64,000 nt of DNA, from contig MU058037.1 of the NCBI GenBank assembly GCA_013265495.1, forward strand, positions 1,427,498 through 1,491,497. The letters are read 5' to 3'. The stretch is from Vicugna vicugna (lineage: Eukaryota). Under the pieces are notes generated by a model that was given only the letters and a program-made list of their open reading frames with translations, ran no database searches and was not told the origin of the DNA. Below, in pieces: positions 1-64,000 of the stretch; position 1 is the stretch's first letter, and the number at the start of each line of letters is the position of its first letter. The position numbers and the translations under genes are program-made.

Positions 1-257
1 CAACTAGACAGTAGGGTGGCCAAAATTCAAATCCAAGATGTCTGATGTTTAACCATTGCCCCAGGCTGATTCTCCATGTGGCAGATAGAGTAAATTCCAC
101 GGGAGTGAAATGTACCGTGTAAATTATGAGGGAGAAAGAATCCTAATATAATGCATGAGGAATTCTGCCAGTGACATCAACTTACCTACCAGTCACTTAA
201 CCTCGCTGATACATTAATTTCTGTAACTATTTGTTAAATTCTAACACTGCTACAGTC

Positions 258-312
258 CATGGGTTGGCAAACCAGGGCCCAGGAGCCAAATGCAGCCCAC
301 CATCTAGTTTTC
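258..312 (+). mobile_element. MER58-like hAT-Charlie end fragment
   Basis: GGGTTGGCAAAC…GGCCC…GCCAAAT resembles the MER58 terminus. Confidence 0.55.
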
Positions 313-1511
313 TTTTCAAAACCTTTTTATCCTGAGATAATCTTAGATTCACATGCAGTTGCATGAAATAATATAGAGCTCTCTGGATGCAATGATTGGG
401 AAGAAAGAAGAATCATTTTTGTAATCTCTGTAGAAATCTTTCTAAGGAAAGCCTTGCCAAGTTTCAAATATATGCAGAGACCAAAAAGCTAGATTTGATA
501 ATCTTCATTCAAGTATACTGTTACAAGTATCTAGGTAGTGAAAGAAAAACACAAAAGAGGTTCTAAATTTGAACATCTTTCAAGTCCAGTGCAAGACAGG
601 ACCAGGATCTCAGCTACTTGGATGACTGACAGGCAAATGTATAGCTTTTCTCAAATATTATGACACAAGAACTGAAGGCAGTTTCTGAACAACTGAGTTG
701 TCCAGACTTGGGCCTTGGGTGAGAATCATTTATTTTTACTCTAGTTATCTTAGTCCTGGAGTCAGGCAGCAACAAATTGCTGGATAGAGTTAGACCCATT
801 TTCAGTGCTGACTACACACTAGGATCACCTGGACCTGTCTGAGCCCCACCTCTGACCAATAATTCTTTGGGAGGATTTGTTTCAAAAGACCCCTCTCAGG
901 TCAGGGCACCATCAATGTCATTTAGTCTAACCAAGACCCAACCCAGTCCTCTTTATACCTGATGCTTTCCAGATATGTCCCCCGCCCTGGAGAGTCACTT
1001 GGGTTTAACCATTGACTCAGTAACTTTTGACCTCTATCCCAATTCATCTCACACTAAACACTGCTAGGGGTGCTCTTCCTTCCAAATAATCCCAGTTACA
1101 CCCTTTGGAGTGACTTATTAAGAGCAGAGCCCAAGTAAGTCCCACTCCATTGGAATTTCTTTAGACTGTTCAGTCTCTGGGTGTAAACGTAATATAAGTG
1201 GGTTATGTTTTTGGTATGATGTGCTAAGGACTAATTGCCGGGTGTTGAACTGTTGCACTGTAAGCTTTGGTTCAAGGCCAGATAGCTATGTTGACCTGCT
1301 CCCACAAAGTTGAATCCATGAATTCTCAGGATGCCAGGTATCTAGACACTGGCTATTCACCTTTTTAGAAATGCTCAAAGCAATATGGTCCTACCCTGCA
1401 GCTAGGATCTGATTTTTGACATAAATGAAATGCCAGCTTTTCATGAGTCCTATCAATAACACCTATTCATTGACATATAAAATATAAGAGCTGGATTTGA
1501 CCTAAGGCAAC

Positions 1512-2028
1512 TGTATTAGTTATAGATTGCTGTATAACAAATTACCCCAAGTCTGGCAGCCTAAAACAAAAATATTATTTCAGAGATTCTGTGGGTCAGG
1601 AATTCAGAAGTGGTTGAGCTGGGTGGTTCTGGCTGGCATCCCTCCTGAGGTTGCAGTCCAGATGTTGGCTGGAAATGCAGTCATCTAAATCCTTGACTAA
1701 GACTAGAAGATCCACTTCCAAGATGGCACACTCATGCCACTGGCTGATTGGTGATGCCTGTTATCAGGAGGCCTTGGTGACACTGGGCTGCTTGAGTGCC
1801 CTCACAATATGGCAGCTGGCTTCCCCCAGAACCACTGATCCCAGAGAGAGTAAGGCACAAGCTGTGATGGCATTTATGACTTAGTCTTTGAAGTCACACT
1901 CTGTCATTTCTGTAATATGTTGTTGATTATACAAGTCAGCCCTACTTGGTGTTGGAGAGGTCTATACGAGGGTAAGAATACCAGGAGGCAAGGCTGGCTG
2001 GGGGCCATCTGGGAGGATGCCTACCACA
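1512..2028 (-). mobile_element. MLT1-family (MaLR) solo LTR
   Basis: TGTATTAGTTA…TTGCTGTATAACAAATTACCCCAA start and …CCTACCACA end. Confidence 0.85.
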
Positions 2029-3544
2029 GCAACCTAGCCCTCTATTATTTTTTTACCAGATGAGAAAACAGGTCTGGAGAAGTGAGGTTTTGTCTAAAGT
2101 CACATAGGCTTAACATTTCAGTATTTGCTTTTCTTTCAACCCTACTGATCCTCACCACCCACAATTTCTTGTATTTATTTAAAACACCAAATGTTGTTTA
2201 TCTTTGGGAAGATTAGAAAGATTATTTCCAAATGTGAAGCCAGTTTCCCTGATGTTTTTAACAGCAGAAGCTTTTGTAAACCAGACAACATATAAGCAAA
2301 GTGCAGGCTCTGAGCACTTTGGGGAAGGTTGTTCTTCACTTTCTTGAGTCATTAGGCAGGAGGTTCTCCAAAAGGAGGGAGAATAAAGCAGATGCTCTTA
2401 GGGCAAGTCCAGAAGCAAACCAGAAGTTCAGAGTAGGAGGGATAAGTCTTAGCTTTATCACACCACCCCCGTGCAGATTTGTTCTTATATTGTAATAGTT
2501 TTCCTATTCTCTCTTGATCTCTGAAGGTGAAAACGAAAACAGCAGATAGTAACACCAAAAATCAAACCATCCTCCTTGGGCAATGCTGCTGTGTTAATCA
2601 GATGAAGACCAGTGAGCAGCCACAGGGGCTTCCTAGGAGAAGCACAGAATTTTTTTTTCCCGAGAACACACACACAGATTTTTAAGCACAAAACTCTTAA
2701 CTGTGATAAATACTATCATTCTTTTCTTTTCAGGATCCTCTTTCAAACAGCTCTCTTCTAAGAAGGACAACAACAAGAAAGAAACCCTTTATATAGTCTC
2801 TATCCCTTTTCGATCAGTTAAAAAATGGCAAGGCCTGTCATCTCTGATCAACCTAACTAGCCAGGACACAGGACAACTTTCTCTCTGCGTGACCTATTTT
2901 GTCTAATGGGCCCACTCCTTTGCCCTCTGACAAGCTACCTTCTCTCCTGAGTTCCATTTATAGCAGGCCTTTATTAATGGTTAAATCGTTAGGAACGGGT
3001 CTGTCTCCCTCCCAAGGCTTATTTCCCCCGTTCAATAAACTAAGCCATGGGAACGGAGAGACTGTCCATTTCTGCTTTATTTAAGCTCAGATTCTTCCTA
3101 GCCCACAAAATACTGCACACTGACAGGTGAGAGCCCGCCCGGCAGTTTGTGGTCACTAGTGATTTTTCTCGTATTTAGTAATGCTTGGGAGGTCCCTGGG
3201 AATTTGTCTAAGCCCCTGATGGAAGTCTTGAGGTCTGGAACAGTGATGCTTCAGTGAGGAGCCCCCGGGCCTTTGCTGATGGTGAAGGGCGGCCCTTCTC
3301 AATCCTCAGGCAAGAGCCTGTGGACAAGGGCTCTGAGTTCCTGAAAGGGTTGATCCCTCTCTGCAACTTGAAAGGTCTGCATATGCCATTCATCCATCAT
3401 GCTTGTCATTGAGCAACTGGTACAGTAATGGCCCATGGCTGGCAAAGTGACCGGTGCACTTGACTCCTTAAAGCCTTTTCTCCTTGTTTTTCATCACCAG
3501 AGCCCTGCAACTAACAGATTTTTTTTTTAAAAGCTAAAAACACA

Positions 3545-4035
3545 AAAGTGATCATGTCACTGCCTCACTAAACAGCCTTCAGGTACTCCCCATTACCCCC
3601 AGGGCCTGCACTGAAGGACTCAGACTCACCAGGTTTTCCCCACTTGCATTTCTGCTCACCCAGGGCATTCCTCGCTCCAACCACAGTGAACTACTTCCGG
3701 TTCATGGAGGTGCCATGCTGACTCTAGGCCTTTCCACATGCTCAGAATATGACTTTCCAGTCTTCCTCTCCTCCCCTACCCAGGAGCGGGGTAACTCCTC
3801 CCCATCATTCAGGTCTCAGTTTACATACTATTCTGGAAAAGCCTTTCCAGAGCCCCTTAAGCTGGATAAAGCATCCACGGCTTCCTGAGTTTGTCCCTTC
3901 ACAGCTGCATCCATCACCATGGAAGAGTCGACTCCCATCACTTATTTTACTGTCTGACTTTCCTTCTAGATGTTCAGTTCCATGAAGGGGGATAACTTGT
4001 CCATTAATGTGTCCACAGTGCCTACCGAATAAATT
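3545..4035 (+). mobile_element. L2 3' fragment
   Basis: GATCATGTCACT…AGCCTTCAG…TCATTCAGGTCTCAG…CCACAGTGCCTA…AATAAAT. Confidence 0.7.
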
Positions 4036-4505
4036 TTCTAGCATATTTTGTAACCAAATATAACCAGGCATCTGGTTTCCACCTTTAAGCCCATTTAAGC
4101 ACAGAGCCTCCTCCAAAAGGAACACTGCTCACTGAAAATGGCCTCAAAAAGGAAGGCAAATCTTCACTGAAGAGTTACATTGTAAAACAACCTAAACATT
4201 CTCTTGATTCATTATCAGCCCAATAGTCCTTCATCCTAGAGACTTCTAACCCCAAATCTCTCTTCATTCTTCCCCCAATCCAGTTATTCACCGACTGCCC
4301 CAGCCTTTATTCTTTCCTGTTGTTTCAACTCAATTCACTGCTTTCAATTCTCCTCTTTACCTATTTAGACCTCCAACAACCATCAACCTTTAAGAACCAC
4401 AAAGAGTTTGAAGCCAAGATGACAAAGACTCAATCCTGTTTGGAAAGCAGAGGCAGAGACAGGGATGTCTTGATTTATCAGCTTTTTGGGGTCTTCAGCT
4501 CAGAT

Positions 4506-4695
4506 TAATAGTAAGAGTACACACATGTCAAGTGTTTACCATGTGGGAGGTACTCCGCTAAACGCTTGAATATGTTATCCTCACAACACCCCTATGAGTT
4601 TGATACTATTATCTTCCTGTGCTTCAGAAGAATATTTGCCCAAGGTGACACAGTGAGAAAGTAAGATGGCTGGGATTTGAAGGCAGAGTCTGTGC
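4506..4695 (-). mobile_element. MIR SINE
   Basis: CCTCACAACACCCCTATGAG…TTGCCCAAGGTGACACAG…GGGATTTGAA. Confidence 0.8.
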
Positions 4696-5156
4696 TGAAG
4701 TGTCTCCACAGTAGGCATTCAGTAACCAGTTGAATTTATAGACAGTGTCTGCTGGGGAAGCAGCTTGGAGGCTGGCAAGGCAAAGGGTGTTAAAGCAATG
4801 TCTTTGATAAACTGATTGCAAGCACATGTCAAAGCTTTAGTTCAAAGTTGCTTAAAGAAGCTTCAAAGAGCCAGTTCAAAAACTTGGAATAGGAAAAAGT
4901 GTGGTTGGATAACACTGTTAGACCGGCTACAAGTGGTCTTTAAACTCTGTCACAAGGCTAATTTAGCAAGGCAGGTAAATCTAATTTCCCAGAAGGGGCT
5001 TTTCATCTCATTAAAGCTGATCAGAAAACCGCCCATATGTTTTATCAGAAATGCTTCCCAGAAGGGACCATTTATCATACCAGAGCATACAGCCTTCCAG
5101 CTTAGGTTTGGGATCATTTTCTTTTCACAGAAACAGCTCTGTCTAGAGTGCTGGGG

Positions 5157-5381
5157 TGGGGTTTCTCACCCTCGGCACTACTGGCATTAGGGCCAGGGAA
5201 CTAACTCTTAGGAGTGGGGCTGTCCTGGGCACTATAAGCTGTTTAGTGCATCCCTGGCCTCTGCTGACCTGATGCCAGTGGCACTCCCTCCTCCTGGTTG
5301 TAATAAGCAAAAAAGGCCTCCACATATTGCCAAATGTCCCCTGGGGGTGCAAAAATACCACCCCTTCCTTAAGAACCACTG
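5157..5381 (+). mobile_element. MER20 (hAT-Charlie)
   Basis: GGGGCTGTCCTG…CATCCCTGGCCTCT…TTGCCAAATGTCCCCTGGGG…AGAACCACTG. Confidence 0.85.
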
Positions 5382-5389
5382 CTCTAGAC

Positions 5390-5558
5390 CCTTGATTCTC
5401 AAAGTGTGGTCCGCAGACCAACCATAACCGCATCCCCTGGGGGAGTTACTAAAAAGACACAAACAACCTCAGGCCTCACCCCAGGCCTTCTGAGTCAGAA
5501 TCTGCAGTTTAACAAGATCCCCAGGTGCTTCCACTGGACATGAAAGTCAGAGAAATGC
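5390..5558 (+). mobile_element. MER5A/MER5B (hAT-Charlie)
   Basis: TTCTCAAAGTGTGGTCC…CTGAGTCAGAATCTGCA…TTTAACAAGATCCCCAGGTG. Confidence 0.8.
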
Positions 5559-5566
5559 TTCTAGGC

Positions 5567-5730
5567 CTGTGGTTCTCAACCTTGTCTGCACATCAGAGGC
5601 CTTGGAGCTTTTAAAAAAATACTGATTCCACCCCAGAGACTTCTGATGTCATTGGTCTGGGGCAACCTGGGCCTTCTGATTTTTAAAACTTCCCAGGTGA
5701 TTCTAATGTGCAGCCAAGTTTGTGCTTCTG
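5567..5730 (-). mobile_element. MER5A1-like (hAT-Charlie)
   Basis: GTGGTTCTCAACCTTG…CCCAGGTGATTCTAATGTGCAGCCAAG. Confidence 0.8.
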
Positions 5731-6044
5731 TTCTGGGTGGTTTAAACAGCACCCACAACAGCCTCTAAACAAGATCCCACATCTCCGAAGACCAAAGTGA
5801 TGCTTCTTTTCTTTCCATGAACAGCCTTCTTTTTTGACTTCTTATCACTTTTAAGATAACAAAATTAAAGGCCTTTGATGATGGCTTCAAAAGGTAGGCT
5901 ATAACTTTAAAAATAATGGTTGGGATGATTTGGGAAAAAATTAAGACATTGATTTAAGCTTGTCCAGATGATAGCTTTTTAAAGATGGGCCATCAAAATC
6001 ATCCCTCTAAATCTTGCTAATTAAAAATTTCTGTACTTGAAAAA

Positions 6045-6290
6045 AACCCCAACCATTAAATGGCAAAAACTATCAAGAAAACTGTTCTGCATGAAATATA
6101 CAATTGTATAAAGAGCCCATGCAAATTAGGAAGCAAAACATTAGCACCTTAACAGATAAATAAAGGAAGTGAACTCACAATTCACAAAAGTGGATGTGTA
6201 ATTAGTAGAGAAGCATGAGAAAATGTGCAGCCTCACTAGTCATCAAAGGGATGCTCAATGAAAAAAGTTACCTGTTTTCCTCTTGTAATA
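6045..6290 (+). mobile_element. Ancient L1M ORF2 3' fragment
   Basis: ACAATTCACAAAAG…AAGCATGAGAAAATGTGCAGCCTCACTAGTCATCAAAGGGATGC. Confidence 0.6.
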
Positions 6291-7243
6291 GTCACAGAAA
6301 AGAGTGGGAAAATGATCATGAAATAGATACTTGCTCATTCCCTCAAAAGATACTGTCTTCTTATAGCAGGCACTAAGCCAGCCTAGCTGGTGAGGGTGTG
6401 GGGCTTAGTAAATAAAGAAAGCTCCAGCCATTGTGGATTTAGGCCCAGTTAGGTCTTGATGGATACCATCCTAAAGAAAGTGTGTGGAAAAAGTTTTGTT
6501 CATTTAGGATAGCAAAACTGATTAAGAACTTAAGCGCCCAATCATAGGATTATGATTAAGTAAAATCTCATATGGAATAGTCCAGACACTGTGATATAAT
6601 GAATGATAAATCAAAAAAGAATACAAACAGTAGAAAACTGGACAGATGATCCAGTAATCAAGCAAGTTTTGAAATGCTACATGGTGTTGTCCCCACACCC
6701 AATACACACAACATACATTTGTATGTTTAAAGCTCTGAGGAGCCCCAAAGCTAAGAAGATGGTTTATCTTTGCTTAACCTGGTATTTCTCAATTTATCTG
6801 ACCATAGAAAGTTTTTTCCCCCTCTTCACTCCCTTTTAGAGGTGAAACTTGTTTTATCATCTCTGGGAACTAGTATTTCTCAAACAAACAAACAAAACCT
6901 TGATGATATACTGGCATATATGGTAGTATTTAAGAGCCATGTAAAAACAAAAGCTATACATGGGTAAATACATACATTAAAAAAATTCATGAAGCTGTTC
7001 ACTTAAGATGTGTTCATTTTACTCTAAAGAAACATTAAAAAGAAACTGTAAATTCTGAGAAGGCAAAAAATTTTCTTAAATTAAATGTTGGCATTCATTA
7101 AAACAAGTACAAGAATGTTAAGTCAAATTATTTCTAAACTATAGATATATTTCTATGTATCAGTTGTTCGTGCAGGGTGCCTCTAATACTGTCAATATGT
7201 ACAGATAACTTATGCCCATTTTATGCATTTTAAAAAGAGTTCA

Positions 7244-7372
7244 TTGTAGGGGCTAAGAGCTCCAGACAGGGTTTTAATCCTGCACTAGCCACTAACTAGC
7301 TGTGAGACCCTGAACTAGTGACTCAACCCCTCTGGATTTTAATTTCCTAATTTCTAAATGAGGAGCAGTAAG
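7244..7372 (+). mobile_element. MIR SINE
   Basis: GCCACTAACTAGCTGTGAGACCCTG…TTTCCTAATTTCTAAATGAGG core. Confidence 0.75.
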
Positions 7373-10300
7373 AAAAGTCTAGTTCCTTGCATCTTTGAAA
7401 ACAGTTTTACGATTTTAGATGATTATAAACCTTTATTGGTACATTTTTGCCTGATGGTACATCAGCAGCCAGGTTTTTAATTTGAATACTGAGACCTTGG
7501 ACCACTCACTACGATTACTGTAAAAACTAACAAACAGAACGTTAATCAGCTCTAAGGGGATCTCCACGATGATGCACTTCCCAGAATGCCTTATTGGGGA
7601 GAAACAGGGACACCTAGGTTTTTCATATGTTCTGTTAAATTAAGAAATTGGTTTCCCATTTGGATGTCCCAGGACCTCTGGCTGCCACTGACTGTACCAG
7701 ACAGATCAAAGAGGATACTGGGTATTACTGATGTAAGCACCGTTGTCCCTAGGTCTCAAATGCTCAGGCCTAAACAACATAAAAGGGTTTTGCTGTCTTT
7801 GGAAACTGAGAACCTCTTGGTTAAGACTAGTCTACTTGACTTGTTTGTCACTTTGTCTACCTCTGCATGTCACTGAGCTCTGCTTTATTAGGAAGTCTTG
7901 GGCCAGTGCTCCTCCAGTAAAATCTGTGGCCCCTTTAGAAATAGGGAGGTCTGTGCTCTGATGGATGGCAAAATTGACCACAAAACCAGGAGCCGCGAGT
8001 GGTGACTGGTCTTGGATTATGCCCCTTACTCCACCAAGATCTCCCCCAACAAATTCAGTATTGTCCCAGCTGCTGGCCCCTGACTTGATGTCCAGTGCAA
8101 CAAACTCTCAATACAATAGGATTCAAAACCCCTTTTTGAACTTATGTTGTATGAATTTGACCTGGACATGCAAATTTGTCTTTTCCTTAAGGTCACTCAA
8201 ATTCTCCACACGGGGCACATAACACTCACTATTTGACTCTGGATTTTAGGTGCAGAATTTTACTGGAAAAAAATGCCCTGCTTTTTGTGTCTTTCTCATC
8301 TTCCCTGCTTTTACTAGTTATTGGAGGAAACATATTAGTTTTTACTTTAGCCACCAAAGGCTTCATCATGCACAGAAGCCAATTTGGGTGGCTATTTCAC
8401 AGCTGAAGCTTCAAAAATGTTTTTATTTGATTTGTTTCTTCTACTTTATGAGTGGCTAGTGGGGATAAAATAAAGAGTTCTGGGTTTGGAGTTACCAGGG
8501 TACAGTTTCTCCCCGACCTTGGTGTGGGGGTGCAGTAAGAGCCTTAGTTGTAGCTTGTACCGCCTTCCTCTCCTCGTGGTCACGATGATTCCATGGGCCA
8601 ATGTGTGTGAACATGCTTTGTAAACTCTAGAAGACTCCGCAAATGCCCTCTGATAAACTCCAGGGCTTCAACCAGTTTGCTCTGGGTGCGTGGTCGGCCA
8701 CTGCATATGGAACCGGATGGAACATGAGGCACCGCCTTTCTCTTGACTACTTTTGAGTGTCACTGTGTTTATGGCTCTATGATTTAGCACCACGTAGGAG
8801 GAAGTAATCATTGTACCGCCCCCGAGAGGCTGTTTAAACGACCAAATGCAGATGAGCGTTGAGTGGACTCCATTTCCTAAATGATGTATGTGGGGCCGTG
8901 GCAACTGAGTAGCAAAGCTATAAATGGGTCATGGCAAGGCGTAAACATCACATGCTCCTCAGCCTGGACTGAGAGTGACACATGGGAGCTATCTGGTGGG
9001 TCACCCTCGCACCAGCCAAGGGGTGCCTTTCCCAATGTAAACTTTTTTAGTTTGGGTACAGAAGGTGTGTGGGGTACCTGGAGAGTGACTTTCAGCAGGG
9101 GGCCTCGCATTCCCCATCGTCCTCACAAATGTCCCCGACAGGAGAGCAGGACGCAGGAGAGTGACTGACAGCTGTTCTCTAGGCAGCAAAGCAGTGCGGC
9201 CCGGGACACGGCCCAGCACACTTGCATTCCAATAACCCGACAAACAAGTGTGCTTTACAGCACGGGCAATTTTAGCTCTGGATCCCTTCCCCTTGTTCTC
9301 ATTTTTAAATTCGAGCCCTGACCCCAGTCTCTGAATTCCCAGATTCCTGTACTGCGGTAACATAAAGGCATTCTGAGAACACGCTGAGTCTCACAAGGGC
9401 AAGGACACAGACTCTGTTCCTCTGGGGGTCTGGCAGTCCTGGAAGGACCATCTGTGGCCTTTCTCATCAGCAGTGTCCCGAGTCCAGGGTTGCTGGGCCC
9501 TCTCGGGTTCTCTCGGGACCCAGGAGGGAGGGAGAGGCTGAAGGAGGGCAGGGTGGTCTGGAGAACGACGACTGCAGTGACTCCTCTGTGCCGTCTGCTG
9601 CCTCCTGCCCGGCTCCGGCTAGAAGGGAGATCCAAGCTCACTTTCTAGATGAAATGTGGTAACTGTGTCCAGTCAGTGGCTCCTCCAGCCCCACATGAAG
9701 TGCCGTTTCCCTGGGGCTAGTACTGCATGAAGAACTGTGTGTTTGCTTTTCCTAAATAATGTGATGATATCAGTGGCCACGGTGGTCTGGGCAAACTGGA
9801 TCGAGGTTCCTCTGTGTTTTCAAAACTGTCTTAAAGTCACAGAGGTCCACAAGCTGAACCCAGTCATGAGTGGCATCTTAGGGTTTTTAAACAGTTACTG
9901 AAGGATCATGGCAAATGGCCCCCCATGTATTTCTCAGTGTAGCTCTAATTCCACCTACTTGAGATGGATTTGTGGTGGTCAAAGTCCCCAGCAAGCCCAT
10001 CATAGAAATGGTTCCCATTTCTGGTTCCAGATGGTGCTTCAGAGTCTGGACAGTTCTTGGAGAGAAACCATACCTCATAGAACACGCTGCAGTGACAATT
10101 TGCTATGAATCATCACTCCTTTCATGCTGTTCAGGCAAGCCCAAGGAATGTCTCAGTTTCCAGGGCAGCTTGTTATGGGCCTCTTCCTTGGCCAGAGAGA
10201 TGGGCCGGATGTCACCCAGCACAGTGACCACAGTAGTAAAATGGCTTGAGCACACCCTGGCCATGGTGGGGCTACGGCCGGGGCCAAGGACAGCTGTGAC

Positions 10301-10900
10301 AGCACAGGGGGACGGAGCACATTTCATCAGCGCTGCTGGTTCCTTGCCTCTGCGTCCCCTCGCTCACTCCCGCCGCCTCACATTTCTGGTCCTGTCCTCA
10401 CTTTTCCAGCGCTCCAGCTCACCTGTCCCCAGGCAATGGGATGGAGAAATGAATAGGACATGTTCATACCCTTCAGAGGGTCATGGCCTAGAGGCAGGAC
10501 AGCTATGGCAGTAAAGAGAGAGGAGAGAGAGGATGCCTAGAGGCAACTAATTACAATGCAGCCTGGGACCTGGAGAATTGTGGGGGTGAGTGGGTTGTAG
10601 TCAGAAGTTAGAAGCTGAGAGGGAGAGGCCTGAAGGCTGTCACCCTGTGACACAGGCAGTAAGTGTCCAGCAAACTTGGTGCAGGGTGCAGGAGGGAGAG
10701 TGGACAGAGACAGGCCAGCGTGGTGGGCCGGGTGATGCTGTGAAGTTGCTGGTCAACAAGTAAGTTTCACCCAGGAAATCCTGGTCTGGGAAGGAGGTGA
10801 TATCTTGCTTCTTCCTGGTGAATGCCCTGGACTGAAAATTGAGTTTCTAAAAAAAGAAAAAAAGATGCTACAGAAATAGAAGAGTCCCTGCTAGGCAAAG

Positions 10901-11293
10901 TGTTATGAGCTGAACTGTGTCCCCCCCAAAACTCATGCATTAAAGTCCTGGCCCCCAGTACCTCAGAACATAACTGTATTTGAAGATAGAACTTTAAAGG
11001 GGTGATTAAGTTAAAACGAGGCCATTAAAGTGGACCCTAATCCAATCTAACTGGTGACCTTATGAGAAGTTTGGACAATAGACAGCAGGGTTGTCTGTGC
11101 GGAGGAAAGACCATGTAATGATACAATGAGAAGGTGGCCGTCTGCAAGCCAAGGAGAGAGGCCTCAGGAGAAAGCAAACCTGCTGAAAATCTTGACCTTG
11201 GATTTATAGCCTCCAGAAGTATGAGAAAATTTCTGTTCTGTAAACTACCCAGTCTCTGGTATTTTGTTATGACAGCCCTAGGAAACTAAGACA
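10901..11293 (+). mobile_element. MLT1B-like solo LTR
   Basis: TGTTATGAGCTGAACTGTGTCCCCC…GCAAGCCAAGGAGAGAGGCCTCAG…AACTAAGACA. Confidence 0.9.
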
Positions 11294-11444
11294 CTTGGAA
11301 ACTCTTCCAGTTAAATTATTCTGAATCGTTAAAAACAAAAAAAGCAGCCTCTGCTGACTTGTGGGTAATGTTTTCAGTTCTGCCGTCATTAATACCTTCC
11401 TGCCTTCCCCTCTGGTTCCAGAACCATCCAGACCTTCTCTGTCA

Positions 11445-11640
11445 GTGGCATGGCAGGAGCCCCAGAGTCAGGACACTGGAGTCCAAATCCCAGTTTTTCT
11501 ATTTACCAGCTATGAGACTTTGAGTTACTCACTTTGCTTTTTGCACCTCTAATGTGTGTCATCTTAGCAATGAGTATAATACAACCTGCCTCACAGCGAT
11601 GCTCTAAGGTTAGATGACACAACAGGCTTTGTAATCTCTA
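11445..11640 (+). mobile_element. MIR SINE
   Basis: GAGTCAGGACACTGGAGTCCAAATCCCAG…TTTACCAGCTATGAGACTTTGAG…CCTGCCTCACAG. Confidence 0.7.
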
Positions 11641-12065
11641 AAAAAATACACAGGAAAGCAAAGCTGCCTAAAAGACCTCTGCTGCAGAATTCCCCTCCAA
11701 GCTCACCGGCTACAACTGGGTCCCATGGCTGCTCCGAGCTGTAAGAGAGATCAGGAAACAGTATTGGGCTACCAGCCTTGTAGGAGAGAAAAGCAAGGAA
11801 GAAGGGGGTTGTGAATGGATATGGGGCAAGCCAAGCTATACTATCTGCCCCAGCAAAGGTGGAGGGGTCCCTGGTCTGTGGAGTTTTCTTTCTACAGTCA
11901 TTGGTAATAAAAAAAAAAAGGGAGTATTCTATTTCTTAGAAAAGATTCAGCCCATTCACATAAGTAAAACAGAAAAGAAATGACAGCAAAGAATAATGGA
12001 AAACAAATGTGTAAATAAGGCTCAACCATCATGACATCCCAAGAGCCATTAAAAGAAGTGGCCTC

Positions 12066-12494
12066 ATTATCAATTAGCTATCGCTGCATAACCAACCACC
12101 CCCAGGTCCCATGCCTTACAAAGAAAGCACTTATTACGCCAGCTCATGTGTTTGCGGCTCAGCTGATTTAGGCCGGGCTCACTTATGTATCCACGTCAGC
12201 TCCACACGCTGCTCACCCTTCTGGGATCTGCAGGCCAGCCTGGGCATACCCTGTCTGTGGCAATGGCAGACGTGCAGGAGACTCGCCAAGAACATGTGAT
12301 CCTCTTGAGGCTTAAGCTCCGAACTGGCACACCATCACTTCTGCCTCATTCCGCCGGCCGCAAGTCACATGGCCCAACTCAGGCACGAGGAATCCTACCC
12401 TGTCCACAATGGTAGGAAACTAAAAAGCAACAAGGCAATGGGGATGGATCTAGGGAGGGGTGGAGGACTGGAACCATGAAGGCAAATTTCCCAC
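12066..12494 (-). mobile_element. MLT1 (H/I/J-type) LTR
   Basis: TTAGCTATCGCTGCATAACC…GAACTGGCACACCATCACTTCTGCC…AAGTCACATGGCC. Confidence 0.75.
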
Positions 12495-12774
12495 AGGCAC
12501 CAAAGGCCTTGCAAGTCAGTCTTAGGGTTAGCATTATACTCTAATCCTTCAGATGGAAGCCATCCTAATTTAGCTGGGAATTACTTGAATCCTTAGAGTC
12601 AGAGTTGATGGTCGCACCTTCTACTCACTTTACATTCATGGACTCAAGCTGAAGTTTTCCAGTGAAAATGAAGCCTTCAAGTTTGACTCATGCCTATCAA
12701 AATGATTTACAAGCTGTTCCTAAAAACATCTCACAAAAACTAAACTAACCATTCCTTTGGTTTCTTCTTTGCAG

Positions 12775-13205
12775 GCTTGATGTGAAGAATTGGAGAGTAA
12801 GAGAATGGATTCAAAGGAAAATTGCTCACTAAGAAATTTTATATATTTGTATGAAGATTATGAACCTCCCGAAGGCCTGAGACTCTAGCAGAAACGTCCT
12901 GTTTGTGCATTTCCATCTCTTCCTTCTAGTTGGCTGCACTATTTACGTGCACTTATCTTCAGGTTTGGCAGCTTGCAGAGCAAAGCAGCTCAAGAATTCA
13001 CCACTTGGAGGGTGTGCTTTTGAGGAGGGGTATGATTTTATGGAGAAGGATATTGATTAACAATGATTTTGATGGAAAGTTCTCTAAGCTACTTCCCACA
13101 CTATTTTGGTCAAATATTTGGAATGTATTTTAGTTCTTCACCTTCTAAATTAATGTCAATAAACTTTTTATGGGGTCAAATAAATATTTGAGTAAATGAA
13201 AAATG
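12775..13205 (+). other. SMPX: SMPX terminal exon (entirely 3' UTR); 1-12774 is the preceding last intron
   Basis: Branch point CTAAC 12745-12749, pyrimidine tract and AG at 12773-12774. The sequence (TTGATGTGAAGAA...GCCTGAGACTCTAGCAGAAA...TATTTTGGTCAAATATTTGGAATG) closely matches the SMPX 3' UTR as I recall it. Synteny with KLHL34 and CNKSR2 fits. The 3' end is approximate. Confidence 0.88.
13158..13184 (+). terminator. SMPX: Tandem AATAAA poly(A) signals of SMPX
   Basis: AATAAA at 13158-13163 and 13179-13184 at the end of the terminal exon. Confidence 0.8.
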
Positions 13206-14693
13206 TGCATCTCAACTAATTAATTTTCATATCTTCCGAGAGCTACATACTCCCCCATGTGGAGAGAGGTGAGATAGACACACCAACCAAATTCTGCACT
13301 GCGTAAGCAGGGCTTCTCATTCTGAATTATTGGGTACAACGGGGGAGACTATGGCTGACTGATCATTGCAAATCAAGTTAAATATTTCCTGAGGAAATGG
13401 GTATTGATGATGTTCCTCCTTTGAGGACGACTTTTATGGTGAGTACATTTTACTTCCATGGAGGCTCAGGAATTCCCATTCCCCATGTGGAATCTCATCC
13501 ATTATAAGGCACAATAAAATAAAGCTGAGAGATCAGAATGAGAGGGGGCAGATCATACCTTAGCTGTCCAACGCAAGACATGTCTCCTGCTGCTAAGATG
13601 GAGAGTCTCTGTGCAACAATCATATACCAAAAAAGAATCACCCATGTCCCGCTAGAGTCTTCTGATCTTCCCAGATGTCCGGGCAACTGCAGAGTACGAA
13701 GATTTGAGGGACCAGGCTCTCAAGATCACGCAGTTTTAGAGACAAGTGTGTTACCTACCTGGTATGCAGAGATCCCAACACCCTGACTTTTTTCTTCACT
13801 TCACTGCTTACCATTTTTAAAAAATCAGATGTATTTTGAAACATCTCAAGCATAAATTAGTCTTCAGCTTTTCTGTTTCGTAGAGACTGGTTTCCAAAAG
13901 TAGGGCTATCATTGCACACACACGACTGGCTGCAGATTCAGCAGTATCTGATGAGTTGAGGTTTTCTTGAAGGGGCACCCATCTGGCTGTGGGTCCCAGA
14001 CATCTCGCTGGGCTGTGATTTAGCCTGGTGATCTAAATCTAATGTAGACATACAGGGCAGCAAATATCAAACAGAACAAAATATGCCAGCAAATCATCTG
14101 TCAGCAGAACAGGTCCTCAGTAATAGGGCGTTGTGTTGCCTCAGGCCATTCCATTCCTTCCTAATTAGGGTTGTTGGCTAGGATTACAAAATTTACCTTC
14201 CTGTTGCCTTTGTTTATATATAAATGATCCATGTTCAGTTTCCAAATTTAATTCTGGTTTAATGTTATAAAAAAACTTTCTTCATCTTTTAATGCAGTCT
14301 CCTAGGTCAAATTTGCAGTACAGTACAGACCAGAGTTACTAGATAAATTCAGTGCATTTTCTGAGGTATTCACTTAACATGTATTTTATTTGGTTAAGGT
14401 GCAAATTCACGGTATGGGACTTAGCAAGTTTCATGTTCTATCATCCATCAGACAGTACATATAATACAGGCAAAGACATTTTATTTTCAATGAAGTTATA
14501 ATTATAAAAAATTGACACGTTTCATGCAAAATGGCTTTCTAAAAACTCATTCATCACATTGAAACAGCCTTATTTATATCACTCAATAACCAATTATTAT
14601 TCAGCTTTTTCATGAGGGAAGAAACAAGTTACAAGGAGTTGAAGGTTCATAACGAGAGGGAGGAAAAACTAGCAACCACACCAGTTCGAGCAA

Positions 14694-14994
14694 TTAAAAG
14701 CCAGCATAAGGTCCCATGGCGTTTTCAGTGAACATGTCGCAAATGGTCCAACTCGCAGTGACTCTGCTGACAGGTGACGATGGTTGAGGGCAAACCACTG
14801 TCCCTCTGCCCACCTCAGCTGGCTGTAAACTGCGGGCAGGCTCTGCCCTGAGTGCCGGAAGGAGCATAGCATCTTCATCCAGAAAATCCCCTTGTGTACC
14901 CCCACATCCGTTCCCCAGAATGAGAGTTTCCCGTGTTGTGCTTGAGGCCCGAGCGAAAGGAGGAGGCCCACAGGGTTCAGGACCACGAGGCACA
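14694..14994 (-). pseudogene. Possible terminal pseudo-exon (VPRGPEPCG…SWTICDMFTENAMGPYAGF*)
   Basis: Acceptor CTTTTCAAG; 99 open codons, CpG-rich; AATAAA about 210 nt downstream. Confidence 0.35.
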
Positions 14995-15954
14995 CTTGAA
15001 AAGCTCCCTTTGGAGGAGAAACCATTGGGAACAAGCCAGGCTCTCCAGAATCATTTCTACCACTCTCTTTTTATGATCTTTCCTTTTCGAGAGCACAGAT
15101 TGCAGAGTAATTAGCTTTGCTTCCAAGGTTACTTCCTGAGTAGCTGAATGACACAGGCGAAGTTTTAAAGTGAGGCCCAGGGCACCGGGGATGATAGTTA
15201 CCCAAATGAACCCCTCATTTTGAACTAGAGCAGTTAGAGGGTTAACATGATGCCTCCCGTTATAATTAGGTCCCTAGAAGGAGTGCACTGGCATGGCCGC
15301 ACCAGCCCGAGACACTCCCTCTCCTACCTTCTTGGGCTGACCTAGAACTAGGGTCCCCCCCTCGGAGATAAGGTGTGGAAAGGTTCAGGGGGCATGAAAA
15401 CAGAGCTCATTTGGATTCAAGGCCTACAGGTTGATCAATTAAAACTACTCCCTTTTGAAGGTACGTGGAATTATCCCATTGCTTTGCAATCTAGCTTGAA
15501 AGAGAAACTGTATTTAACTTGGTAATTGATACTCCCTTGGGATTTTAACCTGATGCTGAATATATGCATCAATGTGGTCCACAGCTAGTTCCTTGCCTCA
15601 CATCCCATTAATGAAATTTCTGTTCTTCTCCAAAGGAGATGATATATTGTCCTAACATTCAGACACGATCATGTATTCAGTCAACAAGCCAGGCACAGAG
15701 CTACCAATCAGGGTAACGCGACCTGCCAGCATGTTGCTGGGTGAAGAAAACCTTTAGAGCTCATACACTGAGTTCATTTTTTCTCCAAGCAAATGACCAA
15801 ACCGGCTCAGATCCCACACAGAAGGCAAATCATACTGTCAAAAAAATATATGTGCTGATTATAAAAAAGAGGATTCAGCTATAAAATAAGATTACAGCCT
15901 TAACACCACCATCATCTAAAGGTGTTCTTCAGAGAAAGAAAAACAACCTCAATT

Positions 15955-16407
15955 AAGCAATCATTTTCAGATTCTGGGATGCACTTGTCCTCATAGCCCT
16001 CAACCATATGCTTGTTTATTAAAGGAGAAAATAACTCCCATAACATTTGACTTAGGTGCAAAATAATTCAGTGCCACCCTCGACGAGGACAGACCGCACT
16101 ATCAGATAACAAGTCTCTTTTTTACGACTGGCTGTTGCCCTGGTTCAGTGAGGATATATTCAAGATGGGATTCCAGAGGGAAAGGGGATTCTCCCCTTGG
16201 GCTTCAGATGCCTGCCGATGAGCTGCAAGGCAAAAGCCGGTCTGTACTCTGAAGTCAAATATTCAAATCTGATCGAGTTGGGTGGAGCAACAGGGAGGGG
16301 AGGAGCAGGAAGGATTGACCCCAGTGTGCAGGCAATTCTTGACAAATAGAATGACGGCTCTAGGCTTCTCTGCACACTCTTCCTGCTCCTTAATATTGCT
16401 CACGAAT
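15955..16407 (-). pseudogene. Pseudo-exon with C-terminal conserved domain (PLPVAPPNSIRFEYLTSEYRPAFALQLIGRHLKPKGRIPFPSGIPS*IY…KETCYLIVRSVLVEGGTELFCT*VKC…)
   Basis: Acceptor CTGCACCTTAG; single frame for about 150 codons with scattered stops; local CpG retention. Confidence 0.55.
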
Positions 16408-17183
16408 CTAAGGTGCAGTAGACAAGACGGGGTCCTGGAGGAATTTCTGTTCAAGAAGCATTTTGGAATGCACCAGTGTTCAATCTGCCCACCCACACAA
16501 GCCACTCTGCCTTATAGCTAATGGTAGGCTTTGGGCCAAAAAACCCCCCAAAAAACAAAAAACGACCAAAACAAAAACAGGGAAGGTTTTGAGGTTTATT
16601 TATAGCTTTGTTTTGCTTTGTTTTATACTGTGTCTCCTGGCTCCAGCCACACACAGAAAGATTCTTGGGCCGAGGCAATTCTCACCCTCCCTCACCCACT
16701 TTCAGGGGGCTGGACACCCACCAGGGCATGGACATTTCTGCTCAGTATTGGAAATCAGACCGTTGCCTAGTGTTCTAAAATCATCTGGGTGAATCCAACT
16801 TTATTATAATTCCTTTAAAATGGCATGTTGCATTTGTTTAAATTTGCAGGCAAGGAAACAGGCACAGTTGTCTCTAGTGATTAATAATAATTGTGCATAA
16901 ACCAAGATTCCTTAAACACCTAAAAAAAAAACCCACCCCAAACTTATTATTTTCCAAATCTTGACGTCATTGCCAGGCATCATGGTTGTGATGATGACGG
17001 CTAAGGATAGGGAGGGTGGCAAACACACACACACACACAAACAGGGTGGGGAATTCGGAAGGAGGAAAGAGCCGGAGAGATGTCCTTTAAGGAGAGACCC
17101 ACTGGGTTCCAAACTCTGTAGTTAGATCCTCGTTGACTGTTGGGACTTCACCCCATAGACTCAACATCTAGACCCCACTTTCC

Positions 17184-17416
17184 TCATTGCTTGGTTATTT
17201 CCCTAGACTTCTCCCAATGTATTTTCTTCACCAGTTTGGGAAAGGAAGTCCCTTCTCTGTGTGGCTCTGGAATCTTCCCATCTGGATAGCTGGACTCTGG
17301 CTGCAGATTCTCTACCAAAATGACTGCGGCATTAATCTCCTTGGAGAGCAGACTTCCACCCAAGGCTTTACCAATATCTGCCACCCTGGAGTCCTTCATT
17401 CCATTTGGCCCTGGAT
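17184..17416 (-). pseudogene. Pseudo-exon (DPGPNGMKDSRVADIGKALGGSLLSKEINAAVILVENLQPESSYPDGKIPE…)
   Basis: Acceptor TTATTGTTTAG; 77 open codons, protein-like composition. Confidence 0.45.
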
Positions 17417-18813
17417 CTAAACAATAATGCCTATTGCTGGCTGGAAAATAAACCGTGGGAATTGGCATGTTTGTCAATGAGAGGTCATCAGGAACAGCAC
17501 AGGCAATGGCCCACTTTATCCCCAGACCTTTCGTTTAGAGGCCGAATGGAGGCAATGATCTCTAACAGATGCACCATTAGGCAAGACCTACATCTGAAAG
17601 CTTTGTTGATTCAGACATTCAGTAATTAAGTTGTGGGCCAGCGAGCACATTATCTGCAATCAAACATGTCCCCGATCACCGATTAGACGGGCAAACATGT
17701 GACCTCATTGTCTCCGCCAAAGGATGATTATGTAACAGTCTCTCGTCCTCGGACAGCATGGTGATTTGCCAACTTTTGATCCCAGTAAATAAGCTGAAAT
17801 CACTTGCTGTGGTTCTGGGAATCAGATTTTTAGAACAACTGACTGTTCCTCTGGAGGCTCAGTGCATTCAACCTGATTATTGCCGTACTGGGAATTCTAG
17901 TGACCCAGACCCAAGGTCAGTGGGTCCAAGAGAGGAGGGAGCAGTGAAGAATGGCTCAGGGGTGGCCTGGTGTCATATGAATGTACCCAAGGAGGAAATG
18001 AGAGAGGGAGAAGGGAGGAAGGGAGATAAGGAGAGAGTGCCTTTGCTCTAGAGCCGAGGTCACCAAAGAAAATTCCATGGCTTCTCTGCAGTCTGGCTGA
18101 GCAGGGGAAGCCTATCTGTTTTCATGCACAATCGAACACTCATCATCTATTTTCTTCTGAAGGGTAAGGAGGATGTGCTAGAGAGCTTCCAAGAGCATGT
18201 GGCAAAGCCAAGCGAGGACTAAAAGATAATCTGGCTTGGGGTGACCTGAGACCTCTAAATGTCACATAGTCTCGAACACACATGTGACCTGGAATTGCCT
18301 TGGGGTGACTCAGGCACCAGCCCTTTCTTAATCCCTTATTTGCTCTCCTTACTCCAGTGAGATTAACACAGCCCCAGCCCCGTGGGGCAGCTTTGAGCCG
18401 CCCTCCCTTTTGCTTTTCGCTTTCAGGGGCCAGCACCATGGTTCTGCACGGTTAAGAGCTTGGTTCCTGGACTCAGACAGATCTGCATTTAAACTCTGGA
18501 TGTTCCCTTAGAAAGAGTAACAATCACTTAAAAATCTGCATGTTTTCAAAACTAAACCTACAGCCAAATACGCGATGAACCTCGATCCAGTACAGGGCCA
18601 GACACTGCTACAGGAAACAATACTGCATTCAGTGTCCATTCACTCACACACTTTCAAAGTACAGTTTTGATGAGTATGTTTGAGGGCCACACTGCGGGCT
18701 GTATTTGATGAGTATATGGAGAGGGTAAATTATAGAGAAAAATTACCAATAATAATTTAAAATGAATCTATGTATCTCATGATTTAAGTCATGCTTCAAA
18801 TCACTGTGATTTA

Positions 18814-18948
18814 TTTTTTTTAAATTTTTTTGGGGGGAAGAGGTAATTAGGTTTTTATTTTTTATTTTTTAGTGGAGGTGCTGGAGATTGAACCTAGAAC
18901 CTTGTGCATGCAAGGCAGTCAGTCTACCACTAGGCTATACCCTCCCCA
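18814..18948 (-). mobile_element. Camelid tRNA-derived SINE (Vic-1 type)
   Basis: Reverse complement GGGGAGGGTATAGCCTAGTGGTAGA…GGTTCAATC (Pol III A/B boxes), AAACCTAATTACCTC tail, poly-A; flanking GTGATTTA duplication. Confidence 0.85.
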
Positions 18949-19029
18949 CCATCGTGATTTAATTTAAATCCCCCACAATCCAGATTCTTCCAAGGTACTA
19001 AGCACATCAATAAGGATTTTTTTTCTTTT

Positions 19030-19490
19030 AGGTTTGCTTCTGTCTTCATTTCTTTCCCCAGCAGCAGACTCTGAGACAAGGATTTAAGTAAAGGTAGCTT
19101 GTCTCGGCAGGGAAGGAAACACCAGCAGGGGCTGGGCAGATGAGATAAGGCAGGGGAGGCAGTTGAAGAGGGAGGCTGTGAAGTCACTTATAACTATGAG
19201 TAACTGGAGCTTAATCCTGCAGGGGAAGCTCTGGGAGTCTGAAGAGAACATGCACCCCAGTGTGATCCCAGCTTGAGCGAGGGAGTCAGGGTATTTATGC
19301 ACTAGCTCGCATCCATCACTGACGGCGGGCTGCCTACTGCACCAGCAGGCAAAGTGCACATTGCCGGTCAGGGAAAGAGCCCCACAAAGGAATGTGGTGT
19401 GTGGCAGGCTGGAAACTGGGTAATGTGCTGAAATGTGGGAGCCAAGAGGATATTGGTGAGGCAAAGGGCCTATTATGGCTTCTATGTACA
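19030..19490 (-). mobile_element. LTR16-like ERVL LTR
   Basis: AGCAGACTCTGAGACAAGGATTT…AACTGGAGCTTAATCCTGCAGGGGAAGCTCTGGGAG…GGGTATTTAT. Confidence 0.7.
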
Positions 19491-20001
19491 AATGGCAAAA
19501 AAATTAAATAAAATTCTTATTGTAGAACACAGACACATTTTCTGCTGAAGATGTGCCTGGCTAAATATACATCATTACTTTAATTCAGGAAGTGAAGCAT
19601 TCCTGGCATTTTCCTGCTACAAATGAGGGGTAGAATATCTGCTGGATAGGGAAGTGGCATCTTTGTTTTTTCGAAAAGGATAACCATTTTGAAACAATAT
19701 TGATGATGAAAATACATTAAGAACTAGAAATTCTACAGGACATCCTAAGTCAACGTCACGAATAACCCCACCCCCACATATTTTCCAAACTACATTTTCA
19801 TCATAATGATATAGAGATAAAGCCAGAGGGACATCTATCTAGAGATAAATATCGATCTATATAAATATATAAATAAAGATAATATTACACGATGGATGAT
19901 ACTTGGATCTCCATATACAATTAACATACCAGATTACTAACACTGAGGGCTTGTTTTTATTTTTAAAATAGATGTGTCCCTAGAAAAACAGTTGATCAGA
20001 C

Positions 20002-20200
20002 CCAGATTTCTCTTTTCTGTAAAAGTAGCATGTTTTCATCTATTAGGATTTTTTGAAAGCTCCAATATAATATCCTCATGGTTAAACCCCATGGCCCCAA
20101 AGCACCCTAGACTGTCAGTCTTGTTTATGTAAGCCGCTGCAAAGCTGTACACGACTTGGGGCTTAAGTATCAGTTCAATAAGAAAGCGTCCTTGAATAAA
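20002..20200 (-). pseudogene. Pseudo-exon (FIQGRFLIELILKPQVVYSFAAAYINKTDSLGCFGAMGFNHEDIILEL / QKILIDENMLLLQKREIW)
   Basis: Very strong acceptor TCTCTTTTGCTCTTTTTATCAG; one apparent frameshift in an A-run. Confidence 0.5.
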
Positions 20201-20519
20201 CTGATAAAAAGAGCAAAAGAGAAAGAGGACTTGAACATAATGTGTAATCGATATCAATGATTTGGTAGCCTGCTAGGCTCTGCAGTAAAAATGGCAAATG
20301 AGGTAATAGCATCAAGAAGGAACAGGAAATGAAAGCACCAGCAATGGAAATGTGGTTGAGTACATCGTTCTGTGATGTCCTGAGATGCCCTAAGGCTCTA
20401 GAGTGGCAACCAAGTCTCTTCGCTTGAGTGGCTTCCCTGCTGCCGTGATTTGGGGATGATGGGAGCACAGAAAAGGGCACAGGCCATTTCACCACAGTAA
20501 AGTGTAAAAATGTCTTCAA

Positions 20520-20957
20520 AGTGACAGAGTGCTAGATGCCCACCGATACTCATTCTCCCTCCTCTTCCTCAGTAATCAAGCCTCTAAATTGTAAGTGGCT
20601 GCACAGCCCCTACTCTTGCAGCCTCAGCCTACAGTGGCCCTATGACTGAATTCTGGCTAAGGGTCATTAGGCAAAAGCAGTGTTTATAATTCATGGTAAG
20701 TGTCCCTGAAGAGAAGTCAGTTACTTTTTTCCTTCCACTTTTCCTTTTTGCTTCTAGCTCCAATGCAGATGTAATGGTTGGAGTAGCAGCGGCCGTCTTG
20801 GACCATGAGGTAAAAGCTGTGTGTTGTTAGGCACCTCAGTCCATAGAGCCCCCATAGTAGGCTTCAGCTGCCTACATTTCTGAGGGAAGAACACCACACT
20901 ACTTCCTTGTTCTTCGTGCTTTTGTTACTCACAGTTGAACTTTGTTTCAACTAATAG
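20520..20957 (+). mobile_element. MLT1J/I-like LTR
   Basis: ATGACTGAATTCTGGC…GCAGCGGCCGTCTTGGACCATGAGG…TTGTTACTCACAG…AACTAATA. Confidence 0.65.
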
Positions 20958-21271
20958 CTATTCTTCCAGGGACATGGATATGGGATCCTGTGAGTTATCT
21001 GCTGGAAGAGATTTTCCTTTCTGACCAGCAACTGTATCCAGTTCTTATTTTTAGAGTTAGGTGCAGTTATTCAGAGTCTCTCCTTGCCTCCACGCACAGA
21101 AAGGATGGAGCCTTGCCTCCTCGGAGAGCTAGAGCACTGGCACGTGCATGGAGGCAGGCCACGGGAGTAGGGAAAAAGGAGCAGTCAACAGTTTAGAATT
21201 TATTTAGAATTCATTCCAGATTGATGGAGGTGGCCTGCCCAGTCTAATGGTAGCAATGCCTGAGGCAAGGC

Positions 21272-21504
21272 TCAGTACTGGGCAGAGGTACACCGGTGTT
21301 CTAACTCAACTTTTCTATGGCATGTTTTCCTGTCATACTCGCCTCTTTCTCTCACTGTCTTTCCAAGCCTGTTTCTCCAGCACTCCCGCTGAAAATGTGA
21401 ATTATCCAATATCCTTCCAGTGATGAGTCCATCTCTACTGCTTATGATCATAAACCTTGACTCACACAGAAATGGATATCTGAGCGTGTGTTTCAACAAA
21501 TAGC
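21272..21504 (-). pseudogene. Possible frameshifted pseudo-exon (LFVETHAQISISV*VKVYDHKQ… / …ECWRNRLGKTVRERGEYDRK…)
   Basis: Acceptor CCCCATTTCCTAAG; overlaps the 75-codon minus-strand ORF. Confidence 0.3.
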
Positions 21505-22119
21505 CTTAGGAAATGGGGATTATCTAAAATGAGTTACTTATCCTAGTTGGGTCTGAAGGCAGTATTAAGGGGTGGGCCTGTGGCAGCCACTGGCAAACCA
21601 GCAAATTAATCATTTAGGGTCATGGTAACCTGAAATAACATACTCATGGAGGACTTGCTCCCCCTTGGACTGCCACATCTCCGCTGGCAGCGTCGAGAGT
21701 AAAAGCCTCACTCTTGAGGTGGAATCATTTCTCTCCTGACAGAGAACAGGCAAGCAGCTCTAGGCCCCCATCTCTCCCACCCTCCCGTAACACACACCCC
21801 TTCACCATCATCTGCCTAAGACCACCAGGACTAAACACATCGCATCCTAAATCCCTCCATTCTTCACAAGAAGCCCAGACCACCACATCACACTCATTTT
21901 CTGGGCTCCAATCCTGCCTGGCTCTGCATATCCCCTATTCACATCCCATCCTCCAGCTTCCCCCAACTCCTTTGAGGTGCCCTCTGTAACCCACAGTTGA
22001 TAATCCACAGGACCCCCTGTCTTCAGTCTCTTTTCTGATGACCCCTGAGGACAGGGTCCCCTACTATCGGGCATGTGCTACCAGCAAGCTTTTGCTTTCA
22101 ACAAAGTGGAAAAACCTAT

Positions 22120-22600
22120 GAGCTGGGAGCTGACACATCACTAAAAATAATTTTTGTTGATAGATCACCATGTAACATTCAGCACATACTTGGAAAGAGT
22201 TCCACAAATTGAGTGACATTGGTATAGCAAAATCCCTTCATTCCTGTATACTTATTTATGGGAGCAAGACTTCAGAACTCACATCTACAACAGTGAAAAA
22301 ATAGGAATACCTTGTTGAATTGTTGCTGAACCCTGCCTCAGTCTAGCAGTAAGTCACATTCATCCATGGATATATGAACTCGTTTTTTTAAAATCAGCTA
22401 CTTCCATATTACTAAGAAATTCCATTTCAATTTAACTTTGTTTCCATGTTTTATGATTATCAACATTTATATTTCTGTTGTCTTGGTAAATTGTTTTGGT
22501 CAATTATTACAAATAATAATTGCAATAATAATTGAGAATATTTTTAACACTTAGAAATTAAAATTTAAAATTCCAGTTGAGATTATATATATATGTGTGC
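22120..22600 (+). mobile_element. hAT-Charlie transposase 3' relic
   Basis: Degenerate hAT dimerisation-domain sequence (CCTTCATTCC…TACTTATTTATGGGAGCAAGACTTC, similar to LPF.TYLCE.GFS). Confidence 0.55.
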
Positions 22601-22639
22601 ATATATACACACACATACATATAAGCACAAAAATTTGAG

Positions 22640-23113
22640 GAAATAATTCTTCCATATTTCAAAACTTATCTAATTCAGTAAAGCAGTCATTGTCACTGAT
22701 GAACGAAAGACGTTCCATTATATATCTTCATTTTTTTACTTTCATCTTACTTATTAATGCAAGCAGAATTATCAGTCAATATCCATGTAAGAACTACACT
22801 CATTAGTTAATGACTCAAGCAACTTCCTGACTGAATTGGATAGTACCCAAGCCTTTATTTGTACTCTGGTTTTGTCAAATCATGGTTGAAATGTGACCAC
22901 AGGTTAGTAAAACAAACAATAAACAACAACACAACCTCCTCTCAAAAAACCCAACCTTTGAAAAAATTCAATTGCCTATGTAGAATTTATAATCAAGAGC
23001 ATCATCTATTTTATTATTATTTGTAAAGTATGTGCTAAACTTCCTTTATGTAAGTGAAATTTGTAATGAATTTTTTTTCAGAGAGCTGGTTAAACCCTAC
23101 CAGCATACTACTG
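22640..23113. mobile_element. MER63-like (hAT-Blackjack)
   Basis: Terminus GAGAGCTGGTTAAAC…TACCAGCATACTACTG. Confidence 0.6.
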
Positions 23114-23514
23114 CCGCCAGCCCAGGTGGGGCTGAAGATAATGGGGCCATGAAGGAGTGATGGAGGAAGTCGTAAATACCTCATGGTACGGGGCAGAAAC
23201 AAGGACCATAGCCTCTACCCAGATTCTCTTCCTCACTGTGCCGTGTATTTACACATTCTAAGTGATTGTCCTTTCTTTCCTTTTCCTTTACTTCACTATT
23301 GCACACAGAGTGTGCTGGTGGTTGAGAAGGGATTATGACACATAGGTATCCCTCAGATGACCTGGGTGAGGGCTAGAAGAAGTAATTGATGAATTAGGTT
23401 TGTAGGGGTTTTTTTGGAAATAGAGTAGGTTGCATTATTTGAAGTGGAAGCATTTAAAGACTCTCAAGAAGATGAGTCTTCTGGAGTACTGGACGGCCAG
23501 AGGGGTGGAGAGCT

Positions 23515-24000
23515 CTGTCCACCATGCATACTTTTCTCTGGGGAATTGGCCCACGGTTTAATCTTGGAGGGAAGAATAGTCATGCCTCCTACTGAGGAGA
23601 CTAAAATATGTGCTTTTCCTGACCCTTGATGGCTGGAAACTTTTTTGCGTGTTATCTAAGCTGAGAAAAATTCAATCATTCCACTTGGGGTTTTGGATCT
23701 GGAGATAACAGGCAACAGTTTAGAACTCTGCAGCTGTAGCCACAGTAGCCAGCCTCCAGAGCGACAGTCAGCGGGGTGTGGGGCAACACTGGCGGTTCAG
23801 AGGTGGCTCCTTTACTGACTCTTCCTATGATGTAATTTTAGTAGTGGATCCAACTGCTTGGCTCCCTTTGTTTAACTGCGCATTTTCAGAGCCAATTCTC
23901 TAGACCTTCCTGTTAATTCTGTGAGCTAGTCAATAAATTTTTGCAGTAAATGCATTTTCTGCTTAAGGTAGGTAGAGTTGGTTTCTATTGTTGGAGTTCA
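23515..24000 (+). mobile_element. LTR33-like ERVL LTR
   Basis: …CTGTGAGCTA…AATAAAT…TTCTGCTTAAGGTAGGTAGAGTTGGTTTCTATTGTT 3' end. Confidence 0.55.
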
Positions 24001-24149
24001 TAAAAAATGCCCAGAAGGAAGCCTTTTAAAGGATCATGCCACGATTCTAAAATGCAGGCATTTCATAGTGAGATCTCTGGTTAGAAATCTGTTGCTGGGA
24101 AATTGAGAAGAGCATACAGGCTATGGATGTGCCTGGTTGTTTAGCCTAA

Positions 24150-24560
24150 CACCCATGGGAAACAACGAAGATAAATGGCTCAAAAGTCCTGACTGTTCTC
24201 ATAGGTCTGTTATAGGAGAAAACTGTCTTGATGATAGTTAAACCTTTTTTCCAAATATGCATTTTGTCTTGAACTTTTTTTTGCAAAAGTCATAGCTCTG
24301 TGTCATCTTTTAACAACATGGCTGGCCAGGCATAATTATTTCTGACGTCTATCAGCATTTCCCTTTATTGTGTTTAAGAACTTTGTAGAAAGGAACATCA
24401 TCTAATTTGTCACCATCACAACTCATCTTTGGCAAGTCAACTGTCAGGCTAAATATTCCAGGAGTAAACTCACCACCAAAACTTGCCAGGTTTCTCATCT
24501 CTCAACTTGTGGTTCGTGTTAAACAATTTTAGCGACATTGACTCTGATTGTCAGCTGGCC
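24150..24560 (-). pseudogene. Frameshifted pseudo-exon (…FSLTVDLPKMSCDGDKLDDVPFYKVLKHNK / ADRRQK*LCLASHVVKR*HRAMTF…)
   Basis: Protein-like frames in unique sequence; 5' side abuts an MLT1 LTR. Confidence 0.35.
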
Positions 24561-24564
24561 TGAA

Positions 24565-24934
24565 TTCTTTCCAGGAGCCTCTGGAGAAGAATCTACTTCC
24601 AGTAGTATTCAGGTTGTTGGAAGCATCCAGTTTCTTGCAGTTACAGGGTTGAGGCCCCTATATCCTTGCTGGCAGTCACCCAGCAACCTCTCTTATTGTT
24701 TATTCCAGTGACGGTGCAGCATCTTTTTTGTCTCCGGCCAGAAAAAGCTTCTCTGCTTTTAAGGACTCATGTGATTTGATTGGACCTATCCAGGTAGTCC
24801 AGGATCATCTCCCTGTTTTAAAGACTATAGCCTTCATGGCATCCGCAGAGCCCCTTTGGCCATATAAGATAACATACTCACAGGTTCCAGGGATTGGGAC
24901 ATGGAAATCTTTGGGGGGACATTCTGCTTATCAC
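24565..24934 (-). mobile_element. MLT1D-like LTR (partial)
   Basis: TTTAAGGACTCATGTGATT…ACTCACAGGTTCCAGGGATTGGGACATGG…ATTCTGCTTATCACA. Confidence 0.85.
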
Positions 24935-24959
24935 AGCAATCCCCTGTCAGTCTTGGCCA

Positions 24960-26684
24960 AACAACCAAACAACTCAATCAAAAATGGGCAGAAGACACAA
25001 ATAGACATTCTTCCAAAGAAGACATAGATATATGGCAAATAAGCCTATGAAAAGATGCTCAGCGTCACTAATTATCAGAGAGATGCAAATCAAAACCACC
25101 ATGAGGTATCACCTCACACCAGTCAGAATGACCACTATCAAAAAGTCTACAAGTAATAAATGCTGGGGAGGGTGTGGAAAAAAAAGGAACCTTCCTACCC
25201 TGTTGGTGGGAATGTAATTTGGTGCAGTCACTATGGAGGACAGTTTGGAGGTTCCTTAAAAAACTAAAAATAGACTTACCATATGATCCAGCAATCCTAC
25301 TCCTGGGCATATATCCAGAGGGAACTCTAATTTGAAAAGGCACATGCAGCACAATGTTCACAGCGGCACTATTTACAATAGCCAAGACATGGTAGCAACC
25401 TAACTGTCCATGCACAGATGACTGGATAAAGAAGCGGTGGTATATATGTACAATGGAGTACTACTCAGTCATAAAAAAGAATGAAACAGTGCCATTTGTA
25501 GCAACATGGAGCAATGAAGAATGAAGTCAGTCAGACAGAGAAAGACAAACATACTGTTTCTATGTGGAATCTAAAAAAATGATACAAATGAACTTAATTA
25601 CAGAAACAGACTCACAGACATAGAAAAGAAAATATGGTTACCTAAGGAGAAGGGCGGGGGGATAAATTAGGAGTTTGGGATTAACATATACACACTATCA
25701 TATGTAAAATAGATAACCAACAAGGTCCTTCTATATAGCACAAGGAACTATACTGAATATTTTGTAATAACCTATAATGGAAAAGAACCTAAAGAAGCAT
25801 ATGTACATATACATACATATACATATATATAACTGAATCACTTTGCTATACATCTGAAACTAACACAATACTTTAAATCAACTATACTTCAACAACAAAA
25901 CAGATACACGCACTCAATGTTCACAGCAGCACCACTTACAATAGCCAAGACTTGCAAAGAACCCAAGTGCCCATCAGCAGATGACTGGCTTAAGGAGATG
26001 TGATATATATATTATATATATACACAATTGAGTATTACTCAGGGGGCGGAGGGTGGGTAGGGATAGACGGGATTTCAAAATTGTAGAATAGATAAACAAG
26101 ATTACACTGTGTAGCACAGGGAAATATACACAAGATCTTATGGTAGCTCACAGAGAAAAAAATGTGACAATGAATATATATATGTTCATGTATAACTGAA
26201 AAATTGTGCTGTACACTGGAATTTGACACAACATTGTAAAATGACTATAACTCAATAAAAATGTTAAAAAAATAAAAAGAATGAAATGTTTACATTTGCA
26301 GCAACAAGAATGGAACTAGGGAATATTACACTTCATGAAGTAAGTCAGATAAACAAAAATGAAGACTATATGATACCAGTTATATGTGGAATCTAAAAAA
26401 TAATACAAATGAATCTATACACAAAACAGACTCACAGACATAGAAAACAAACTTATGGTTACCAAAGGGGTGAGGGAGGGAGGGCAGGATAAGTTAGGAG
26501 GACAGGATTAACAGATACACACTATTATATATAAAATAAACAACAAGGATTTACTGTATAGCACAGGGAACTATATTCAATATCTTGTAATAATCTGTAA
26601 TGGAATATAATCTGAAAAAACTCAATCACTCTGCTGTACACCAACACAATATTGTAAATCAACTATACTTCAATTTAAAAAAAA
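24960..26684 (+). mobile_element. Cluster of three L1 3' ends: 24960-25900; 25903-26684 interrupted by a camelid L1 at 26042-26275
   Basis: ORF2 C-terminal [20 protein letters not shown]; repeated 3' UTRs ending AATCAACTATACTTCAA; camelid-type 3' UTR GTAGAATAGATAAACAAGATT…GACTATAACTCAATAAAA. Confidence 0.9.
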
Positions 26685-26762
26685 GCTCTGGCTATTTGGG
26701 TTCCTGAGGGTACGTAGGGGACACTCATCATTTTAATTTACAGACTCCCAGAAGTTGTATGG

Positions 26763-27044
26763 CGCTATGGACTGAATGTTTGTGTTCCCCAAAGTTCATG
26801 TGTTGAAGCCCCTAAGCTGCAATGTGATGGTATTATTAGATAACACCCCAGAGCGTCCTTTCCTAGCCACGTGAGGATACAGCAAGGATCAGTATGCTAG
26901 GAAGAGGGCTGTCACCAGGAACCGAACTGGCTGGCACCTTGATCTTGGGACTCCCAGCCTCCAGAACTGTGAGAAATAAATGTCTGTTGTTTAAGACACC
27001 CAGTGTATGGTGTTTTGTTACAGCAGCCTAAGCTGACTAAGACA
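26763..27044 (+). mobile_element. MLT1A-like solo LTR (internally deleted)
   Basis: GCTATGGACTGAATGTTTGTG…CTGACTAAGACA; flanks TATGG/CATGG (5-bp TSD, one mismatch). Confidence 0.85.
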
Positions 27045-27415
27045 CATGGGAGCATTTCGTCAGCCACATTGTGAAGATAGAACCAATGATCGTTTCTTGC
27101 TTAGCTAAAAAAATGAGCATCCTGAACAAAGTTGATGAGAGAAAGAATGAAATGTCCTTGCCTTGTAAACTTTAGCCCCTTCCTGTCTCCCAGATGACCC
27201 TAGAGCACAGTATCACCAGTGAAGGTGGCTGTAATGAAGACCTCAATCCCAGTTGGGGACGTTTGTCTTTGGATGTCTCTTCCCATTGTCTCTATGGAAG
27301 TGCTTTTCACTGTAGAGCTTCTGTCCATTAGCTCTGCAGGGTTCAGACTTCACTAGATGTCTGGTACAAAGGGTGCCTTCTCCACTCTCAGCAATGAGGG
27401 GAAAATGCCCTAAGG

Positions 27416-27595
27416 CAGTGCTTCTCCATCGACACTTCACTTTGGAGTCACCCAGAGCACTTTCCAAAAGTGTCCATGTCCAGGCTCCACACCCAGAGGT
27501 TCAGGTTCAATCGATTAGAACAAGATCCCTGTATCAATAGTTTAAAAAAAAAACCCCAGCTGCTTTGCACGTGCAGCCAGGGTTGAGAAGCACTG
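27416..27595. mobile_element. MER5A1-like MITE
   Basis: TIRs CAGTGCTTCTC / GAGAAGCACTG; 8-bp flanks CCCTAAGG / CTCTAAGA. Confidence 0.85.
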
Positions 27596-28164
27596 CTCTA
27601 AGACAACAGGCTGCACATTATCCCTGGGTGGCTCTAACAGATGAGTGAATTCCAGCTGTCAGGAACTCTGACGTTTCCCATGTCAGGAGAACAATAGAAA
27701 AGGAATAGTTGTCAAAGCCTGACATGTAGGCAGGGAGCACGAAATGTCTCAACACTTCTGTTAGTCTGCCTGCAACTCCTCTCTGCTTCTCCAGAAGGGA
27801 GGCATTAGCCGGAGATAGGAACTCTGATGACGGACTAAGGAAGGCCTAGACATAAGCGAGGTAATGAGACAGGAGCACACTTCATGCAGATGGCACCCCC
27901 GTGCCATCAGCTGGGAATTGGACAACCCAATTAATGAAGCCAGGCTGACACAATGGAGGATGCACCGACCACTGCCTCTGACACCATCTGAGTGTCAGAG
28001 TCTGAGTTTGCTTGACCTTGTAAGGACTTAACCAGGGTCACAAATGAAAGAAGCAATTCTCTTGTCACTCCACCTACTAAAAAAGAATCACTGCCTTCAG
28101 GAGTTAAACAGAAAAACGGTGTTGAAGAAGGACAACAATAATAGCTAATATTCTTTAAGCACTA

Positions 28165-28745
28165 ACTGCCATAACAATTTACTCCAAACTCAGAGGCTTA
28201 AAACAACAAAAAGTATTATCTTACAGTTTTGTAGATCAGGAGTCTGGCAAAGGTATCACCAGCTTAAAATCAAGGTGTTGGCAGGGCTGGGTTCCTTTCC
28301 AGAAGCTCTCAGGAAGAAGCTGCTTGGAGCTCACTGAAGCTGGACATGGAATTCAATTCGTGAGGGTTGTAGGACCAAGGGCCCTGTTTCTTCCCTGGCT
28401 GCGGTTGAGGGCGGTTGCCAGCTCCTAGAGGCTGCCCACAACCCTAAACTCATGGCCCCCTTCCTCCATCTCCAAGGCCACGAACGGTGGGCCAAGTCCC
28501 TCTACGCTCTCTCTGTTGCTGCTTCCATCATCGTCTCTGACTCCACTCTTGCTGCCCCCTTCCATGTGTGAGGGCCCGTGTGATTACATCAGGCCCAGCT
28601 GGGAATCCAGGAGGCTCATCCTATCTAACGGCCACAACCTTAATTCCTTCTGCAATGTTCTTTTGGCCACTTAAAGTAATGGGATTGGACAGGCTGCAGG
28701 GATTAGAACACCGACAGTTGGGGGCCACTGTTCTGCCTACCACAC
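28165..28745 (-). mobile_element. MLT1D/E-like LTR
   Basis: GCCATAACAA…GGCTTAAAACAAC…AAATCAAGGTGTTGGCAGGGCTG…TTCTGCCTACCACA. Confidence 0.85.
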
Positions 28746-28769
28746 AACTCACTAGGTTTTTCTCCAACC

Positions 28770-29740
28770 CCTGTGGTAGGGGGTCATTTTCATTCATTTA
28801 GCCCAGTTGTTCTTCCACTAATTTATTTTCACATTGGCTTTTCTTGGGGCTCAGTTCTGGCCCCTTTTCTTCTCTCTCTAAACTTTTTTCTGCAGGTGAT
28901 TTCTTCCAGTCCCCTGGCTTTAAACAGTATCTATACACAGCATCTCAAATTAGTATCCTCTCTCTTCTGTGCCCCAGAATTTTTTCTCCAATGGAACCTG
29001 ATAGTTCCATTTAGGTGTTTCACATGAATCTTCAAAATGACCAAGCTTTTGGTCTCCTTTCCCTACCGCCAACCAATTCACACACCTGCTTCCTATCTCT
29101 CTAATGACATCACCATCCCCCATTTGATTATGTCAAACACTTGGGATTCCTCCTATTTGCTTCCCTCGCCCTCAGCCCCTGACTCAATCATCCCCAAGCC
29201 CTGTGGTATCTCAAATCCTTCCCGCCACTTTCCCGTTACTCCACCACCACAATGACTACTGAGCCAGGCAACCCTGAGTTCTCCACTAAATCCACTGCTC
29301 CCTCAGCAGCAAAACAGATCTTTTCCAAACTTTAATTGGAAGTAACAATGCCAGAGTGCTAAGAGGTTATTTCTGGGTGGTGGAAATGTGGGTGGATGTT
29401 ATTTTCTTCTTGGTACTTCTTTGCACTTTAAACATTTCCATAGAAAACTCAAAACAAAATGTTCCATAAAAACGAAAACAAAAATAAGATGTTACCTTCT
29501 CAGAAGGGCCCCCCTCCTCTCCCAACCCCACATTATTATCCCTCATAGTATCCTGTTGTTTTCCTCTTGATCTTTATCACACTTTGCAGTGGTATACATT
29601 TCATTTGTTTGCTGGTTTATTGTCTCTCTCTCTCTCTCACTAGCTGCAAGGCCATGAGGGCAGCACCATATTGATTGTGTTGATTACTCTATATCCAGCA
29701 CCCAGGCCCATGCCTGCCACACAGTAAAGGTTCAATTCAC
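28770..29740 (+). mobile_element. L2 fragments with an L1ME piece at about 29330-29470
   Basis: GGGCTCAGTTCTGGCCCCTTTTCTTCTCTCTCTA…CCAGCACCCAGGCCCATGCCTGCCACACAGTAAAGGTTCAAT. Confidence 0.7.
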
Positions 29741-29742
29741 CC

Positions 29743-31145
29743 AGATATCCCTCATTATCGGAACTCTCATTATCCATCTACCCACTAAAATGACTTGCAA
29801 AAAATGTTTATTCCAGGTTTATTGTCTGAATCGAAACCTGCTATTGCAAACCAGCAAACAGATGCCAGAAAGCCTGTTTAAGCTGCAAGCAAATCCAGGT
29901 GAGAGGATGTAGACAGTGTTGCAGTCCCATCTCAGCAGCTGCCTGATAACGGATACATGTTGAAATGTATGCCATTGCCATCCAGAAGATCAATGTTCCC
30001 AGTTGTTAAGTGAAAATGTCTTCTCAGATAGTAGTACTCTTTTGCTTCATAGTCATCATTTGGAGGAAAAAGAAGAGGATCCACGTGCTGAATTGTCAAA
30101 AGAAACGGTGGCTTACATGCGCAAAAGCATTGCTGCAGCCAAGTGAATGTGATCACGATATCAAAGGAAGCACCACACTCCAGAAATGCAGTGACAAGCC
30201 TTGTCTTATGCTATCTGGAGCTGTATAACCTTAAGCAAAGAGAATCTGAACAGATGTCCATTTTGAGAGCTTTCGTTTCATCTACACGTTTCATCTATAG
30301 CTCCGGACGATGGTTCAGAACTATAACCACTTCCAGGGTCTTGCATGCTAATCAGAGGCAGATGTCCCCCAGTTCTTTGTATCTGCGTTTGTAGGATGGC
30401 AGGCATCTACCGTTCCATTCTTTCACTCAATCTTAAACCCCAAATGTGACTAAAGCTTCTATCAACTTCCTCTGCTCAGGCAACTCTTCCTTGAGTCAAT
30501 AACCATGATTTGAAAATTGTCACATTATTTCATTTTATTTTTCTAAGCATAATTTTTTTTGAGTAAAGGTAGATTTATTTAGAAAGCATGATTTTAAGGA
30601 TCTTCAACGTATTATTTGTACTATAGTTATTTTTTACCTCAGTAGTACTCATTGAGTGTGGAAGAAAGATGAACTGCATCTACTTCATAGCATTCCTCCT
30701 CTCAATGTCGTCCTGGACCAGCTGTGTCAGGGTCACCAGGGAGCTTGTCAGATATGCTAATTATTGGGTCCCAACTCAGACGTACTAAACCTGAAACTCT
30801 GGGTCTCAGGATTATGTGCTTCAAAAAATTCCCCAGATAATTCTGCTGTGTGCCAAAGTTTGAAAAGCCCTGCTCCACTATATAATGGAGTATTGTACAC
30901 AAAAAATCAGGTAGTTGATGTTTTAAATGTTTTTACATTATGTAAAAATCCTTGGTGGATGTTTCTAGAGGGCTTTAAGAGTGTTTTAGTGATATTTGAG
31001 ATAATTGGTTGTGCATTTTGAATGGGTGGGGAATACATTATTTTTTGCCATCAAAAATAATAGAATATAAGCTTCCTTTATCTGAATATTTACTATCCCA
31101 CATGTTTTCAGGACTGGATTAGCTTCAGATAGCAAGGGAGGTCTG
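29743..31145 (+). mobile_element. Tigger (pogo-like) DNA transposon relic with MER5A inserted at about 30690-30872
   Basis: Imperfect TIRs CAGATATCCCTCATTATCGGAA / TTCAGATAGCAAGGGAGGTCTG; LLQPSECDHDIK resembles the pogo LIQP.DQG.I motif. Confidence 0.6.
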
Positions 31146-31494
31146 CATTCATAAAAGGAATGTTGAGAGTTGAGAGATATAAGCCAAGAATTCCTTCACA
31201 GCATTCAGAGCCTGCCTGGTTGAAAGGCCCCTTTCTTGCCTCATTTGTTACTGCCTAATGCCAGAACATGCACATGGGCCAAAGAGGGAAAATTATGGGG
31301 CAGTGGTTATGAAATGCTCAGGGAAGTAAGTGACAATTTTTTAGGGTTTTAAGAAAAAAGAGTTCAAGGAAACACTGAGGGAAAACTCAAGGCTATACAA
31401 AACGTCAGCTCACATTCTCACTCCAAAGAGTAACGATGGAGAGAGAATGGCAGTTTGCAACCAGAACTCATGTGAACCAGATTCTTCAAATAAC

Positions 31495-31761
31495 CTGTTT
31501 CTGCAGGTCACTATCAACCACACCAGTCAAGGACAGTTCTAAGAGAAAACTCTCTTCCTAGTGGAGTACCACTTGGCAACTTTCCAAGGGTGGATGCCAT
31601 TCACCAAGTCTATACTGAAGCCTTGCCATTTCTCCCAACAGTCACGAAGCAGTCTACTGACTATGTAAAGTTCAAAAGGAGTCAAACAGCATAGAATGGT
31701 CCAAGAAGAGAATTTCTTGTGGAGACAGGTCATCCAAAAAATCAGCTTTACCCTTCTGTTT
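31495..31761 (-). pseudogene. 267-nt symmetric phase-0 pseudo-exon (KQKGKADFLDDLSPQEILFLDHSMLFDSF*…LLGEMARLQYRLGEWHPPLESCQVVLH*EESFLLELSLTGVVDSDLQKQ)
   Basis: AG…GT bounded, 89 codons, no frameshift, four stops (TGA/TAG, each one C>T change from CGA/CAG). Confidence 0.5.
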
Positions 31762-33009
31762 CTAATACACATAGTTCAACACATACACGTTTCCCTTAAC
31801 TCTGGGAAGATCTCTGTAAGAATAACTTACAAATGCCTATCTAGTTTAGGTAAATCACATCCGATGTGGAATACTCACAAAAGGACCCAGGATATGTAAC
31901 AACGAACACAGGTATACAGAGATTCTCCACAAGAATAATGCTTTTAAATAGGCATTTCTAAACCATGGTCAGGGCATTTATTTCATGACCTAAATATGGC
32001 CCTAAATAATTTCAGAATTCACTCAGCATATATTGAGTTACTGGAGGGAAGAAATAGTAACTTTAAAGTGGAGATTATACTGTTGAGCAAACTGCATCAA
32101 TAGCTGTAAGGAACGAAGTGCAATACTCTGTCTCTACCTGAAAAGTCAGTCTGTTCTAAGAATTCTAGATGTGGGTCGAGGTTAGTCCTGCTATAACAAT
32201 TGAGACCACAGGTCTTGATATTGACAGCTCACTCTATTTTCCCTGGATATATACAATGGAGGCAGTTGATTGTACAAAATTAATATGAAACTATATATTC
32301 CATAAAGCAACTTGTCATTTCTTGGTATCATATGGAATCATCAGTTTGTTCTATTTAAATAAACCTAACTATTCATAGGCACAGAATTTTTCTATCTGCA
32401 CACTTACCCCTCAAATTATTTCCCTTACTTGGACTATCTTCCATTTTCTTTCTGAAAATAGGTGTATCATCTCTTTCAAATCCTTTTAAAACTTTTTCTT
32501 AAAACCTTCCCACACTAAAGTTAGCTGTCCTGGTTCTTGTCAAAATATAATGATTGAGCACATGGAGAAGTTAGTCTCTACAGCAGGAGGAAGGGACTGT
32601 GTATAAAGAGACTATTTACCATCCTCTACTCCAAGCCTGATCTGGGGGTAGAGGAATCAGATGAGCTTTAAATTGACCCTGAGACAGGAATTTGAGGGTG
32701 AAGAAGACTGACTACTTAAGGTGAATTGAAACTGTCCTGATAAAAGTGACTAGTCAAGATGTTTTTAAGGACCTGCTACCTAGTAGAGAAGGGGGATGTA
32801 GTAATTCAACAAGACCCAAACAAATTTAGACTCCTCAACACACAGGTTCTATCTGTTTAGAGGACAAAGGAAGGCTTCTCGTGGGAAGTGGGACTTTGTA
32901 ATAAACGGGAGTGCAGCTTATTGATAATTCTAGGTTTTGTCACTCTTGGCACCTGGAAAGATTTTATGTTTCCATCCACTGGATGTTAGGCAGGGTCTTG
33001 GTCTTGCGA

Positions 33010-33295
33010 CTCTGCTGCCAATGGGCTGTGAATGTAAGTGACGTGTCACTTCTAGGCCAGAGCAGTCACTGGTTGGTGTGGGACGCAGCTCTCCTTTTCC
33101 CCTGCCTCAGGGACTGTGGAGGCCCAAGCTGATATGGAGGGGCAGTGCTGCGTCAGCCCGAGGAGGAAAGCTGCCCTGGAGAGGAGGCTAGGCCTGCAAA
33201 GGACTGTGGGAAAGAGAAACAGCTTCCAATTGTTCTAAGCTACTAAGATTGGGAGGGTGTCATTGCAGCATGACTTAACCTATCCTGGCTGATGC
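33010..33295 (+). mobile_element. MLT1-type LTR fragment
   Basis: AAGTGACGTGTCACTTCTAGG…CTAAGCTACTAAGATT…TTGCAGCATGACTTAACCTATCCTGGCTGATGCA. Confidence 0.7.
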
Positions 33296-34384
33296 ACAAG
33301 GGAACTGAGACCCACAAGTCAGCTGTTGGAAGGAGGACGTGGGAAAAGTGTTGCAAGTGGGAGCAATATGTGTGAAGTCTAGGAGGCAAGAAAGAGAATG
33401 GAATGTTCTGTGACTTGAGGGAAGTACAGAAAGCCAACCGATGGCGGGGATGGGTGGCTCTGCATCACTGATGAGACACCAGGAACCAGATCATGAAGGA
33501 CCTTGTAAAACACATTTAAGAGTTTGGGCAATTTTTAGATCACAATTTCTGTAAGGATCAGGCTACAATTTACCCTCCCCAATGAACCCACTGCAGACTT
33601 AAATGCAGGACAAGCAGGCAGCAAATGCTGGTGATGGCTTTGCTCCCAAATTGAATCCTAACATTCAGGTTTTTCATAGGTGAAATTTTACTCCCTTTAC
33701 TGATTTTTTTAGGGTTCAAGGAAGGGTATCAGAGATATTTGCACATTGGACAGTAATTTGAAAAATAGAGTGGCTGGCTCAGTAATAGAGATTTCATGAA
33801 CATTTATCAAATGCACAAAAGCATGAATAAATAGAAGGCTGTTTTCAGAAAGTCACTAAGCCAAATGCATCTCTTGGTTTCACAAACACAAGTGGAGAAA
33901 TCGCCATTATTTGATTTTGATTTATGCCTCTAACACTGCTTATGAAAGCATGGCCCACACGCTATATCCATGCTCTAATAATTCATGCAGTTTGTAAGAG
34001 ATTAATAAACTATATCATATCAATGTCACCATAATTTTGCATAATTCTATTGAATTTCTTTTCCTCACTAGAATTGATACTCATAATTTCATCAGATTCC
34101 ATACACTGTTGATTTTCACAGCCTGCTATGTGAAATTACCTCATCCTCTAAACAAATATTAATGAGCAATCTTTATCCTTTGAACCTGGAAGTATTGCTC
34201 AAACCCACAAAAGCTAAAAATAGAGAACTGGCCTTTTAAGTACCATGAGCACCAGATGCAGGAAGGGAAAAGACATTAGGCCCACGGCTGAGAAACTTTA
34301 TATACATTTAAAAATAAAAACTGGAAAGGAGAAAATGTCAAAAGAGTGATTATTACACCCAGTTCCACTAGGCAAGTTATTTAC

Positions 34385-34532
34385 GGTGCTCCTTCTAAAA
34401 CTCCCTACCCTGGAATCAATTTCTAAATCAATTGGAAACCAATCTCATCCAGAGCGAAACCCATATATTCTCGTTTGGAACCAGCTGGTATCTTTCCATT
34501 GTTCTCCAGTCATCCTCCTGTGGATTCTGTTT
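34385..34532 (-). pseudogene. Pseudo-exon (KTESTGG*LENNGKIPAGSKREYMGFALDEIGFQLI*KLI…)
   Basis: Strong acceptor CTTCTTCCCTTTTCCACATCCAG; phase 1, compatible with the 60-nt exon. Confidence 0.45.
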
Positions 34533-35037
34533 CTGGATGTGGAAAAGGGAAGAAGGGAATTGTCCCTTCTCATTTAACTTTCTGCCCAGAACAGGTTTTA
34601 GGAGACACATCATCCCCATGGTTCAAACCAGTTACCCATACCAATTCTTTGTGATTTTTATTTTTTCTTTTAAAAAAAACTTATGGTAACATTTAAAACA
34701 GGTACCAGAGAGGAATAACAACCCCCCACATACTCAACCACTTAGTTTTACCCTTCCCAGCTGATGGCTGATCTTGTTTCATCTATCTACCCATTCAGAT
34801 CTCCCCTCCTATAAAAAATTGAAGTAAATTCCACTTCACTGATAAATATTTCAGAATGCAGAGGGCTCTTATCTTTGGATAAGAAATTCCCCAGTCTTCC
34901 TCCCAATTCTCTCAGACGGTGACAACAGAAAGTTACCTGGTGGTGCTATTTAGGGAGTCTCCTCTTTGCAGGCTGCTCTGGAGGCACATATCTTGTCACG
35001 CTACTCATGTATCCCATTTCAGGAACTCTACTCTTAC

Positions 35038-35097
35038 TTGCAGGCAGGAAAAATGATGACCCACATGCATCATTCAACCAGCTTCCCTTCTTCTGGT
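35038..35097 (-). pseudogene. 60-nt symmetric phase-1 exon (DQKKGSWLNDACGSSFFLPA)
   Basis: Strong acceptor CTTCTCCCACAG and donor CAA|GTAAGA; open frame. Confidence 0.5.
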
Positions 35098-35129
35098 CTG
35101 TGGGAGAAGCATGAGGGACTCAAATGCTT

Positions 35130-35840
35130 TTCATGAACTGTAAGTTTTTGCTTATTTTTTCCCCTAGGTATATTTCTGTTATTGATTTCTGGTTTAATCT
35201 GTCATCAGAGAGCTTACTCTGTATGACTTTCATCCTTGATTTATTAAGACTTGTTTATGCCCTGGAATATAGGTCTATTTTGGTTGATGGTCCATGAAAT
35301 TTTCACAGGTGTTGTGCAAATGTCAATTGGATCACTTTGGTTACTGGTGTATTTAAAAATTTTATATCTTTGCTAATTTTTTCCTATTTGTTCTAGCAAT
35401 TAATGAGAGAGAAGTTTAAATGTATGCAACTAAAATTGTTGATCTATCTCTACTTTTAATTCTGTCAAGTTTTCCTTTATATATTTTGAAGCTATGTTAT
35501 TAGAGGTTCATTCAGATTTAGAATCATTATGCCTCCCTGTTTAGTTCATTCTTTTATCACTATGAGTCATCCTCTTTACCTTAAGTAATACTTCTTTCCT
35601 TTAAGTCTACTTTGGCATTAATGTAGCCAGAGAATTTTCTTTTCTGTGTATCTTTCCCATCCTTCTATTTTTAATTTTTCTGTTCCCTGATATTTAAGGT
35701 TTGTCTTATATAAACAGCTTATAATTGGGTGTTGGATTTTTCACCTGGGCTGCCTTTGTCTTTTCATTGGAATGTTTAGTCCATTTACATTTAATGTAAT
35801 TATAATACAGTTGGGTTTAAGTCTACCAAGTTGACTCTAT
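35130..35840 (-). mobile_element. Ancient L1M fragment
   Basis: T-rich antisense L1 (TGGAATGTTTAGTCCATTTACATTTAATGTAATTA). Confidence 0.75.
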
Positions 35841-36159
35841 ACCCAGTCTCCCTCACTGCCCCAGAACTCAGCAAAAGGCCTGTTGGAGAATACTGGCTAT
35901 ACGTTTGGGGCCCTACTTGATTCCCATCAGTCATGTCAGCCCATACAACTGTTAGAAGCTTCCCTCATTTCCTTTTACCCCAACAATGTCTCTCTGCATA
36001 CAGCAAGCTTGATCCTCAGTCCTTACCCACCCTTGGCAAATGCCCCGTGGGAGGAAAGCACTTGCTGATCTCTGGTCACTTAGGAATAGTTCTTCTGTCT
36101 TTGGAATTTTATTAAATGGAAAAGAAAGGGAACAGAGAATAAATGAAATGTGGGGCAAT

Positions 36160-37275
36160 AGAAAATAGTCTAAATTTCCATATATCCTATACCTATATTC
36201 ACTAATTGTTTAACATCTTGTCACATTTGCTTAATCTTTACCCCAACCACCTCCAACACAGAGATGTTTTATTTTGTTTTCTTTTTTGGAGACACTGAAG
36301 TAAGTTGCAGATATCATGGCACCATTACCTCTAAATGCTTCAGCATGCATCTCCTAAAAATAGACATTCTCCTATATACCCACAAGACCACTGCCACACC
36401 CAAGAAATTTAATGTTGGTAGAATAATTTTATCTAATATACATTTCATATTCAAACTTCTCCAACTGTCTCTGAAGTATTTGTATCTTTTGTAAAAAAAG
36501 CTATGATCAAGTCTAGGATTGCAATTGCTTATGGCTATCATGGCTTTTTAGTCTCCTTTAATCTAGAACAATCTCTCCCTCTTTAATCATCTCTCATGAC
36601 TACTGAAATTTTGGATTTGTTGAAATATTTCCTCACTATTAGATATCGGTCAAACATTTTTGACAAGAGTTCTACATAATTCTACTGTGTCTTTCTACTG
36701 CATCATATCAGGAGGTACATGGTATCAGTTTGTCCCATTACTGGAGGTGCTAAGTTTAATCATTTGTTTAAGGTGGGGTCTACCAAATCTCTTTAGCATA
36801 AAGGTACCTTTTCCCCTTTGAAATTAGTAAGTAATCTGTGAGGTAGTACTTTGAGATTTTATGAATATCTTGTTACCCAGTAACTTTTTACTCATTAGTA
36901 TTCATTGATAATTTTTGCCAGAATCAATTATTACATTGTTGGTTGCAAAATGGTGATTTTCGAATTCCACCATTCCCTCTATATGTCTAAACTGACATTC
37001 TTTTGTAAAGAAGAACTTTTCCTCTTCCCATCTTTCTACATAGTATTACTGTGGACTTACTGATTTCCTTTTGTTATAATCCATTACTGTGATTAATCAT
37101 TGCAACCCTCAAATTATCCCAAATTTGGCCAGTGGGAGTCCCTTCCAGCCAACCCCATTGTTCTTTAGGTGTATCCCTATTGTTTGAACATTTCCTTGCT
37201 TTCTGCATCAGAGGATGCTCCAGGATCACCTTGTACCTTCCCTGCCTCATGCCTGGAACCAGCTATTTCTCTAAG
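36160..37275 (-). mobile_element. L1MC/L1ME 3' end
   Basis: TGAAGTAAGTTGCAGATATCATG…CCAAATTTGGCCAGTGGGAG…CCTGGAACCAGCTATTTCTCTAAGGAG. Confidence 0.8.
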
Positions 37276-37553
37276 GAGGGCAATGGTCTTAATGGTGGCG
37301 TCCAGCCGTCAGTAGTGCACAAGGTGTCCAAGCCTAGGGAAGCACTGACGATACCTATGTGGTTTCAGCTCTGGAGTGTGATTTGGTGCATCTTTCCTGG
37401 CTCCATAACCTCCCAAACCTTATATTCTGGCCCTACTGGGTATTTTATGAGCCACCAGACACCAGCTAATCATACTTTGTGCATTTAAGTGAGCCAGAGT
37501 GTCTGTTGCTTGCAGCCAAGAACCTTGATTGATACAAGCACCAAATGATTCAC

Positions 37554-37760
37554 ATAATAAGCCTGAACTCTCTGTTCTCTGGGTGGCAGTAGATGATCCA
37601 GAGCTTGTGTAAGTGTGATGCGATAATGGCTCATAAGAGCAGACTTGATAAAAATGAATTTAATAGCACTTTTCAGTTCCATGGTACTTTAAGCATCATC
37701 TTTAATATCCTTGACATGTTTGAGAGATGTATTATTTTCCTCATTTGAAAGATGAGAATT
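37554..37760 (-). pseudogene. Possible pseudo-exon (…KHVKDIKDDA*STMELKSAIKFIFIKSALMSHYRITLTQALDHLL…)
   Basis: About 65 codons with one stop; donor TAT|GTGAAT; acceptor not clear. Confidence 0.35.
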
Positions 37761-37911
37761 TGAAGTAAACGTTATAAGAACATGTATTAGAACTGAACTG
37801 TTCGAAGATAAAAGATGTACTGAAAACTCAAGTTAAAAAAAAGTAGAAAAATATACCCAACTAAATTTTTTTGGAAGTCACTTCAAGAAGCCAAATCAAC
37901 AAGAGCATCCA

Positions 37912-38167
37912 GTGGGGTGGGAAGGGACAGACTGGGAGTTCAAAATTTATAGATACTGACAGGCATATGTAGAATAGATAAACAAGATTATACTGCATAG
38001 CACAGGGAGATATATACAAGATCTTGTGGTAGCTCACAGCTAAAAAGAATGAGACAAATATAAGTATGTTCATGTATAACTGAAAAATTGTGCTCTAACT
38101 GGAAACTGACACAACATTGTAAAGTGACTATAACTCAGTAAAAAAAATTTAGTCCCAAAAAAACAAG

Positions 38168-38198
<31 letters not shown>

Positions 38199-38200
38199 GC
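37912..38200 (+). mobile_element. Young 5'-truncated camelid L1
   Basis: Camelid L1 3' UTR, A/CAAAA tail, perfect 12-bp TSD CAAGAGCATCCA (37900-37911, 38201-38212). Confidence 0.9.
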
Positions 38201-38379
38201 CAAGAGCATCCAAATGTTACAATCTAAAGCTAGAATTGTCTTAAATTGTTCTGGACTTGTCATTTATCTGTAGAGTTTTACAATGAATTCATGAAGAAAC
38301 ACCAGCAATAATTAAAAGAGCTGTATTGAAAATAGAGTGAGGAAAGTCAGGAGTAGAAAAAGGATGTAAATTACTGAGA

Positions 38380-38539
38380 TAGAACATTAATTTTAAATGG
38401 CAGTGGTTTGTCATAGCCATTTAAACTAAAAATGTGATCTACATTAACTTCATTCTCTTTTTGTAAACTCCCCATAACTACTCTTGACATTCTCACAAGC
38501 TTTGTCTTGGCTCAGTGAGTCTCCGAGGGTGTGAACTGC
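38380..38539 (-). pseudogene. Possible pseudo-exon (QFTPSETH*AKTKLVRMSRVVMGSLQKENEVNVDHIF…)
   Basis: Acceptor CACCTCTTCCAG; 3' end unclear. Confidence 0.3.
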
Positions 38540-38575
38540 CTGGAAGAGGTGTGTATTAGTATACGTGAATCCAAG

Positions 38576-39070
38576 TGTATTAGTTATACTTGCTGTGTAA
38601 CAAACTACCCGTCTTAGTAGCTTAAAACAACACATATTTACGGCTTACAGTTTTGTGGGTCAGGAGTCTAGGCATGGCTTAGTTGGGTCCTCTGCTTCAT
38701 GGATTTTCATGAGGCTGCAACCAAGGTGTTGGTGGCCCAGAGTCTCAGTCTTATCTGAATGTTCAGTGGGGGAATGGCCTGTTTATAAGCTCACTCTGTG
38801 ATTGCTGGATGCACTGTTCCCTGCTGGCTGTTGGCTGGGACTGCTCTCAGCTTCTCCCACATGGCCAGTTGCTCCATCAAAACATGCAAACTGAGAAGTC
38901 AAGGCAGAAGTTACAGTCATTTGTAATCTAATCATGGAAATGACATCCCATCACCTTTGCCACATTTTTTTGGTTAGAAGCATGCCACAGGTCCCACCCA
39001 CACTCAAGGGGAGAGGACTGCACAAAGGCATAAACACTGGGGGCTTCAGTGACACACTGGAGACGGTGGG
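38576..39070 (-). mobile_element. MLT1F/G-like LTR
   Basis: TGTATTAGTTA…GCTTAAAACAACAC…GACATCCCATCACCTTTGCCACATT…CACTCAAGGGGAG. Confidence 0.85.
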
Positions 39071-39634
39071 AAGCCCAGGACCCAGGCCAGGAGCACCAGG
39101 AACATCAGAAACCTCTCTTAACAGGAGTTCAGGAAGGGTCAGTTACAAGACTTTGCACCTCTTCAGCCATCACAAGGTAGGATGAGAAGGCTCTAAACCG
39201 CCAATGAGAAAAGCCTAATATAACCATCAAACACCAGAAAGTGAGGAAAGAGAGGTGTGAGGTGGTGTGAAAGTATGAGCACCTCATTGTTCACAGCAGA
39301 GAGTCAATATTGTCTAAAATTGGAACAGGTAGTTTAAAAATTCCAACTCCAACCACTTAACAATACTTTAGAATCTTTTGTTTTCTTAAATTCAGGAATC
39401 TCTTAGAAAATAGTATCTCATAGTAAAGAAATAGCAATTAGGAGTTCTTCAGTTTCGCTTCAGTTTCTTTTTTCTGTGATAGTCAAGTAAAATTAAAAGT
39501 AACATTTTAATATTAAATAAAATGGCATTTACTAGCATTAAATAAAGTAGTAAAAATAAAATAGCATTAAATAAAATAGTAAAAATAGCAGTTAAGTGAT
39601 TTTATTCTCATTTTAATTAAGAACTAGCATTTTC

Positions 39635-40253
39635 ATTTGTTTCTTTAAAAAATTTTTTTTAATTGAAGTATAGTTGACTTACAATGTTGTGTTAGTTTCC
39701 AGTGTACAGATAAGTGATTCAGTTATATATATATATACATACATGTAATACATGTATATTATTTTTCATATTCTTTTGCATTATGGTTTATTACAGGATA
39801 TTGAATATAGTTCCCTGTGCTATACCATGGGACCTTGTTGTTTATTTTATATATAGTTTTGTATCTGCTAATCCCAGACTCCTAATTTTTCCCTCTTCCA
39901 CCCCCTTTCCTCTTTGGTAACCATAAGTCTGTTTTCTATATCTGTGAGTCTGTTTTGTAAATAAGTTCATCCATATCACATTTTAGATTCCACATATAAG
40001 TGATATTATATCATATCTTCTTTCTTGGTCTGGCTTACTTCACTTACTATGATAACCTCCAGGCCCATCCATGTTGCTGCAAATGGCATTATTTCATTCT
40101 TTTTTAATGGCTGAGTAGTATTCCATTGTAATATATACACCACATCTTTATCCAGTCATCTGTCGATGGACATTTAGGTTGCTTCCATGTCTTGGCTATT
40201 GTAAATAGTGCTGCTGTGAACACTGGGGTGCATGTCTCTTTTCGAATTAGAGT
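39635..40253 (-). mobile_element. L1 3' end (L1MA9-like)
   Basis: AATTGAAGTATAGTTGACTTACAATG…CATGTTGCTGCAAATGGCATTATTTC; TSD-like AAGAACTAGCATTTTC / AAGAAATATCATTTTC. Confidence 0.88.
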
Positions 40254-40906
40254 AAGAAATATCATTTTCTTAAAAGCCTCCCTCTCTGTATCTGTCCATA
40301 TATCTATCTTTTCCCATGAATCTAGGTAGTTGTCTGGAACTCTCCTAATGTTAGTGATAATTGCTTCTGGATAGTGTTTTATAGGTGACAGTCAACTTCC
40401 TTTACTTTGTACTTTTCTAGACGATCTGAATTCTTCACAATAAACATGGATTATGTTGATAAAAGAAGACTAATTTTTCTTTAAAAAGAAAAAAATAAAG
40501 AGAAGGGAAGAAAGCATCAACTGGGTGAGGGGAGAGAAAGAGAGAGAAACCATGGAAGCAGATATGGCAAGACATTAACAGCAGATTATTCTGGATGTGT
40601 AAATGTGGACAATTTCTATTACCTCCTTTATACTTTCTTGTTTTGTTTTGTTAGATTTTCAAAAGCAGTTCTGTGTGTTGCCAAGGACATGGGAGCTTTT
40701 GGTCTCTTTTCTTCCAAAGGACAATTTGAAGACTGGGACGACTATTAAGTGAGGGGTTATAAAACGTTACTTTGTGAAGAGAGCTTCCTAACGAAAGGCT
40801 GAGACGGAGTCAATGGCACAGCCTCCTTTAAACTACTTGTGCTGAATCCCTGAGGGCGTCTAGGGTAAGTTTTGTGGGACAGGGATATAAATAATTAACT
40901 GCTCAC

Positions 40907-41416
40907 ATGTGTTGCTTCTTGTGGGTGAATCATACACTGGGTACATGGCTCGCTCAGTATACTTCTCCTGGCAAGCAGGTGGCCATCTAGGGCGATAACC
41001 CAGCGAAGCTCTAAGGATTTGAGCATGTTGACTTAGAACTAGTCATACGAACATGCTTCTATTTACCTGGGAAAATACAGTGGCTTTAAGTTTTGTTTTT
41101 AGAGTTACCCTTTGAGGTTTATACCTGCAAAACCTGAAGATGTTCAGATGTAAGCCTTGTGTAAATTTTAAATATCTCTCTTGTAAAAACTAAGTAAATG
41201 TCAACTTAGAAGTTTCTGGTATTGTAACATTTTCTTTAGAGAAATGTTAAGCTTATCATAAAAGGAATTCTTGTGAGAAGAAAAAACCCAACTCTGTACT
41301 GTCTTTGGGAGGCCACTTAGAGCTATCAGGGGGCTTTTGTCTTCAACAGATTTCGGGGCGTAACAATCTTGAGAAAGAAGCCCTTGTGTGTAGTTCCAGT
41401 TTAGCACATTGCTTCA
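40907..41416 (-). pseudogene. One or two pseudo-exons (…SFYDKLNISLKKMLQYQKLLS*… and …VNRSMFV*LVLSQHAQILRASLG…)
   Basis: Acceptors TTCTTCCATAG (41417) and TTTTCCCAG (41067); donor CAT|GTGAGC (40906). Confidence 0.4.
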
Positions 41417-41632
41417 CTATGGAAGAATAAATCAGTTAAAAAAGGAAATGAAATGCATTAAACAAATGGAAAATTATTTTGTAAAATCCCAAGACTCAAA
41501 TCAAAGAACCAGCAGATTCATGACAGCAGATCAAGGACTGACTAAATGACTAAATGGTTTGGAAATTTAAAGGCGTGCCAGGAGAGGCCACTAAGGAGTG
41601 GGAGTGAGCACGCTGTCACTGGTGTCATCCCA

Positions 41633-41953
41633 TCAGAATACTGGAGCTGGAAGAGTCTCCAGCAGAATAACAGAGGATGAGAAGTCACTTCCAGCCGCGA
41701 ATGGAAAAGAAGACTTTGGACAGGCTGTCCTTTGGGCAAGGCCTTGTGGGAAATCGTGGGTTTCCACATAATGGGCAACAAATTTCCAAGTAGAAGAATA
41801 GTTCTTATTTCCTATTTGGTGGAGGAAACTTGGGGCAATCCAGATATCTAGCAGTTTTGAGAAACTTGGTCTCAGCTCTAAAGGCACCAACACCAGTGAG
41901 GCAAGACCTATCCGAATGGCTCTGAAGGCTGATTTCCTCCCAACTTTTGTGAG
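41633..41953 (-). pseudogene. Pseudo-exon (LTKVGRKSAFRAIRIGLASLVLVPLELRPSF…LLETLPAPVF*)
   Basis: Acceptor TTGTCCCTAAG; phase 0, compatible with the preceding exon; 106 open codons. Confidence 0.4.
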
Positions 41954-42358
41954 CTTAGGGACAATCTGGCTCAGTAGGTCCGGTTAACTCAAGAAAAGGA
42001 CAGGCCGATAGCAGCTGCTAGGTCTGGAGGCTTCCCCTTTTTAATAAGGCCCCTTGTACACCCACGAACCTTCCACCATGTTACACAGTCGCATCTCCTG
42101 GCCCCCTGACTGTAGAATTACAGTACGTGGAGCATCATGGGAAGGGAAGGATCCTCTATGGAATGCTGGCTATGGTCAGCAATGCGACAATCTGAGTTCG
42201 GGGGGATTGCATGTGCTTTCCTCCTCTTTTATACATTTTCCTTCAATAAATGCAACTTTTTTTCTTGCACCATGTGTTGCTAGTGGTATGGGTCCTGACA
42301 ATGGTTAGAAACTTGATTTTTTTAAAGAGGGTTATCTTACGAAGCAAATGGTGCTTAT

Positions 42359-42597
42359 CTAAGTGTACAGTGATGTTCCATGTTCCCATCTAAAAGCTTG
42401 CTTAAATTTACAGCCAGACTTAAGTTTCATCTGATGCATAATCCAAGTACAGCTGGTTAATGATGACCTGGATGCTTTCAAAGCTTTATTCCTCTTATGA
42501 GCACATCTGCAGGCTAGTTGCTCACAAATATGATCAGCTGAGTTTTCCAAAAGCCTAGAAGCTATCCCCAAAGAAGCTATCCCCAAATCTCAAAATT
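42359..42597 (-). pseudogene. Pseudo-exon (EF*DLGIASLGIASRLLENSADHICEQL…)
   Basis: Acceptor TAG at 42600-42598; 239 nt; degenerate donor AG|ATAAGC; in-frame 15-nt duplication. Confidence 0.5.
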
Positions 42598-42659
42598 CTA
42601 CACTAAATCTTTCTGATTTGTTACAGTAATATCAAGGCAAGAGTCTTTGTTATCACTGA

Positions 42660-44110
42660 TAATATTTTAAATAAAGTTGATCATTGTTCCCCATTGTAAA
42701 AGCAATAGTGTCATGGTAGAGAATTTGGTATATGTAGAAAAGAACTAAGAGAAAAAAATATCCCCTGTAATATTCCCCTGGATGTAACTACTCTTCATTT
42801 TAATGTATATCCTTTCAGCTATTTTTTTCTGTGTGTGCAGATTTAGTTAAAATAATATTGAAGTTATGCTTTTGTAACCTTATGTTTTCACTTGACAATA
42901 ATACATTATGGGCATTTTCCCATGTCATTAAATATCTTTCTAAAAATAATCTTAAAGGTTACCTAGTATTCTAGGATTTGGATCTTTCTTGAATTTCATA
43001 TATTTAAAAATGTTTATAAATAATATAATAAACATCCTTATATGAAAATCTTGTATATTCTTGTGACTATTTCCTTAGATGAAATCCCTAGATATAGAAC
43101 CGTGGGATAATGGGTATGAGTAAGTGTGAGGCAGCCCAATTATTTCCCCCTTGTAGATGTTTTCATCAACTTCCTGAATACTTGAATTTTTTCTTTTTTC
43201 AAAGTTCAAAAACTTAAAAACAGAATATATCTCAATGTTTAATGTTCTGTATATTTCCCTAGAATGAAGTGTAGCATTTCAATCAGAAAATTCATTTATT
43301 TCTTTCAGGGATTTTTCTTGTATAATACTCACAAACATACCACCTTGCATTAGTGGGCATCTCTATTTCAGGGTTATCAGTTGTCCTTATATTGGATCAT
43401 CATTATCTGTCTCTCACATATATTCACTTCCTTTTAATTGTCTTTATCTCTTATCCTTTCATCTATATTCCTATGATTATCCCAAGAGTTTCTCTATAGT
43501 CATAAGTAGATTTTAGCTAATAGCTTTATGAGTATTGAAAATATGAAAATCAAAAATATAAATGAGAAAAAAATTACCTACAGTTTGCCCAGTTATAATT
43601 ACTGATGATATTCTGGCTCATACCCTTCTAGACTTTTATTTTTATATTCAAGTGCTTCTATATATGCCTATCTTTAAAAATGCATTCTTTCTAATCTAGG
43701 AATTCCATTAATGGACTTTTCCTAAGGAAATAATCACACAGGAATGCAAAGATGTTTGTATAAGGATGTTCTCTGTAGCTTAGTTTATCAGAGTGAAAAC
43801 CTGGAAGTAATCTGAAAATCAGAAGCAGATTCGTTAAACTTTGCTATATTCATCTAAGTAACACTATACAAACATCAGAAAGGGTATATATAATTACATA
43901 CATTTACTTGAGAATATCCTCAAAACATTAAATAAGAATTGGTTTTGAAACAGCACATGTGGTATGATCCCACCAGTGTTAGTGGCTACTAAGTGGAAAG
44001 ACTTAGGGCATTTTTGCTTTCTTTGTTACTCCTTTCTGTTTTGGTCAGGATTTTGAAATTTCTGTATCTTTGAAAAGAAATGGGGAAAATTAACAACATA
44101 GTTTATTTAA
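42660..44110. mobile_element. Mosaic of ancient L1ME fragments
   Basis: AT-rich with L1ME 3' motifs (CATTTTCCCATGTCATTAAATA; CAAAGATGTTTGTATAAGGATGTTC). Confidence 0.65.
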
Positions 44111-44839
44111 GGAGAAAATATGTCCTATGTAATCCTTAGGCTGAACACTGACACAGAACTTCATTACCAGGTCACCATGGCTTCAGGTGCACTCTCCAAT
44201 TAACAGTCACAGGCTTATATGGTGTACTCTGCTTACAATGTCAATTTGTAAAACTATTCAATGTTTACTGTGTATCAAACATCTGTACTATACAAACTCA
44301 TTCCTCATGGATTTTTGGATGAAAGAAATGCTTTGAGAAATCCCTTTCTGCTGCTTATTTCAATCTGAAGACATGATTGCAAGGGCAACCGCACTTGCTG
44401 CTGTTTTTCATGTTGCATACTTCCTAGCACGCTGCAGAGTCCTACTCCTGGGGCTCTGAAAACCCAAGTTCCAGGCCCTACTCTGCCCCTAAGTAAATGT
44501 GAGTGCTTTTGAGCAAGTATTATGGGGAGATCCTGGGTAAAATCCCATCAGAGGGCATGAATGTACTGACTGATCCCTCCCGTGTAATGATGTTTCCTTT
44601 CTACAGGTGTATAAATTACTAATGAAAGGTGGCTTAATACGTTAATATATTGTGCCAATCAATCCTTGCTATAAATACTATAGTTCGAGGGTTACTCTAT
44701 GCTTTTCTGTAAGGTGCTTGCCTATTTTTACTGAGGGAGAGTGAACAATATATGTAAACTCCTCACTGAAAGGCATTTTTTCCGGGACTATATATATTTC
44801 CCTAAGGTACTTAGGGAGAATATCTATATTTACTATCTA

Positions 44840-45020
44840 TAATGTATCAAGTGCTATTATGAATTAACACACCCCTCGCCCCTGTCCTATGTAGCCCTAG
44901 GATAAGAAAACTGAACTTGGGGAGTCACATAAATTGTCCCATGTTAAATGGCTTGAGAACGGTAGAGCCAGGATTTGAACCTGGGCATGCTGGCCCCAGA
45001 ACCCACCCTTCTAACATTGT
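44840..45020 (-). mobile_element. MIR SINE
   Basis: GATAAGAAAACTGAA…AGAGCCAGGATTTGAACCTGGGCA. Confidence 0.75.
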
Positions 45021-46230
45021 ACTAAATGTATTTCTTTCTTTAGGTAAAAGCACAGAGTTGCTGACGGAATCATGACTGGTTGCTAGGCTCAAGGGAATTA
45101 AAAAAAATATCAATGAGGAAGATAGAGGCAGATTGGGATGAGAGAGAAAGAGCAGGGCAGGTCCATGAAGTCACCCTCAGGAGTCTTATTTGGATAGGAA
45201 TGTGCTCAGAGCTTGCTATCTTTCTGTTGGATTACAATGTCCACCTGGAGGGTGAGGGTTGAGAGATGCTAGATGACTGCTGTCCTAGTGGCGGACAGAG
45301 AACGAAAATGAGCATGTTCCAACCTCCCTCACAGCACTTGTCAACCTGACCCTGTGATTTGGCTGTTTACTGATCTTTGGGCACTGAGCAGTGTCTGGGT
45401 CACCAGTGCTTAGTCATGCAGCCCCTGAGGACAAGCCTGTTTACTGCTTAATGGGCAACAGGTCTACTCAGCATTGGTGTCAAGCATTATCTGGGTACGA
45501 TGTGTCTGATCTTCATGATATCATCCATAGCTGATGCTGCTGGGACCACGGATCTACCCATCCAGCCTTCTCCTGGAGTGGGAATTCTGGGGTCTCAGAG
45601 CCTCCCTAGATGTTAGTAGATTTGATGACTTTCTGTTAGTTTAGTGTGGGCCCAGCTGATGTGGTCAGTGCCCAACCATATCCCTTCATCCCCTTTACCA
45701 TTTTTGTGTCCACCCACTTCTGGTGGAGGTACCTTCATTCCCCAAAACAAACACCTGCATCTCCTTGCTGGAGGGCTGCCCCTGGCTGCTGGCACCTGCT
45801 TTGCCCGTGCAAAGACACAGCTGGAGGTGCCCCCAGGGGAAGCCCCTGACCAATGACTGACAGTCCAGGAGGAGCAACTCCAGTCCTTGGGCTCCCAATG
45901 GGGACCCCTGAGGTGTGACCTCCACTGTCCACAGAGTGCCCTCAGGACTGAGCCCAGGCTACCCTCCGTGGGCTTTGGTGACTGCTGCACCCTTGCCTAG
46001 CCCCTTCCTCCCCGGCCCCCTTCACCTCTATGATAGTGGTTTTTCTTGGGAAAATCACTTCCATGCACTGGGAGTATATTCAAAGTTCAGACCGCTTCCG
46101 AGTCTGCTGTGGTTACTTTCTGCCAGACTCCTACGTCTCCCCTGCACAGTGCAGGCTCTGTCAGTCAGGGACATGCGTATAAAAATGCCTTGAAGGCTCC
46201 TCTGGGTATGAAAAGGGAGACTCAAGACAT

Positions 46231-46400
46231 AGTCAGGGAACAAGACCAAGGATGCCCAGGTTTTCTACTTCTATTCAACATAGAATTGGAAGTTCTAGCT
46301 AGAGAAATTAGGCAAGGGAAAAAAAAAGGCATCCAAATTGGAAAGGAAGTAAAGTAACCTCTGTTTACAGATAAAATGATCTCCTATGTTGAAAGCCCAA
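46231..46400 (+). mobile_element. L1 ORF2 reverse-transcriptase fragment
   Basis: [36 protein letters not shown], followed by a degenerate LF(A)DDMI. Confidence 0.9.
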
Positions 46401-46762
46401 AGACTACACCCTTCCCACACACATACCCCACCTCTCCCACACGCACAGCATGGTCACGATGGTCTGGCCAGGCTAAACTGCCCAGGGGAAGAGAAAGTTG
46501 AAGTGTTTTAAACAATGGAGTGGCATAATGTTTGGGGTTTCCGGGAACAATTTAGGAGGAGGGGGTGGTCAGGGCAGGGTAAAAGAGGAGAAGGCAACGA
46601 GACGGGGCCAGCAACGTGGCATAGTGGCCCCTGAGGAGGAAAAGCTGACAGATGGGTAATTTTAAAAACAAGAACAGCTATGAGTTCTGCCTGCTACTCT
46701 ACACTTTGCTGCTTCTCTGTGCCTGTCCTACCCAAATCTTCAGTGAAAGGCTTTTTTATCCA

Positions 46763-47517
46763 TCACTGGCTGTATGGGGAATCAAGGCAGGAAGGGAAAC
46801 AAAGGCTTAGGGACCGTGTTCCATGGTTGGGTGAGTGCAGAGTGGAAAGTATGGAACAACCCCAGGAAGCAAAACATGAGTGAGATGGGGCATCAACAGA
46901 AGCAGGAATTGAAACAAGGAGCTTCCTCAGAGCTACTGGGGGCATGCTGGCTTTTCCCACCACCCATGGGAAGGGGGCTGGCACCATTTTTACGGAACTA
47001 TTAAAGACAGCTGGAAGGTTTCGGGCCAGCCAGGTGGCTGAGGCAGGGGCTATGCTTGTTGTATGCCGAATGGTGGTGGGCGGCCCTCCTACAGTGGGCA
47101 GTCTGGAAACACTGCTCTTGCCACTGTCTTCATATTCTGGTGGCACTGTGCTCTTTGCAGCGTGACAGGGCAGGGCACATCTGACTGCTTTAGTGGGAAA
47201 TGTCTTCTGCTTGGGCTTCAAACTGTGAAACGTCCTGAGTGATGACATTAAATGTTACTCAGAGACCAGCCACTTGTTTAACGGCCGTTTCCTGCCCATG
47301 ACTATATAGGTAACTCTTAGCAGATACTGTTGCAGAATCTTTCTTAACAAATGGACAAATGCGACAAGATTTTTCAGGCTGTTAAGATCACTAATATCTT
47401 TAAGACAATTAAAAGCAGGTGAGAGCGAACTATCTTTCCTGTAGGTTTCCCAGTGCTGGCGAGATCTCGTGTGGAATCTTTCCGTTAGTCACTGACCACC
47501 ATCGTTAGAGAGAGATT
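46763..47517 (-). pseudogene. Pseudo-exon(s), cupredoxin-like region (ESLSNDGGQ*LTERFHTRSRQHWETYRKDSSL…)
   Basis: Acceptor CTATTTTCAG; one frame from 47518 to 46763 (252 codons) with only two internal stops (47491, 47257). Confidence 0.55.
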
Positions 47518-47949
47518 CTGAAAATAGCAGAAATGGCACAGTTGACATATTGGCCATGTGTCAGACACAGGAAAAGTTCAGGAAAGAATAGAATATTTCT
47601 ATAGAAAAGCATTGGTTTAAAAAAAGCATCTTAAGTCCCAAGCGCTGCAACTCCTTCAACAGGTGTGAGTGACTGGAGAAATTTCCAGTGTGGGCCTGGA
47701 GAGGGAGCTGCCCTCTAGCCGTCAGTCAGTCGCTGGTCAAGGGTAGCCCGTGGGAGATGTAAGTTTGCAGGCACTTCTGCCTCTCTTCCTGTGCACAGGC
47801 AAGGTGGGCTCCAGCAGCCCCAGGGCGCCGGCCCACAGAGGGACATGGTGCTGGCTGCTGGGAGCAAAGCCACTGGGACTGATGTGCGCAGAAATGGTAA
47901 AGCGGTGGAGGGGATATGGGCGGGGCTCTGACAGGGTCTGCTAAATCGT

Positions 47950-48330
47950 GTCACCTTGGATGAGTTCCCTATCTTCCTCCAGCTTCAGGTAACTCTTCTT
48001 ATGGCCTGGCACGTTCTACTTCTACTTGTATGTTTTCTTTCAAGGTTCTATATTGCTAGAAGGTTCTTGTTTATGCTCTGGCAAAATTTTTCTTTGTAAC
48101 TTCAACTTACTGGTCCTGGGCCTGCCTTCTGTCCCTCTTGCCCTTCAGAAAGTTGAAAACAGCAATTATTTAACCCACCAGAGGGTTCTTTCCTCTTAGT
48201 CTAAAATCTCCAGCTGCTTCACCTTTCTCCAGGAGGACAAATGTTTCCAGACCGCATCTCTTTCTGGCTGGTCATTTTGGGCATTCCCTGACTTATCAAA
48301 GGGCCTCTTAGCATGTGGCATCCACACAGG
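47950..48330 (-). mobile_element. L3/CR1 fragment
   Basis: CTATATTGCTAGAAGGTTCTT…TGTAACTTC…CTGGTCCT…CCCTTCAGAAAGTTGAAAACAGC. Confidence 0.65.
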
Positions 48331-48673
48331 AAATTTGGCTCCAGTTACCTTCTGATTTGAGTATTCAATCAAGTGTTGTTTAGGAAAGTGTGTTGGTTAC
48401 CAAATCATCATCTCATGCCACACTGATGGTTGTTAACATCATCTTGTCGGGGGTTGGAAAGGGTAAACAAACCCTCGATCTATTTTAAAGTCATATGGTG
48501 ACTTTTAGCACAGCTGCTAATTTTTCCCGTCTAAGTCTCTGACCTCTGACTTTTTTGGAGTTAATGGGCTTCCTCTTTTTTGGGGGGAAAATGTTGACAT
48601 CACATCCAGAACAAGTTGTTACTGAGAATAGTGAATTCAAGCTGTAGCAGCAATTATTAACAAGCCTCTACCA

Positions 48674-48850
48674 CAGCGGTTCTCACACTTCCGTGTGCAT
48701 CAGAATCCCTCGGGGCAGGGGGGTTGTTAAAGCAGATTGCTGGGCTCACTCACAGGGTTTCTGGTGCAGTAGGTTTGAGGTGGAGCTGGGAATTTACACT
48801 TCTTAACAGGTTCCCAGGTGATGCTACAGGAGGACCACTGAAAACCACTG
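48674..48850 (-). mobile_element. MER5A
   Basis: CAGCGGTTCTCA…GCATCAGAATC…CAGATTGCTGGGC…AAACCACTG. Confidence 0.85.
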
Positions 48851-49354
48851 CTCTATTACATTCCCTGGCTGCTTGGCCTCTGGTATTATTAGTTTCCAGA
48901 AGGCTGGACGAAGTGGTCCCGCCTTCCTCAGTGGAGGGCCACCCACTGTGAGCTGCTTGATTCCTAGAGCTGTGAGCTCATGGCCAGACCAGGATGTGTC
49001 TGCAGCCCCAGCTGTGTGAAGGGAAGAAAGAGAAGCAGAGAGAAAGAAGTGTCCCAGCCAAGTTCCTCTTAAAAACCTTTTACTTCTCCCACTGATGGTG
49101 CCATTCCCTATATAAATGTTTAACTCAGCATTACTTATGCCAAAGACTGTGACAGGAGCTGGATATACAAAGACCAAGAAACAGTCCCTGCCCTCAAGGA
49201 GTTTACAGTCTGAAGGGGGAGGGCAACTTGTAAGCAGATCATTTTCAACATAACGATCACATCCTACTTAATACTGCAAAGAAATTAAAATATTGATACT
49301 GTCCATAACCATTATTCAAAGGACAAGAATGTTTTTGGATGGACTGATAGTTAC

Positions 49355-49630
49355 ATATTCTAAACAAGAACTTGCAAACATGTCTAATATGAAAATTTCT
49401 TCAGTTAAAACAGCTCATCATTATCCTCAATGGCAAAATATGTTAAGGTGGCATGTTGGGCCAACAGTGAGCATATACTTGTATACAAAATTGAACTTTT
49501 GATGTCAAGAGTTTAAAATCTTCCACAGCATCCTTATTCTCAAGGAAGTGTGATATTTTGAATTGAAACTGAATGCATGGTGATGGACAGATCTGATGGG
49601 ATGTGATCCAATTTCGGGATTAGGAATATG
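49355..49630 (-). pseudogene. Pseudo-exon (…HQICPSPCIQFQFKISHFLENKDAVEDFKLLTSKSSILYTSICSLLAQHATLTYFAIEDNDELF*)
   Basis: Acceptor TTTTTTAAACAG; about 70 open codons in AT-rich DNA; donor uncertain. Confidence 0.4.
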
Positions 49631-49724
49631 CTGTTTAAAAAACTGTATTTAACCTTTATCACTCTGAAATTTGGTTTAAATAAACTGACTGTGTGTTGCA
49701 CTATTTTATTTTTATCATACATGA

Positions 49725-49920
49725 GGTCACATAATATAGTAGGGAGGGAGCCCTGGATTCTGGTCCAGACTCTGTAACTCAATATCCAAGTCACCCAGAA
49801 AAACCGTACTCTCTCTGGGGCTCATTTGCCACATTTGTTTAAAAAGAGAAACAAGAAATTGGGGAGGAAAGGGAGAGGGTTTGGCTAAATGATCTCAAAT
49901 ACCCCTTCTAGCAAAATTCT
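49725..49920 (+). mobile_element. MIR3-like SINE
   Basis: AAGTCAC…CTCTCTGGGGCTCATTTGCCACATTTG…GCTAAATGATCTCAAATACCCCTTCTAGC. Confidence 0.6.
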
Positions 49921-50662
49921 ATCAGATTGAGTAAAGGCCACTTTATTTCACTACACAAATCTTTGCACAGTGAACCAAACCTGTATTTTAGTTTTAAACT
50001 AAGAATTTAAGTATTTAAAAAAAATGAAAAACCCAAACTAACCAGCACCCCCCCCATCTGTAGCTCTAACATTAGGAATTCAAATTGGAGTATTTTTAGC
50101 CTCTGGAGTTTAAGCAGGCCCTTAACCTGAGTCCCTGCCTGCATTTTGTAATTTGGCTAACTTAAGTCATAAAGCAGTTCCCTTTTTGACAACAAAGCAC
50201 AACAATTTTACTAATATTCTTATGAACTTCAAGAATTACTTCTAATTGGAGACCTTGTAAGTACCAACAGCATACCAGGCAGAAAATGAAAGAATTTTAT
50301 CTTTCCTTGGATTTTTTTTTTCTATGAAATACAACCCCAAGTGTCAGAAATGCACGTTATTTCAGATGCCTTCAAAAGGTTCGCTTAAAGCAGATTACCA
50401 AAGGGGTTGTGTTAGAAAACAGAAAAATCAATTCTAGATGAAAAGCAAAACACAGAGAAAGTCTCCAAATTGGCAAGAAAGAAGAGCTATATTAATCATT
50501 TAGTTATTTAAGAGCAGGGTGGAGGAAACGGAGAAATGCTTTCCTAATGTCTCAAGATTGGGGTGGTTTCAGTCATTTCTGTGTTGGGTGCATCTTACAA
50601 AAATAACTTCGTGAGGAGGGGCCCTTAGAAACTCCAGCCTCTACTGAGCTTTGCAGCCTTAC

Positions 50663-50850
50663 TGCCCACTATCTTGTCCTGGCATTGAGGATGTTGCAGG
50701 CAGTAATTAGACCAGAGCCTGGAAAGTCAGGGAGAGAAACTGGAACTAACTATTTTCTTAAAAGAACTGGTCATTCAAAGGCAGAAAAACCCAAGTCACC
50801 GACAATTTCCTTGTCCACTTTGCCAAGGGATGAGCTGGGCCGGGTCCAAG
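50663..50850 (-). pseudogene. Pseudo-exon pair, Cys-rich (…PWQSGQGNCR|LWSNYCLQHPQCQDKIVG)
   Basis: Donor CG|GTGACT at 50799; 81-nt intron with CTGAC branch point and CTTTCCAG acceptor (50719). Phase 2 matches across the junction. Donor GCA|GTAAGG at 50662. Confidence 0.4.
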
Positions 50851-51428
50851 GACAGGATGGGAGAACTCAGCTGGGGTCGGGGAGCAGGGTGGGAGTAAAT
50901 TCTCGAATGCGGAACGTGAGACAAGCCAGGGAGACGGAGCCGTCTCGGGAAGGGCGCAGAGTAGGCCCAGCATCTAGCAAGGGTGAGTCCAGGTGAGGGG
51001 CGTGTTCCGTGGCGCCGCTGGCGGGGAGCCGCCTCTCGCCCGGGCGCGGTTCCCGCCAGAGGCTCCTCTGAGCGCAGCGGCCTCCTGGGTGTCAGTGCGC
51101 AAAACCGCCACTTAATCCCCACTCCCGCCGGATTAATTAGGGCCTCCTCAAAGCATAAAGTTGCGAGCCAGGGGCTTCTTTCCCAAGTGCAGGGGCACCG
51201 CGGAGGGGGTCAACACTCCTCCGGCCAGCTGGGCGCCCCTCCCCACACACCACCAGGCACAGGGTCTCTGGTGACTCGCGCTTCTCTAGTGAGCGCCCCC
51301 GAACTGCCGGCCAGGTCCCCGGGACCCCTGGTGGCCGGCGGTTTGTCAGGTCACCGGAGTCATGTCCCAGGCCTGGGCGCTTCCTCCCGCGCCCCGGCCC
51401 TCCGTTCCCGGCCAGCAGCCGGGGCGCA

Positions 51429-51512
51429 GGGCGGGGCGCGCCGAGGAGGCCGAGGCCGCGCGCTATTCCTGTCGCTGTGAGCTACCGGCATGTTATGTGC
51501 GGCGCCCAATCA
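51429..51512 (+). promoter_or_regulatory. GC box and CCAAT box, likely KLHL34 proximal promoter
   Basis: GGGCGGGG 51429-51436 and CCAATCA 51506-51512, about 670-750 bp upstream of the ATG. Confidence 0.55.
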
Positions 51513-51796
51513 CGCCTCCGACCCGCCGCGCTGACCGGCGCCCTCCCTCCCTAATCCCTCCGGCTTTGATTTGATCCTCCGCGCAGAACAAGCTCACCCT
51601 CACCTCTGCCCCTTAGCCAGTTGTCCTCGGCCCTCGCGGGTGCCCGCAGAACCCTCCTGGTCCACCCCCGGGAGGTCAGAGCCCTTGCCCCGCACTCCCG
51701 GGACGGCCCGAGCAGGGCCGCATCTGCGCATCTGGGCCGTCGGAGATCCAGCACCCCGCCGGAGTCAGTCCACCGGCAGCTCCGCCCTTCCAGGTG

Positions 51797-52186
51797 ATGG
51801 TGCGCCGCCACTGCGGCCCCTGGCGCGCTGTTGTGGGCTCCCCAAATTGGGCCGGGGAGGGGGTTTTGGGCAACGCGCTGGCAGCCTCGGCAGTCGCCGA
51901 AACCAAACTCTGCATCCCCCGGAAGACTCCAAACTCCTTGCCCTCCCCTACTAGGGGCTTCTGGAAACCGTTCCCCGACCGGATTTGCTCTGAGAAGGGC
52001 CCGAGGAGATCTGCGGACCTGGGCGAAGAAGCCCTGGGATTTAAGCTGAGCAGACAAAAATGGGCCCCTGCTAGGGGTTCGGCGGCTCGCGCGAGGGGCT
52101 CGGGGGCGCCGTGTCCTGGGATGCCTCCGGCCGCGCCTGACTGGACCCAGCCCCCGCCTGGCCGCTTCCCGCCCTGGGCATCATGA
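51797..52186 (+). other. Upstream ORF (129 aa) whose TGA overlaps the KLHL34 ATG (ATGA)
   Basis: ATG at 51797 in a strong context (GTGATGG); second in-frame ATG at 52121; stop TGA at 52184-52186. Confidence 0.45.
52060..52074 (+). other. Short uORF MGPC* in the KLHL34 frame
   Basis: AAAATGGGCCCCTGCTAG, strong Kozak (A at -3, G at +4), starts 123 nt before the main ATG. Confidence 0.5.
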
Positions 52187-54138
52187 GTTACTTCCTGTCT
52201 TACTGCAAAGCTCATGGCGGCGCGCTGCTTACCGGCTACCAGGCCCTGCGCGCCGAGGGCTTTCTGTGTGACGTGACCCTGGAGGCCGAGGGCAGCGAGT
52301 TTCCGGCGCACAGGTCGCTCCTCGCGTGTTCCAGCGACTACTTTAGGGCCTTGTTCAAGAGCCACACCAGGGAGTCCCGGGCGCGCGTGATCCACCTGCA
52401 TGTGCCCTCGGCGGCCGGCCTGCAGCGCTTGCTAGACTTCATCTACACCGCCTGGCTGCCGCTCTCCATGGACACCGTGGAGGACACGCTGGAGGCCGCC
52501 AGCTACCTGCAGGTCACTGAGGCCCTAGGGCTGTGCGGCCGCTACCTGGAGCGCCAGCTGGCCCCGGAGAACTGCTGCTTTGCCGCCAATATGGCGGCGC
52601 GCTTCGGCCTGGCGCACACGTTGGACGCGGCAGAACGCTGCATCGTGCGCCACCTGAGGGAGTTGCTGGCGCGCGGCGCGGGCCCTGCAGGGCTGCTGGA
52701 GCTCAATCCCGCGTCTCTCAGGGCCGTGCTGGGTGCCCCCGACGTGGCGCGGGTGCCTGAGGCCTGGCTGCTGGGCCTGGCGCTAGCCTGGTTGCGGCAG
52801 GAGCCCGAGGCCGAACGCCTGACCCACTGCGCCGCGCTGCTCGAGCGCGTCCGCTTCGGCCTGGTGCCCACCGACGTGCTTCGGCGGGTGTACTCGGGCT
52901 CCGGCCTCACGCTGCCCACCCGTGTCAAAGGCCTCATCATTCAGGCCCTCAACTACCACACGGCGCCCTCCCGCCAGCCGCTCATGCAGGGCGAGCAGAC
53001 CAGCGTCCGGAGCCCCCAAACCCGCATCTTGTTGGTTGGGGGGCGCAGGGGGCGGGAGGCGGTGACAGAGGAGGTCGTGGTCCCCCGGGAGGCAGTCAGG
53101 GGCAGGGGCGCTGCGGCGGCGCCCGAGGAAGAGGAGGAGGAGGAAGAGGAGCAGATGGAAGAGGAGGAGGAGGAGGAGGAGTGGGAGCTCACCCAGGACG
53201 TGGTAGCATTTGACGTGTACAACCACCGCTGGCGCAGCCTCACACGACTGCCCGTTCCGCTACTGGGGCACAGCGTGTGCGTCGCAGGCAACTTCCTGTT
53301 CGTCCTGGGCGGGGAGAGCCCGTCGGGCGACGCCTCCTCCCCGCTAACCGACAGCCCGCCGGCTGTCACAGCACAAGTGCACCGTTACGACCCGCGCTTC
53401 CACGCTTGGACAGCGGTGCCGGCTATGCGGGAAGCGCGGGCCCATTTCTGGTGCGGCGCCGTGGGCGAGGGGCTCCTGGCTGTCGGGGGCCTGGGTACGG
53501 GCGGCGAAGCGCTGGCTTCGGTGGAGATGTACGACCTGCGCCGGGACCGCTGGACGGCAGCCGGGGCACTGCCGCGGGCGCTGCACGGCCACGCGGGAGC
53601 CGTCGGGGATCGCGGCGTCGTGTACATCTCGGGGGGCAAGGCGGGGAGAGGCGAGGGCGGCGCGAGCAGCCTCCGAGACGTGTTCGCCCTGGGCCCCGGG
53701 GAGCAAGCGTGGAGCAAGAGGGCGCCCATGGGCACGGCCCGCTTCGGGCACCACATGGCGGCACTGCGCGGCGCGGTGTTCGCCTTTCTGGGGCGCTACG
53801 AGCCGTTCTCCGAGATCGAGCGCTACGATCCCGGCACCGACCAGTGGACTCGGCTGCGGCCGCTACCCTACGACCGCTTCTGCTACGGGCTGGCGGTGGT
53901 AGAGGAGACCGTACTGCTGCTGGGCGGCCTTAAGTGGCGGGACTCACGCCAGGTGCCTACCCGCAACGTGGTGGGCTATGACCTCGACCTGGACCGCTGG
54001 GAGGACATTGGCTGCGCGTTGCCCTGGGCCTGGAGCGGCCTGCAGTGCGCAGTGCTGCAGCTGGCCGAGGGTGGGGACGAGGAGAGGGAGGAAGAGCCTG
54101 GAGAGGCTCCAGATTTAGTGCTGGGCTTAATAGGTTAG
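52183..54138 (+). CDS. KLHL34: Kelch-like protein 34 (BTB-BACK-Kelch, Cul3 adaptor), single coding exon, 651 aa
   Basis: Intact ORF. BTB motif FLCDVTLEAEGSEFPAHRSLLACSSDYFRALF, BACK domain, and Kelch repeats (LFVLGG, LLAVGG, VYISGG, LLLGG with Y/W signatures). Poly-E insert in the first Kelch repeat. Located between SMPX and CNKSR2. Confidence 0.97.
   Translation: MSYFLSYCKAHGGALLTGYQALRAEGFLCDVTLEAEGSEFPAHRSLLACSSDYFRALFKSHTRESRARVIHLHVPSAAGLQRLLDFIYTAWLPLSMDTVEDTLEAASYLQVTEALGLCGRYLERQLAPENCCFAANMAARFGLAHTLDAAERCIVRHLRELLARGAGPAGLLELNPASLRAVLGAPDVARVPEAWLLGLALAWLRQEPEAERLTHCAALLERVRFGLVPTDVLRRVYSGSGLTLPTRVKGLIIQALNYHTAPSRQPLMQGEQTSVRSPQTRILLVGGRRGREAVTEEVVVPREAVRGRGAAAAPEEEEEEEEEQMEEEEEEEEWELTQDVVAFDVYNHRWRSLTRLPVPLLGHSVCVAGNFLFVLGGESPSGDASSPLTDSPPAVTAQVHRYDPRFHAWTAVPAMREARAHFWCGAVGEGLLAVGGLGTGGEALASVEMYDLRRDRWTAAGALPRALHGHAGAVGDRGVVYISGGKAGRGEGGASSLRDVFALGPGEQAWSKRAPMGTARFGHHMAALRGAVFAFLGRYEPFSEIERYDPGTDQWTRLRPLPYDRFCYGLAVVEETVLLLGGLKWRDSRQVPTRNVVGYDLDLDRWEDIGCALPWAWSGLQCAVLQLAEGGDEEREEEPGEAPDLVLGLIG
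53125..53181 (+). repeat. KLHL34: Coding (GAG/GAA)n repeat, E9-QM-E8 in KLHL34
   Basis: Read directly from sequence and translation. Confidence 0.95.
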
Positions 54139-55365
54139 TGCAGCCTCCTGGCCACGGAGGAGCAAGTCACGCCTGACCAGGCTTACAGAGCAACACGTGG
54201 GCTTTTCCCAAGAATGGGACTCTGAAAGCAGTGGCTTCTGAAGGTTAACGAGGCAAACAAGGACTTGGCCTAAGAGGAACATTTTCCCTAAAGCTGAGAA
54301 TGGGAGACAAGAGGGGTCAAATTTAGAAAGATATATGAATCAGCTCCAGTGAGCTGGGGATTTCTAGAAATTCTTATGCTTGGCTAGAGATGGACTTTCG
54401 AAAATAAAATATGACCCTATCTTCCCTCTTAAAGTAGTTCCTAGGTGCTAACCAGTGATTGTTTTTCTGCCAAACAGCCAAAAAACGTACCATAAGAAGT
54501 TGTATACAACACCCAGAAAATTGTTAGCTATAAAGAGTGTGATAAATAGTTCTAGAAGATGACATTATCTGAATAAATAGGGAAGGGAAAGTGCCTTGGT
54601 TAAACATCATGCAATCATTGTAGGGAGAACTATGATTTTATGATCCAGAATCATGATTATAGCTCTGCTCTGATGGTTTAATATAAATATCCAACTGAGA
54701 GGGGAAAAAAATCTCTAAAACAGCACCTTATTTTTGGAGAAAATAACTTAACTTTTTCTGTCCCTTATCTTTATTTACCCTAGTCTGCTTTTGTCCTGGC
54801 TTTAGGCAGCTCACTGGTTAAGTTTTATTTCAGCAGCCGTAATCATCAGACTCCTCTGGTTTACTGGATCATCTAACAAAAGCGAAACAAAATCCCATTT
54901 CTTTCATCCTCTTTAAATGTTCATTCAGCCGACATGTTGTAGGAATATTTGTAAAAAAGTTTTTTAAACTTATTTTTGGTGGTACCCCTCCCCTACCGTC
55001 TGCCCCACCTTCCCAAAGGAATCACAGAGAAAGGAAAGAGGAGTAGGTGAAATTTTAAAGTTCGTGTCAGGTAAATGGGAAACCAGCTTGATTTTGTAGG
55101 ATCTCAAGAGAAGATTCTTATATACACTGGACAGATGCTTCTTCTGGTTTGTCCTACCAATGACTTGAAACTGGGGGGTGGGGAGTGGGGAGAAGGTGGC
55201 TGTGTGATTAGGTAACAAAGAAATGTGGTGAGGACTCTGCATGAATAAAATAGGTGCTTTATAAGGATTCAGTAAGAGCTGAATTTATTTGACTTCAGTT
55301 TACAGTGCTGCCTCTCTCCTAGATTTGAAACTAATGCAATAAAATGTACAGATATATAGTGTTAA
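54139..55365 (+). other. KLHL34: KLHL34 3' UTR with candidate poly(A) signals
   Basis: Plus-strand AATAAA at 54403, 54572, 55244 and 55338. Confidence 0.6.
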
Positions 55366-57502
55366 AAGGTCTCTTTCATGCTAGGCTAGCCACAAGTCTT
55401 TTAAAATTCATTAGTTTAATTTTTACCCTTTAAAACAACAGAGCCAACTTTACAAAAGTAAAAGCCGCTTAGTAGCAACACAGCTAGCTAGTCTTTCCAT
55501 CAACTGCTCACTGTTTATAGGGCACAATCTGGCCACTGTATCCACGACACATCCATCAGGTACAGATATTTTTAAGTGAATGTACACATTTGGTCAAGTA
55601 AACATCAACAAGTCTAAACACCTGTAACAAGCACACTTCATTTTAGGACAAGAGGTTTTGGGTTTGTTTGGGTTTTTTTTTTGCTTTTTTGTTTTTTAAC
55701 ATATACAAAATCCCACAAATTTAATGTGCCTCAATATCCATGCAGTAAATAAATGTTTTTACAAATAGTTTTTTTTAAATGATAAAAATATTACACTGGA
55801 CCCAAAATTCCATACAAACATTAATACATGATTTCTCATCCATTTTGACTAAGTATAGGATTACTGAAAATGTGCTGTAGAAAGGCCACTCTCCTGTACA
55901 GTTGTGCAAAGTTTGCAAAATGATAGTGATTCAATGGTGGTTTCAAAAGCAAAGAAAAAGATCCCCACTGTGGAGTTTTTACTTTCTCCTCTACAGCAAA
56001 AATATTCACTGGCAGATATCTGAACTCTTAGAGATGAAAGTACATTCACTGAGCTGTACAGGCAACAGTATAAAGCTGATTAGAAGTAGATTTTAGGATA
56101 TAGAATAGTAAAGGAGGGTCTCTTCCTCCTCCGCCTCCTCAAAAAAAAAAAAAAAAACCAAAACCAAAAACAAACAAAAAACAAAAACCCCAGTAAATTG
56201 TGACTTGTACGGTATGCAGCCAGACACTAAAAAGCAGCACAGTCATTATCATGCTGTGATCACTTTCAAAAACGAGATGCTTATAAATGGAAATATATGA
56301 TGAGGATTTTTTTCATAAACTTCATCCACTCTTACACAACAAACAATGAAGCTAGGAAAAAAACCTCTAAAATTTTTCTCTCATATAATTCAATGTAATA
56401 TATCTGAATGACCGCCCTCCTCTTGCTCCTCAGGAGAGAGGTACATTTTTATTTTTCAACATTGTTTTCTATATTAGAACACATATCAGCCTGTAACTAA
56501 ACATATTTTACTTCCCTGTGTGAAGTATAATCACATAAGTTTAATTAATAGACTAGGGGGAAAATTGGAAACCAACTGGAAAGTTAATTCATTTCAGTTT
56601 ATACCTTATAGCTTTTTAGAAGTTTGAGTTTAAAAACATGAGTTTGGGCTGAAATTATATATATGTGTGTTAGCTGCCTTTCTGGGTGAGTTAAGTGTGT
56701 TTTAAAAAATCCACTCTCAAATTCCTCTGTACACAATCAGCATTTCATCACTACAAAAATAAAGGAAGATTTAAACCAAGAAAATAAAGCAGCTCTATCT
56801 TCAATTTTGGTCTCAGTTACAAAAACATCTTACAAAGCTTTGCCCTGATACACCATTAAGTGTCCCCATGGATTTGGAATAGTATTTCCATTAACCAGCT
56901 TTCACAAGTTAATAGACTCTTAAGACGAATATTAGATACCTGAACTTTTCTTATGTTGATGCTCTTCTATTTTGCTTAACTCTTGTGTGCGCATCTACAG
57001 TTCACAAAAATAAAACTACAGCATTAAACTTTGTGCAATGTTTAAGAAAATTCTTAGAACATTTAATAAATATAAAAAAGGTTTAAATTCTTTCCCACCC
57101 ACAAGGATGTCTGCACCTGAAAAAATGTGATTTAGATTTGAAGTCTTGTTTATATAAAATTAACTTAAAGGGAGAAAAGATGACCTTAGATAGAAAACTG
57201 CCTTTTTGTGTTTTCTCTACTTGAAGACCACCTGTCTTCAGAGTTGTTTGCAAAAGTTAATTTTAAGTCATTGAAGACAGTTGATTTTGCACATGGTAAA
57301 CATAAGCTGAGCACTAACTGCATATAAAATATACAAATGCTCATTAAAGACAGTGGTATTATGACCATATATGGTTTGTTTCATATAGTTTGTTAACATT
57401 AAAGTATAGCTTGTCAAGTGTCCCACACATTGATATAAAATCTACCTTATATACTTGTTCAAAGGATCAGAAGGTACCAGATGGCTGGAGGGCAGAATAC
57501 AC
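55270..57502 (-). other. CNKSR2: CNKSR2 3' UTR (end uncertain)
   Basis: AT-rich segment without obvious interspersed repeats after the stop. Minus-strand ATTAAA at 55720-55725 and 55415-55420, AATAAA at 55284-55289. Confidence 0.7.
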
Positions 57503-57742
<240 letters not shown>

Positions 57743-59367
57743 TTATGAGAGGGACAGACTTTTCTTTAAATTTAAAATAAAACGTTAATAGGCAAAATAT
57801 TAAGAAACCCACAAGAAACAGCTCTGGTATCCTCAAACTCAGCACTTGAGACTCAAATACTAGTGTACTTTTTTCTACACGTGGCATGGGTCGTATTGCC
57901 CATTCTGTGTGGTTTAGTTTTTCTTCTGGCCCATCCTGTATCCCATCTCTGCCTATGGAAACCTTCCTCATTCTTTAACATCCAGTTCATAAGCCTCTCA
58001 CTTATTGAAGTCTTCCTTCAACAACTGGAAAAAATGTTTTCTCCCTCATTCATATAAGTCCCTATAACACCTGATTGTTGCCATCGAGTGGACATTCCAC
58101 GTCTTGAGTTACTTATGCACTGTCCGTTCTCCTGCTAGAGGGTCAGTTAGCTCCTCATGCTTGCGTGACAGAGAGCACGCCCCTCGGGTCACCACAGATA
58201 CATCATTCTTGCTGTGGGCACGTTTTGGCTCCCATCCTGTAGCGCTGAGAGCCTGCAATGCCAAGTGGCCCTCCCTTTTTGCATTGCAGCAAATAATAAG
58301 CTCCCTCCCAGTAAGCTTCCTGATGGGATAACTCACCACAGCGCAGCTATCTCCTGTGGGAGCAGTGAGTCTCCCAGGTGGGAGCAGAACAGGCTGAGAG
58401 GCTCGGTCCTGTCTTTATGGGCCCGGCAAGTGGGAAGGCACGCCTCTGGGGCAGCCCGAGTTGGGGTGGGGGGAGACAGCACTGTGCCCTGAGCAGTGGT
58501 TCTGGTCGTCGGGGCCAGACCGAGACAGTGGGGCTGAGAGCCAGGATGGCGGTTGTGAGTCTCCCTGTGCTGGCTGAGCCTGTTACGCACACAGGGCTGC
58601 TTGGGTCCTTGTCCTCCTCCCCTAATGGGAGATTTCCAATCCCTCTTAATTTCTCACACTAAAAATGACAGGGCTGTGTAGTTCGTTTTACCAATGAGGG
58701 GCTTTTCTTTACACTGACTTTTGGTCCTCTTGCCCGCGAAGAGTGGCGCCCCGGTCACATACCTGGTGATCAGTACTCACTGAACCCAACACTGGCGGGA
58801 GCTCCTACTCTTTGCTCCTGGAAGTAAACACTTTTGGGGGCTCCACAGAGCATAAAAGGCAGGGGTGAGGGGCTGAGAGGGAGAGGGACAGGAGCAGGTC
58901 TTTAAAATAGGTGAGCCTGACCTGCTTCAAAATGCCTGCCTGCTCTTGCAACCAGGTAGTTTGGACCTGAATGGGGGCGCAGGTTGGGGGTGAGGGAGGG
59001 TATGGCTCGGAAACGTGGGAGGGTGAGGATATCTTCGGTACGGCTGGACACCAGAGTTATTCTTTTGGATATTACAGATCTTTAAAAACTTCTGGTCTTA
59101 GTTACCAAAAGGCCATTAAGTTGTCCCCTGGATTTGCGTTAGTCCTTGCACAAATACCAATGAGAGCTAATTGACTCTGAACACTTGGCTGCTTGCTACC
59201 AGAAATTTTTCCAAATCATGCATCTCCTATTTTATCTCTTTGGTACTCACCTCTGTTTCAAAATCACAAAACCTCAGCAGCCTACAATGAATCAGAAATG
59301 TTTCCCAAAGGAGCCCTTTGACCTTTTGGTTTCTGAAATTACTGCATCACATACGCAGTATGACAGC

Positions 59368-59507
59368 TTTTTTTTTGTTTCTTTTTTTTTTTCGGGGGAG
59401 GGGAGGTAATTAGGTTTATTTATTTATTTAAATAGAGGCACTGGGGATCAAACCCAGAACCTCTTGAATGCTAAGCACGCACTCTACCACTGACCTCTAC
59501 CCTCCCC
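59368..59507 (-). mobile_element. Camelid tRNA-derived SINE (Vic-1 type)
   Basis: Same structure as the 18814 copy (GGAGGTAATTAGGTTTATT…CTCTACCACTGA…ACCCTCCCC). Confidence 0.85.
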
Positions 59508-60170
59508 TCCTCTTTTCTGTTCCTGAGTTTTTAAGGGTGCAGAGCCTGCTGAGGGAGGGTCTGTATGGCAGGCCTTCTCCATAATACACACACAGTGAGG
59601 GGCTGACTTTCCCGGCTTCTTCAATTTCCTGCCTCTCCACTCCCCTTTCCTCACCACCTCCTCCCCAGCTTGGGAGTGGCAAAAGAAGATTGGAGACAGT
59701 GTAAGCACTTACAGAAATGTGTAATAAGAAAGGCACATGTGAGCTGGGAACTGATAGTGTATACAGAACAATTACAAAATGTCTACATGGAACATGATCA
59801 CAGTAGCTTCACTCCAAATGTGCTGCAGGAGATAGTCACAAAATATCTCAAACTCTGTTAGTACCCACTCTTGCATTCTGCATGCGTGCTGTGTTCCTTT
59901 AATAGCTATATTAATTACACGACATGGCATATTTATCTCGGGAAAACAAAGGACTGAGAAATAACACCAGCCCTGCATTTTGGGGGAAAAATTAATTACA
60001 TCCTGTTTTCTGCTAGAACTAAGTCACATAACATTTAGTCAGGGCTTTGAGATGTTAATGAAAAGTTAAGATTATTTCCTCTTTGCCAAATACATTTATT
60101 CCTCTAACTTGGCTTCGAGTTCTTTCTGTTTACTCCCTGCCACCCCCATCCTTCATTTTGTATTTTGTCA

Positions 60171-60512
<342 letters not shown>

Positions 60513-61539
60513 CTACTTAAAAAAAAAAAACTATCTGAAAAACGGGATAATGAATGATTGGGAAAACACTCATATTATAAAAAAAACCCCAACAAACCCA
60601 CAGTTGTTAGTTATATTGGGTAAGATCAGCTACAGGCAGCTAATTGTTTTAGAATGATCAATTTATGGGATGCTTTAATTAACAAAATATTCTCTTAATA
60701 GCAAATCACCGTACAGATCTTGAGTCCATTAAGTTCAAAGAATTAGAGTACAAAAGGTACACAACACAGAAACAATCCTGCACATAATTTAATATTTTAA
60801 AACATTAATGAATATCCCTTATGATTATACTGACAAGCATAGAAGTGCTGATTAACAGAGCTCTCCTGGTTTAGCAATACTGAATGAACTGATTTTAACA
60901 ATTTTCCAGACTTCATAAGATGGAATGACATTCACTGGCGTATATGATTGTAAAAATCTTCCAATTGTGTGGTGTAGAGCATTATTAGGTTTCATGTGAC
61001 TGCCATAGTAATGCCTGCCACATTGTAAATATGGTAAATGATCATAAATTATCATCAATGACACCGCTTTAATTAGAATGAAATATGGGAATATTTACAT
61101 GCAAATGTAAGGGGAAATCTGGCACGATCTAAAAGAAACTACTTAGCATTTGTAAGACCTGGGAAGAAAACACTCCAATTAAATATATTTGAGAGAAAAA
61201 ATTAAGAGACTGGTTCAGGAAAGGGTCTTAGATCTATTTGAACAAATCCAATTCCCATCTTATTATTTAATTGTGTGAATACTGATGTCATATCTTTCTC
61301 AACAATGATAAACAAAGATGAACTTGGATTTTGCTTGGATTGGGAGATAGGATTAGGGCTCTATCACATTTCCTTTAATAGAGAGCCAAAGAGTCCCATT
61401 TGAGGAATGTTAATTACATTGGCCCAAGAAGTAAATATGGAATATTGTTCATTCTACAATGGTCCATGTGAATACTTTAGGCTTTCTGATGTACTTACAA
61501 AAAAAACCCCCCAGCCCCCCCCCAAACCCTCCCTAACTG

Positions 61540-61748
61540 GTAACAATGTAGTTAGCATTTATATGTGCCAGGGAGTAGGGTAAATGCTTAACACTCATGA
61601 TCTCATTATTCCTCACAGCAATACTAGGAGAAGATCTACTTGATTTTCATTTTATAGCAGGGAAGTAACTTTCTCAAGGTCACATTTAGTTAAGTGGTGG
61701 AGCTAGAATTCCAACCGGGCAGTCTGGCTCAAGAATCCAGGATTTTAA
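61540..61748 (-). mobile_element. MIR SINE
   Basis: TTCCTCACAGCAATACT…TCTCAAGGTCACAT…TAAGTGGTGGAGCTAGAATTCCAACC. Confidence 0.8.
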
Positions 61749-63447
61749 TAAAAATTCTAGATTGCCAATTTTGTCAGTAATCATTTGAGCTATATATTTA
61801 CCAGTACGTGTTAATGAATTTGTGAGACTCCCTTAAATGTAGCATTCTAAAAAAAAATTTTTTAAAGACGGTACCTAAAACTGGCCCCAGAGCCAGTCCC
61901 TTAACTTGAGGGTATCACCTTTAGGATGAAAAAGTAGCTTCATTTAAGTTTCATATTCAATTTTTGGCTCTGCTGCTGAGGTTAGCAACTACTGTTAAGT
62001 ATGACTGTTATCAGCACATGCTAGCATTAATTATTCTATAACAAATTTTAGCTTCCTAATCATATATCTAAGTTAGAACTATAATCTAAAAATACAAAAA
62101 TCCCTTTAAATAACAACATTTTAATTCTCTGTTATTGGTTCATCCTTCAGTGCCTGCAACACCTAGAGGATTTTAAGGGGTGGGGGCAGGGCAGAGGACT
62201 GCAAAAAGGAGGAACTGCTTTAGGGGCTAAGAAGAAGATGGAAGTGAGATAAGGAAGTTTAACTGAGAATGGTTTGGAGCCAACAAGGCACAAAATCATA
62301 AGGTCATTCAGAGTAACTGAATGGAATTGTAAAAACGAGGATTCATTTGAAGAGCATAATTCCATTTCATAAAATCACAGGCCAGGAAAGGACCCTGAGG
62401 AATTATTTAGGAGTTATCATTCTTTTTGCCTCAAGGCAAGACTGCATCTAAAAGCCAGATATAATTTCATAGAGCAGAGGGTAGGGGAGAAATGAGAGGC
62501 CTAAGAGATGTGAATTAGAGTAGTTTAGATATCAGGTAGCCTAATGTATTATTAGTTTTTCAGTTCTTGAGGGAAAGTAAAGGAAAAAAGCAATTCACAT
62601 TATAGTTTCAGGACTTAAGGGAGGCAGAAGTATTTTCACATAGTAAATTTTTATTTTATAATACCCTTCTGTATTACCTAATACTGTAGGGAGTATATAT
62701 TTTTTTGAAAAAAAAAATTCTTACCCAGTTTCCATTCTCCCCAATTCTTAAAGTTTGTGGAATATGGGGCCAGATGATTGATTTTTTTATAAAATTTCAG
62801 TGTAATTTTACTTCAAGGGTAAGTAAAGATTTAATATAAAAAGTGACAAACAGAACTAAAAACTGAAAGTTTTCATTTCTTTCTTGCCATTATGGGCAGG
62901 GGGAAGCATTCAGTCAAAGGATGACATAATTCTACAAAGAATCTGGTTTGGCAGCTGTTAGAAGAATCAAGTATGGATTTATCTCTGGGCAGCACATTTG
63001 AACAAGGAATCACAATGAGACGGAACACAGAAACACTTCCAAGTAGAGTAATGGACTAGAGATAGCAGAGATCAGTAAGGCCCCCTTCCCCCAGCCCTGC
63101 ACACCATACACATAGGCAACACCACAAGACGCAGCAGTGGGATGAGGAAGGATGAAGGATTGAGATGCCAGGCTACCACAAAATGCCACCAATTACTTAA
63201 CATTTTAAGACTAGACAAAGAGTCCTTTTATTTTTAAAGGAGAGGGGTGAGGGGCAGAGTCACATTATAAAATCTGACTCACTGTGCTCAACAGTCAAAA
63301 CAACACAGAACTCAACATTCAAGACAAAAACAGACCTTTATTTCCTTTTATAATTTTCAATTGGTTTCCTTGCCTTTTTTTTTTTTCTCAGATGAATACC
63401 AATTAAGTCAACTGGGGCTACTGTTGCAACTGAAATCGTGAAAGCAC

Positions 63448-63678
63448 CTTTATCTTCTTCTCTTTCTGCCCTCTTCTTCTTCGTCTCCTTCTCACTTCTC
63501 TTCTGGTTTCTTTCTTTTTTTAAACCCTTGCTTCTCTTCTTCTAGAAGAGACTTGCTTTGGAAGAGGAGGCAAGCACTTGGTGAGGTCTGCTTCCTGATT
63601 GATTTTCTTTCAGTGCGCCAGTTCACCATTGGAGCACTGGCCACAACTCAGCTCTTTGGTAATTTGAGTGACTGTTTT
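63448..63678 (-). other. Degenerate or poison cassette exon in a CNKSR2 intron
   Basis: 231 nt; ACTTTCAG acceptor, AAG|GTGCTT donor; phase 1-1; two in-frame stops; K/E/R-rich tail. Confidence 0.4.
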
Positions 63679-64000
63679 CTGAAAGTTTGGCAAAGTATCG
63701 AAGACCACATGCAAACCACAGGACATGTATAGGACCTTCTGTAATTCCTAATGAGGAAGTGTCTCACCGCTACAATGACATTTTAATTTGTATCTAACGT
63801 ATTCATGAATTCTGGGCCTATGCAGGAGTAAATTCTCTCTCAAATTATATTTATGTTTACAACATATAAATTAGTCCTGTGTCAGATGACACTTTTTTTA
63901 TTCCAATTTCAATAAAGCAAAGAGAACATACATACAAAGTTCTTTTTCCTATGCAAAATTTCATTAATAGATTTGAGGATCACAATGAAGTTACTGACAA

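What the first reader, a model, noticed from the sequence alone, without database searches (positions are those of the whole stretch)
15955..16407. C-terminal conserved domain of the fossil gene, 2.7 kb past the SMPX poly(A) site
Seen: one frame gives PLPVAPPNSIRFEYLTSEYRPAFALQLIGRHLKPKGRIPFPSGIPS*IYPH*…KKETCYLIVRSVLVEGGTELFCT*VKC…TSIWLR. Recalled approximate family pattern: LIPV.P..L…EF..Y..G…LQ….H…….SSIP……NSF.Y….LFI.R..L.SVG…L.VHC. Spacing and position near the 3' end both fit. This is the strongest single piece of homology evidence.
Basis: partly seen in the sequence, partly recalled or inferred. Interest (0 to 1): 0.7.

Follow-up and report, generated by a model that had tools for sequence, protein, structure and literature searches.

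The report
Unproven gene fossil, likely neutral DNA
This stretch of mammalian DNA translates into a stop-riddled peptide that only faintly resembles the tail domain of a family of giant cysteine-repeat membrane proteins, and it is likely ordinary non-coding sequence rather than the remnant of a lost gene.

Summary
The quoted translation is exact (minus strand, 16300-15998) but holds 5 stops, and its frame is no more open than its neighbours. The recalled family pattern is genuine: two giant Ephrin_rec_like-repeat/TM/coiled-coil proteins fetched from metagenomes carry such a C-terminal domain. That is what picking the best spot in 39 kb gives: 3-4 of 11 control strands do as well, and with both members 11 of 11 do better. 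The domain's two invariant cores (N-S-F, V-H..H) are missing. The only meaningful database hit is the orthologous DNA of another animal, which differs by 8 frame switches, 6 of them inside the motif. No upstream repeat or middle-domain exons stand above controls. Power is limited: no vertebrate family member could be fetched, and simulated old fossils score the same as the real interval. Verdict: likely neutral intergenic DNA (0.75); an old fossil is not excluded (0.17).

The parts
16079..16264 (-). best gapless match (62 codons, 19.9 bits) to the C-terminal domain of metagenome protein L115; weak, not significant after allowing for the choice of site
16022..16505 (-). segment orthologous to P0002 (164-aa ORF from an unnamed Logan contig): 105 of 157 codons identical, 8 frame switches
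12775..13200 (+). context: last, non-coding exon with two AATAAA signals, taken as SMPX (name recalled; end approximate)
52141..54138 (+). context: intact single-exon BTB-BACK-Kelch ORF, taken as KLHL34 (name recalled)

Best explanation
The interval is likely neutrally evolving, non-coding DNA downstream of the gene taken as SMPX, and its faint likeness to a real protein-family motif likely comes from choosing the best-looking spot among many frames. Shown: the frame is broken by stops at the background rate, has no codon periodicity, and differs from another animal's orthologous DNA by frequent 1-2 base indels. Inferred: it makes no protein, and it drifts by substitution and indel (about 83% base identity between the two animals, by simulation) with no memory of a reading frame.
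For: 6 stops in 147 codons, no periodicity. Orthologous P0002 follows the finding's frame for only 78 of 157 codons, with 6 switches inside 16300-16043; the chance that all 6 lie on the other branch is 0.016-0.18 for branch shares of 0.5-0.25. 2 hits among 1.84 billion proteins, neither a family member; 0 of 220 and 0 of 331 word-sharing candidates scored. BLASTP to L115 E 0.10; hhalign to both members probability 0.2% and out of register. 3 of 11 and 4 of 11 control 39-kb strands reach the best single-member score; 11 of 11 beat the two-member score. The N-S-F and V-H..H columns invariant in A4 are not matched. No excess of repeat remnants upstream: 2 hits at 18 bits or more against 0-4 in 9 controls. 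The best spliced chain skips this interval and 4 of 61 block-shuffled controls reach it.
Against: With relaxed gaps it is in the window's top five in 5 of 9 settings and first on the minus strand in 1 of 18 settings. Simulated fossils at 30% identity to L115 have medians of 21.0 and 16.0 bits, so 19.9 is also typical of a true old fossil. The spliced chain score (71.1) beat all 10 first controls. All profiles come from distant, likely protist, proteins, and power at 0.4 substitutions per site is near nil.
Confidence: 0.75

Rival explanations
1. The interval is a decayed exon of a giant Ephrin_rec_like-repeat/TM/coiled-coil gene that ran on the minus strand towards SMPX and died before the two animals split (a unitary pseudogene). 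It would make no protein now.
For: The recalled pattern is real. In-register gapless match to L115 over 62 codons, tile p 0.02-0.03, 0.008 with relaxed gaps; the score lies within the simulated range for old fossils; position at the 3' end of a 36-kb gap would fit a C-terminal exon (inference).
Against: Not significant once the choice of site is allowed for; weaker with two members; invariant cores absent; 6 frame switches inside the motif; a stop shared in position with the end of P0002 falls 7 codons after VKC, where L115 continues for over 30 conserved-domain residues; no upstream exons above controls, and a fossil with 13 exons at 0.25 substitutions per site would have scored 112-138 against 71.
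Confidence: 0.17
2. The interval is a constrained non-coding element or part of a read-through or antisense transcript behind the upstream gene, working as DNA or RNA, not protein.
For: It is unique sequence alignable to another animal over 484 bases. Nothing else.
Against: About 83% inferred base identity and one indel per 60 bases fit neutral drift (neutral rates recalled). No Rfam match in 15980-52000. No sign of a + strand retrocopy: no target-site duplication longer than 8 bases around the A-rich tract, best PDB hit of three + frames E 0.049.
Confidence: 0.08

Closest known systems
Giant Ephrin_rec_like (PF07699, formerly GCC2_GCC3) repeat / TM / coiled-coil proteins, here L115 (3856 aa) and L165 (2476 aa); that mouse Gm9195 belongs with them is recalled (PANTHER 'gene 9195-related'), not tested
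   Different: No N-S-F core, no V-H..H core, 5 stops, score not above site-corrected chance, no detectable repeat array or middle domain upstream.
Unitary pseudogenes / genes that lost coding potential before mammals (Hezroni et al. 2017, PMC5577775; abstract and outline seen, supplements searched by term)
   Same: The kind of object claimed: a dead gene at its original place, with little sequence likeness left.
   Different: Those cases rest on a live syntenic gene in another vertebrate; none is shown here. SMPX, KLHL34, CNKSR2, MBTPS2 and Gm9195 occur in 0 of its 4 supplementary files.

Membership tests
giant Ephrin_rec_like-repeat/TM/coiled-coil proteins (Gm9195-like, name recalled) | C-terminal domain aligns above chance | tested here: inconclusive
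   19.9 bits to L115, tile p 0.02-0.03, but 3-4 of 11 control strands reach the best score; two-member profile p 0.09-0.23, 11 of 11 better; only 2 distant members
giant Ephrin_rec_like-repeat/TM/coiled-coil proteins (Gm9195-like, name recalled) | invariant N-S-F and V-H..H cores of that domain | tested here: not met
   invariant in A4; the window reads ASRKKETCY and VKCYGS there, and the other two frames do not supply them
giant Ephrin_rec_like-repeat/TM/coiled-coil proteins (Gm9195-like, name recalled) | array of Cys repeats upstream | tested here: not met
   147-unit profile: 2 hits at 18 bits or more in 16.5-52 kb, controls 0-4; per-exon power 43% at d 0.25, 15% at d 0.4
giant Ephrin_rec_like-repeat/TM/coiled-coil proteins (Gm9195-like, name recalled) | conserved pre-TM middle domain upstream | tested here: inconclusive
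   9-member profile: nothing above reversed/complement controls; power for 150-base exons only 5-25% at d 0.25 and 0% at d 0.4
giant Ephrin_rec_like-repeat/TM/coiled-coil proteins (Gm9195-like, name recalled) | match to vertebrate members (Gm9195 itself) | not testable with these tools
   no vertebrate member was returned by any search; Pfam has no model for either domain
unitary pseudogene | disabled reading frame | tested here: met
   5 stops in the quoted span, but any non-coding frame meets this
unitary pseudogene | live orthologue at the syntenic place in another vertebrate | not testable with these tools
   no eukaryote genomes held; a chicken gene list shows SMPX;KLHL34 adjacent (PMC12767832) but is visibly incomplete
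unitary pseudogene | ancestral frame traceable across species | tested here: not met
   8 frame switches against P0002, 6 inside the motif; only one other species, so indels are not polarised

The most novel reading that the evidence does not exclude
The interval is the last recognisable exon of a lost, X-linked giant cysteine-repeat membrane protein gene of an ancient family shared with protists, killed before the placental lineages split and not yet catalogued as a gene loss.
Probability: 0.17. Interest if true: 0.45.

Novelty: not a real feature. Interest (0 to 1): 0.13.

Why it matters
If ordinary, it matters only as a calibration: a motif recalled correctly can still be matched by eye to non-coding DNA at a level that real family members do not confirm. 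If the fossil were real, it would add an uncatalogued ancient gene loss beside SMPX, in a barely studied family: Gm9195 and Gm32742 appear in 2 and 1 papers of the library, and Pfam has no model for the family's two conserved domains.

Tried and rejected
Pfam on six frames of the interval: 0 families on the 3 minus frames, one noise hit (E 0.094) on a plus frame. Pfam on the minus strand of 13.2-51 kb: 0 of 24 and 1 of 24 pieces (E 0.084); 1 of 18 short pieces (E 0.17). These scans also missed all 6 control pieces over LINE-1-like remnants (recognised by recall), so they have little power. P0003 (bacterial repeat protein, E 1.2e-4 in the library, 0.012 pairwise) rejected as noise. Metagenome scan with the interval: 0 of 359 stretches. 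A stretch at 23.1-24.1 kb (-) that I picked by eye, from recall, as the family's middle domain: 0 of 28 candidates, p 0.13-0.84 against five profiles, and pieces out of order; rejected, and itself an example of a chance match by eye. ORF 46766-47254 (-): no Atlas hit. CCDC162/DUF4549 as the family meant: rejected, the recalled pattern fits L115/L165 instead. More C-domain members in viral contigs: 0 of 17, 0 of 94, 0 of 103 stretches; fetched loci could not be extended. Atlas on the L115 domain: only unnamed clusters. PDB: 0 hits for L115, best E 0.096 for the finding's frame. AlphaFold on A4: mean pLDDT 38, so no fold search. Plain hmmsearch on whole frames: nothing. Sequencing runs: 3 rows on record as RNA hold parts of 15500-17000 (shares 0.41, 0.41, 0.11), but no reads could be laid, so this is no evidence of transcription. 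Papers: no locus paper found in searches (listings only, except passages of PMC12767832, PMC12528612 and 10.1101/650218, and abstract, outline and term searches of the supplements of PMC5577775; its supplement store did not answer, the mirror held 4 files). bioRxiv supplements were not seen.

Full report
Setting. The window is mammalian, likely camelid (a SINE at about 18.8-18.95 kb recognised by recall; earlier notes on this genome say the same). A BTB-BACK-Kelch ORF lies at 52141-54138 and a last exon with AATAAA at 13158 and 13179 starts at 12775. I take these as KLHL34 and SMPX by recall; the two are neighbours in a chicken gene list (PMC12767832, two table passages). No whole genome is held.

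Observation. The quoted peptide is exact: minus strand, 16300-15998, with stops at 16162, 16147, 16054, 16021 and 16018. Nothing marks this frame as coding: 6 stops in 147 codons against 9 and 3 in the other frames, a 79-codon open run matched by 66 of 4033 runs in the intergenic gap, and no 3-base periodicity (p 0.33; KLHL34 3e-11).

Database searches. phmmer over 1,835,955,588 proteins gave 2 hits at E 0.001 or less. P0003 is a bacterial repeat protein and noise. P0002 is an unnamed 164-aa ORF from Logan contigs. Word-based searches of 229-2000 aa and 1140-3628 aa proteins scored 0 of 220 and 0 of 331 candidates. Pfam gave nothing.

P0002 is the same DNA in another animal. A frameshift-aware alignment covers 16505-16022 with 105 of 157 codons identical and 8 frame switches (16453, 16331, 16290, 16277, 16248, 16168, 16115, 16081); only 78 codons are in the finding's frame. 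That identity corresponds to about 83% at base level under neutral change, so the source is likely another mammal (inference). Six switches fall inside the motif. For the window to have kept the ancestral frame throughout, all six must lie on the other branch: 0.016, 0.09 or 0.18 for branch shares of 0.5, 0.33 or 0.25. With one other species the indels cannot be polarised, and P0002's lack of stops says nothing, as it was called for being open.

Getting real family members. By recall, Gm9195 belongs to giant Ephrin_rec_like (PF07699) repeat proteins. A PF07699 search hit 14 of 401 alphaproteobacterial genomes; repeats from one locus were aligned and used to scan viral and metagenome contigs (9 and 79 loci). 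Of these 88 loci, 15 carry a shared pre-TM middle domain and 2 (L115, L165) a shared C-terminal domain. They are likely protist proteins (inference). No vertebrate member was obtained, and the link of these proteins to Gm9195 stays recalled.

Test of the interval. I scored codons against family profiles decayed by a neutral model, allowing frameshifts. With relaxed gaps it extends to 24.9-25.5 bits (7 of 869 tiles), using two frameshifts and a different register for the second half. Over 18 settings the site is never first in the window; it is in the top five in 5 of 9 relaxed settings and first on the minus strand once. An end-to-end version gives p 0.05 with 8 better minus-strand places. L165 alone aligns out of register. 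With both members p is 0.23 and 0.09, and 11 of 11 controls do better. BLASTP gives E 0.10, hhalign 0.2%. The columns invariant between L115 and L165, N-S-F and V-H..H, are not matched. The test cannot exclude a fossil: simulated fossils at 30% identity to L115 have medians of 21.0 (d 0.25) and 16.0 bits (d 0.4).

Rest of the supposed gene. A 147-unit repeat profile finds 2 hits at 18 bits or more on the minus strand of 16.5-52 kb, against 0-4 in 9 controls; per-exon power is 43% at d 0.25 and 15% at d 0.4. The middle-domain profile (9 of the 15 loci) peaks at 27.9 bits at 39.8 kb, above 8 Markov controls (19.5-23.5) but below or near the reversed and complement controls (30.8, 26.9) and inside a LINE-1-like remnant (recognised by recall). 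A spliced chain of all profiles scored 71.1, above all 10 first controls (maximum 68.1); but it runs through repeats and the CpG island, places the C-domain at 28.5-29 kb rather than here, and 4 of 61 block-shuffled controls reach it. Implanted fossils scored 112-138 at d 0.25 and 51-64 at d 0.4 (4 trials each). A moderately decayed multi-exon fossil is thus excluded; a very old or mostly deleted one is not.

How it works. Shown: broken frame, background stop density, frequent indels against another animal. Inferred: neutral intergenic DNA with no protein product (0.75). Rivals: an old unitary pseudogene exon (0.17); a non-coding functional element or transcript (0.08; no Rfam match; transcription untested).

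Comparison and novelty. It faintly looks like the C-terminal domain of the giant repeat family but fails the invariant-core test, and it lacks the defining evidence of a unitary pseudogene, a live syntenic orthologue. None of my paper searches or the term searches in the supplements of PMC5577775 describes a lost gene here. Two earlier notes on similar 'fossil gene' claims in camelid DNA also ended unproven; they are not evidence. Verdict: not a demonstrated feature; interest 0.13.

Noticed in passing
L115:10563-11027 (+), L165:8251-8622 (+): A conserved C-terminal domain of giant Cys-repeat/TM/coiled-coil proteins with no Pfam model and no PDB relative; Atlas features link it at 0.94-0.95 to small unnamed bacterial and phage proteins. 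Its H-x-x-x-H motif recalls a zincin site lacking the glutamate (recalled, untested).
   Followed up: partly
L115:6357-6656 (+) and 14 other metagenome loci: A well conserved pre-TM domain (Y-P..KD...N..FDY..F) shared by 15 of 88 fetched loci and absent from Pfam.
   Followed up: partly
window 46763-47254 (-): A 163-codon stop-free frame in GC-richer unique DNA upstream of the Kelch gene; no Atlas or meaningful Pfam hit.
   Followed up: partly
window 30050-30400 (+): Unique-looking stretch whose + frames read protein-like by eye, perhaps an old DNA-transposon remnant; no Pfam hit.
   Followed up: partly
window 16536-16630: An A-rich tract followed by a T-rich tract just beyond the end of the P0002 match; no target-site duplication over 8 bases, likely worn microsatellites.
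   Followed up: yes
L084 (G390:C51:56301-59396): An alphaproteobacterial ORF of about 1295 aa with some 18 eukaryote-like C..G.YC repeats.
   Followed up: no
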